IMG/VR virus record: IMGVR_UViG_3300027733_000001
Strand: one strand, 5' to 3'
Source of the DNA: a virus
DNA length: 64,000 nt
Position 1 is the stretch's first letter; each line of letters starts with the position of its first letter. Below the pieces are notes generated by a model. It ran no database searches, was not told where the DNA came from, and saw nothing but the letters and a program-made list of their open reading frames with translations. Of the stretch, positions 1 through 64,000 are shown piece by piece. The position numbers and the translations under genes are program-made.

Positions 1-421
1 GTATTATTTGCGCTAGATCTGCTGGGAGATCAAGCACAATTTTTTCTAGCATCCGCAATTTATCTTCGTGCGGATTCGGAGGAGCATGTACAGGGTGGTA
101 CACCTCTTCAGGTATCGAGGCTAGTAACGTAGCGTTAGCTTGCAGTATTCTTTTGGTTTTCCTTAAGTGGTTGAATAGCTCGAATTTTGCTATTGTGCTC
201 GCCCAGTTAAAGAAGTCTGTATCTGGCTTAAATGTGTCGTACTTGTTCCACATAGTCAATGCGGCTTTCTGTACAACATCCTCCATATCGCTGTTACACG
301 CCGACAGACTGCATAACAGTCTCAAGATGCTAGGTCTGTATTTTTTAAAATTTTGACTGAACTCTGCAATCCTGCATGCTGATTTATCTGTCGTACGGAC
401 AGAAACCTTCACAGTTGTCAT
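1..421 (-). CDS. ECF-type RNA polymerase sigma-70 factor, partial (runs off the window start)
   Basis: Not in the ORF track. Manual translation from ATG 421 gives MTTVKV...DMEDVVQKAALTMWNKYDTFKPDTDFFNWASTIAKFELFNHLRKTKR, a sigma region 2 signature resembling the Rhodopirellula/Verrucomicrobium ECF family. Confidence 0.8.
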   Translation of the reverse strand, partial: MTTVKVSVRTTDKSACRIAEFSQNFKKYRPSILRLLCSLSACNSDMEDVVQKAALTMWNKYDTFKPDTDFFNWASTIAKFELFNHLRKTKRILQANATLLASIPEEVYHPVHAPPNPHEDKLRMLEKIVLDLPADLAQII

Positions 422-602
422 AGTCTTTTTCGGGAGGGTCTTGTTCTTCTGTGTGTCCGCATTCCGAGCAACTAGCAGAGTCGTCACTCACATCTAATAT
501 ATTGCCACAATCAGGGCACTCATACTCGCGCTCAGCGTACGCAGGATCTTCATCTCCGGGGAATCCCATACAAGCCATATTAAACCTCCTCCTTTTTTTC
601 AA
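384..602 (-). CDS. small zinc-ribbon protein
   Basis: CPDCG...CSECG pairs in an acidic 72-aa ORF. Confidence 0.6.
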   Translation of the reverse strand: MKKRRRFNMACMGFPGDEDPAYAEREYECPDCGNILDVSDDSASCSECGHTEEQDPPEKDYDNCEGFCPYDR

Positions 603-768
603 GTAAACCTTCTAGGAAACATGAAGCACAGATATATCGCGTTTCCTTTAGTGGATCATTTTCTGGTCTGGATGTTTCCAGTAATTCTTTAGCCCACATG
701 GATATGTGTTCTAGTTTCTTTTTAAGTTCAGCCAGTTCTTGCTGGTCGATTTCTGTGTCTGTAGACAT
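580..768 (-). CDS. hypothetical protein
   Basis: 62-aa ORF packed between its neighbours, CxxC near the C-terminus. Confidence 0.55.
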   Translation of the reverse strand: MSTDTEIDQQELAELKKKLEHISMWAKELLETSRPENDPLKETRYICASCFLEGLLEKKEEV

Positions 769-778
769 AGCTATTATA

Positions 779-1450
779 TTATGTTGTAGTGAACCTGTTG
801 AATGCGTCCTGCATCAACCCTAGGTAGTTTTGGTGATTGTGACATATGTCTGAGTAACCAGACCTCTGCACACATAATAATTCGTTGACTATATAGCAGT
901 TGTTTTTGATTAGATAATCTTTTGCCAGATAGATGTCTATTGCGTCGTATTTGGCAGATATAGTGTCTCCCCAGTAAGCTGAGGAATCGATGCCGCTAAT
1001 TAAGGCATCAAGTCCTTTCTTAGAGTAGGCTATTGCATGGGTAGTGAACGCACTAATCAGTCTCAAAAGGTCCTGCGAATATTTCTCCACAGGGCGTGCA
1101 TGAAACTGGTCGGTTAGTGTTGCTCCGAGATATAGGGCATCCCAGTCGCTAGGTAATTGCTGCAGTGCAGCATTTAGTTTATTGTTGGTGTGTTCTGGAT
1201 CTCTAGGGAAATGAATATCGTCCTCGCATATAAGTACAGATTCATATCCAGCAGCCAGAGCTTTCTCGACAGAATTACATATCGCTCTAATGCATCCTAC
1301 CCTGCCAGAGGAGGCCACTACACCAGGAATACGTTCATAGTTAGTTATACCTACAGAGGCGAACGCATCCACACTTTCTTGCCATCTATCAGGCCTAGAT
1401 TCTAGATTGATGCAGTAAACTTTATCAAAGTACTTAAAGGCCTCCATCAT
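779..1450 (-). CDS. glycosyltransferase family 25-like
   Basis: YCINLESRPDRW, GRVGC, LICEDD and WDALYLG motifs. Confidence 0.85.
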   Translation of the reverse strand: MMEAFKYFDKVYCINLESRPDRWQESVDAFASVGITNYERIPGVVASSGRVGCIRAICNSVEKALAAGYESVLICEDDIHFPRDPEHTNNKLNAALQQLPSDWDALYLGATLTDQFHARPVEKYSQDLLRLISAFTTHAIAYSKKGLDALISGIDSSAYWGDTISAKYDAIDIYLAKDYLIKNNCYIVNELLCVQRSGYSDICHNHQNYLGLMQDAFNRFTTT

Positions 1451-2262
1451 ATAATAATACTGTTTTCGATGTAGATGTCTTGCCAGTTTTGTGGGCCGCT
1501 AGACCCAAACCATCTAGCAGGGAAGATTATCTGCTTATCTAGATTGTCCGAAAGGTAGGCAGACCACCAACCAAATGTGGAATTTGTACAGATAAAGTTA
1601 CTACACAAAGAGGCCAACCATAACTGTTTCCAGTCAGCACCTACAACGTTAGTAATTTTACCTCTAGGTATAAGCCTAGGTAACACATCGTCACACCAAG
1701 CATAGTCGTCTGACACCACAAGATAGTGCTCTGGATTAGTTGCACGATTGATCTCCAACGCATCCACAATATACTCTAGTGTGGTGGGAGGATGTATTTC
1801 TGGGTATTTAAGATAGTCTCCTCTGCGTACAAATAAGGCAGTAGTGTTTGCTTTGAGTTGAGGAAACTCAGCTAGCAGTTCTTGCTTTGTGTTGGCTGGG
1901 GCTCCAAACAAATCCACAATATTGTTTCTATAGTCTTTAAAGTATTTTTCACTTTGGAAGTAGCCATAGAATTTTATAGACCTGTCCCAACTTGGAGCTA
2001 TTTCCCTATAGCTGAATCCTGCTTCGTGCAGATTTGCCCAACCGATTGGGTAGTTTTCTACAAAGTTAATATTTTGCAGAATATTCGATGTGTATTTCGA
2101 TGCCTGTCTTTCAGGGAACTGTTCGATGTGTGCAACATGCAGCTCAAACACGGCCGACACATCGACTCCTGCTGCTTGAGCTTTCCACGTTTGTGCGTAA
2201 GCGTGAGCGAGCTGAAACATTTGATTACCTAGCCCACCCATCAATTGTGCTGAACTATACAT
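1447..2262 (-). CDS. alpha-1,2-fucosyltransferase (GT11)
   Basis: GGLGNQMFQ, GYFQSEKYF, VRRGDY, SDD and NSTFGWW motifs. Confidence 0.9.
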   Translation of the reverse strand: MYSSAQLMGGLGNQMFQLAHAYAQTWKAQAAGVDVSAVFELHVAHIEQFPERQASKYTSNILQNINFVENYPIGWANLHEAGFSYREIAPSWDRSIKFYGYFQSEKYFKDYRNNIVDLFGAPANTKQELLAEFPQLKANTTALFVRRGDYLKYPEIHPPTTLEYIVDALEINRATNPEHYLVVSDDYAWCDDVLPRLIPRGKITNVVGADWKQLWLASLCSNFICTNSTFGWWSAYLSDNLDKQIIFPARWFGSSGPQNWQDIYIENSIII

Positions 2263-2263
2263 G

Positions 2264-2485
2264 TTACCTGTTTTCTAGATAATTACCTATAGCCTCTTCT
2301 GCTGCTTTGTATTCACTGGCATGTGAAGCTATACGCTTTGTGTCGTTAGCCCAAAAGATCTCTCGATCGTCCTGGTCATAATCTACTACCACAAATTTAC
2401 CTTCATCAATATTTACGTTATAGGCCTGCACATTGACAGACCAGTGCACACACTCGACTTCTTTGCTTTTTGGTTTTTTAGACAT
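2264..2485 (-). CDS. hypothetical protein
   Basis: 73-aa ORF, tightly packed. Confidence 0.6.
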   Translation of the reverse strand: MSKKPKSKEVECVHWSVNVQAYNVNIDEGKFVVVDYDQDDREIFWANDTKRIASHASEYKAAEEAIGNYLENR

Positions 2486-2491
2486 GAATTT

Positions 2492-2716
2492 CTATGGTTT
2501 ACTGGCTTCCATCATTACCTCTTCAGCGTAATATACACTGAGTACCATGTTACCTTTAGGGTCGGGATGCTCAAACTCATACAGTGGTTTGATCGGTCGC
2601 TCTTCAGTATCCTTATCGAACACTGCGACACATCGGGCTATACCGAAATAAGAGCCTTCTGGCTCTGCTTTATCTTCGTAATTGATATAGTAGAATCTTC
2701 CTATTTTGGGGATCAT
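2492..2716 (-). CDS. hypothetical protein (start moved to ATG 2716)
   Basis: The track's GTG start at 2809 reads through a tRNA-Tyr; ATG of MIPKIG lies 5 nt after the tRNA CCA. Confidence 0.65.
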   Translation of the reverse strand: MIPKIGRFYYINYEDKAEPEGSYFGIARCVAVFDKDTEERPIKPLYEFEHPDPKGNMVLSVYYAEEVMMEASKP

Positions 2717-2721
2717 AAGAG

Positions 2722-2807
2722 TGGTGGGTAGTGTGGGTATCGAACCCACCCAGCCTTGCGGCGCCAGATTTACAGTCTGGACTGTGTCCTTAACAGTATA
2801 ACTACCC
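2722..2807 (-). tRNA. tRNA-Tyr(GUA), class II, CCA encoded
   Basis: Acceptor GGGTAGT/ACTACCC-A-CCA; anticodon arm CCAGA-CTGTAAA-TCTGG; variable arm GCC-GCAA-GGC; T arm GTGGG-TTCGATA-CCCAC; D arm somewhat atypical. Confidence 0.9.
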
Positions 2808-2813
2808 AACTAA

Positions 2814-3428
2814 TTAAACCTGTACGTAAGTATGCAGGTCAAATAAATAAAGTTGATCGCGTGTAGATCTATATACCTCGCATGGTTTGTTGTAGGCTGC
2901 CATAACTACTGACCCTCCAGAATGCTGACACACAAACTTTTTTGCACTGGTCGCAATATCCACCCATTCAAAAATATTGCTTGAGTGTAGCGCATTGTTT
3001 ATACAAGGATCAATACAATTTACATAAATCGCATCTGGATACTTATGTTTTATGGTGTTAATCGCTGAGCTGCTGTTTGCGGCCGCAGCATTGAGGTCCA
3101 CAACCACCTCAGAAAAAACCCGCTCTATTTTTTGCGGAGAGTAATATAGTTTTGGTCGAGAATTAAACACTTTCCCGAACAGTTGCTGCTCCCACTGCTG
3201 TACAATATTTCCTCCAAATGTGCAGCTGTATACTGTGTTGCCTGGCATATCCAGATAACCTTTCACAAATGGATTAGTATCCCACACTAGTTTCTTAATG
3301 TCAGTATTCCTATAGGTATTGTGGTTAGATACGTATACATCTATACCTAAAGAGTGCGCTACTTCAGGTATAGTGCTTAGCTGCAAGTTGTCTCCTAACC
3401 CTCCCCAAGGCTGAGATATGATAATCAT
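2814..3428 (-). CDS. putative glycosyltransferase (GT-B-like)
   Basis: N-terminal GGLGDNLQ motif as in GT9/GT11-like enzymes; located in the glycosylation cluster. Confidence 0.55.
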   Translation of the reverse strand: MIIISQPWGGLGDNLQLSTIPEVAHSLGIDVYVSNHNTYRNTDIKKLVWDTNPFVKGYLDMPGNTVYSCTFGGNIVQQWEQQLFGKVFNSRPKLYYSPQKIERVFSEVVVDLNAAAANSSSAINTIKHKYPDAIYVNCIDPCINNALHSSNIFEWVDIATSAKKFVCQHSGGSVVMAAYNKPCEVYRSTRDQLYLFDLHTYVQV

Positions 3429-4054
3429 ACCGCTCTGAAAAGCCCTGTAAGTATGTTGGACAGTTTGCCGTCACCTTTGCGAATAGTGTCCTCTATGTTA
3501 GATAGCGCTACTGGTTTAAAATCTAGCTCAGCCATGAAGTTAATCAAAGCTGTTCTATTAAAGTGCCACAGGTGTTCGTCAGGGCGCCGATGTTTCCATT
3601 TTTCAAACCACTCATCAGAAAGATAATGACATTCCGGAACAGATATATAGATATACTCTGTGTTTAATTCAGCTATAGTGTAAATATCATCAAAATGCTC
3701 AAGTACGTCGAAAAAGCAAACTGCATCATATGTACTATTACATATATCAACTACCTCCGTACAGTTTTCAGGTATTGGGTAGTTATTAACCTCGAAACCG
3801 TAGCAATTAGTTATAGCTTTGGATGCAGCTTTTAAAAAATCTCCGTTACCGTAACCTACATCCAATATCGAAGATATTCTAGACTTGCATGCACCTAGCA
3901 AATACCCTAAACGCAAATACGCCATATTCTTAGATAGCTCACCATATGCATCGTATCTTTTCGCAATGTAAGGTACGTCGTATTTCTGTTTCTCGTGCAG
4001 TATACTGTCTTGCTTGATTATGCCGTTAGCTAATTTACTATAATTGGTGAGCAT
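3425..4054 (-). CDS. class I SAM-dependent methyltransferase (start moved to ATG 4054)
   Basis: ILDVGYGNGDFL (motif I), FFDVLEH, EHLWHF; the first 24 codons of the track ORF are tRNA-Pro sequence. Confidence 0.85.
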   Translation of the reverse strand: MLTNYSKLANGIIKQDSILHEKQKYDVPYIAKRYDAYGELSKNMAYLRLGYLLGACKSRISSILDVGYGNGDFLKAASKAITNCYGFEVNNYPIPENCTEVVDICNSTYDAVCFFDVLEHFDDIYTIAELNTEYIYISVPECHYLSDEWFEKWKHRRPDEHLWHFNRTALINFMAELDFKPVALSNIEDTIRKGDGKLSNILTGLFRAV

Positions 4055-4070
4055 GCGTTGGTGTGTTATT

Positions 4071-4146
4071 TGGTCGTGACGGAGAGACTCGAACTCTCGA
4101 TACCCTGCTCCCAAAGCAGGTGCCATAGCCGCTAGGCGACGTCACG
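4071..4146 (-). tRNA. tRNA-Pro(UGG), CCA encoded
   Basis: Acceptor CGTGACG/CGTCACG-A-CCA; anticodon arm CCTGC-TTTGGGA-GCAGG; T arm GAGAG-TTCGAGT-CTCTC. Confidence 0.93.
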
Positions 4147-4214
4147 TATAAATATTGTATTGATGGTATCTCTAAGCACAGGGATTTGACAAGATGTCGA
4201 CACATTGTACATAA

Positions 4215-4478
4215 TTATTTCTTAAAATACACACCAGCTAGTGTACCAAAAAACGAACCAATGCAAGAAGGTATGATCAGCCAATGGTTTTCAATATAGC
4301 CTATAGCTGTGATACTGGCAACCAAATTTATTAAAGCAGACCAACCACTGGCCGCAATATATCTGCTTTCTTGTGCGGCTCTAATATAATACGCATAAAA
4401 CACATTGACTGTAAATACCGACACAAATGTTAGTAGCCATAGTAACATAAGACAATCAAGCGTTATAGGCCTCTTCAA
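4215..4478 (-). CDS. small membrane protein
   Basis: About three hydrophobic segments; start uncertain. Confidence 0.6.
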   Translation of the reverse strand: MKRPITLDCLMLLWLLTFVSVFTVNVFYAYYIRAAQESRYIAASGWSALINLVASITAIGYIENHWLIIPSCIGSFFGTLAGVYFKK

Positions 4479-5193
4479 ATGACAAATAGCGACGATAATT
4501 AGGATCCTGTCGATGTCCTCCGTTGGGACCAGGGCCGTATGTAGGAGCTCTGTATAGTAAAGCTAAATCATTTACACCGACGAAGTCTGTAGTGTGTGTT
4601 TTTAAAATATTGTTGTGTACAAAGTAACAGTTGGTTCCAGATGAGTCGCAACATACTAAAGAATAGTTGTATTTTGCTGTTAGTTTGGACCAGGAAAGCA
4701 AAGATGCTCCGAAGTAGTTGCTATATCCGTCCCAGCTACCCTGAGAAGAATACACTACAATTTTATCGTCGGCTGTGTCGTGTGTACCATTGTATTCAAA
4801 AATTAAAATATCGCATGTATAGTACTTAAGTATCTCTTTAGCGCAATAAAAGTCATTATAGTCGATATCTATCGAAAGCAGATTGATATGCTTTGGTACA
4901 TTGTATTTTTGAAAAAGGGTGATCACATTCTCTTTAGTGACCACCTCTTTTTTGAGGTTTAGCGCAGGATCTTCATAGCCGCCGTCCATCAAAAGTCCTT
5001 CCCAACCTGTACATAGTTGTTTGAGTATTCTTGTATTACATTCTGCTCCGCTCTGTACGCCGAACTCTACATAGTATTTAGTAGAGTAATTTTCAGGATA
5101 CAAACACTCAACCAATTTAAGCGTTATGCCATCTTCCCCGTGTTGAGAGAATACTTTTCGTTCGTAATTATTTAAGTCGATCATAACTCTCAA
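4456..5193 (-). CDS. FkbM-like methyltransferase
   Basis: VEFGV...CNTR, GLLMDG, LLSIDIDYNDF, IFEYN; start may be ATG 5184. Confidence 0.7.
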   Translation of the reverse strand: MRVMIDLNNYERKVFSQHGEDGITLKLVECLYPENYSTKYYVEFGVQSGAECNTRILKQLCTGWEGLLMDGGYEDPALNLKKEVVTKENVITLFQKYNVPKHINLLSIDIDYNDFYCAKEILKYYTCDILIFEYNGTHDTADDKIVVYSSQGSWDGYSNYFGASLLSWSKLTAKYNYSLVCCDSSGTNCYFVHNNILKTHTTDFVGVNDLALLYRAPTYGPGPNGGHRQDPNYRRYLSFEEAYNA

Positions 5194-5205
5194 CGTCTAA
5201 AAAAT

Positions 5206-5280
5206 TGGAGCCAGCACTCGGGTTCGAACCGAGGACCTACGGTTTACAAAACCGGTGCTCTACCACTGAGCTATGCTGGC
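5206..5280 (-). tRNA. tRNA-Thr(UGU), CCA encoded
   Basis: Acceptor GCCAGCA/TGCTGGC-T-CCA; D arm GCTC/GAGC; anticodon loop TTTGTAA; T arm CTCGG-TTCGAAC-CCGAG. Confidence 0.93.
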
Positions 5281-5285
5281 CTTTT

Positions 5286-5320
5286 GCCCCCAGCCATATT
5301 AACGGGCTATGGCTGGGGGC
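5286..5320. terminator. GC-rich hairpin (terminator or processing site) just upstream of tRNA-Thr
   Basis: Perfect 13-bp stem GCCCCCAGCCATA/TATGGCTGGGGGC; no clear U-tract on the minus strand. Confidence 0.5.
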
Positions 5321-5332
5321 GTGGGTTTCGGC

Positions 5333-5605
5333 CTATAGTAGGCCCTGGTCTTTCATCTCTTTATACTGCTTGCGCGCCAGCACTAATCCTTCAGGAGTGT
5401 ATTTATATACTCCAGGAGTGGCTGTTCTTTCAACAAACCCCTCTAGTTCAAGATAGTGCATGGCTTTCTTGGCTCTCAAGTCTACCGCAGCCAGCATCTT
5501 TTGGACTTCCAGAGCTTCATCACTCTGAGCGTCTTCCTCTTCTTCTTCAGACCAGCTGTCGTACTCATCATTGGACATATTTGAATTATTTCGAAAACTG
5601 CTCAC
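5333..5605 (-). CDS. hypothetical protein with acidic N-terminus
   Basis: 90-aa ORF with a poly-Glu tract. Confidence 0.65.
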   Translation of the reverse strand: MSSFRNNSNMSNDEYDSWSEEEEEDAQSDEALEVQKMLAAVDLRAKKAMHYLELEGFVERTATPGVYKYTPEGLVLARKQYKEMKDQGLL

Positions 5606-5669
5606 GAAGTAAAGAATTATTGTTGCGTAACTATCAAAACTTCAAGGCAAGCATTGATATGTTTGAGAC

Positions 5670-6014
5670 TCATTTAGTTGCACTTCTGCGAGTCGCCCAT
5701 GCTTTGTGGGCAGCTGCAGAACGGCGTGCTGCTCTACTATTATTTTTTTGTTTAGTTTTAACTGCCTTACATGCAGCTTCCTTTCGGACAGCTTTGAGCC
5801 TAGCGTTTTTGCGTCGGGTTTCCCATGACTTATATGCGGCCTCAGAGGCTTTACTTCTAACCGCAGCTTTCATAGGCTTAATCTTCACCTTGGTAACATG
5901 ACCCATCTTAACGCCGTATTCCTCTTCCTTAATTAGCCTTTTGGCTAGGATCATACCTGCTTTGACCATGTCTGTGAGGATCTTAGTTACTGCTTTTTCG
6001 TGTGTTTTTTTCAT
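5670..6014 (-). CDS. small basic (Lys/Ala/Arg-rich) putative DNA-binding protein
   Basis: Repeated motif AAYKSWETRRK / AAHKAWATRRS; start uncertain. Confidence 0.6.
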   Translation of the reverse strand: MKKTHEKAVTKILTDMVKAGMILAKRLIKEEEYGVKMGHVTKVKIKPMKAAVRSKASEAAYKSWETRRKNARLKAVRKEAACKAVKTKQKNNSRAARRSAAAHKAWATRRSATK

Positions 6015-6031
6015 ATACTTAATCTAGTTCA

Positions 6032-6784
6032 CTATTCTAATACATGACTCCAGTAGCGGCTGTCTGTATATCCTTGCTTTACATCCCAGTATATGCATCG
6101 CGCAACGTATGGAGGAATCTGCCACATATTACACATATCTAGCCAATGCCTCTCGATTTTCTCGTATTGCTTTGCGTCTTTTGTCTGATCCAGGCCATAG
6201 GCCTGAAACATATGGGTATCCAGACAAACAAGTTTCGCCTGTGTGGGATAGCACATTTCTACGGCAAAACTAGTCTTTGCAGGTCCCAATCCTAGTGTTA
6301 TACGTTTAAGTCTGTTTCTGAAATCTACCCAGGATTCTCCTGCCGCCTTCTTATATGCGCTAGGGTTTTCCCAGAATTTGTATACGAATTCAGAAATGAA
6401 CTTGACTCGCACATTATGCATACCTACCCGACTATTCTGTATAGAGTCGAGTAGATTGTCCCATTTATTCAGCCATAGCCACCACTGCTTGATGGCCATG
6501 TAACCTGTGATGTTCGCCTTCCATGAAGTGTGCACACTCATGAAAGCGAACAGCCAGCGCTGAAGCATCTCACTATCATTCTTTGGAGCTATACTATTCC
6601 AATAGTCCGTGTAGGTCGGAACCATAGAATAGTCCATCTCGTTAAAGAACTTTTCAATCGTCGAATATCGCCACGCCTCAGTTTTTTTAGCTGCGTGTCT
6701 TTGTTCGACGTCCCATAGCTCTAATTGAACTTTTGGTGGGGACACTGAAGTGCCGTCATAACCGGTAATAAAGTTAAGCTGCAT
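6032..6784 (-). CDS. HhH-superfamily N-glycosylase/DNA lyase (OGG-like)
   Basis: HhH motif LGLGPAKTSF with Lys, followed by CLDTH (catalytic Asp position). Confidence 0.65.
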   Translation of the reverse strand: MQLNFITGYDGTSVSPPKVQLELWDVEQRHAAKKTEAWRYSTIEKFFNEMDYSMVPTYTDYWNSIAPKNDSEMLQRWLFAFMSVHTSWKANITGYMAIKQWWLWLNKWDNLLDSIQNSRVGMHNVRVKFISEFVYKFWENPSAYKKAAGESWVDFRNRLKRITLGLGPAKTSFAVEMCYPTQAKLVCLDTHMFQAYGLDQTKDAKQYEKIERHWLDMCNMWQIPPYVARCIYWDVKQGYTDSRYWSHVLE

Positions 6785-7298
6785 TTTTAACCTTAGTTAA
6801 CTGGTTTTGATTCTTCCTGCGAAGGAACTCTGCAATCAGTAGTCCGTCTGCATCTTTTTTGATGTTTAGCTGCGGGAACAGCCTTTTACCTATATCTAGA
6901 CTAGCTTTTTTAAGCTCGTCGCTACCTTTAATGCCGCTAGGCAAAAGGTGTTTCTGCCACTCTTTACTGTCGATATACTCATAGGCCCATTGTGAATGCT
7001 CTAGAGCAATCAGTGTAGCTTCAAGAGCACGGATAGCGCTCATAGATGCATTGAACCTTGTACTGTTTACCATAGGTCGCTCAAGACCGACTTTTACAGT
7101 AGGTTCGTTGAAGTCTGCTATGATAGTTCCGAACAGTTCACAGATAGCAGAGAAATCTACCCTGGTTATGTGTTTTGCTTCTTTGGTATAACTCAACTCT
7201 CTTTTTACCGGTAAGGGATAGAGTTCGGCTACACCTTCACTATTGATGACACCTATACCATTGTTAGTTACTCCGTTGTCGATTCCAATATATAACAT
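6774..7298 (-). CDS. ruvC: RuvC-like Holliday junction resolvase
   Basis: YIGIDNG, GLERP, EWQKHL and DADGLLIA acidic motifs. Confidence 0.8.
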   Translation of the reverse strand: MLYIGIDNGVTNNGIGVINSEGVAELYPLPVKRELSYTKEAKHITRVDFSAICELFGTIIADFNEPTVKVGLERPMVNSTRFNASMSAIRALEATLIALEHSQWAYEYIDSKEWQKHLLPSGIKGSDELKKASLDIGKRLFPQLNIKKDADGLLIAEFLRRKNQNQLTKVKNAA

Positions 7299-7347
7299 AA
7301 TATGTAAGGCTCTAGACCTGGGATCGGACCAGATCTAGAACTGAAGG

Positions 7348-7536
7348 TCAGACAATGCTGTTAAGCAACTCCATTACTTTATCGTAATTTTTATGCTTTG
7401 CATTTCTTGACGTTAAGTTGTTTTTCAACCATCTAGCGTCGTCATTGTGCTTTACAGTTTTTCGATAGGTGGGAAGGTCCATCTTAGCAATGAGCTTCTC
7501 AACTTCCGCCAATTTCTGTAGATACTCACTAGCCAT
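7348..7536 (-). CDS. hypothetical protein (start moved to ATG 7536)
   Basis: MASEYL start lies 9 nt after the upstream stop. Confidence 0.6.
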   Translation of the reverse strand: MASEYLQKLAEVEKLIAKMDLPTYRKTVKHNDDARWLKNNLTSRNAKHKNYDKVMELLNSIV

Positions 7537-7544
7537 AATAGCTA

Positions 7545-8027
7545 CTATGTAGTCAGCAGTTTGATTTCTGCAGCAGACAGTCTGTCTAGAGCTGCAGCAA
7601 CTCCTGCAGAATAGCAGAACGTATCGTCTTCGGCACATTCGCTAGATACACAGATATAATTGCCTGATTTGTGTTTGATCACTACGTGCGTGTATCCACC
7701 CTTCGGCAGAAAAACATACATAGGATCTTTGCGAAACGTAGAAGGCACCACGATAGCTCTACCCTGGTGATTTCTGTTCCCCCACACATTGAACTGAGGC
7801 AGATATAGAGACCAGCGGAGATGTTTGACTCTCACACTGTTCCCTGCGACCTGCAGCGACTCTACAGTTACACCATTTTTGGAGGCATATGTAGGTTTGG
7901 TGGGCCTTTTTCTGGCAGACCATTCCCATGTGCGCCCTGTGGCTGTTTCTGTCTTGATGTATTTCTGTCGCTGTTCATCAAACACAACAGTGTACTCTGT
8001 ACTCGGGTTTTGCTCTAGGCTACTCAT
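7545..8027 (-). CDS. hypothetical protein
   Basis: 160-aa ORF coupled to recA. Confidence 0.7.
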   Translation of the reverse strand: MSSLEQNPSTEYTVVFDEQRQKYIKTETATGRTWEWSARKRPTKPTYASKNGVTVESLQVAGNSVRVKHLRWSLYLPQFNVWGNRNHQGRAIVVPSTFRKDPMYVFLPKGGYTHVVIKHKSGNYICVSSECAEDDTFCYSAGVAAALDRLSAAEIKLLTT

Positions 8028-9237
8028 TTAAGTAATCGATTCCTCTTACGTTTTCTACTTCAATCTCAAGGTCGGATTTTTTCTTTCTTCTAACCTTGTT
8101 TGTTTCGGCGATTGCAGCTTCTACTTCAGCTGTAGGCATATCAGGGATACCGAAAGCTTCCCTGATCTTTTCTCTGGCTTGTGGACTACTCTTGATCAAC
8201 AGTGCAAGGTCTTGCTCCCTGAACTTTTTCTCTGTATCAATAACGCCTACAATAGGGGCATCCTCAGTCTCGAGGGAGAATTCCATATTAGGAACCTTCC
8301 ATGTGTACCAGCCACCTGTTTTACCTACGATTGCCGGATACTCTTCACCGAGTTTTCTAATCAGTGGGCTGTACCAGTCGATACCTCCCTTGATATGGAT
8401 GTCGAACTCGATCTTCTGACTGTTACCCTCACGGCCAAGTTTATTACGCTTTACCGTTAAAGTATGGGTGGAACCAGCCTTACGCTTTACACCCATATGG
8501 TCTTCCTCAAGGTTATCCTTGATACGGGCAACCTTGAACTGGTATGTGCTGTTGAACCTCTGAGCTTCGCCACCCAGCAAAGCCTCAGGTTTCTCAGCGC
8601 CGAAGCCTGTCATACCGCCAATCTGCTCGCGTAGCTGGTTGGTAGCCACAAACACCATATTCTCGCACTCTAGGTACGGAATGATATGTCTGTAGAAAGC
8701 AGCCATCAGTTTTGCGTGTTCGCCAGGTTTAGCCTGCCCGATCACATCCTGATCGCGCTCGTAGTCTGTGGCACCGCCAGCAATAGAGTCTAGAGCAATC
8801 AGTACAGGAGTTTTCCCGTCGCTGTGCTTGCTATAGTTCTCGATGATCATCTTACACAATGTCAAGGCCTCTTCGATGCCTCTAGGATTGTGATAGATGA
8901 CGCGGGTTGGGTCGACTCCCTGTAGTTCCATATAGCGGAAGTCAGGCGCACTCTCGGTCTCGATCCAGAACATATACCCTCCAGCTTTCTGGAATATTTT
9001 AGCAAGGTCGAACAGCAAGGTAGTCTTGCTGCAACCCTTCTTCCCGTAAACGAGGTAGCACCGACCGTAGGCCATAAACCTACGGTCAAATGCATACTCC
9101 ATTAGGGGGTTATCCAGCACAATGCCTGTAGGAGGAAGCTCCTTGTCTACAGTATTGAGATCTAGATTAACTGCTTCGTTTTTAAATGTTTTTCCGAAGC
9201 TTTTTTTAACTGCACCTAATAGGCTGTCTATGTTCAT
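8020..9237 (-). CDS. recA: RecA/UvsX recombinase
   Basis: Walker A YGKKGCSKTT, IALDSI, FVATNQLRE, LLGGEAQRF, KRNKL. Confidence 0.92.
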   Translation of the reverse strand: MNIDSLLGAVKKSFGKTFKNEAVNLDLNTVDKELPPTGIVLDNPLMEYAFDRRFMAYGRCYLVYGKKGCSKTTLLFDLAKIFQKAGGYMFWIETESAPDFRYMELQGVDPTRVIYHNPRGIEEALTLCKMIIENYSKHSDGKTPVLIALDSIAGGATDYERDQDVIGQAKPGEHAKLMAAFYRHIIPYLECENMVFVATNQLREQIGGMTGFGAEKPEALLGGEAQRFNSTYQFKVARIKDNLEEDHMGVKRKAGSTHTLTVKRNKLGREGNSQKIEFDIHIKGGIDWYSPLIRKLGEEYPAIVGKTGGWYTWKVPNMEFSLETEDAPIVGVIDTEKKFREQDLALLIKSSPQAREKIREAFGIPDMPTAEVEAAIAETNKVRRKKKSDLEIEVENVRGIDYLNE

Positions 9238-9243
9238 ATGTTA

Positions 9244-10293
9244 TTAGTCCTGTGCCATGAAACGCTGAGCTTCTTCACGACTCAGCAGCCCAGACATAGG
9301 GTTTTTTGGTAGTGAATTCAGATCCGCAGCGGCTGGAGGATTCACAGCCGCAATCGGAGCCGAGATATTTATCTTAGGGATATCGATCGCTGCAACAGGT
9401 ACAGGAGCAGCAGCCATTACTGGCTTAGCGATTTCCTGTCTAGCTGGCGCCACAGAGACTACTTGTTGAACTTCCCTAGCAGGCGTCCTATCTGCGGCGA
9501 AGCTAGCTCCCTGTACACTATTTCTAGTCAGTCCAGGGAAACCATTCATGCAATCGTCGAACACATCTGGCGCATACATCTCCCTCAGCTTGGCCAGGAT
9601 TTCTTCCTTGCTCTTGGGAACAAAGATATCATCCAGGTTATAGAGATAGTCGCTGTCGGCCAGCTGGAGTGGTAGTTGCACTGCCTGATTGTTCTCGATT
9701 TGAATCATCCACGGATTCGCAGAATTCTCCTTCAACTTTACAAACACCGGCACGCAGCGTTCATGGTCGTTGATAGGTTGACGAGGATTGCCGTTGATGT
9801 CCTTGCCGTCAAGCCAGCTCATCAATCCGTCTGCACCGTTACGGAGCGGCAGATCTAGTACATGGGCACCTGTAGCTAGGTTTTGCGCAAAAGCTACATT
9901 GTAGACTACGCGCTCAGCAATACGCCCACAGAGGGGGTATTTTTTGAACTTCTTGCCGTTGCTCTCTACATCAGTAACACGAGCGTCGTCAGGATAAAGA
10001 ATCCTGAAGTTGTTCGCGAAATACTCTGCAGGGTCTTGTGCCCTGTTCGCTACATAGTATTTTTCTTTGAAGTTCGCGCCGAAGTTGTCGCGGATGTTGA
10101 TCTTTTTGAACCATACACCGTTGCCGCTATCGTCTGCTTTGTATGCAGGCAGGAAATACAGGTAAGCGCCCTCCTGGTTGGTTGTTTTGTTGAATGTTGC
10201 TTTTCGTACGCCTTCTTTGATGTATGGGGAAGAAGCTGCACCAAGGTTGAGTTCAGAGCCTTCGAATCTAAGGGATGGTTTGATGATTGCCAT
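9244..10293 (-). CDS. probable single-stranded DNA-binding protein (gp32-like)
   Basis: YLYFLP N-terminal motif, Pro/Ala-rich disordered tail, directly upstream of recA. Confidence 0.5.
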   Translation of the reverse strand: MAIIKPSLRFEGSELNLGAASSPYIKEGVRKATFNKTTNQEGAYLYFLPAYKADDSGNGVWFKKINIRDNFGANFKEKYYVANRAQDPAEYFANNFRILYPDDARVTDVESNGKKFKKYPLCGRIAERVVYNVAFAQNLATGAHVLDLPLRNGADGLMSWLDGKDINGNPRQPINDHERCVPVFVKLKENSANPWMIQIENNQAVQLPLQLADSDYLYNLDDIFVPKSKEEILAKLREMYAPDVFDDCMNGFPGLTRNSVQGASFAADRTPAREVQQVVSVAPARQEIAKPVMAAAPVPVAAIDIPKINISAPIAAVNPPAAADLNSLPKNPMSGLLSREEAQRFMAQD

Positions 10294-10343
10294 ATGTATT
10301 TGTCTGTTTTGTTTTTGTTTTTATCTATACTGCGATTGTTTGT

Positions 10344-10352
10344 ACTATACCA
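10344..10352 (-). promoter_or_regulatory. putative extended -10 promoter for ssb-recA
   Basis: TGGTATAGT on the minus strand, about 50 nt before the A/C-rich leader and ATG 10293. Confidence 0.4.
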
Positions 10353-10938
10353 TGAATACTGACTTGAAGGTTTGCTGCCCTCGTAGCTTATTAAGAAAGG
10401 CCTGCACCATCATGCCTGCAACTATTGTGGGCAGGGTATGACTGATGTTTTGTTCTTTCTCGTAAGCTAGTAAGCAACCTCCTTCTTCCTGACTACTGTC
10501 TACGTACGGTTGAAGCTGCTCCTTGGGTAGGTCGCTGTTGAATAGTGCACCCTGACGGCTCGTGCATCGCCCGTCAACCCAGAACAGCTTATCTTTACCT
10601 TTTTCCCAGCCATAGTCGTAGAGCGACTTACGGAAGGGCATACTATCGACACAACTAAAGATCATGTCGTAGTTTTTAAAGTCCTTCGCTGCCATGCGTT
10701 TCTTGATGCCGTTGACCACGTACTTCTCCTCTAATACACTTACCTTGTAGCGGCCCACATCCTCAAGCTTGAAATTCTGATGCAGTAGATTTTTTAGGTC
10801 CACCGTATCGTCATCATAGATGTCTACCTCAAGGTTAGCATAGTCGAACTGCTTGCGGTTGAAGCCATAATCGAAGAATATTGCGAGAAGGTTCGATCCG
10901 ATACCTCCCGCTCCAGCAATACCAATTTTTTTGAACAT
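10345..10938 (-). CDS. E1-like ThiF/MoeB-family adenylyltransferase (start moved to ATG 10938)
   Basis: IGIAGAGGIGS, DDDTVDLKNLLHQNF, DVGRYKV, SCVDS, VDGR, and a candidate catalytic Cys in GGCLL. Confidence 0.92.
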   Translation of the reverse strand: MFKKIGIAGAGGIGSNLLAIFFDYGFNRKQFDYANLEVDIYDDDTVDLKNLLHQNFKLEDVGRYKVSVLEEKYVVNGIKKRMAAKDFKNYDMIFSCVDSMPFRKSLYDYGWEKGKDKLFWVDGRCTSRQGALFNSDLPKEQLQPYVDSSQEEGGCLLAYEKEQNISHTLPTIVAGMMVQAFLNKLRGQQTFKSVFMV

Positions 10939-10942
10939 GTGT

Positions 10943-11362
10943 TTATGATTTAAGTAGTGATTGTAGTGTTTTCTTAGGGATATATTGCATGACGCACCTG
11001 TCTTCAACCCACTCAGCGTAGCAGAATGTGGCCGGCTTGGGTGCGAATATTACATTGTACTTGAAGCCCTGGAACAGTTTCTCCAGATCTAGGCTACTTG
11101 GAACAGGCGACCATTGAGGATGGGTATGGAAGCTCGCATGGAACTTCCACCCCTCACCCATCTTTGAGAATACATGCTCTCGCAATTCTTGCTGATCAGT
11201 CTCATACAGCCCTGCAGCTACACTAGTACCTGCATGAATGTTTTTGACTTTTACGAAGCAGTACTCGTTGTTTTTGGATAAGATTATACCGCCCTGCTCT
11301 TCAACAGGGTCGGTACAGCTATCCGCCGCTTCTAGCATGGTCTCCATTAGATATGCATTCAT
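10943..11362 (-). CDS. JAB/MPN+ (JAMM) metalloprotease (start moved to ATG 11362)
   Basis: EEQGGII...FHTHP...PSSLD matches the complete E...HxH...PS..D motif. Confidence 0.9.
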   Translation of the reverse strand: MNAYLMETMLEAADSCTDPVEEQGGIILSKNNEYCFVKVKNIHAGTSVAAGLYETDQQELREHVFSKMGEGWKFHASFHTHPQWSPVPSSLDLEKLFQGFKYNVIFAPKPATFCYAEWVEDRCVMQYIPKKTLQSLLKS

Positions 11363-11366
11363 GCTA

Positions 11367-11993
11367 TTAAAACCGCCTTCTAATTGCGTCGATTGCATTG
11401 ATCGTGCTAGTTAGCTGCTCTCCTGCATGGTTTGTAGCGTTGTGTGCGTCTGCTGCACGTAACTTATAGTACGGCTGAGGATTATCCATATAATTGATAC
11501 TCAACACTTTAGTAATTTCTTCAAGTGACTCAGGATGGCTAGAGCTGCCGCATGCCCATATTTGGGCAATATCAAAATGCAGCCGATGGCCTTTTTCCCC
11601 AAAGAACACATCGAAGAAGTTGATACCTAGTGTCAAGGCTCTGCGACAGATGAATGGATATACAAACTTGAGCCCTCTAAACGTATATGTATGTGCATAT
11701 TCAGGCTTTGTAAGCATATCAAACAACTCAGGCAGCAGGTCTTCCTCAAACTCTGAGTTAACAGACTGCACCTTCATGTCCGATATATCCATCCAGGCTA
11801 GTGCACAAATCTTCGCAGTAGCTGCATTGTATGCTGCTTCTTCGAAGTATTTATTTTTTCTCTTTTCGATATCTTCTTCGATCTTTTTAGGATCCTTTAT
11901 GTTCGCTGCCGCCCTGAATGTAGGGGCGGCAGTTATCAGCTGCTCCATAGGTAAAGGAGCAGTCTCTATATGCAGGATGTATTGTTTACGCAT
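11367..11993 (-). CDS. PolB-exo/DnaQ-like 3'-5' exonuclease fold, catalytic residues degenerate
   Basis: LHIETAP (for LDIET), AKICAL, RGLKFVYPFI (for NG..FD.PF), HFDIAQIW, SLEEI; ExoIII Asp absent. Confidence 0.65.
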   Translation of the reverse strand: MRKQYILHIETAPLPMEQLITAAPTFRAAANIKDPKKIEEDIEKRKNKYFEEAAYNAATAKICALAWMDISDMKVQSVNSEFEEDLLPELFDMLTKPEYAHTYTFRGLKFVYPFICRRALTLGINFFDVFFGEKGHRLHFDIAQIWACGSSSHPESLEEITKVLSINYMDNPQPYYKLRAADAHNATNHAGEQLTSTINAIDAIRRRF

Positions 11994-14118
11994 TATTTTC
12001 TACTTTGTTTGTATATATTTTGTTAATGACTTCTACCAGTCCGTCAGTCACATCGCGTTCGGGTACATAGTCATTGTGTACATTCTCGGCTCCGGGTTGC
12101 GCTGCTCCCTTGAGTGTATTGATATGCGCTTGCGTGGTACTATCGTTCTTCAACGCCAGCAGCCTTGCAGCAATATCGTCATAACCTGCGCCTGCATAAT
12201 GCCTGTCGTTTACAATGCAGCGATATTGCTTTGTAGCATAGTCGTACACTTTAGCATTTTTGATAACTACCGCATACTCTCTGAGTGTACCCTTGACGTG
12301 ATATGCACACTCGCCCAAAAACTCTATCAACTTAGCGTCAGTAAGTTTTACGGCAGTAGCCAGGAACTCTTTTGAACGCTCGAGGATTTTTCGTTTTTGC
12401 TCGTTAGCCATATCCATCAGTTTGAGGATATCCTCGTTACTGATAAGCACATCAGGGACTGTTTCATCCGTACCGTCTTCCTTCTTTTGCGTTTTCTGGA
12501 AGGTGCAGCAATCAATCAATACTGCCACCAGTTCTTGTGCACACCAGTTATAGTTACGCACACTGGAACGCTTATAGAAGTAGCCTGGTACTGTCTCGAG
12601 ATAGCTCTTATTGTTGGTCTTTCTGTTAAGGGTCTCTACTTTCTTGATCAGTCTACCTAGGTTCACTCGAACCATACGGTCTTTGTCTACCTGCAGCTTG
12701 AAGTATTTGTCTACTGGATCTATGCACAGCTTGAGGGCTGGTGCAGACTCTGTAGGTTCGGCCTTATGATATTCTTCTCTACTGATGGTAGAATGAATCT
12801 TTACAGGCAGTCCGTTAGAGATGATATCATGGTACTTGATACTCATCCTGCTGATACTCTTCAAGAACAGCTTATAATCATCTGCGTTGTGATAGCAGCT
12901 TGCTCGGCTGATCGCTTTTGCCAGCTCGTCTTTATTGATACGCACCTTGTTGATACGGCGCTGGAATGTATCAGTCAACGTGGCATTGATGGGAATGCCG
13001 TTGATCTTGACCTCCGGCAGCACAAGACTGTCTGCTCCTGCAGCCTGTACTTCTTCCTCAAGTGTATCCTCGGCATCTTTGGTTGCTTCAGTTTCAGGAC
13101 TGCGCTTGTTCAGGCTTTTCTCCATGTGTGCCGCATATATGGCTGTGATAGAGTAGATATCAAACTCACCATTGAAGTTAAGCTCTTTGTACAATACGTC
13201 GAGCAGGTCTTCTGCCTCTATAGAGATCTGATCATATAAGGCAGAGCTCTTCGTGAATACAATGTTATTGATTGTAGTCTTTTCGATCTCTCCAGCCACC
13301 AACTTCCCTACAACCTGCAGCGTACTATTCTGTCTATAGTCTTCTTCAATCGCGTCATGAATGTGTGTTGGAAAAGATTCTTTCTTTTTACCACCATCAT
13401 TCATTTTTTTAGCCATCCTGAGTCGTGTAATTTCGGCGGTGTGTACGTTTATGAAACACCCGTGTTGCAACATATCGGCCAGTTTTGGATCGACTGTACA
13501 CATGGCGAAAATATGTGCCACGTTTACATCATATTCGTTAGCCACGATATGTCGGTAGGTCTTTTTAAACCCAACCTTTTGCTCGACGGTATGTACATAA
13601 AATCCCTTATCAAGATAATCGTACATCTTATCATCATTTCTGCAGATGATAGAAATTATATAATTGCCTACATACCCAGGCTTCTTGGCAGTTATAAACC
13701 TGTACGTGTAGTCTCCTTCCGTAATTTCGAGAGGAGTATCCTCAATTAGTTTAGGCTGATACGAAGACGGTGTTTTACACGGCGTAAGCTTCAGCGTCTT
13801 GAATGATTTGGTGTGGTTTGGATTTATATCCACCAACACATGATTCTTGGTCAGCCCGGTACACAACTCAGCGATCTCGTTGCGTACTCTTGCAGCGCTT
13901 GTCAATAGATTCCCATGAATAGGAATCGCGCGCAATTTACAAAAGGTGTACATCTTAGCCACAGATCTAAACTCTAGACTTGTGTATTGTGTACTGTACT
14001 CCATCTCATAACCTGTATTGTATGTGTACTCTAGTTTTACCTCACTTTTATGAAAGCACTTTGATAAGGCTATATATTCTTTAACAATGTCTTTGAATTT
14101 ATCGGATCTAATATTCAT
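11986..14118 (-). CDS. 710-aa hypothetical protein in the Ubl module; C-terminal Cys-containing domain (candidate E2-like or target)
   Basis: C-terminal HVKGTLREYAVVIKNAKVY...YRCIV...DDIAARLLALKND resembles, by recall, the terminal domain of DUF4132-type proteins. Confidence 0.6.
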   Translation of the reverse strand: MNIRSDKFKDIVKEYIALSKCFHKSEVKLEYTYNTGYEMEYSTQYTSLEFRSVAKMYTFCKLRAIPIHGNLLTSAARVRNEIAELCTGLTKNHVLVDINPNHTKSFKTLKLTPCKTPSSYQPKLIEDTPLEITEGDYTYRFITAKKPGYVGNYIISIICRNDDKMYDYLDKGFYVHTVEQKVGFKKTYRHIVANEYDVNVAHIFAMCTVDPKLADMLQHGCFINVHTAEITRLRMAKKMNDGGKKKESFPTHIHDAIEEDYRQNSTLQVVGKLVAGEIEKTTINNIVFTKSSALYDQISIEAEDLLDVLYKELNFNGEFDIYSITAIYAAHMEKSLNKRSPETEATKDAEDTLEEEVQAAGADSLVLPEVKINGIPINATLTDTFQRRINKVRINKDELAKAISRASCYHNADDYKLFLKSISRMSIKYHDIISNGLPVKIHSTISREEYHKAEPTESAPALKLCIDPVDKYFKLQVDKDRMVRVNLGRLIKKVETLNRKTNNKSYLETVPGYFYKRSSVRNYNWCAQELVAVLIDCCTFQKTQKKEDGTDETVPDVLISNEDILKLMDMANEQKRKILERSKEFLATAVKLTDAKLIEFLGECAYHVKGTLREYAVVIKNAKVYDYATKQYRCIVNDRHYAGAGYDDIAARLLALKNDSTTQAHINTLKGAAQPGAENVHNDYVPERDVTDGLVEVINKIYTNKVENNA

Positions 14119-14140
14119 AAATATGATACGTGTATGTGTA

Positions 14141-14177
14141 TAAAATAAAACCCCCTGACACGCATGGTGCCAGGGGG
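14141..14177 (-). terminator. intrinsic terminator after the Ubl gene
   Basis: Minus strand CCCCCTGGCAC-CATGC-GTGTCAGGGGG followed by TTTTATTTTA. Confidence 0.8.
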
Positions 14178-14202
14178 CTGTAGATTCAGGTGGAAGTAAA
14201 GC

Positions 14203-14559
14203 TTATTCAGCGATACCCAGACCGCCGACGAGCATGCCTGTCAGCAAGACTGCGGGGTCATGCATTGCCTGAAGTTTGGCTTGCAGCTTCTGCACGTTTT
14301 CCTGGCTGCGGAAATTGCCTCCAGTGAATTCAATTTTCTCACCATTGATGAACACCCAACGAGCTTTCTTTTCTGCATTCTCGAGAATGTTCTCGGTGGC
14401 CTGTTCAAGGCTCAGATCTGCGACAGTGCTGTGACCTGTCCGATCAGCGATCTCAATCTTGTACTTCGCAGGAGCTGCAACAATGGCTGCAGTCACAGCT
14501 TGCAGGTTTTCAAGAGCGACGTTGAGGTTTTCGATGGAGGAGTTGTTTGATGTGGTCAT
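14203..14559 (-). CDS. ubiquitin-like (beta-grasp) protein precursor ending VGG-LGIAE
   Basis: KIEIADRTGHS...WVFINGE...VLLTGMLVGG plus a 5-aa extension; ATG 14559 follows an A/C-rich leader (alternative start 14604). Confidence 0.75.
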   Translation of the reverse strand: MTTSNNSSIENLNVALENLQAVTAAIVAAPAKYKIEIADRTGHSTVADLSLEQATENILENAEKKARWVFINGEKIEFTGGNFRSQENVQKLQAKLQAMHDPAVLLTGMLVGGLGIAE

Positions 14560-14654
14560 ACTATTATTGTGTTTGTGGTTAACTGACTGCTTTGCTGTGA
14601 CCATTATAGCTCTTAATGAGCCGCCTGGTCGATTGTTTTGTTCTGGGGATACAA

Positions 14655-15410
14655 TTACCTATGAATAGGAAACTGTATGTGGCGGATATTGCCGGATTTT
14701 AAAGGCCGGTCAATGCAAGCTCGGCATCTTGAGCATGCTCCCTGTTTGTCTATATTTTTTGTCTTTCCGGTTACTTCAGGACAGACCAGTAACGATCTAT
14801 CCCTAGGAAACAGCGGAGGGACATTATCACCCATCCATGCAACAGATATGTTTGGATGGGTTTTAAAGACGTCGTATGTTTTAAGTACTTCATCTTTATT
14901 GTCTTCGTCGCAACTCAATAACAATGTCAGGTTTCTGGTTCCTGCAAGTATAGGTACGGCGAAAAGGCTTCGGGTGTATACCCAAAAATGTATCTGCTGA
15001 AAAGCATCGATGACTGTCTTCCAGGCGTTGACGTAGTTCTCGTTAAAGAATTCTCCGCCTGTATGTATTCGGAAGTAAGGCTGTATATGCCCAGTATCAT
15101 AGTACCATTTTTTGACACTATTGTTGATCACTTCAATCTGTTCCGCTACGGGCTTCTCCCATACAAGGTCTTTGTTATAGTCCTCGTTAGCTTTGTAGTG
15201 CTTATATATCCTACGCAGCGTAGCATCATAGCATACCTTCAGGCAGGCTTCCGTGGCATGTACACATGTACCACCATCTTCTACCCTACCTTGAGATATA
15301 CTGAACGTATTGTTATGTTTGTCGAAAAATCTGACTTTGCTGTTATTAGTCAGCTTAAAGCTTGGACATTTATTCATATCAAGCTTTCCACTCCCAGGTA
15401 CTCTTTTCAA
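14655..15410 (-). CDS. GP88-like radical-SAM-type Fe-S protein
   Basis: C-x6-C-x3-C (CVHATEACLKVC), YFRIHTGGEFF, FWVYTRS, and C-terminal CP...CSRCRAC. Confidence 0.75.
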   Translation of the reverse strand: MKRVPGSGKLDMNKCPSFKLTNNSKVRFFDKHNNTFSISQGRVEDGGTCVHATEACLKVCYDATLRRIYKHYKANEDYNKDLVWEKPVAEQIEVINNSVKKWYYDTGHIQPYFRIHTGGEFFNENYVNAWKTVIDAFQQIHFWVYTRSLFAVPILAGTRNLTLLLSCDEDNKDEVLKTYDVFKTHPNISVAWMGDNVPPLFPRDRSLLVCPEVTGKTKNIDKQGACSRCRACIDRPLKSGNIRHIQFPIHR

Positions 15411-18072
15411 AGTTCCAGGCAGTTTCTTTTTCGAACACTTTTTCCTTACCCTTCCAACGATCCATAATAGCTAGCTCACAGCCTACGTTATCGCCTGTAG
15501 CCAGCTTTGTCTGGTGACAGAAGACATGCTTCAGGACTTCCTGGATATAATTATCTTTGCACAGGTCTTTGTGTACTGCCCAATAGCCTGCATCATGTAC
15601 AGTATTTATCGGGTAGATATACTTCATCCACAGTCCTTCCTTTTTAAGGACGTTTTTCAGATTTACCGAAGCCTCCCACATGAACCAGGCAAGTTCACTA
15701 GCTACAGGGAAAGCCAGGCTCTCATTCATCCATCCTGCAAGGATACCGAAGTTATCAGTGGACTCATAGTTCAATACAAGCCCTCTAGCATTCGTGATAC
15801 GCTGATTGTTTTTTACTTCATTCGTGCATCTATCACGATATTGCATATACCTCTTATATCTGCCCCAGGTTTCCAATGCATACTCTAGTGTAGCCAGACC
15901 TACATGTAGACCGTTCTCTGCATAGATATCAGCCTGGATAGGCATGGCGGCAAACTTCAAACCGGCAGTATAGGACACCCTGAAAGTAATACTTTTCGCG
16001 ATAACATACTTACTCACGTCTTTTTTAGTGAGAGTGTGATCGTTAAAGTATTCTCGCATCTTGGTCTGATGGAAGTTGCCTGCTCTAATGTCATGGATGA
16101 AATCTTCATCCTGACTCAGAAACGCCATAATCGCCAAGTCTGCCCCGGCGACGTCAAGCTCACACCAATGATAGTCTGGACTACCTGTGCAGAATATGTT
16201 CCTGATGTTCTTCGGTAGTTTATGCTCCAGCTTTTTCTGTTCGTCACTATTGAGTTTTCCATATCCAGGTATGAAAATATCTGGAATATAGGCCAACACT
16301 TTCGAGGCAGGATTTTGTACATTAGGACTGCTACTCGCCCTGAAGTTCTTCAAGCATTCAAAGAAGCTTGCATGTACTTTACCGTCATTACATATGGCCG
16401 CCCAATAGCTCTGCTTTAACGGCTCATCCATGTCCTCGTCAAGGTCACTATCAGTGTCTAATACCACACCTTTCCTGCTGAGGAACTTTGTGGCGAAAAC
16501 CCCTAGTCGACCCACACTGAGTAACAACTCAATAGCTTTATATACTGCCTGAACAGGCTCATAGTCAGGCTCTTTATCTAGTAGCTCCTCTAACTGGAAC
16601 TTAATAGTGGCCAAACTTTTGCTGTTTGTGCTTGGAGCATACATCTGTTGTGTTTGAGGCTTTTGGTTGTCGTACCAGGCCTTGCTTTTTGGACTTTTAC
16701 CTGCCTTTGTATAATAGGCAGGCTCCACATTTAAGACCTCAAACAGCAGGTGTTTCTTCTGTGCAGAACTATTCGGATTAAAGTCCTCAACATTGAACCT
16801 GTCTTTCAGATAGTCTACCAGCGTCTTCTTTAGCTCCTCGTATTTGACGCTGTACTTCTCTGTGATATCGTTCAGCACATTTTTATCTACAGCTATACCT
16901 GTCAACTCCATGTCTGTGAAGTAATGGGTTAGCGGCAGATAAATATCGTAGTATACGGACTTCAGGTGTTCGGGGAACTGACGCATCATTCTAAGACACG
17001 CTTCTCGGTGACTCACAGCGTCACCAGCGCAATAGTAGTAGTAGATCTCGGGCTCCAGGAACTTCATCTTGGCCAACTCACTCTTGGCTAGTTTATGTTC
17101 CTTCATTTTCCTGTTTAGCGCTGTGTAGTACGGAGGGTAGTCTGTAAACATCTTGATACCTGTCTCCAATCCTTTACTCAGACGACTATCAAAAAACGCT
17201 ACAGCCTTCATGCCGTCGAAGGCCAGCGTTTCGTCAGGAAGTTTGAACCCTCTGTGTCGCAACCTAAGGTCGTCAGCACGGATATTCCAGCCCAGTCTCT
17301 TTGCATCAGGATGCTCTAGCAGAAGCTTCATGGTGTCTAGAAGCTCTCTATTCTCTGTGACTCCGTCCTTGCTGATATTCAATACTATCGCCAAATCTTT
17401 CTGACAGCAGTACTGAAACTCGTACATTACTTCATCATCAGTGAATTTGCTACCGAACCACTCAGCGTCATAACCTACAGTAAGCATTCCCTTATCTATG
17501 TACTGCTGCAATATTCTAGTATTTTCAGCAGGGTCATCGACAATGATATACTTATACTCCTCGTATTTCAGGTTGTTATCCAGTACCCGTTTTGCGAGGA
17601 GAAAGTTCTCTCTGAACTCAGGACGTTTTGTAGGGTCCATCGCCACCAGCATACCAGGCGCATAGTTAGCTAGCACTTTGCCGTACGGGGTGTCGGTAAC
17701 TTCTCCAATATAGTCTCCCATCTTTATATTAGAGCGCATGATACGCTTGAAGACTTCTGCACCTAGAGGAATAATGAGTTTTGGTTTAATTGCCTCAATC
17801 TCTCTATCCAGCTCCTCGCGCCATTCCTCAATGTCTTCTGCAGAAGGCTTACTCTTGCTACCTATGCCGTGCTTGACCATGCCTGTGAAATGTACATTTT
17901 CTAACGGAATACCTGCGGCATTCAGTGCATTGTGCACTTCATCGGCAGCAAAGCCTTTCTTACCAAAAGCTCTGGCTTCCAGGTCGTCCTTATTAGGATG
18001 ACTGAACACTATCAGAAGCTCTGGTGAGCAGCCTTCAGCTACGGGTGTTTCTATCTTTACTTTAATAGCCAT
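15379..18072 (-). CDS. polA: family A DNA polymerase with an N-terminal UDG-like domain and a 3'-5' exonuclease domain
   Basis: ExoI YDAEW, ExoII NIRAD, ExoIII YCAGD; SSPNVQN; motif A LDVAGADL, motif B AKSITFRVSY, motif C VHDA. Confidence 0.92.
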   Translation of the reverse strand: MAIKVKIETPVAEGCSPELLIVFSHPNKDDLEARAFGKKGFAADEVHNALNAAGIPLENVHFTGMVKHGIGSKSKPSAEDIEEWREELDREIEAIKPKLIIPLGAEVFKRIMRSNIKMGDYIGEVTDTPYGKVLANYAPGMLVAMDPTKRPEFRENFLLAKRVLDNNLKYEEYKYIIVDDPAENTRILQQYIDKGMLTVGYDAEWFGSKFTDDEVMYEFQYCCQKDLAIVLNISKDGVTENRELLDTMKLLLEHPDAKRLGWNIRADDLRLRHRGFKLPDETLAFDGMKAVAFFDSRLSKGLETGIKMFTDYPPYYTALNRKMKEHKLAKSELAKMKFLEPEIYYYYCAGDAVSHREACLRMMRQFPEHLKSVYYDIYLPLTHYFTDMELTGIAVDKNVLNDITEKYSVKYEELKKTLVDYLKDRFNVEDFNPNSSAQKKHLLFEVLNVEPAYYTKAGKSPKSKAWYDNQKPQTQQMYAPSTNSKSLATIKFQLEELLDKEPDYEPVQAVYKAIELLLSVGRLGVFATKFLSRKGVVLDTDSDLDEDMDEPLKQSYWAAICNDGKVHASFFECLKNFRASSSPNVQNPASKVLAYIPDIFIPGYGKLNSDEQKKLEHKLPKNIRNIFCTGSPDYHWCELDVAGADLAIMAFLSQDEDFIHDIRAGNFHQTKMREYFNDHTLTKKDVSKYVIAKSITFRVSYTAGLKFAAMPIQADIYAENGLHVGLATLEYALETWGRYKRYMQYRDRCTNEVKNNQRITNARGLVLNYESTDNFGILAGWMNESLAFPVASELAWFMWEASVNLKNVLKKEGLWMKYIYPINTVHDAGYWAVHKDLCKDNYIQEVLKHVFCHQTKLATGDNVGCELAIMDRWKGKEKVFEKETAWNFEKSTWEWKA

Positions 18073-18073
18073 A

Positions 18074-18544
18074 TTAAGTTTCCATACCGTCGAAGGAGAG
18101 ACATCCTGCGACAGTGTCTATGATATAGTTTCCGAAGGTTAGTATTCCATCCCGAGTAAAGCACAATGTCTCTTCAGGGAAATCTACTAAACGCCCAACA
18201 TTAGCTATATCTGCTTCTGGAGCGTATTCGTGAGGTACAAGACCTAATAGTCCTGAGTCTACAGTATAATTACCGCCCAGTTGATCTGTATAGCCGCCAT
18301 CTCCACAATGTGTAGAGAACGATAATACTTTCATTCCGTTAGGCAGCGCTGTGTAATGTCCATTGAGTGTACAGTCTAACGCTGTAGTCGTTTCCTGTGC
18401 GCCTAGCGATTTATATTCTTCGCTTTCTAGCGCACATGCCTGTAAATAAGCAGACCAATCAGCACTATCAGTGATTACATAGCACGGATCAGTCAGCCAG
18501 TATTTTCCTGGCGGTACAATGAACGAACGATATACATTTTTCAT
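18074..18544 (-). CDS. conserved phage hypothetical protein
   Basis: PGKYWLTDPCYV, THCGDGGY and VDSGLLGLVP motifs. Confidence 0.7.
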   Translation of the reverse strand: MKNVYRSFIVPPGKYWLTDPCYVITDSADWSAYLQACALESEEYKSLGAQETTTALDCTLNGHYTALPNGMKVLSFSTHCGDGGYTDQLGGNYTVDSGLLGLVPHEYAPEADIANVGRLVDFPEETLCFTRDGILTFGNYIIDTVAGCLSFDGMET

Positions 18545-18546
18545 AT

Positions 18547-19962
18547 CTATACTAGTGAATGGAATCCTGTACCCGGGGAAGGTAGGAAATCCGTGTTTTT
18601 AGCTGGGATATTTTCAAAATTGCTTTTACCCATCTTTTGTTTCTTGTCCGCAGTTTCCTCTTTTGAGCGGGCTTCGGCTCCTTTTTCCTGATACTCAAAA
18701 TTCATAAATTCCAGCTCTGCTAGATAGTCGAGACGGAAGTTTTTTGCGTGTCGGGATTTTATGGAGAATATACTGACTATACTGTCCTGAGGACTGTCGC
18801 GACCTATAGCCAAAACCATATCTGCAGGACGCAGAATGCCTTTGAAGCCACTGATCTCGTCGTTACTGAACGACCTCTTCATCTTTCCCCCTGCCTGATG
18901 AAGCAACCACACACTGAACATATGTTTACCACCTATCAAATGGTTCGATAAATCATCCACCTCAAAGGCTACTTTACTATATCTTTGCCAGTCTGCATCA
19001 AACTTAGCAGATGTGGTGAGATAGTCCATCTGATCAATATATACCAGGTCTGGATGCCAGCCTTTTTCCTCGTAAAGCTGATCAAGATAATTGGCTATAT
19101 ATTGTGCTGTGACTGGTGCAGCACTACGTAAATCATGCACTTTTAAATGTTCAGCAGCCAGTTTATCGTCTTCTGTTCTGTTTGCATGAGCTGTCCTAAG
19201 ATCTTGTTGCGCGAAAGTGCAGCCTCTATGTAGAGAGGTATACGGTATTCGATACAGGTTGCTATATATGCGGTTGCAGATGTTTACCGCAGGCTCCTCG
19301 ATACTCAGATACAGCACATTTCTTTTCTGTCTGGCGTTTTGTATTGCACTATATGTGCCCATGGCTGTTTTGCCGCTGCCTGAGTGTCCTAGAATTATCC
19401 CGTATTCCTGGTATCCTAGCCCTTGAGCAACAGCGTCAACCATGCCAAAACCTGTACCCATGGTTTCTCGATGCTCTACGAAAACCAATTCCTGCAGAGG
19501 GCAGTACTCTTTGATACCTTCCGCAGAATTTTTAAGGTCTAGATCGTTTACCAGCTTCGAAGCTGCACTAACCAGCTCCCTAGGGTTATTGGCTTTATCT
19601 ATTTTTAGAGTTTGGAACCTTCTGAACGCTATAAAGTCTGGTAGGTTTTTTAAGACATACTCTGCACCCAATGGTACAGCATCGTCATATAGGTATTCCC
19701 AGAACCCTAGTACTTGCGACATATCAGAAATGCCGCTTCCTCGTTTAGATAACTCCGGTTTTACCTCAAGTAAACATACCTGAGGATTGATAGGTGCATA
19801 GCCTATCTTCATAGCTGCAGCTACAAAAGCGTTGTAGATATTAAGTGTACCGAAATCCTCAGGTACGACCTTGAGATCTATAGCCTTCAGCATCACGCTT
19901 CGATCCCTATACAGGCATTTTATAACCAGCTCAATATATTCTGCTTCGTTGTATTTTTCCAT
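18547..19962 (-). CDS. dnaB: DnaB-like replicative helicase
   Basis: Walker A GHSGSGKT, YLSIEE, VYIDQMD, LLHQ, ADMVLAI, KSRH. Confidence 0.88.
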   Translation of the reverse strand: MEKYNEAEYIELVIKCLYRDRSVMLKAIDLKVVPEDFGTLNIYNAFVAAAMKIGYAPINPQVCLLEVKPELSKRGSGISDMSQVLGFWEYLYDDAVPLGAEYVLKNLPDFIAFRRFQTLKIDKANNPRELVSAASKLVNDLDLKNSAEGIKEYCPLQELVFVEHRETMGTGFGMVDAVAQGLGYQEYGIILGHSGSGKTAMGTYSAIQNARQKRNVLYLSIEEPAVNICNRIYSNLYRIPYTSLHRGCTFAQQDLRTAHANRTEDDKLAAEHLKVHDLRSAAPVTAQYIANYLDQLYEEKGWHPDLVYIDQMDYLTTSAKFDADWQRYSKVAFEVDDLSNHLIGGKHMFSVWLLHQAGGKMKRSFSNDEISGFKGILRPADMVLAIGRDSPQDSIVSIFSIKSRHAKNFRLDYLAELEFMNFEYQEKGAEARSKEETADKKQKMGKSNFENIPAKNTDFLPSPGTGFHSLV

Positions 19963-19963
19963 A

Positions 19964-20530
19964 TTAGCCGAGTATTCTATCTATATCCATCCCTCTTCTT
20001 TTTGCGAAATCTATAATTTCCGATGTCAGCTCTTCCCTAGCAATATGCTTATATTTAGCTATCACGGGCTCATACCTGTCAGGCGTAGATAAAATTCTGA
20101 ACCATGCGAAAAACTTCAAGCTAGAGTTCATCAGCACTGCACCAGAATCTTCTCCATTTCTGATATAGATCATCGCCAGGGATTTTTGCTGATTCCATAT
20201 ATCTTCAGGTTTTATAGTGGCATTGGTTATTTCCACTACATAAGTACTGGGTTCTTTTTTCCTGTTCTCTAGAAGATGTATGGCTTTCGGTCCCTGCAAA
20301 TGCATAGGGGCAAAAAACTCGCGCTTGTCACCCATCATATCATACATCATCTGCACATATGAGCCTGCATCTAACTCATATTGCTTACATAGAGTCGCTG
20401 CGTTCTTGAACAGCTTGTCTTCAGCGGTGCTGTTGCAGTATCTAAAATTTTTCAGCGACAGTCTTTTCTTTTCAGAGTAATGATGTATTAGGTCTTCTAT
20501 CAGTCTTGGATCAGTTTCTTGAATATCCAT
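19964..20530 (-). CDS. hypothetical protein between primase and helicase (start moved to ATG 20530)
   Basis: Coupled to both neighbours. Confidence 0.65.
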   Translation of the reverse strand: MDIQETDPRLIEDLIHHYSEKKRLSLKNFRYCNSTAEDKLFKNAATLCKQYELDAGSYVQMMYDMMGDKREFFAPMHLQGPKAIHLLENRKKEPSTYVVEITNATIKPEDIWNQQKSLAMIYIRNGEDSGAVLMNSSLKFFAWFRILSTPDRYEPVIAKYKHIAREELTSEIIDFAKRRGMDIDRILG

Positions 20531-21431
20531 GTTCTTGTTTGATGATTTCTTGGAGCTGTTCCGTAGTGGTGTCGTCTGGAGATTCAAACCCATATTTTCG
20601 CAGGTCGATGTTTACACATTTCCTACCGTTAGATTTGAACTCTTGCTGAATTTCTCTAGCCAGCTCCTGTGTCTTGTCTTCGCCGTCAAGCACCAGAGTG
20701 ATTGTGCGCCATTCTTGGATCAGTTGTTTTTGATTGGCTGAAATACCTTTCCCCAGTGTTGCAACAGCGTTTGCCAGCTTCAAAGCCTTTTTTACACCCT
20801 CTACAACCACCACATCCTTATACTGTCTCGCGAAATGGTAGTTGAAAATATGATCCCCTTTAGGGAACAGGTGCATATAGCGCATGAATTGAAACCTGTC
20901 GCCGTTCCATGTACCTGGTATGAAACGTAGCTGCCAGCCCGCATAGCTCTGATCTTTACCAAAAATCGGGAAGAACAAACTGTCTGCGGTATTCACTGTG
21001 AACCCGCTGTCGAACTCAATGTTCATTCCTCCTGTAGATGGAATGTAGCGAATACCTAGACTATCGTAGTAGGCAGTATTACTTAGGTGATCTTTGAGCA
21101 TGAACTGCATTACTGGGCGGTTTTCAGCAATAGAGCTCAATTTAACTGCCTCATTGTACGGCAGTATTTTAGCATACTTATATTCTACTTCCGGGCTGTC
21201 GTCAGCATTGTCACGCTCAAATATAACACCTTCTCCTAGCAGCTCGGCTATAGGTATAGTTTCCTCGCATATAAAGCAACGGCTTTCACTCCAGCCGGGG
21301 CTCAAATAGCGTTTCATTTTTTTGCCGTTTTTGGGATCGCAGGTGGGGCAGGGGATTCTGTAACCCCCTCCCGACACTGCTTTAACTTTCCCAAACTTAG
21401 TCTTTAGCAGATCTCGAACTCTTTGATTCAT
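20511..21431 (-). CDS. DNA primase (Zn finger plus TOPRIM)
   Basis: CPTC...CFIC Zn finger; GWQLR; VVVEG; VLDGED; SPDD. Confidence 0.8.
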   Translation of the reverse strand: MNQRVRDLLKTKFGKVKAVSGGGYRIPCPTCDPKNGKKMKRYLSPGWSESRCFICEETIPIAELLGEGVIFERDNADDSPEVEYKYAKILPYNEAVKLSSIAENRPVMQFMLKDHLSNTAYYDSLGIRYIPSTGGMNIEFDSGFTVNTADSLFFPIFGKDQSYAGWQLRFIPGTWNGDRFQFMRYMHLFPKGDHIFNYHFARQYKDVVVVEGVKKALKLANAVATLGKGISANQKQLIQEWRTITLVLDGEDKTQELAREIQQEFKSNGRKCVNIDLRKYGFESPDDTTTEQLQEIIKQEHGYSRN

Positions 21432-21675
21432 CTTCGATTAGTTCTAGTAATCCCTCCCGAAACTTTCCATCAGTGAGATAATATATGTCATTTATTTCAG
21501 GCTCTGGGTTGCGTTTGTAATCTGGATGCACTCTCCAAGCATTGCTTAGAATTTGTCCAAGCCTCAGATATGGTCTCTCTACCCAATACTCACGCAAAGC
21601 GGCCATAGTATGCTCAACGTTTTCTAGGTTTCTCCTCAAGGCTTCTGCTTTCTCTTCTTTGGCACACTTGTTCAT
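21397..21675 (-). CDS. hypothetical protein
   Basis: PYLRLGQILSN motif common in small phage proteins. Confidence 0.65.
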   Translation of the reverse strand: MNKCAKEEKAEALRRNLENVEHTMAALREYWVERPYLRLGQILSNAWRVHPDYKRNPEPEINDIYYLTDGKFREGLLELIEDESKSSRSAKD

Positions 21676-23135
21676 TTTTTCGTGTAGTTGTTCCAGTCGA
21701 TCTGTTGAGGACTGTCTACGATTTTAACTGTCCAGCCCTGCTCTTCGTAATACTTTATACGCTTCTTGGCCATACCTTCGAGCATAGCATCATGGTTATC
21801 CATGAAGTCTACAAGCACGAAATGTGTTTTCGGAGGGAGACTATAGAGGTCCATATATTCTTGTGTCAGAATACGGCTACCTCTATAGGCTTCCTGCAAT
21901 ACTTCCACTTTGCTGGTTCCTCCGCTTGCCTGCACAACAACCCTACAATTAGGGATGTCTACGCCTGCCCTGAAAGCATCACTAGCTATAAGTATCTGGA
22001 ACTCATTATTGCTGAATTCTTGGATAGTCTTAGTCTGCTGCTTAGAACTTAGCGCGAAAGCACCGACCGCCTTCTTGCTGCTTTCCCTGTGTAGATATCT
22101 CGTGTCTGTTGGCATATACTTGAACATGGGTATGAGATGATCCTGCACATGATCAATAAACACAATTGTCTGCCATTCCTTAGGTATTAGCGCGCAAGTT
22201 CTACCTATCAGCTCGTTGCGCTTCTCGCACTTCTTTAGGTTATGCTTGAATTTGCTTTCGATGCTTGTGTAGTTTTCAGCTATCATGTTTTCAGGCATGC
22301 GTACCATATATACCATGCCTGGCACAACCGCACCAGCGTCCTGCGCTTCCTCGTAAGGGAAGTAGATCAAGTCTTCACCGAACAGCCCTTTCAATAGCTT
22401 GTCTGAGTTGTTAAACAATCCTTCTGTGGTGGCGCTGTAACCAAACATCCTATAGGGACGCATCTGCTTCAAGCAGTTCTGAAAGGATTCTTGGGAAGCA
22501 GACTGCATCTCGTCAACCAAGAGCATCTGACACTTCTCAAGGGCACAGCTTCCTAACGACCTGAATGTAGTTATGGTGATGTCGTTACTTACGTCATGAT
22601 TACCATCTCCAACCAGACCAATATGCTTGTCCGGGAAGAATTTTTTGAACTTCTCGTACGTCTGCAGCACCACCTGCTTTAGAGGAATAGCTAGAATAGT
22701 GTTCAGTTTGTTCCATGCGGCATAGGTTATGGCTTGAATATGTGTCTTACCAAACCCGCCAGTCGCATTGATTACCCCACTATCTTCTTTGCCCTTGAAT
22801 ATCAGATCCAGGGCAGCCTCTATCTGATAGTCTCTGAGCTTGATCTGTTTGATCGCTGTCCAGTCAGGTTCAGGCATCGGTGTGCGGTAGTCCATAATCT
22901 CCACCACATCCATATTCTTATGTATCAGTTTTGTCACATCCTGATAGAAGCCTGCAAGCGTATAGGCTGCACCTTCTGAATCTGAGGCATATAACAACTT
23001 CTCAGTGAATACAGTCTCTCGCTTGAAGTTCTGCGTCTTCATCTCCCTGTGATGGTACTTAAGGAAGCGATGCAAATATATAGGACATGGGGAGATCTTT
23101 AAGCCGCCATCGAATCTAGTCAGCTGTATTTTCAT
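21672..23135 (-). CDS. superfamily 2 helicase (UvsW-like)
   Basis: ATGGFGKT, LVDEMQ, GYSAT, GVDIP, QAYRGSR-type motif VI. Confidence 0.88.
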   Translation of the reverse strand: MKIQLTRFDGGLKISPCPIYLHRFLKYHHREMKTQNFKRETVFTEKLLYASDSEGAAYTLAGFYQDVTKLIHKNMDVVEIMDYRTPMPEPDWTAIKQIKLRDYQIEAALDLIFKGKEDSGVINATGGFGKTHIQAITYAAWNKLNTILAIPLKQVVLQTYEKFKKFFPDKHIGLVGDGNHDVSNDITITTFRSLGSCALEKCQMLLVDEMQSASQESFQNCLKQMRPYRMFGYSATTEGLFNNSDKLLKGLFGEDLIYFPYEEAQDAGAVVPGMVYMVRMPENMIAENYTSIESKFKHNLKKCEKRNELIGRTCALIPKEWQTIVFIDHVQDHLIPMFKYMPTDTRYLHRESSKKAVGAFALSSKQQTKTIQEFSNNEFQILIASDAFRAGVDIPNCRVVVQASGGTSKVEVLQEAYRGSRILTQEYMDLYSLPPKTHFVLVDFMDNHDAMLEGMAKKRIKYYEEQGWTVKIVDSPQQIDWNNYTKK

Positions 23136-23299
23136 TTCTTGGCTCGATGTATCCTTTTGCGTGTCTGAGGTTTCCGCTTTGGGCGATTTTTCTCAATCTG
23201 CTTATCTACCACCTCGACCAAGGTTTGCTTGGCGAGATCTTTTACATAGGTTGTCACCCCGGAGATAAGCTTGTCAATGAATGCGTTCTTATTTGTCAT
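23132..23299 (-). CDS. 55-aa basic hypothetical protein (not in the ORF track)
   Basis: MTNKNAFIDKLISG...RKRIHRAKK; fills the gap and overlaps the helicase start as ATGA. Confidence 0.65.
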   Translation of the reverse strand: MTNKNAFIDKLISGVTTYVKDLAKQTLVEVVDKQIEKNRPKRKPQTRKRIHRAKK

Positions 23300-23319
23300 A
23301 ATTTCCTAGCTTGTGTAGG

Positions 23320-25365
23320 CTACAGGTTGATTGTGTTGTCCACATATTCACTCAACTCACTGTGGTGGTCGATCACGATGACCTGTTTGAATTTGCTGCT
23401 TTTACCGAGAGTTTTGATGATCTCAAAATACTTCTTGGCGTTTTCGTTATTTAGACCGTAGCTACCTTCGTCAATAACCATGAATGGGAATGCCCCTACA
23501 AACATATTGTGGAGCGCCAAACGTAAGCTAAAGCCGACCATTACCTGCTGACCGCCTGATATACTAGGCAGAAGCAGCCCTTCTTCATTGTAGATATCAA
23601 TGCCGAACGTTTCATTTACCTGCGCAGTGTACGGGAATTCGAAGTTTTGAAGAACATCGTTCATATACTCTGTCACAGTGCTGCTATAGGTCTGGATCAG
23701 TGCTCTCGGGAACCTTCCTGTATGGAACAGGTCGTACACGCTTTTTAGTACGTGCACATATTCCTTACGCTTATTATTTTTCTCAATATACTTGTTACTG
23801 TCTTCGATGTCCTGCTTCAACATCTTAAGTTCTTGCTTTTTAGTAGCGATCTCTACTTCGACATTTTTCTTATTCTCGCGCAGAGTTTGAAAGGCTTGGA
23901 TTTTTTCTCTTATTTCTGCAACTTCAGCCTGATACATAGCTATGTCTTTATCGTAGCTGGGTTGCCCAGCCAGTGTAAGCTTTAATCGCTGAAGCTCATT
24001 TTCAGCAGCCTTTTGATTTTCTGCTGCAGCTTTTGCCTTGAGTTCAAGTTCGGTATACTTGTCTACCACACCTGCCCACAAGTCATATTCGCTTTGATCG
24101 AATTGAACATGTTTAATTGCATCGAGGGATGCATCGATTTCAGCCAGCTCTGATTTGTATCTATCGCTTTCTTGCTTTGCCTGCCTACCCTTACCTATCC
24201 GAACCCTTAGGAGGTCCATTTCTTCTAGCAGCTCCTGATGACTGCTCACCAATGGTTGTTTTTCACTGGTGAGATGAGCAATCAGCTTTTCTGGATCTAT
24301 ACTTGATCCGCAGGTTGGACATGTATCGCCCTCGAGATTTGTATGATAGTTTCTAATCTTAAGATCAATATCTGCTATCTGCTTGTTTTTTAGGTCAGCA
24401 AGAACACGGTATCCTTGGTCCTTTGTCTCAAGCTCAGCAAGCAAGGCTTCTTCCTTTTCTCCAAAGACTAGCTTCGGAACAACTAGCGCTGCTTTTTTCT
24501 GCGCATATGCGAGCTTCTTATCATATAGAGGCTTGCTTGCCTTTAGTGTGGCGAGAGTGTTTCTGTATGTAGCAATATCGATAGCTTTTAGTTTTTCATC
24601 GTACCTAGCACATGCATCTTGCGCATCGACTAGCTTACTTTCAGCTATCGGCAACGCTGCACGAATATTGCCTGTCAGCTTCTCAGCGTCTTCAACACTC
24701 TTTAAAAAAGCCTGCCGAGACACTAGCGAAGTATATACCTCTTCATCTACAATCAAACCATTCGACTCTTCTGTACTAAGTCTGATTAGTTCTTCCACGC
24801 ACTGCATATCGCTTCGAAGAACTACCATGTCTTTGACAGGGTATTCTGGAGGAGCGTCCTTAATATAGTTGTTCCAGATAATATCTCTGACCTTGGTGGT
24901 ATTAGGCACCATGAAGATTTTCTGAAACAGTTTCTCTTTCGTGGCACTGTCCCCATTGAAGAGAAGGGCTATCTCGCCCTGGTTACTCACGATCACATTC
25001 TGTACGATATTCTTATCGATCTGAAATAGCTGATTCCAGATGTCATTAACCTCGCTACTTTTCTTGTAGGTCTTTCCGTCGTATATGAAGTTTACCTTGG
25101 CCGTGTCGATGTGTCTTTCTAGTACAGCCTCTTTACCTTCGATGATCAAGTGACCGATAACATAGCCGCTAGTCTGTCCAACTGTCAGCATGTCTTGTTT
25201 TGTTTTGCCGTACCCCTCACCTGTTAGAAGAAAGATTACTGCCTCAACAATACTGCTTTTACCTGATCCGTTCTTTCCAATAATTCCTGTTACTCCTGTA
25301 GGAAAATCAAAGGCCGCGTTTTTGTGTGTTCTGAAATTTTTGAGTATTAATTTTGCGATTTCCAT
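23320..25365 (-). CDS. sbcC: SbcC/Rad50/gp46 ATPase
   Basis: GKNGSGKSS, coiled coils with a CPTC zinc hook, ISGGQ, VIDEG, IDH. Confidence 0.92.
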   Translation of the reverse strand: MEIAKLILKNFRTHKNAAFDFPTGVTGIIGKNGSGKSSIVEAVIFLLTGEGYGKTKQDMLTVGQTSGYVIGHLIIEGKEAVLERHIDTAKVNFIYDGKTYKKSSEVNDIWNQLFQIDKNIVQNVIVSNQGEIALLFNGDSATKEKLFQKIFMVPNTTKVRDIIWNNYIKDAPPEYPVKDMVVLRSDMQCVEELIRLSTEESNGLIVDEEVYTSLVSRQAFLKSVEDAEKLTGNIRAALPIAESKLVDAQDACARYDEKLKAIDIATYRNTLATLKASKPLYDKKLAYAQKKAALVVPKLVFGEKEEALLAELETKDQGYRVLADLKNKQIADIDLKIRNYHTNLEGDTCPTCGSSIDPEKLIAHLTSEKQPLVSSHQELLEEMDLLRVRIGKGRQAKQESDRYKSELAEIDASLDAIKHVQFDQSEYDLWAGVVDKYTELELKAKAAAENQKAAENELQRLKLTLAGQPSYDKDIAMYQAEVAEIREKIQAFQTLRENKKNVEVEIATKKQELKMLKQDIEDSNKYIEKNNKRKEYVHVLKSVYDLFHTGRFPRALIQTYSSTVTEYMNDVLQNFEFPYTAQVNETFGIDIYNEEGLLLPSISGGQQVMVGFSLRLALHNMFVGAFPFMVIDEGSYGLNNENAKKYFEIIKTLGKSSKFKQVIVIDHHSELSEYVDNTINL

Positions 25366-25619
25366 TATAGGTCTTCTTCAGTAGTTGTTTTTGTGACCAG
25401 AACTATTTTGTATTCTTGTTTTCCTTCCAGTGTAGGGTGCGACTTACTCAGATATCTCAACCTGGCTTCGGCACGCTCTAACGCTTTTTGCTGACCACCT
25501 TCTTCAGCTGCAGAGAAGGTATAGGTAAGATTAGGGAACGTAGTACCCCATCCATATTGTGCTGGATTTCTTTCGTCCAGCACCCAGCGGGAACGCAACT
25601 GATAGCTCGTTTGTATCAT
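25365..25619 (-). CDS. hypothetical protein
   Basis: Tightly packed ORF. Confidence 0.6.
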   Translation of the reverse strand: MIQTSYQLRSRWVLDERNPAQYGWGTTFPNLTYTFSAAEEGGQQKALERAEARLRYLSKSHPTLEGKQEYKIVLVTKTTTEEDL

Positions 25620-25996
25620 AATGTACTATTGATTAGTTCGCAGCACTCTCGATAAGAGGCCTGCAACTCTTGCACATACTCCATCTCCATTAAGTTATTT
25701 TCGATAGATGCTCTGTAACGAAGGTTACTATACACCTCGAAAAATTTTGCAGCCACCGTGGTATAGTCTTTGTGTCCTCTTTTCAACCACCCAGGCGGCA
25801 GACACAAATACGAATCGTTCACATATAGCGGCATCGGCAAACCATAATGCAGAAGCAAGTCCTGCATATCTTGATGAGAAATAACTCTCGTAAGTTCTGT
25901 TTCGCCTGTGCGCCAAAAACTATTATTTATTCTCTGTTCTGCCTCAGCTAGTAAGTGCAGACATTCTTCCCTAGTCTTCGTCATCATCATACTCAT
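25616..25996 (-). CDS. hypothetical protein
   Basis: Tightly packed ORF. Confidence 0.6.
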   Translation of the reverse strand: MSMMMTKTREECLHLLAEAEQRINNSFWRTGETELTRVISHQDMQDLLLHYGLPMPLYVNDSYLCLPPGWLKRGHKDYTTVAAKFFEVYSNLRYRASIENNLMEMEYVQELQASYRECCELINSTL

Positions 25997-26252
25997 TTAC
26001 TTCTACAGGTGTGTAGGAATATATTGTACTTTCCGTGGTGGTTATGTGAGTGGTACGTGTGCGTATACGGTGAGGTACACCATAACTATGAGACACAGAT
26101 ACCTGCATAGAGTACATAGCGTCGTCATAGTTGTCATAGGTATCGTTAAACTCTATCCAATGACCAAAGTCGTTTTCACTCACTGTGTTGAGTTCTGGAT
26201 CTTTCCCATTATCGTAAAACTCTACAACGTATTTAGTGACAGTTATATCCAT
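25971..26252 (-). CDS. hypothetical protein
   Basis: Tightly packed ORF with an acidic tail. Confidence 0.6.
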   Translation of the reverse strand: MDITVTKYVVEFYDNGKDPELNTVSENDFGHWIEFNDTYDNYDDAMYSMQVSVSHSYGVPHRIRTRTTHITTTESTIYSYTPVEVNEYDDDED

Positions 26253-26253
26253 A

Positions 26254-26448
26254 TTAATAATCTTGGTCGTCGTGATCGTCTTGGCAGCATTCGCAACGGA
26301 ATGCTGACAGCATTGGGTCCACTGTGTTTCTTTCCACTATGTATAGGTAAGTACCGTCTATTACCTCCTGTCCTGTAACTGTGTCGTTGCAGTCGTTACA
26401 TTTAAACTCCATCTCCGGCTTTACACCTTTTTTGCTAAGAATGCTCAT
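26254..26448 (-). CDS. small Zn-binding protein
   Basis: CNDC...CECC. Confidence 0.6.
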   Translation of the reverse strand: MSILSKKGVKPEMEFKCNDCNDTVTGQEVIDGTYLYIVERNTVDPMLSAFRCECCQDDHDDQDY

Positions 26449-26451
26449 AAT

Positions 26452-27552
26452 TTATTTTTGCATCTCGCTGTATATTGTTTCTTTGAAGTTATCTAGTACA
26501 GTTTTTGGGTCGCTCTCGGTGAGTAGTTTATATGCAATATTGAATACTTGCTCGCTGTCTTCCATGTCTCTGGTAAGGTCACGAAGCACGCTCTCAAACC
26601 TGTCTGCGGTCTTTAACTCAGAACGAATATTTATAAGTTCTTCGTTACCGTCTTTTTGTTGTTTAACTTTCGTCATCTTGACGAAGCCTAGCTCGTACAA
26701 GAAGTTGAATTGATTTCCAACATCAACATTATCGTACAGCTTTATAAGAAAGACTGGACGCTTTGGACCTAGTTTGTATGCAGCCTGTTTACTGTCCGTC
26801 ACAACCTGCTCAAGATTGTCTGGTTTTATCTCTATGGTTATATACTGTCTAGGTAGATCATATTTCAGGTTACGTAATTTTTCTCCGTCATAGTAATACA
26901 ATCCATCTTTCTCTGTCTCGTTGGCTGCTGTAACACCAAGACTGCCGCAGTAACCTACAAACAGTTCTTTTTCACAGCCTGGGTCGTGGTAGCGCATCTG
27001 TCGCCTAATGTGAATATCCCCAAGAAATATCCCACGAATACTGGCACACTGGTTAGTCAGATCCAGCTCCTTGAGGCTGATTTTTTTCTTTTCCTCACAG
27101 AAAGGCCATAGTTCTGGAATTTGCTGATGCATGAATATAGCCAGAACAGAGTCTTTTTGCTTCTTGTTAAGCTCACTGTTCAATAGCTCAATTACGTCGT
27201 TAGGATTGTCGCTATAATCTACGCCAGCAAACTCAGGCACACTGTTTACAGGTTTAAACCCACAAACTGTTTCCCAGGTTGCACCATTCACAGGCTTACT
27301 ATGATCGCCCGCAATAGCCACAGGTGTAACTTTCCCCGACAACCGCTTTAGCTGTTCTGTTACGAAGCGTATAGTGTCGCTACAGGGCTTATTATTATCA
27401 AATAGGTCACCTACGCTTACAAGATAATCTACCTCGTACTCTAGAGCCTTATCGATGACCATAGAGAATAAGTCGCGGTTATCTTGCTCAAGGTCAGGAA
27501 TGTTGTATAATTTACTTTCTAGATGTTGATCGCTAAATACTATAAATTTCAT
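26452..27552 (-). CDS. sbcD: SbcD/Mre11/gp47 nuclease
   Basis: SDQH, GDLFD, GDH, MHQ, GDIH and YCGS metallophosphoesterase motifs. Confidence 0.9.
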   Translation of the reverse strand: MKFIVFSDQHLESKLYNIPDLEQDNRDLFSMVIDKALEYEVDYLVSVGDLFDNNKPCSDTIRFVTEQLKRLSGKVTPVAIAGDHSKPVNGATWETVCGFKPVNSVPEFAGVDYSDNPNDVIELLNSELNKKQKDSVLAIFMHQQIPELWPFCEEKKKISLKELDLTNQCASIRGIFLGDIHIRRQMRYHDPGCEKELFVGYCGSLGVTAANETEKDGLYYYDGEKLRNLKYDLPRQYITIEIKPDNLEQVVTDSKQAAYKLGPKRPVFLIKLYDNVDVGNQFNFLYELGFVKMTKVKQQKDGNEELINIRSELKTADRFESVLRDLTRDMEDSEQVFNIAYKLLTESDPKTVLDNFKETIYSEMQK

Positions 27553-27553
27553 A

Positions 27554-28099
27554 CTATTGAGTTTTGCCTGGCCATATTTTGTTTTGCTGGTCTTTCCATT
27601 CTTTCACCGGCGTGAATACGTCTACCCCAAGCCGCTTGCTGGCATATCGTAGCATTCTTAGGTTAGGCCAGAGTTCTGGTCTTACATCACGGGTCAATTG
27701 TAACGCTTCGCTTGGAGATTTACCCTGCATTACCCAAACAATGATAGAAAGTGCCGTACTGCGAGATATGCCTGCAAAGCAATTAATCCCCAGACTATAA
27801 AGCTCACTAGTAGCCACCAGAGGGTCCATGAAACTAATGATGTTGTTGATGTGCTGTTCTCTGGGTCCTTGCTCATCGATATTGTTCACAATAAATGGCT
27901 CTTTATCTTCGTCGCTCCAGTCCCTGAAGTATTGCGCGAAGTGTTTTACTCGAATCTTACGGAACCTTTCTTTTAATTTTTCTACTTTAGATTGGTCTTC
28001 AGGATCTACTGCAGTAAGCCACAGGTTTTGCTGAAGGTCCTTTTTAAACGGTTTGTCTACTGCCTCAGACAGTGATGTAACTGTGATGTCTGTGATCAT
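27554..28099 (-). CDS. protein-tyrosine/dual-specificity phosphatase-like protein
   Basis: CX5R P-loop NCFAGISRSTA; RPELWPN. Confidence 0.8.
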   Translation of the reverse strand: MITDITVTSLSEAVDKPFKKDLQQNLWLTAVDPEDQSKVEKLKERFRKIRVKHFAQYFRDWSDEDKEPFIVNNIDEQGPREQHINNIISFMDPLVATSELYSLGINCFAGISRSTALSIIVWVMQGKSPSEALQLTRDVRPELWPNLRMLRYASKRLGVDVFTPVKEWKDQQNKIWPGKTQ

Positions 28100-28440
28100 A
28101 CGATTAGGCGTCTGTGCTCTAGTTCTTGAGTCAACCTGGGTACACTTACAGCTTTACTATATGTAGCGTTTTTAAACCCTGGAATACGGATGTCGCTACC
28201 GTTAGGTACAGGACTAAACCCTTCCTCAATCTTATCTGTGAGTAGTGCTTGCATCGCAGCTTCAGCTTTTTCCAAGTCTTCAGTGGTTAGGTGAACCAGC
28301 CTCTTTAGCTCAGTATCCTTAACGAGCCCTCCATACGACAATACAACATAGTCGTCATCGAGTTGTTGTATTTCTGTGATGTATACATTGTTTCTACGCC
28401 CAGATTTACGGAGCAATATTTCAATATTTATTCTTTTCAT
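28096..28440 (-). CDS. WGR-like domain protein (start moved to ATG 28440)
   Basis: NNVYITEI...VVLSYGG...AEAAMQALLTDKIEEGF matches the WGR layout, with WGR changed to YGG. Confidence 0.55.
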   Translation of the reverse strand: MKRINIEILLRKSGRRNNVYITEIQQLDDDYVVLSYGGLVKDTELKRLVHLTTEDLEKAEAAMQALLTDKIEEGFSPVPNGSDIRIPGFKNATYSKAVSVPRLTQELEHRRLIV

Positions 28441-28457
28441 TTTAATAGATAGCATAA

Positions 28458-28488
28458 GCCCCCTACCCAATACTCTCAGGTAGGGGGC
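28458..28488 (-). terminator. hairpin closing the AAA/DUF1257 operon
   Basis: Perfect 10-bp stem GCCCCCTACC/GGTAGGGGGC. Confidence 0.6.
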
Positions 28489-28504
28489 CGTTTGCCGCTG
28501 GGGG

Positions 28505-28771
28505 TTACAGCGTTACTGCAACACTGAAAGCGTCTTCGATCAACATGTTGAGTCGTCGACGCTCTTCAGCGATAACTTCACTCCTGACTTTACCTTTAGC
28601 GATCACATAACCTGATAGGTCTGTGGCCGTCCAGCATTGATGAGTGTGGTCGTACTCAACGTTAGACACTCTATGCACGCTTTTCACGCCCATATCGTGT
28701 AATCTGTCCAGGGTATCGTCAGCCAGTCCAGAGAGGTTGCCCTCTTTATCAATGTATATTGTGGATGGCAT
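28505..28771 (-). CDS. conserved hypothetical protein of the Ycf46 module
   Basis: IYIDKEG...VHRVSNVEYD...W...RSEVIAEE. Confidence 0.7.
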   Translation of the reverse strand: MPSTIYIDKEGNLSGLADDTLDRLHDMGVKSVHRVSNVEYDHTHQCWTATDLSGYVIAKGKVRSEVIAEERRRLNMLIEDAFSVAVTL

Positions 28772-28971
28772 CAGTATTCAATTTGTCCGACAATTTCGTG
28801 AGTAGTACCTTCATTATACTCCTCAGTCATTTTGCGAGAGCTTTCATCTGCCTTACCCAAAGCACGCTCAAGCATTTTAGTGGCGTCCAAACAAGCATCA
28901 CCATAGCCTTCAAGCTTGGTGATACTAACCTGCCCATCTTTACCTACACGGAATGTAATTTTCTTAGACAT
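28771..28971 (-). CDS. DUF2997-like protein (start moved to ATG 28971)
   Basis: ITFRVGKDGQV...EGYGDACLDATKMLERALG. Confidence 0.75.
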   Translation of the reverse strand: MSKKITFRVGKDGQVSITKLEGYGDACLDATKMLERALGKADESSRKMTEEYNEGTTHEIVGQIEY

Positions 28972-29245
28972 ACTCCATTGTCTCGCGCAGAAACTTACCA
29001 GACTTATCGTAGTTGAATTTAATGAAGACTGTGTGCTTCTTCTCTGTAGGGCAACGCACAATGTACGTTACTACTGCTGTGGCTGTATTAGGTTCGTCTT
29101 GGACAAACTTAATCTGATGGTATGGGATGTGTACCTCACAGTCTACAGGCTTCTCCCCAGCAGGAGGCAATGCCTCGTGTGACAGAGTTGCTTTGAGTGA
29201 ACGTGACAATTTTGACTTTACTTCTTCGATGTTTTCGATGTTCAT
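28964..29245 (-). CDS. hypothetical protein
   Basis: Operonic ORF. Confidence 0.65.
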   Translation of the reverse strand: MNIENIEEVKSKLSRSLKATLSHEALPPAGEKPVDCEVHIPYHQIKFVQDEPNTATAVVTYIVRCPTEKKHTVFIKFNYDKSGKFLRETMEYV

Positions 29246-29253
29246 GAGGTATT

Positions 29254-29643
29254 TTAATTTTCTGCAGTTATGATCAATTCGCCCGTAGGGAGCTCGTTAA
29301 TACTGTAGGACAGGTCTTCTTCATGCATGAACTTTTTGAGCTCATCCAGTGCATAGCCCTGTTTTATATTTTTAAGGTTATCGCCTAGCTGTCGTTCGAT
29401 ACTTCTATCATAGAAGTCGCAAACGAAAAACGCGTTACCTTCACTGTCAATGTCTATACCTACGTCAAATCCCCCACTTGATGGATTTTTTGCCACATAT
29501 TTGTGAACCTCATTTTTTCTAGGGTCACTATAATAGGTGTGACATACAGTATTTTCTACAATCCCCCAACCAGCTTTTTTGAACTGGTTGAGCAGATTGC
29601 TGATGTTCTTAAACTGCGTTTTGATGTTTACCGCATGACTCAT
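29254..29643 (-). CDS. DUF1257/Ycf35-like protein
   Basis: MSHAVNIKTQ...DVGI...FVCDFY...IKQGYA. Confidence 0.78.
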   Translation of the reverse strand: MSHAVNIKTQFKNISNLLNQFKKAGWGIVENTVCHTYYSDPRKNEVHKYVAKNPSSGGFDVGIDIDSEGNAFFVCDFYDRSIERQLGDNLKNIKQGYALDELKKFMHEEDLSYSINELPTGELIITAEN

Positions 29644-29942
29644 AATATTTTAGTCAGGTCATAGCTCCCGGCGAGTTGCACCGAGAGCTCAGTTATTCCT
29701 TTAGTGTCAAATGTCTTTTCAACAAGCTCTACGAACTTACTGTAAACCATTTCCACTGTTTCTACTTCACCATCTCTAGTTACTGCTATTTTGATTTGTG
29801 TGTTTTGGGTGCTGAGTATGTCGCCGTTGGCTACCTCACAATAAGGCAGCAGCAGACTATGGTTATCTCCCATAAACCTGATCGTCAACATATCGTAGTT
29901 AGGGGGTTCTAACACCCCCTGCTCATCATTATCATAACTCAT
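29640..29942 (-). CDS. hypothetical protein
   Basis: Operonic ORF. Confidence 0.6.
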   Translation of the reverse strand: MSYDNDEQGVLEPPNYDMLTIRFMGDNHSLLLPYCEVANGDILSTQNTQIKIAVTRDGEVETVEMVYSKFVELVEKTFDTKGITELSVQLAGSYDLTKIL

Positions 29943-30952
29943 TATTTTACGGTTAGTTTCCTGAAGTACTCCCCACTAACATTAGCTACATCAGTGAGGC
30001 TCTTGGCCTCGTTGACTACACTGTTTAGATGCTGTTGAAGCATTCCCAGGGCATCCTTGTTCTTAGAGAAGTCGTGATCGCCTGTCAACAGGTTCTCAAC
30101 CTTGCTCAACTCGGCCTCAACCGCCTTGTCGTCTACAAAGTTCATATCGCGGAATTCCTTGATATGTTTGAGCAATGTCCTGATGTTAGCGTCACTGACT
30201 ACCTCCTTCTTATTGATTTTGTTCAAAGCTACCGAGCAATGCTCGACAATCTTTGTACGCAACGTTGCAGTTACTTCTCCTACAAAATCGCTGATCTTAC
30301 TCATATGAGTATCAATCTGCTTATTGTAGGCAGTTTTGTAGCTTGTCAACGCTTCCTGCTTGGCCTGATTGGTTACCTGCTCGCGAAGGATTTCCTCCTG
30401 CAGATTGACCTCTTCGAACTGCGCAGGTAGCGCAATTTCAAAAGAAACAATATCGAAATAGAATTTCTTTTTGATATTGGCCAATGAGGGATAGTAGCTT
30501 TCCAAGTCTCCTACCTCTACAGTGTCCGAATGCTCTTTGTAATACTCTAGAGCCTCTTTTTTGTAGTCTTCGTACTTATAAATAAACTCAGCAGTCATCA
30601 GATTAAACTCCTCACGCATTTCGTCGAGTTGTTTATAGACAGCCATATATTTAGTCTTAGGTACAAAATGTGCCTGACTGACAAGTGGGAAGTCGAAAGA
30701 ATTTACGTACAAGTATTTACGCACCCTCTGTTCGTAGTTTTTAAACGTGTTATACACAGCAGGCTTGATAAGCATTTTCTTGCCGAGCTTGATCGTCTCC
30801 GGCAGCTGCTTATCCAGCTTAATGTCGGCCTCTGTGAGGTTATAGCTCATACCCCACATACCGATATGTACATTGACTAGTTTACCGTCCTGGAACACCT
30901 TGTCATAATACTGCTGCAAGGTATCGGTTATTTTGTATTCGTTGTTATTCAT
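29942..30952 (-). CDS. DUF3150-like helical protein
   Basis: VNVHIGMW, LGKKMLI, HFVP; long helical C-terminus; adjacent to the Ycf46-like ATPase. Confidence 0.55.
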   Translation of the reverse strand: MNNNEYKITDTLQQYYDKVFQDGKLVNVHIGMWGMSYNLTEADIKLDKQLPETIKLGKKMLIKPAVYNTFKNYEQRVRKYLYVNSFDFPLVSQAHFVPKTKYMAVYKQLDEMREEFNLMTAEFIYKYEDYKKEALEYYKEHSDTVEVGDLESYYPSLANIKKKFYFDIVSFEIALPAQFEEVNLQEEILREQVTNQAKQEALTSYKTAYNKQIDTHMSKISDFVGEVTATLRTKIVEHCSVALNKINKKEVVSDANIRTLLKHIKEFRDMNFVDDKAVEAELSKVENLLTGDHDFSKNKDALGMLQQHLNSVVNEAKSLTDVANVSGEYFRKLTVK

Positions 30953-30956
30953 AGGA

Positions 30957-32540
30957 CTATTCTTCGTTACCGATTGCGATACTGAGCTTACGCATATTCT
31001 TTTCTACATCTGCGATTGGGTCGCCTTTTGACGTAACCATCACAAGCTTTCCTTGTGCCTGTCTACGCATAATTTTGAGATCCTCCTCGTGCGACACCGC
31101 AAAAGGAATGAACTCCGCTAACACTTCCATAACATGACTGTCATTGACTTCCTCACCAGCATCAAAAGCCTTGTATAAGGCATCTTTGAATACTTCTTCG
31201 ATTTCTGCGCCAGTGAAGTCTTCTGCTCCATTAACCAGTGTCTTAATACTGAAGTTTTTGGGGTTGCGTCCGTACTTCCTGATTACTACATCGAATATTT
31301 CTCTGCGTTCCTCGGCGGTAGGTAAGTCTACCCAGAAGAGTTGATCAAAGCGACCCTTGCGGATTAATGCGCTAGGCAGCAATGTATGATTATTTGTTGT
31401 AGCTACAATGAACGCCGGGTTCTTTCGGTCGTTCAGCCAGCTCAAGAATGTGCCGAAGATGCGGCTGCTGACACCACTGTCACCAGAGCCACTAACAGCA
31501 CTGTTACTAAGAGCCTTTTCGATCTCGTCGATCAAGATGACGCACTTGCCGATACTTTCGACAGTCTTGATCATTTCCCTCATATTCTTTTCGCTATTAC
31601 CTACAAGCGAGTCGAAGATGCTGCCGATGTCTAAGGCAAACAAAGGACAGTCAAATTCCTTTGCGATAGCTTTACAGATCAGCGATTTGCCGGTACCAGG
31701 AACACTGGCAAGCAGCATACCCTTAGGCATAGGGAGGTTATAGTCTCTGGCGTCCTTTGTATAGGCTTTTTTACGTGTGTTCAACCAGCTCTTTAGTCCC
31801 TGCATACCACCAACATTATCGAAACTAATGTTAGGTTCCATATAGGTCAAGAGTCCGTTCTTTTTCAACTGGGCAATCTTTTCATGGAATACCCACTCTA
31901 CAAACGAGGTATCGAACCTACCTACCGCTGTATAGGCCAGGGCAAGAGCATTCTCCACCTCGTGGGCGGTCATGCCTTTTGCTGCTTCGATTGTGCCCTC
32001 GCTAATACTCTGAGCAATCTCGATAAGTGGCTTGCCTGCAGCTGCGAGTTCGTTATTGATACTGTCTTTGATGAAGTTGATGCGCTCTTCGATGGCTGCC
32101 GCGTCCGGGAGGTCATAATCGAGTAACTGGATTTCTTTTTGAAGTTCACCAGGCACTGAGTACTTGTGACCTACGAATACAATCATATTACGCTTACGCT
32201 TCAATACATTGCAAGCATTGCGCAGCATACGGATGGTGAGCTTGTTGTCGAAGTGTAGATGAAAATCCTTCAACACAAAGATTGTATCGGTCAACTTATA
32301 GGTCTGGATGTGCTTCAATAGTTCGGCAATACCTTTTGTATCGTCTGGATGAAACACCTCCACAGGGCCGGATTTGTACACCAGACCATTCTGAACGTCC
32401 CACTCATTCACTGTAACATCAGGATTCTTTTCCCGAATGCCGATAATCTCTCTTACCAGCCTAGCCTCCTCATGAGTAACCACGAACAGAATAGGATAAC
32501 AGGCGTTATGATAGTTTATGAGCTTATTGATGAACGACAT
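30957..32540 (-). CDS. Ycf46-family AAA+ ATPase
   Basis: Degenerate N-terminal module (LKDFH); FDNVGGMQGLK, PKGMLLASVPGTGKS, IDEIEK, LIRKGRFD. Confidence 0.88.
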   Translation of the reverse strand: MSFINKLINYHNACYPILFVVTHEEARLVREIIGIREKNPDVTVNEWDVQNGLVYKSGPVEVFHPDDTKGIAELLKHIQTYKLTDTIFVLKDFHLHFDNKLTIRMLRNACNVLKRKRNMIVFVGHKYSVPGELQKEIQLLDYDLPDAAAIEERINFIKDSINNELAAAGKPLIEIAQSISEGTIEAAKGMTAHEVENALALAYTAVGRFDTSFVEWVFHEKIAQLKKNGLLTYMEPNISFDNVGGMQGLKSWLNTRKKAYTKDARDYNLPMPKGMLLASVPGTGKSLICKAIAKEFDCPLFALDIGSIFDSLVGNSEKNMREMIKTVESIGKCVILIDEIEKALSNSAVSGSGDSGVSSRIFGTFLSWLNDRKNPAFIVATTNNHTLLPSALIRKGRFDQLFWVDLPTAEERREIFDVVIRKYGRNPKNFSIKTLVNGAEDFTGAEIEEVFKDALYKAFDAGEEVNDSHVMEVLAEFIPFAVSHEEDLKIMRRQAQGKLVMVTSKGDPIADVEKNMRKLSIAIGNEE

Positions 32541-33090
32541 ATGTAGTGTTTGTTGCGATGAAGTTATTCTTCTTTATCTGTTTACAAATCTCAGGATTTT
32601 GGACATTAAAAAGTCCCAAGATATCTGAGGCCATTGCGACGGGCAATGACACTCCCATTTTGTTTGCCCTGTTACGATAGTATAGCATCTCGGCAGGGTG
32701 CATATATTTCTCAAGCCATTTTACTGCCTTGAGTAGAGGGTGCTCCTCTAACTGTACAGACTGTACAGATTTCTGTACCTCTACAGGAGGTGCAGCAGTT
32801 TGCGGAGACTTGAAGGGTCTACCGCGTTTTTTAGGTGCAGTTTCTTTCTTTTCCGGTTGCGGAGAAGATTTGGGTTTGTTTTTTGAACCCTTTGGCCGCC
32901 CGCGCCTAGCCTGCTTCACTACCGATTGAGTAAGTTGAACTAGTGCGGGCGGCGTTTTCGGTTTATTCTTTGCGCCCTTAGGGCGACCACGTTTTTTAAC
33001 TGGTAGGTTATTGCTTACTATTACCGGTATCGGCTGAATCTTCCGAGAGATTCTGCGGTTTGTTAATTTTTCTGTCATGCGATTTTGCAA
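32524..33090 (-). CDS. AT-hook repeat DNA-binding protein
   Basis: Three K/R-RGRP motifs (KKRGRPKG, RRGRPKG, KKRGRPFK) in a Pro/Lys-rich region; start uncertain. Confidence 0.75.
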   Translation of the reverse strand: MQNRMTEKLTNRRISRKIQPIPVIVSNNLPVKKRGRPKGAKNKPKTPPALVQLTQSVVKQARRGRPKGSKNKPKSSPQPEKKETAPKKRGRPFKSPQTAAPPVEVQKSVQSVQLEEHPLLKAVKWLEKYMHPAEMLYYRNRANKMGVSLPVAMASDILGLFNVQNPEICKQIKKNNFIATNTTYVVHQ

Positions 33091-33187
33091 CGTGCATATA
33101 GTAGGCGTCTTCCAGCTTTAGCTGTTCGATGCGTTTATACTTATTGCCACTATCTCTGATCAGGTATTTTCGAATAGTTCTGCTCAT
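33008..33187 (-). CDS. 59-aa hypothetical protein (not in the ORF track)
   Basis: MSRTIRKYLIRDSG...GNSKQ; overlaps the 5' end of the AT-hook ORF in another frame. Confidence 0.45.
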   Translation of the reverse strand: MSRTIRKYLIRDSGNKYKRIEQLKLEDAYYMHVAKSHDRKINKPQNLSEDSADTGNSKQ

Positions 33188-33208
33188 GATGCTACAATTG
33201 TAGCATCT

Positions 33209-33448
33209 TTACCTGCGTTTGTAGACTCTATAATGCTTTTTATTCTTGCTAGTATTAGGCCTATTGAAGATACTGACTAATGCCTCTATAGAGGAGGCAA
33301 AGAAGCTAAACAACTCGGCTACAGGACTGCTGGGTCCTTTTTGGTTTACTGGTTTTCTGCGATTATGATGGCCCATGATAAAATTAGAGATACTGTAGAG
33401 AAACTCCTCCATAAGAAAAATCCTAGGAGTATGTTTCTCGCTCGACAA
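33209..33448 (-). CDS. possible hypothetical protein
   Basis: Overlaps the terminase 5' end on the opposite strand; doubtful. Confidence 0.3.
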   Translation of the reverse strand: MSSEKHTPRIFLMEEFLYSISNFIMGHHNRRKPVNQKGPSSPVAELFSFFASSIEALVSIFNRPNTSKNKKHYRVYKRR

Positions 33449-35095
33449 CTGATATTCTCAGTTCTTCCGGCTTCTCATTTTGTAGAAAATTATCTCTACG
33501 ACAACGAAGGCCGACTTCAAAAACTTGAAGCTTTTCCAATGCTTAAGCAGATCTACGACAACATACCTCAGAAGATGATTCTGAAATGTAGTCGTAAAAC
33601 ACTTAAATCTACTCTCTTGTCTAATTTTATATGCCTGAACCTTATCCGATGGAATTATTTCAAGATGATGTATGTGGGCCCGCAGGAACTAACTACCAAG
33701 TATTTCTCAAGTAATTATATTCCACCACGGTTTGATAGCCCTAAAGTTAAAGAATTACTTATTAAAGGATGGTTCAAAAATGATGTTTTTGAAAAGATAT
33801 TGGATGATACTCATTCTAGTGTATTATTTAGATATTGCAGTGATGACGCTACTCGTACTCGTGGACCGGCTATCGATTGCGTTGTGTACGATGAAGTACA
33901 GGACATTCAATACGACCAGCTCTCCATCATTCAAGAAACTATGGCTATGTCTCCGTATAAACGTGAGATATTTGCAGGAACCCCGTTAGATTCTACAAAC
34001 ACTATTCACAGAATTTGGTTGGCTAGCAATCAGCTTGAATGGATGATGAAGTGCGAGGCTTGCAACCATTGGAACTCATTAACTGAGGGTAACGAGCCTC
34101 TTCAAATGGTAAGGCCTCACGGATTGAGCTGCAGTAAATGTGGTAAGGTTATTAGTTCTAGAACGGGTGAGTGGGTGTCCACTAGCCCCAAAGACTCACA
34201 TCTACTCACGGGGTATCATCTGGCGCAGCCTATATTGCCGCACTTTAACGAGGACCCTAAAGAGTGGAAGGAGATCTACGAAAAGGTACATAGTGGTAAA
34301 AACGAATTAAAGGTCGTAATGAATGAGACGTTTGGGTTGTCCTATGATGTAGGATCCAAGCCTATCACACAAGAAGAGCTTGTTAAGCTTTGTGTGCTAG
34401 GGCCTCAATTCAGCGACAGTGAAGGTAAGAATCTGGCGATCCTCGAGAAGAACAGGATGAAGTATACAGGTACATATACAATGGGTGTGGATTGGGGTGT
34501 TAGCATGGCTCAGTCGAGAACTGTAGCCACGTTGGGAGCTATGCGCCCGGATGGTGTGTATGAGGTACTCATGGCCAAAATCTATAGAGGCTACGACTAT
34601 GAGGCCCATATACACGATATTGCAGCGAAAGCGAATGGGGTACAGGCCTACTGCGTATCAGACAGCGGACCGGACCCTATTCGAGGCATCAAACTATGCG
34701 AGCTTACATCACCGCAAAGATCGCAGCTAGCTGCATATAGGCGAACCAAGATGATTCAACACTTTGAACCAGGTACATACGACTGGAGACAGAACCGCTG
34801 GGTCTTGCACAGATCTGATGTTATATCACTAGTTATTCGTCAGCTTAAAGCAGGGAAAATATTGTTCCCGCAATGGAGTGACGTTGCAGAATATATGCAA
34901 GATCTACTGAATGTATTCATCGAGGTCAGAGATGGTTTGTATGGCCAGGAGCTTGTGTATGACCACCATCCAAAACAACCAGACGACGCTATGCATAGTC
35001 TAGTGTTCGCTATATGCTCAGGCTATATGGCGGCAGGAGACATGAGTCTATTGTCAGGTAGAAGCTCTACTGCAGGTCCTGAAATTGAGGGTTAG
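33365..35095 (+). CDS. terL: terminase large subunit (GpA-like)
   Basis: Walker A-like SRKTLKST, Walker B YDEVQD, AGTP, Zn ribbon CEAC...CSKC, nuclease motifs GVDWG, DSG, PDDAMHS. Confidence 0.88.
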   Translation: MMAHDKIRDTVEKLLHKKNPRSMFLARQLIFSVLPASHFVENYLYDNEGRLQKLEAFPMLKQIYDNIPQKMILKCSRKTLKSTLLSNFICLNLIRWNYFKMMYVGPQELTTKYFSSNYIPPRFDSPKVKELLIKGWFKNDVFEKILDDTHSSVLFRYCSDDATRTRGPAIDCVVYDEVQDIQYDQLSIIQETMAMSPYKREIFAGTPLDSTNTIHRIWLASNQLEWMMKCEACNHWNSLTEGNEPLQMVRPHGLSCSKCGKVISSRTGEWVSTSPKDSHLLTGYHLAQPILPHFNEDPKEWKEIYEKVHSGKNELKVVMNETFGLSYDVGSKPITQEELVKLCVLGPQFSDSEGKNLAILEKNRMKYTGTYTMGVDWGVSMAQSRTVATLGAMRPDGVYEVLMAKIYRGYDYEAHIHDIAAKANGVQAYCVSDSGPDPIRGIKLCELTSPQRSQLAAYRRTKMIQHFEPGTYDWRQNRWVLHRSDVISLVIRQLKAGKILFPQWSDVAEYMQDLLNVFIEVRDGLYGQELVYDHHPKQPDDAMHSLVFAICSGYMAAGDMSLLSGRSSTAGPEIEG

Positions 35096-43525: not shown

Positions 43526-44248
43526 CTATGCTGTGAGGGAAGGTATTGTGAATGCTGTGGTAGGTGTTCCGGCAGCAAGTCCTATAGACAGTGATGTAGC
43601 ACTTGTAGGAGTAATTTTAATTACATCATTAGATACAAGATTGATGTTATTGGCTACAGGACCGACAAGGTTTATTTTACGAAGACCTTTAGCGGTGCGA
43701 CCGCTTATAGAGCCGCCTCCTACAGCGTTAAAAGTAATTGCATTTAAACCAGCTATTCTGGCTGTATTATAAAACATAGAGGTGTCTTCGTCGGTGCGGC
43801 CTAGCAACACATCACCATAGCTGCCGTCAAAAGTATACACAGCGTCTTTTTTAGGTATACTTCTTACAGTCTCCGTAGCAAAGGGTAAGTTAAAAGTTAC
43901 AGATCTACCTACAGCGGTACTCCAAAGATCTCCAGGGCCTGTTCCGAATGTGAGTGTACCTAGATATCGATTGGTGTCCGGTTGATATATTCTTAAATTT
44001 TGGTAAGCTTCACCCTTGATGTAGTCTGATTTAAGTAAATTTACAGCGCTGTGTGTTCCGTAGTCAAACACTATGGTTAACGTTAATCTATCAGAGTACA
44101 CAAACAAAGAGTTCAGTGTGGGTACAAAATTATCAAACTGTATAAACTTCGCATCCACCAACAGCGATAGGTAATCTGTTTCCTGACTTAGAGGATACCC
44201 AGACAATTCGTTTTCATTCTGCCACTCAAGAGGGTTATATGCTGACAT
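43526..44248 (-). CDS. tail-associated paralogue 4
   Basis: LEWQNENELSGYPL...INLVGPVANNINL. Confidence 0.75.
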   Translation of the reverse strand: MSAYNPLEWQNENELSGYPLSQETDYLSLLVDAKFIQFDNFVPTLNSLFVYSDRLTLTIVFDYGTHSAVNLLKSDYIKGEAYQNLRIYQPDTNRYLGTLTFGTGPGDLWSTAVGRSVTFNLPFATETVRSIPKKDAVYTFDGSYGDVLLGRTDEDTSMFYNTARIAGLNAITFNAVGGGSISGRTAKGLRKINLVGPVANNINLVSNDVIKITPTSATSLSIGLAAGTPTTAFTIPSLTA

Positions 44249-44251
44249 AGA

Positions 44252-45700
44252 TTAGTTGAGAGTATTCCAGTATGTTGTGTAGTATTCTGGTTTTACAAAC
44301 TGAGGCCAAAAGTAATACTCAGGACGCGTGGTGCTATAGTAGCTTCCGTCGGGCCTGGCTGGACGACCTGAGCATGCATCAGATCCTGTGGCGCCTAAGG
44401 CAGGCTTACTATAGTAGGTGTCTGGTGCCGCTGTATCTGTGAATCCGCAAATATCTGTAGGAGGTAATAGTTTATGTTTTTGAGTACACAAACTATCCAA
44501 AGATACTCCTGGTGTCTGTACATTAAGTGCTCCTGGTACGCCTGCAGGTTTTGAGGTACCTGGCGTAGTAGATATAATGTTTAGTGAAGTAGTTCCTTCT
44601 ACAGTGGATACTGTGCCTGACCATGTGGGTTCGTAGCCTAATACATCTAGCGGGTAATCACTAGAACCTATGCCTTGTGCTGGTGTTATAGTGTATGTGG
44701 AAGTATCTGTAACGTCTGTGATGTATGTATCTGCGGCTATACCTGGTCCAGTAATTAGATCGCCTGCAGCCAACGTACCTAACTCGGTTGAGTTGACGTA
44801 TAGGGTCTCTCCAGCCAGATAAGCTTTCCCCTGCCAAGCTAATCTAAACACCTTTGCAGGTATGTCTGTATTTGTGGTTTGAGCAATATTGACTTGCCAA
44901 AAATTTCCGTTACCTGACACTACAAACGTGTTTGGTTCTATACCTGCCCCCACAATCATGTATCCGGTTGTAATCGTTGCGGGAACACCATAAAAAACCA
45001 CAGGGCTCACCCCTACAATATAGATATTGCCGTCATTGCCTGGCAGGTTGTTTTCGCCACCTATAGGATATGGAGCTACTTCATTAATTGTTTTGATGAT
45101 TGGGTTTGGGCAGTTGTCTAAGTAGGTGGATTTGTCGGCAAGATTAAACACAGCTGCTGGATTGGATATTGTGAACTGTGTTGTTTTAGCGACAGTATTG
45201 CTTTTTTTGAGGTTAGTGAGTATTCCAAAGTTTACATCGCCTCGAAGTTCAGTATTTTTTTTATCTAAAATACTACTTACAGCTGGAGGGGTATAACAAA
45301 AAATAGTGCTTTCTTCTAATTCGGCAGAATCTTTCGTAAAGTGTAATGTATTGGTAATTGAAGCCAGTGCTACTGCGGATCCTACGGTTATACTCCCAGA
45401 TAAATTACGCACAAAAGGTATGAGCGGCAGTGTGGTAAAATCTGTAGTAACATCACCAAAAAACATACCAAGCACAGTGTCGTCAAATACTGAAGCTATT
45501 GTAATTCTAACAGCCCCGCCGTTATGATAGATTTGTCTGATGTATAGTCTATGTTTACCGTACAAGGTAGTAATTGTACAGTTTACTATCAGATCGTCGG
45601 GTACAACCGTGCTGTCGTCGGCCTGAAAAGGTAGCCCCTGCTTGACAGGATATTTCCTGAACTGGTTTTTATTCCTAAACTGTAGTGAAGTTATGGCCAT
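44252..45700 (-). CDS. tail-associated paralogue 3 with an inserted beta-rich domain
   Basis: LQFRNKNQFRKYP...INEVAP...DGNIYI. Confidence 0.75.
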   Translation of the reverse strand: MAITSLQFRNKNQFRKYPVKQGLPFQADDSTVVPDDLIVNCTITTLYGKHRLYIRQIYHNGGAVRITIASVFDDTVLGMFFGDVTTDFTTLPLIPFVRNLSGSITVGSAVALASITNTLHFTKDSAELEESTIFCYTPPAVSSILDKKNTELRGDVNFGILTNLKKSNTVAKTTQFTISNPAAVFNLADKSTYLDNCPNPIIKTINEVAPYPIGGENNLPGNDGNIYIVGVSPVVFYGVPATITTGYMIVGAGIEPNTFVVSGNGNFWQVNIAQTTNTDIPAKVFRLAWQGKAYLAGETLYVNSTELGTLAAGDLITGPGIAADTYITDVTDTSTYTITPAQGIGSSDYPLDVLGYEPTWSGTVSTVEGTTSLNIISTTPGTSKPAGVPGALNVQTPGVSLDSLCTQKHKLLPPTDICGFTDTAAPDTYYSKPALGATGSDACSGRPARPDGSYYSTTRPEYYFWPQFVKPEYYTTYWNTLN

Positions 45701-45731
45701 AAGTAATTATTTTTGATGATGTCGTAATTCA

Positions 45732-48700
45732 TTACTTAGCTACTACAGTCATTGTGGATGACGTCGCACCTTTGGGTGCTGCGGAGAAGCCTGTCACCGC
45801 TCTTATCTTTACAGTATAGCTTGTGTTTGTGACCAAAGCTGCTCCAGCAGAAGTTTTATTTATTACTATAGGGCTGCTTGCATTAAGGACACCGACACCA
45901 AAATCACTTCTAGCCACCCATGCATCAGCCGCTGTAGATGGTGTGACTGCGCTGTACTCATAATTAACTACACTAAATCCTCCAGTGTATGTTGGAGGGG
46001 AAAAGGTTACGATTATACTTTTCGCTAATGTCGCCGTGATTGTGGTTGCGGCTACTGTCTTAGTCACAGACACTGTATATGTCCCGCGATTACCTGCCGC
46101 ATAACCTGCAGCTATACTTAGCTGGTTCACTATAGTAGTACCTGTGGCTACATTTGTACCTGTCAGTGCTTCACCTACAACAATTACACCACTAGTCACA
46201 TTTGTTACCGTCAATATATTGCCAGCGATAGCTCCGGTAAAAGTTGCTCCTGTGTAAGCTACGGGTGAAACTACTGCACCTGCTTGAGCTCCTGGAGCAA
46301 CACCTACCGATGTTTCGCCGGGGCCTGGGCCTGCGGTGTTAGTTCCTCTAAGACTTATGTCATAGCTTGTACCGTTGATAAAAGTTGCTGCTCCTGAAGT
46401 TTTGCCTGATACAGCATCATATAGATATGTTTGTGTGATTATATTATTAGCAGGCAAAATAGACCATATACCTGACGAGTCTACAGAGTATTGGTATTGC
46501 GTTACAGCAGGTGAGCCTGTAGTTTGTTTGATGTTTGAAAATGTGAACTGCGTATTTCCTGGCGTCAAAGTATAGCTAGGTAGCGTAGGTCTTGGTGCAG
46601 GAATGGCGCCGGCCGGAGCATCTGCCCATGCACCTATACCTATTGCATTCTGCGCAGCGATTCGGACGTAGTAAGTTGTCCCGTTAGTTAATCCTGTTAT
46701 GACTGAATTGTTCGGTAGCGTCACAACTCCAGCAAGAAAACTACCTGCCACGGTAGAGATCATGTAGAAATACGCACCTATAGGGTAACCTCCATTATTT
46801 GCAGGATCGGTATAAGATACGATTATACTCTTATCTGCAACAGCAAGACTTACATTTTGAGGAGCTGAAGGTACTGTACCAGGTATAGATCTGTAGCTAT
46901 TTGATGGTGCGCCAGGCCCCACAGCAGTCACTAAACGCACCCTCACAGAGTAAGATTTACCATTAACTAGGATAGGTCCGGTAGTACTGATTTTACGTAC
47001 AGTATTGTTCCATTTTTCTAAAACAAACAAATTATTTGCTAGTGTTCCTGAACCTAGAACCATGCTCGTAGGTCCGTTAAATAGTGCAGAGCTGCCCGAG
47101 CCATCATCCGACCCAGGGGCCCCAGCAACACCACAAAGTGTAGTTACTGTACCTACCAAAGTACCTGAGATGTATATTTTTCTAATTGTATTATTCCCAT
47201 AATCTGCAACATATATAGCTGACGCATCTCCAGCTACTGCCATAGGCTGATTAAACGTGGCTGTAAGCGGGTCAGGGGTGGTGGCCGGAAGGATCGGCGG
47301 CGATAATGTGGTGTCGGCAGATCCGGCTGCATTGGTTGGTGAGCCTGCATAGCCATTTGCATTAAAAGATCTACCTACAGTGTAGAGTAGTTTGCGTATC
47401 TTGTTATTACCTGTATCTGCGACATATAGAAATGGCGGGACCATATGTACGCCTCTGGGAGAAGAAAATGATACGTCTGTATTTACGGTAGTGCTTTCTG
47501 CGCTTCCTGCTGCCCCTGTACTACTCCCTGAAAGGAGCGCAGCGAATCCAGTAGTACCTACTTTACGTATTTGATTGTTGCCTGTATCTGCTAGGTATAT
47601 TATGCCACCATAATAGTGCATGCCTGTGGGGCTATTATATAGCGCAACTGTATTTGCTCCATTGGTCATGCCTGCTACACCGGCCTTGCCGGATAACGTC
47701 ACAACTGTACCAGCCAACGTACCTGACAAAGTTATTCTCCTGATTGTATGGTTGCCTGTATCTGCCACGAACAACATAGTTACTCCGTCTGTACATATCC
47801 CTTGCGGAGAATTAAACCTGGCTGCGGCGCCTACACCGTCAGTTGTGCCGGACACACCCACAGTTCCTGCAAACGTAGTTACAACACCTGTAGATGATAT
47901 TTTTCTAATGACATGATTGGCTGTATCTGCAATATAAAAATTGTTTGTATTGTCTTTGGTTATAGCTGTAGGGAGATTGTATGTAGCTAGCGTGGTACCA
48001 TTGATGCTGCCTGTCACCGTGGGACGCCCAGAATATAGCAATGTTTGTCCTCCATACGTCTCATTGAATATTATTTTTGCCCAGTTTGTGTCGACCGCTC
48101 CGGGACCTAGTAGTACTGCTGACCATTGTTCATGATTATCAACATCATATTCATATCTATTAACTGCAGATGCGAGTGTGCCTGTAGGTAGTGTTATGTT
48201 GGTTAGTCCCAACTGCGCACTAGCTGGAGTGATTGTGACTATGGTGGGAGCAGCTGCAGGTTTTTGGGGCGTGGCAGAAACACCTCCGCTGGCGGTTCCC
48301 GCTAGTTGCGTACCTCCACTTAACGTAACTGCACGCACATATACTGTGTAGGTTGTACCATTAGCTAATTGAGGGTTACCTGCAGATGTCTGCGATGATA
48401 TGCTGTAGCTAGGGGCAGGTACAGGCAACCAGTTAACTTTATTATCTGTACTATAATCGTATCTTAAAAACGATCCCCCACCTAACGATACACCTGTGAT
48501 ACTTAAATTAAGACTGGCATCACTTGGACGCACAGCTAATACCGGTGCGGAAGCGATGGATATTGGTATGCCTGCCGTTGAGGTTACGGCCCCTGAGGCA
48601 TTAGCGGTACTTACTGCCCGCACAGACACATTGTAAAATGTTCCGTTTGTTAATCCTGTAATAGTATAGCTGTATGGTGTATACTGACCTACAGGTGTAC

Positions 48701-51700
48701 CTGCTGTAGGTGTGAAAGCGACCCAGCCATTATTGTTATAGTTGTATTCAAATTTGCTTATGTATGGGATATTTGAAGTTAATACATTAAAAGACAATTT
48801 AAGTGTTGTATTGCCTGTGGTGAGTGCTAGGTTTGAAACAGCTGGCAATAGTCCTACATACGTGGCTGTAAAATCTGCAGTGGTGTTTAATGAGGAGCCG
48901 GCAAGCAGTTTGTAGCTCGGAGAGAATACATACGTAGTAGATAGCGGGGTTATAGTAGTTGCTGCGGAAGAAATTGTAAGTGAGTAATTACCTGAGCCGT
49001 CTGTGTTAGCTGTACTTATTCCGTCGGTGACCGAAATGTTAGGTACCGCTGCAGGAGCTGCAGTAGTTATGCGTCCTGTGACTTGCCTAAACCCTGTAGT
49101 GCCGGTGAAATCAACTACAACATCCGCTACAGATACACTGAAGGTTTTTGGAGAGCCTGCAAAAAAGTATCCTGTCTTAGCTGCAGATATTTTATAGGCT
49201 GTACCGGTTATAAGTCCTGTAATCGTATATTTGCCAGCGATGTCTGTGTTCACAGATTTGTTATCTAAACTTACTGTTACACCGGCTATAGCTGCGGACG
49301 TACCGCTATCTTTAATAGTGCCGCTCACTGAGTAGGTTTTAGTTACTACGTTGAGTATTATATAGCGCGTTGTGGTTCCTTTTGAGGCTGACGTAGAAGT
49401 CAATAAACAGGTAGTTGAACCTATGACTGATGGGGTGCCTGTAATTGTTTGGGTCAACCCTGTCCCCACTGCTGAGGAAGCAGTTGCATTATTTAACGTT
49501 AAACCTATAGGTAAGGCTGAGGCTGTAATTGAATTAACTGGGCGTATCTCACCTATAACGCCGCAAACACCAACAGCTATAGGGGAAATTGGGGTATTGA
49601 CCGTCAGCGAATACACTGATGAATTGGCTGGCTTGGTAAACGTATACAATACTTCAAAAACGCAAGTAGCGGGAGGCCCAGCTCCAGGTGACCCATATGT
49701 GGTCGTGGGCCTATAGTTATAGCCTGTTATTGTGGTAGTGTAATCTCCAGCTACTGCAGTTGAGCTGAGCACTGTCCCAATTATACTTCCAGAGGTTGTT
49801 ATGGTCAGCCCTGGAGGTAGTGTGTGAGTAGGTAAGCCTGACGCAGTATCCAAGAAAAAAATTGGACCGTTTGTGGCTGTTAACTTATATAACGGATTAA
49901 CCGTATCATATACTCTGTCCTTTATGACCGTTAATTTTGAAGGTAAATTAGTTATTATCGGAGTGTCTATGGTACTAAACGTAACCAATACATCTATTAC
50001 AGCGTACCCTATTGTGTTACTGACGGATAACTGTATCGTATACTTTACAACGGAAGCTACTGAATTGTAGTTTGCAGGATAAGCCGAAGAAAGCAGTTTG
50101 CCGTAGAATTTTCCGGAAGCTGTATCTAATGTAAATCCTGGAGGCAAAACTGAGGAACTGTAAGTTAATGTGCCTCCTCCTGTAGCCGTGGCTGTAAATA
50201 ATGGAGACGCCTCTGGGTAATCTGAATAGATGCTGGCTGTAAATTGTGCAGGAGCTACTGGAGTTATAAATGTGGGTGGCGTAAGTATCGTGGGATAACT
50301 GATCGTGAAAGTTACCGAATTGGACGCACCATACCCGTTAGCTGCAATCACCGAGATAGTTTTTTCTCCAGCCTGCTGCTCAGTTAATTTACCTGATATT
50401 GCGCCTGTAGCTTCATTGAATCTGAGGCCTGTAGGTAATACACCTTCAATCAGTGTGTATTTAAATATCGGCGGGTTTGTAGCTACAAGCGGAACTATGT
50501 TTGCGTATATCGTAGCATTATCTATTTCGTATGTAGTTTGCTCAGGATTAGCTAGAGCTAGCTCTGGAGCAATATCGGACACAATATGTAAAAATACCGT
50601 AGCTACATCTGTACCTGCAGGGTTCGTAGCAAAAATATTGAGTTGGTATGTGCTACCTTTGGGTAGTGTTGGATTTAACGTGCCGTATACTTTACCGTTA
50701 GTTGTATCTACATTGAGGCCTAGTGCTTCATACAATGGGACTGGGGAAGTATCCCCAACTGTCACATTGTAGGTGTAATCCGTTTGCTTAGTTAGACTAG
50801 ACAGAGCCACCATGTTATTTGCGGCAATGGTGAACAATGAGGCGGTAGAAGTGTATATGTCGGTCAGTTTTATAGATAAAGGTGTATTTGCTGTATATAC
50901 TGATGGTGCAGCTATTACAGGCTTAGCCACAAAGTCTATAAAAATCTGATAGTATACATAGGCCCCTAAAGAATCAGTCACTTTATAGCTCAACGTATAC
51001 AGAGCACTATTGATTGCTGCAGCTAAAGGTACTGCACTTGTCGTGAGACGTACCGCTTTTCTATCTGGAGGGTCCACGACGACGTAGTTATTGTTATACA
51101 GCAACCAGTCAGGAGCATTGCCTACCAACGAGGGACCTGCAGTATTTTCAATAGGTAGCAACTCTACACCTTCAAACAAGCTGCCGTATTCGTCAGTAGT
51201 TTGCTTTATCAGGTATGTGTGAAGCACATCCGGTGTAGCCGGTGTACACTCTGCCCCTGTAATGTTAAATATATTGTAAGGACCGCCAAGCAAAACGGGC
51301 GAGGCGGCATCTGTTATGTCAGAGACCGCTATGCTCAGTGTGCCTCCTGTTACACCGCAACCTATAGAATATATGGCTTCGACATAGGCATGACCATGGC
51401 AGGCTAGTTTTGTTTCTATATAAGCGGGGGCAACCAGACTTGTAGTTATCCCACCATTACGTACTTTAACGTAGCCCAGCAATGACAGCTTTGAGGAAGG
51501 TGTGAATACAACCTTTAGATTGGGCAATGTCGTGGATGGGTTGTATAGTATGACAGCTACAGCTAATAAAGACAATGGTACACCTGTAGCTGAATAGCTA
51601 TCACTCGTGGCGTATTTCACCTCAAAATATGGTTTTGTTCTGGCTACATAATTTGAGTTATACGACAGAGCTGCGCAATTTAAATTACTGATGACGCCAT

Positions 51701-52988
51701 TGTCATTAACTTTAAAAAACAACTTATCTGCTGCGGGAATGACTGGTAGCGGTGTGCCTGCTGCGACCTGCACGGTATTAGTATCGATAACTCTAGCTAT
51801 GGTATAGCTTTGAATATCTGTTTCAGATATATGCAACTGAAGTGTCCGACCTTCATGATAATTTTTTAGAAACCCATTGTTTACTGTGATTATACCGAAA
51901 CAGCGAGAAAATGGGTTGAGCGCGTCGTCAACCCCAAAATCTCCTTCATCCACATGAAAAATATACGAGCCTTCTGTGTCTGCGCTATAGCCCTTGCCGC
52001 GTGTTTCTGTACTGGAGGTCACTATCTTATCTAAGTCTGCAGCACCATCAGTTACCCTGTTTAAATAGTGCGCAAAAGCATTCATTGTCTCAGGCGAACA
52101 CTTAGGCTTGCAGTAATTCTTGAATACCAATGAATGGTCTATCTCAACCACATCACGCATTGTTATCTGCGTAGGAGAGTCATGCACAGCGAACGAATAG
52201 TAGTCATCTAATTGATGCGCTGCAGTTAGCGAATCTTTTAAAGCTAACGTGAGAGGCTCTACTGCGTAGCAAGTAGATGGGTTTAAAAATAAAGAGCCTG
52301 ACGCATTGGGCCTTACCGAGTTTATTGTATAGACTGAGGGGTCTTTTTCAGGACAATCGTTATACAGCCCTGCACCGGCGCCAGCAATCACAGAAAGCCC
52401 AACATAATTACTGGCTTCCTGTTTAAACGAGATGTTATGCATCAGTTGCAGCTTCGAGGGAGCCGTTGAGTCTGGGTATATAGTGGCTACAGGGTATATT
52501 GTGTAGTCACCGTTACTATCCTTTTCCCCTGAGTATGCGTTAAAGCTAACACTAGTTACTCTAGGAGTAGATAAGATGAAAGCTGCGTTAGCTAGTTCTG
52601 TTTCAGCTTTAGTGTATGTAGCTGAGAAATTGGGAGCGGAAGGCAATCCGGGACCTAGAACAACTTTAACTGCGTATGAGCCGCTGACACCTCCTGACGC
52701 AAAACAGACATTTTTATTGCTGTGATGGTTGATGATATCTGTCGCAGCTATAAATACCGAAGCTGCAGGAGCGGAGGTTTCGCTGTCAGCAAAAATTATC
52801 TGCAGTCCTCCAACATATTTTGATATACTGGAAATATAAACGCTTCGTAGTGTAGGAGAATACGATACGAATATGATGTCGTAGAACCAGCTATCGTCAA
52901 TAGGGTACGGATTGGAGAGGCCCGCCTTTCTAGATTTAAAGGGGTGCGCAATAAGACTATTAGCTGTCAAATACTCCAAAACTGCCAT
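45732..52988 (-). CDS. 2418-aa tail fibre/adhesin (paralogue module, Ig-like repeats, FN3, NHL propeller, FN3)
   Basis: LEYLTANSLIAHPF N-terminus; LPxGLxxxxxTGxIxG Ig repeats; YxVxVRAV FN3 repeats; YxADTGNxxIRK NHL repeats at about 47000-47990. Confidence 0.85.
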   Translation of the reverse strand: MAVLEYLTANSLIAHPFKSRKAGLSNPYPIDDSWFYDIIFVSYSPTLRSVYISSISKYVGGLQIIFADSETSAPAASVFIAATDIINHHSNKNVCFASGGVSGSYAVKVVLGPGLPSAPNFSATYTKAETELANAAFILSTPRVTSVSFNAYSGEKDSNGDYTIYPVATIYPDSTAPSKLQLMHNISFKQEASNYVGLSVIAGAGAGLYNDCPEKDPSVYTINSVRPNASGSLFLNPSTCYAVEPLTLALKDSLTAAHQLDDYYSFAVHDSPTQITMRDVVEIDHSLVFKNYCKPKCSPETMNAFAHYLNRVTDGAADLDKIVTSSTETRGKGYSADTEGSYIFHVDEGDFGVDDALNPFSRCFGIITVNNGFLKNYHEGRTLQLHISETDIQSYTIARVIDTNTVQVAAGTPLPVIPAADKLFFKVNDNGVISNLNCAALSYNSNYVARTKPYFEVKYATSDSYSATGVPLSLLAVAVILYNPSTTLPNLKVVFTPSSKLSLLGYVKVRNGGITTSLVAPAYIETKLACHGHAYVEAIYSIGCGVTGGTLSIAVSDITDAASPVLLGGPYNIFNITGAECTPATPDVLHTYLIKQTTDEYGSLFEGVELLPIENTAGPSLVGNAPDWLLYNNNYVVVDPPDRKAVRLTTSAVPLAAAINSALYTLSYKVTDSLGAYVYYQIFIDFVAKPVIAAPSVYTANTPLSIKLTDIYTSTASLFTIAANNMVALSSLTKQTDYTYNVTVGDTSPVPLYEALGLNVDTTNGKVYGTLNPTLPKGSTYQLNIFATNPAGTDVATVFLHIVSDIAPELALANPEQTTYEIDNATIYANIVPLVATNPPIFKYTLIEGVLPTGLRFNEATGAISGKLTEQQAGEKTISVIAANGYGASNSVTFTISYPTILTPPTFITPVAPAQFTASIYSDYPEASPLFTATATGGGTLTYSSSVLPPGFTLDTASGKFYGKLLSSAYPANYNSVASVVKYTIQLSVSNTIGYAVIDVLVTFSTIDTPIITNLPSKLTVIKDRVYDTVNPLYKLTATNGPIFFLDTASGLPTHTLPPGLTITTSGSIIGTVLSSTAVAGDYTTTITGYNYRPTTTYGSPGAGPPATCVFEVLYTFTKPANSSVYSLTVNTPISPIAVGVCGVIGEIRPVNSITASALPIGLTLNNATASSAVGTGLTQTITGTPSVIGSTTCLLTSTSASKGTTTRYIILNVVTKTYSVSGTIKDSGTSAAIAGVTVSLDNKSVNTDIAGKYTITGLITGTAYKISAAKTGYFFAGSPKTFSVSVADVVVDFTGTTGFRQVTGRITTAAPAAVPNISVTDGISTANTDGSGNYSLTISSAATTITPLSTTYVFSPSYKLLAGSSLNTTADFTATYVGLLPAVSNLALTTGNTTLKLSFNVLTSNIPYISKFEYNYNNNGWVAFTPTAGTPVGQYTPYSYTITGLTNGTFYNVSVRAVSTANASGAVTSTAGIPISIASAPVLAVRPSDASLNLSITGVSLGGGSFLRYDYSTDNKVNWLPVPAPSYSISSQTSAGNPQLANGTTYTVYVRAVTLSGGTQLAGTASGGVSATPQKPAAAPTIVTITPASAQLGLTNITLPTGTLASAVNRYEYDVDNHEQWSAVLLGPGAVDTNWAKIIFNETYGGQTLLYSGRPTVTGSINGTTLATYNLPTAITKDNTNNFYIADTANHVIRKISSTGVVTTFAGTVGVSGTTDGVGAAARFNSPQGICTDGVTMLFVADTGNHTIRRITLSGTLAGTVVTLSGKAGVAGMTNGANTVALYNSPTGMHYYGGIIYLADTGNNQIRKVGTTGFAALLSGSSTGAAGSAESTTVNTDVSFSSPRGVHMVPPFLYVADTGNNKIRKLLYTVGRSFNANGYAGSPTNAAGSADTTLSPPILPATTPDPLTATFNQPMAVAGDASAIYVADYGNNTIRKIYISGTLVGTVTTLCGVAGAPGSDDGSGSSALFNGPTSMVLGSGTLANNLFVLEKWNNTVRKISTTGPILVNGKSYSVRVRLVTAVGPGAPSNSYRSIPGTVPSAPQNVSLAVADKSIIVSYTDPANNGGYPIGAYFYMISTVAGSFLAGVVTLPNNSVITGLTNGTTYYVRIAAQNAIGIGAWADAPAGAIPAPRPTLPSYTLTPGNTQFTFSNIKQTTGSPAVTQYQYSVDSSGIWSILPANNIITQTYLYDAVSGKTSGAATFINGTSYDISLRGTNTAGPGPGETSVGVAPGAQAGAVVSPVAYTGATFTGAIAGNILTVTNVTSGVIVVGEALTGTNVATGTTIVNQLSIAAGYAAGNRGTYTVSVTKTVAATTITATLAKSIIVTFSPPTYTGGFSVVNYEYSAVTPSTAADAWVARSDFGVGVLNASSPIVINKTSAGAALVTNTSYTVKIRAVTGFSAAPKGATSSTMTVVAK

Positions 52989-53012
52989 ATCACGTTATTG
53001 TAGCAGTTAACC

Positions 53013-53900
53013 CTAGCAGGCGCAATTGGAGTTTACCGTAGTTAGGTATGTAGATAGCTGCAAATTTGTGTTTGAGTAGCTGGTCTTCAAATCTAAAAAT
53101 TTATTTTCAAGAGACGTAAGTCTAGTAGTTAAAGTCTCAAGATCCGAGCACCCTGAGCACGGCGTACAGCAGGTGTCTGTAATATCCAGCGTATACTGCA
53201 CACTGTTTGAAATTTTCATACAGTCTATCCCCAGCAAATTAATGTTGCCTTCAGAGTCAGGCAGCACGCCATTAATACTTTGAATCGGGACGTAGCTTGT
53301 ACATTTTTTGTTGAGACCTAGATTGTCGCCGGCATCAAGAATAACTGAAGGCGTTCCTGATGTATATGAAAAGCGTAGATTGTTCCTGGAAGTTAATGTG
53401 ACTGCACCTGTCATGGAGTATTCCCCATTCGTGGAGTCTACAAATACAAACCTAGAAAGACCTACCATTCCAGGGATAATTGTTCTAGGCTCAAATTCTG
53501 TAGATGTGTTTTCAAAAATGAATAAACCTACAGGCTGTGTAACCAAATCATTCAAAGTACCTATAGTTATTTTGCCGTTCGCTCCTGCGTAGCTAGCTGT
53601 GGGTGTAAGGTAATAGTCTTGATCTTCAGTATGTGTCGATTTTTCAATATTTATAGCCCCTACTACAGCAGCATTGTCGTATTTACTTATCTCGATATTG
53701 ACCGAAGACAGTTTATTAAATATTTTAGATATGTAGAACCTGTCTGTGACTGTGCTGGTGGCACACAGTGTAAAGTCAACAATTAAGGTGTCAGGTATGT
53801 TGAAAAGCCCGTCTGTGCTGGTGGCGCTTGTACCCTCTCGTAATGGATACCTACGAAGGCTGTTTAAACTCGACCAATCTAAACTATCGATCCACGGCAT
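53013..53900 (-). CDS. tail-associated paralogue 1
   Basis: LDWSSLNSLRRYPL...INGVLPDSEGNINL; Cys-rich region and coiled-coil tail. Confidence 0.75.
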   Translation of the reverse strand: MPWIDSLDWSSLNSLRRYPLREGTSATSTDGLFNIPDTLIVDFTLCATSTVTDRFYISKIFNKLSSVNIEISKYDNAAVVGAINIEKSTHTEDQDYYLTPTASYAGANGKITIGTLNDLVTQPVGLFIFENTSTEFEPRTIIPGMVGLSRFVFVDSTNGEYSMTGAVTLTSRNNLRFSYTSGTPSVILDAGDNLGLNKKCTSYVPIQSINGVLPDSEGNINLLGIDCMKISNSVQYTLDITDTCCTPCSGCSDLETLTTRLTSLENKFLDLKTSYSNTNLQLSTYLTTVNSNCAC

Positions 53901-53906
53901 AAAAAA

Positions 53907-64000: not shown

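Follow-up and report, generated by a model that had tools for sequence, protein, structure and literature searches.

Do bacteriophages encode ubiquitin-like tagging systems of their own? Conjugation of ubiquitin-like (Ubl) proteins in prokaryotes was recently shown to be a weapon of bacteria against phages, in the Bil and CBASS (Cap2/Cap3) systems and probably in Bub, and eukaryotic viruses exploit ubiquitin. The question arises from a 64,000-nt stretch of DNA (the window), which belongs to an uncultured virus from a freshwater metagenome; its IMG/VR record is 167.7 kb long and 86% complete. This phage appears to run its own ubiquitin-like tagging kit, from a pathway that has so far been studied mostly as a bacterial defense against phages. 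If this is true, then bacterial viruses also use Ubl tagging, via a counterpart that is embedded in their replication genes.

A conserved cassette among replication genes

The replication block of the record lies on the minus strand and encodes, in order, a primase, a DnaB-type helicase, a family A polymerase, GP88 (PF17338), the putative Ubl protein, a 710-aa protein, a 208-aa protein, a JAB metalloprotease, a ThiF-type E1, a 349-aa protein, and a UvsX/RecA recombinase. The cassette (Table 1) sits between the polymerase and recombinase genes. The ThiF domain is encoded ~3.3 kb downstream of the Ubl gene on the same strand, and little or no space separates the enzyme genes: there is an overlap of 8 nt, and the gaps are of 4 nt.

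Table 1. Features of the cassette and of the region upstream of the Ubl gene, in window coordinates.
Feature	Coordinates	Strand	Description
Candidate operator of the Ubl gene	14639..14653	minus	Imperfect palindrome TGTAT-CCCC-AGAACA, just upstream of the promoter-like site
Sigma-70-like promoter	14603..14632	minus	TCGACC, 18 nt, TATAAT; 10/12 consensus positions matched; consensus match only
Ubl precursor gene	14203..14559	minus	118 aa; stop codon 14205-14203
Parts of the Ubl precursor			Variable N-terminal helix; putative beta-grasp core, residues 33-107; GG, residues 112-113 (codons 14226-14221); tail LGIAE (14220-14206)
Predicted intrinsic terminator	14139..14179	minus	13-bp stem, 5-nt loop, U-tract
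710-aa protein	11986..14118	minus	C-terminal domain, residues ~572-683 (12070-12405), E2/UEV/RWD-like; Cys634 (12217-12219) and Cys408 invariant
208-aa gene	11367..11993	minus	Optional; 8-nt overlap with the 3' end of the 710-aa gene; faint exonuclease-like match
JAB/JAMM metalloprotease	10943..11362	minus	Probable start at Met13 of a 151-aa ORF; PF14464 at 5.7e-8
Minimal ThiF-type E1	10345..10938	minus	197 aa; begins 4 nt after the JAB stop; PF00899 at 4.3e-18

Fourteen phage contigs and one far more distant contig (L017) share a fixed order: the Ubl gene and its terminator come first, then the genes for the 710-aa protein, the optional 208-aa protein, the JAB, and the E1. The homologs from L017 are 30% identical for the 710-aa protein, 40% for the JAB, and 52% for the E1. 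Across these 15 loci, JAB and E1 co-occur strictly with the Ubl gene, without any change in order. The wider order is also the same in every locus that reaches far enough: (usually) GP88, Ubl, the 710-aa protein, the optional 208-aa protein, JAB, E1, the 349-aa protein, and the recombinase.

Two of the neighbors are less constant. GP88, which carries a cluster of cysteines, is upstream of the Ubl gene in most loci; it was undetected in L014, and extra genes lie between GP88 and the Ubl gene in L013 and L017. The 208-aa gene was found only in the window and in L006, L008, and L009, and is missing from the other loci. Its matches in Pfam and NCBIfam were all to PolB-type exonucleases and all below threshold.

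An invariant Gly-Gly followed by a variable tail

The initial annotation of this region had read the end of the Ubl gene as VGG-LGIAE-stop, and re-reading the minus strand gives exactly this: positions 14229-14203 are GTC GGC GGT CTG GGT ATC GCT GAA TAA, or V-G-G-L-G-I-A-E-stop. The start codon is likely to be the ATG at 14559, which gives a protein of 118 aa; the database copy and the homologs begin there. A longer alternative, a 133-aa ORF from 14604, runs over the TATAAT box of the promoter-like site.

It is plausible that the 118-aa protein is a beta-grasp Ubl. Its fold matches (VIA) include MoaD and ThiS, and the fold evidence is weak. We found 52 close homologs; in an alignment of 43 of these, G112 and G113 are invariant and everything beyond them varies. 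More distant members of the family were added by a profile search of 1.84 billion representatives. The initial annotation expected the homologs to keep the Gly-Gly and to vary in their tails, and they do: the site is GG in 113 of 114 members of the family and AG in the other, and all but one of the 114 have a tail, of 1-158 residues, with a single database member ending at the bare GG. Across the 114 members, the site is mostly LVGG, LQGG, LIGG, or LRGG, and LVGG is the most common (67 members). The most common tail has just 2 residues, and the residue after the GG is not conserved.

Among 13 related viral loci, we found the tails LLQELLSLE, QAVLFDIE, TK, LK, EI, HK (in L007, whose tag ends LIGG-HK), VK, AAQE, RK, and TKA, and two loci have no tail. 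In these two (L013 and L014), the tag ends at the bare GG, yet the JAB is kept. So, the cap is usual but not obligatory. The initial annotation had proposed that cleavage by the JAB gates activation of the tag and provides a timing switch; given L013 and L014, such gating is not obligatory, and we leave the switch out of our proposal. Retention of the JAB beside uncapped tags implies that the cap is dispensable and that the JAB has another conserved job, probably deconjugation.

The opposite extreme is the tag of L017 (7986-8471), a 161-aa protein with GG at residues 85-86 and then a 75-residue domain. With this arrangement, a substrate for the E1 could be obtained only via cleavage after the GG. 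The extra domain is conserved among a dozen Ubl fusions, at ~70-150 aa and with the motifs P-L-S-S-V-L and V-S-D-Y-N-G. The Ubl-GG fusions that share the L017-type domain are P0157, P0160, P0164, P0166, P0172, P0176, P0178, P0182, P0200, P0201, and P0205. Cleavage of these fusions would free the extra domain, much as ubiquitin is freed from its fusions to ribosomal proteins. Further relatives include "type B" Ubl fusions (alignment A4) and two closer di-Ubl proteins, P0152 and P0165.

A predicted terminator and candidate control sites

A strong hairpin and U-tract had been noted between the Ubl gene and the enzyme genes, and both are real and conserved. In the window, the hairpin (14179-14149) has 13 pairs, of which 8 are G-C, and a loop of 5, and it is followed by TTTTATTTTAT. 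Its minimum free energy is -24.3 kcal/mol, versus -13.5 +/- 2.6 kcal/mol for 200 dinucleotide shuffles (z = -4.18), and 0/200 shuffles were as stable. It is also the longest stem among the 10 terminator-like sites in positions 11000-19000, where the runner-up has 9 pairs. A hairpin and U-tract follow the Ubl gene in 15 of the 15 loci examined, including L017, with free energies of -21.7 to -29.2 kcal/mol in 13 other loci. Alignment of the hairpins shows double compensatory changes at 6 of 10 consensus pairs. Given the GC-rich hairpin, the U-tract, the location at the end of a gene, and the conservation, we predict that this element is an intrinsic (Rho-independent) terminator.

The next start codon (14118) is 20 nt past the U-tract in the window, and in 14 of the 15 loci, only 15-51 nt lie between the hairpin and the start codon that follows. 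With scant room for a separate promoter, polymerases probably reach the enzyme genes by reading through the terminator, which would fit an excess of the tag over the enzymes.

Upstream of the Ubl gene there is a promoter-like site, and promoter-like boxes are also visible in L002, L003, L006, and L008; they are unclear in the other loci. The palindrome next to this site reads TGTTC-CCCC(C)A-GAACA at the corresponding position in relatives (within L002-L014). Besides the window, 11 of the 12 loci whose sequence extends upstream of the Ubl gene have the core, CCCCAGRACA, there, and the flanks diverge. The palindrome is absent from L017. The window has a single copy of the core, and so does the whole 167.7-kb record. 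A conserved palindrome that is unique in the record and lies beside a promoter match suggests gene-specific regulation of Ubl.

The JAB protease and a minimal E1

The cassette's JAB is the sole JAB in the record. Its E...HxHx7Sx2D motif is complete and is conserved in 11 loci. Similarly, the E1 is the sole ThiF protein in the record. The homologs of the E1 form 248 clusters, nearly all of them of 197-198 aa, and consist of the ThiF domain alone. GAGGIGS, Cys125, and Cys155 are invariant, in L017 as well, and the Asp motifs are kept. ThiF, MoeB, Uba, and Cap2 enzymes have an arginine in the motif NLxRQ; at this position, the phage family has an invariant histidine (NLLHQ).

The NCBIfam matches of the E1 include ThiF adenylyltransferases. 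A phmmer search of the PDB with the single E1 sequence gave no match, and a profile of the family matched all classes of E1 in the PDB equally weakly (E of at least 0.013). We also considered whether the cassette is a PRTRC system (TIGR03734-03742) and rejected this: the E1 scores 46.1 bits against PRTRC_ThiF, versus a cutoff of 144.75, and no other PRTRC model matches any protein of the cassette.

In L009, the E1 gene (9594-11317) is split: residues 38-69 and residues 70-220 are separated by an insert of ~1.2 kb. An intron, the insertion of a homing endonuclease, or an artifact of assembly could each account for the insert.

A candidate transfer protein

If the tag is conjugated to other proteins, then which protein transfers it? 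No E2 family was found in the cassette with Pfam, NCBIfam, PHROGs, or PADLOC. The 710-aa protein has about 85 clusters of homologs, all from uncultured contigs, and its structure model is confident (mean pLDDT of 86). With an exhaustive structural aligner, residues ~572-683 of the model gave repeated weak matches to the UBC-like fold. Also, the order of secondary structure elements around Cys634 in the predicted model agrees with that of E2s. Conservation in the protein peaks at and around Cys634: the cysteine is invariant in 65 sequences, down to 31% identity, and in L017. Other comparisons were less informative. Foldseek found nothing in the PDB for the whole model, and in BFVD it found only A0A516M0H5, A0A516MG04, and A0A516LSW3 (predicted viral proteins of 416-452 aa, with probability 1.0). 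A profile of the C-terminal domain found nothing meaningful in the PDB. From the modeled domain and the conserved cysteine, we consider the 710-aa protein to be a probable candidate for the transfer protein.

Relatives in other databases

Neither the Ubl nor the 710-aa protein could be assigned to a family with Pfam, NCBIfam, PHROGs, or PADLOC, and the ESM Atlas gave nothing usable for either one. Among the cultured phages of INPHARED, there was no relative of the region, of the Ubl, or of the 710-aa protein. For the E1, just one match was found there: a protein annotated as "ThiF" in a crAss-like phage, whose gene has a "metalloprotease" gene for a neighbor and lies next to the primase. Neither a Ubl/E1/JAB cassette encoded by a phage nor DUF7737 was described in any paper that our literature searches returned. 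The sole phage Ubl in a 2006 survey of prokaryotic ubiquitin-like systems is the one for tail assembly in lambdoid phages (PMC1779556).

Distant relatives of the Ubl with two or three repeats, each ending in GG, are found in marine contigs (L019-L098; for instance, L074 at 7875-8474 and L053 at 8031-8468). We considered these tandem di- and tri-Ubl matches as support for a polyubiquitin-like role and rejected them: the 80 marine loci have no E1, JAB, or homolog of the 710-aa protein within 8 kb. In L074, the one marine locus that we scanned, the neighbors are of bacterial type (such as SDR, Rieske, and AAA+ ATPase proteins). In both L074 and L053, an ORF of 381-382 aa lies ~300 nt downstream of the tandem Ubl; in L074, it encodes an AAA+ (clamp-loader-like) ATPase.

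A proposed tagging pathway and its alternatives

We propose, with a probability of roughly 55%, that the 118-aa protein is made as the precursor of a ubiquitin-like, beta-grasp tag in a phage-encoded Ubl system, with trimming by the JAB, E2-like transfer, and expression of the enzymes by read-through. The tail would be removed after the GG before the E1 adenylates the C-terminal glycine. The JAB of the cassette is the likely trimming enzyme, and it is also likely to be the deconjugase. The activated tag would then move to the 710-aa protein, onto the invariant Cys634 of its E2-like domain, before transfer to proteins of the phage or the host. The Ubl gene would form its own transcription unit, with the candidate operator, promoter, and terminator. 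The enzyme genes, which begin so soon after the U-tract, would be reached mainly because the terminator is leaky, and the consumable tag would thus outnumber the enzymes.

A more ambitious version is that a large clade of uncultured freshwater phages runs its own complete Ubl conjugation pathway, comprising a new family of Ubl that is capped or fused in its precursor form and is encoded by an insulated gene under separate regulation, a JAB that both trims and deconjugates, a minimal E1, and a new 710-aa enzyme that carries the tag on Cys634, and that this pathway modifies phage replication or recombination proteins or the host's defense proteins. We rate this version at slightly less than an even bet. 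If tagging does occur, its uses might include control of the phage's replication and recombination proteins, or counter-defense. Experiments could exploit the candidate cleavage site after Gly113, the candidate active site at Cys634, and a natural design for producing a substrate in excess of its enzymes. The parts are also compact enough for biochemistry or structural studies (~200 aa for the E1, ~140 aa for the JAB, and ~85-118 aa for the Ubl).

Much the same set of genes might instead encode a sulfur-carrier pathway. The Ubl would be similar to ThiS, MoaD, or QbsE; after trimming by the JAB and adenylation by the E1, it would become a thiocarboxylate; and the sulfur would go to a small molecule or to a nucleic-acid modification, perhaps with GP88 or the 710-aa protein as the sulfur-using enzyme. 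Such a role would suit a minimal E1 of 197 aa with only a ThiF domain and matches to ThiF adenylyltransferases. It would also suit the lack of a canonical E2 family among our matches, the similarity of the Ubl's fold to MoaD and ThiS, and the presence of a Cys-cluster protein (GP88) upstream in most loci. And capped sulfur carriers that are trimmed by JAB enzymes are known (QbsE/QbsD and Mec+/CysO). The gene-neighborhood basis for JAB-linked sulfur carriers has been described (PMC1779556). However, rhodanese (PF00581), cysteine desulfurase (PF00266), and PP-loop (PF01171) proteins are absent from the 86%-complete record, in a search whose controls were positive; the host could supply such enzymes. 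The E1 is not fused to a rhodanese, and the linkage to GP88 is loose, given its apparent absence from L014 and its separation from the Ubl gene in L013 and L017. The constant neighbor has an E2-like domain and an invariant cysteine instead. Also, a dedicated promoter and terminator for high output would be unexpected for a carrier that is recycled catalytically. We consider a sulfur carrier to be a possible but unlikely alternative.

There are two other alternatives. If conjugation is independent of an E2, as with the archaeal SAMPs or Urm1, then the E1 and JAB would suffice, and the 710-aa protein might be the main target or a substrate adaptor. The E1 does resemble the minimal E1s of systems without E2s, the match of the 710-aa protein to the E2 fold is weak, and Pfam, NCBIfam, PHROGs, and PADLOC gave no E2 match, but it would then be surprising that the best-conserved part of the 710-aa protein is around Cys634 (in 65 sequences to 31% identity, plus L017) and that the secondary structure there follows the order of E2s; this makes E2-independent conjugation quite unlikely. 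Alternatively, the small protein might act non-covalently, as an accessory factor for replication or recombination, with the GG kept for binding; the hairpin would then simply end transcripts within the operon, as ordinary terminators do, and would not affect stoichiometry. The location between polymerase and recombinase genes and the weak evidence for the fold are consistent with this, as are the distant tandem relatives in marine contigs of bacterial type that lack E1 or JAB within 8 kb. But strict co-occurrence with JAB and E1 in a fixed order in 15 loci would not be expected of such a factor, and invariance exactly at the C-terminal GG, a freely varying tail, and precursor fusions are signatures of an E1 substrate. 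We view a non-covalent role as very improbable.

Comparison with known systems

The tagging pathway that we favor is similar to Bil (BilABCD), a bacterial anti-phage system that is ISG15-like: the functions of Ubl, E2, JAB, and E1 (putative in the phage) are in one cassette, and the Ubl is capped. In the phage cassette, the JAMM motif is intact and the E2-like domain is predicted. In Bil, as many as nine residues extend the Ubl beyond a conserved glycine (PMC10557695), and the JAB of Bil cuts exactly after this glycine and also removes conjugates (PMC10557695; 10.1101/2023.09.04.556158). Unlike Bil, which is a defense system encoded by the host, this cassette is encoded by a phage, amid its replication genes. 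Also, the phage E1 has just 197 aa and lacks the mobile catalytic-Cys domain that is inserted in BilD; BilB is a stand-alone E2 with a catalytic Cys, whereas the E2-like fold in the phage lies at the C-terminal end of a multidomain protein of 710 aa; and a dedicated terminator insulates the tag gene. Beyond weak matches for the JAB and the E1, the Ubl, E1, and 710-aa proteins match no model for Bil or in PADLOC. Bub (bacterial ubiquitination-like) operons are reported to act via oxyester intermediates, with a peptidase-E1 fusion and a serine protease (PMC11601596). The phage system differs in that its peptidase is a separate JAB, its candidate transfer residue is a cysteine, and there is no sequence match.

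Like ThiS/MoaD carriers with their ThiF/MoeB partners (including QbsE/QbsD and CysO/Mec+; PMC1779556), the cassette combines a putative beta-grasp protein carrying a C-terminal GG, a minimal E1, and a JAB by which the GG would be exposed or regenerated. Unlike those pathways, it has a constant E2-like partner and is set in a replication module, and no sulfur-donating or sulfur-using enzyme was found in the phage record. The precursors of ubiquitin, SUMO, and NEDD8, as well as the archaeal ubiquitin/Rpn11 system of Caldiarchaeum (PMC6043591), also have C-terminal extensions or fusions that are removed after the GG by a dedicated protease, and the L017 tag with its 75-aa domain resembles the fusions of ubiquitin to ribosomal proteins. 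We detected no sequence relationship with the eukaryotic and Caldiarchaeum tags, and no tandem repeats within the phage cassette.

Finally, crAss-like phages (phiCrAss001; cr85_1, MT774390) also have a cassette in the replication module, in which a ThiF-type E1 is preceded by a gene with a metalloprotease domain and by two unassigned genes. That E1 is 33% identical to ours over 41% of its length, and the other genes are not detectably related. In cr85_1 (L099, positions 1855-5570), the genes adjoin the primase and encode a 218-aa protein whose N-terminus is beta-grasp-like by eye, a 371-aa protein of unknown function, a "metalloprotease domain" protein, and the annotated ThiF. This set is possibly an analogous Ubl cassette in the Crassvirales.
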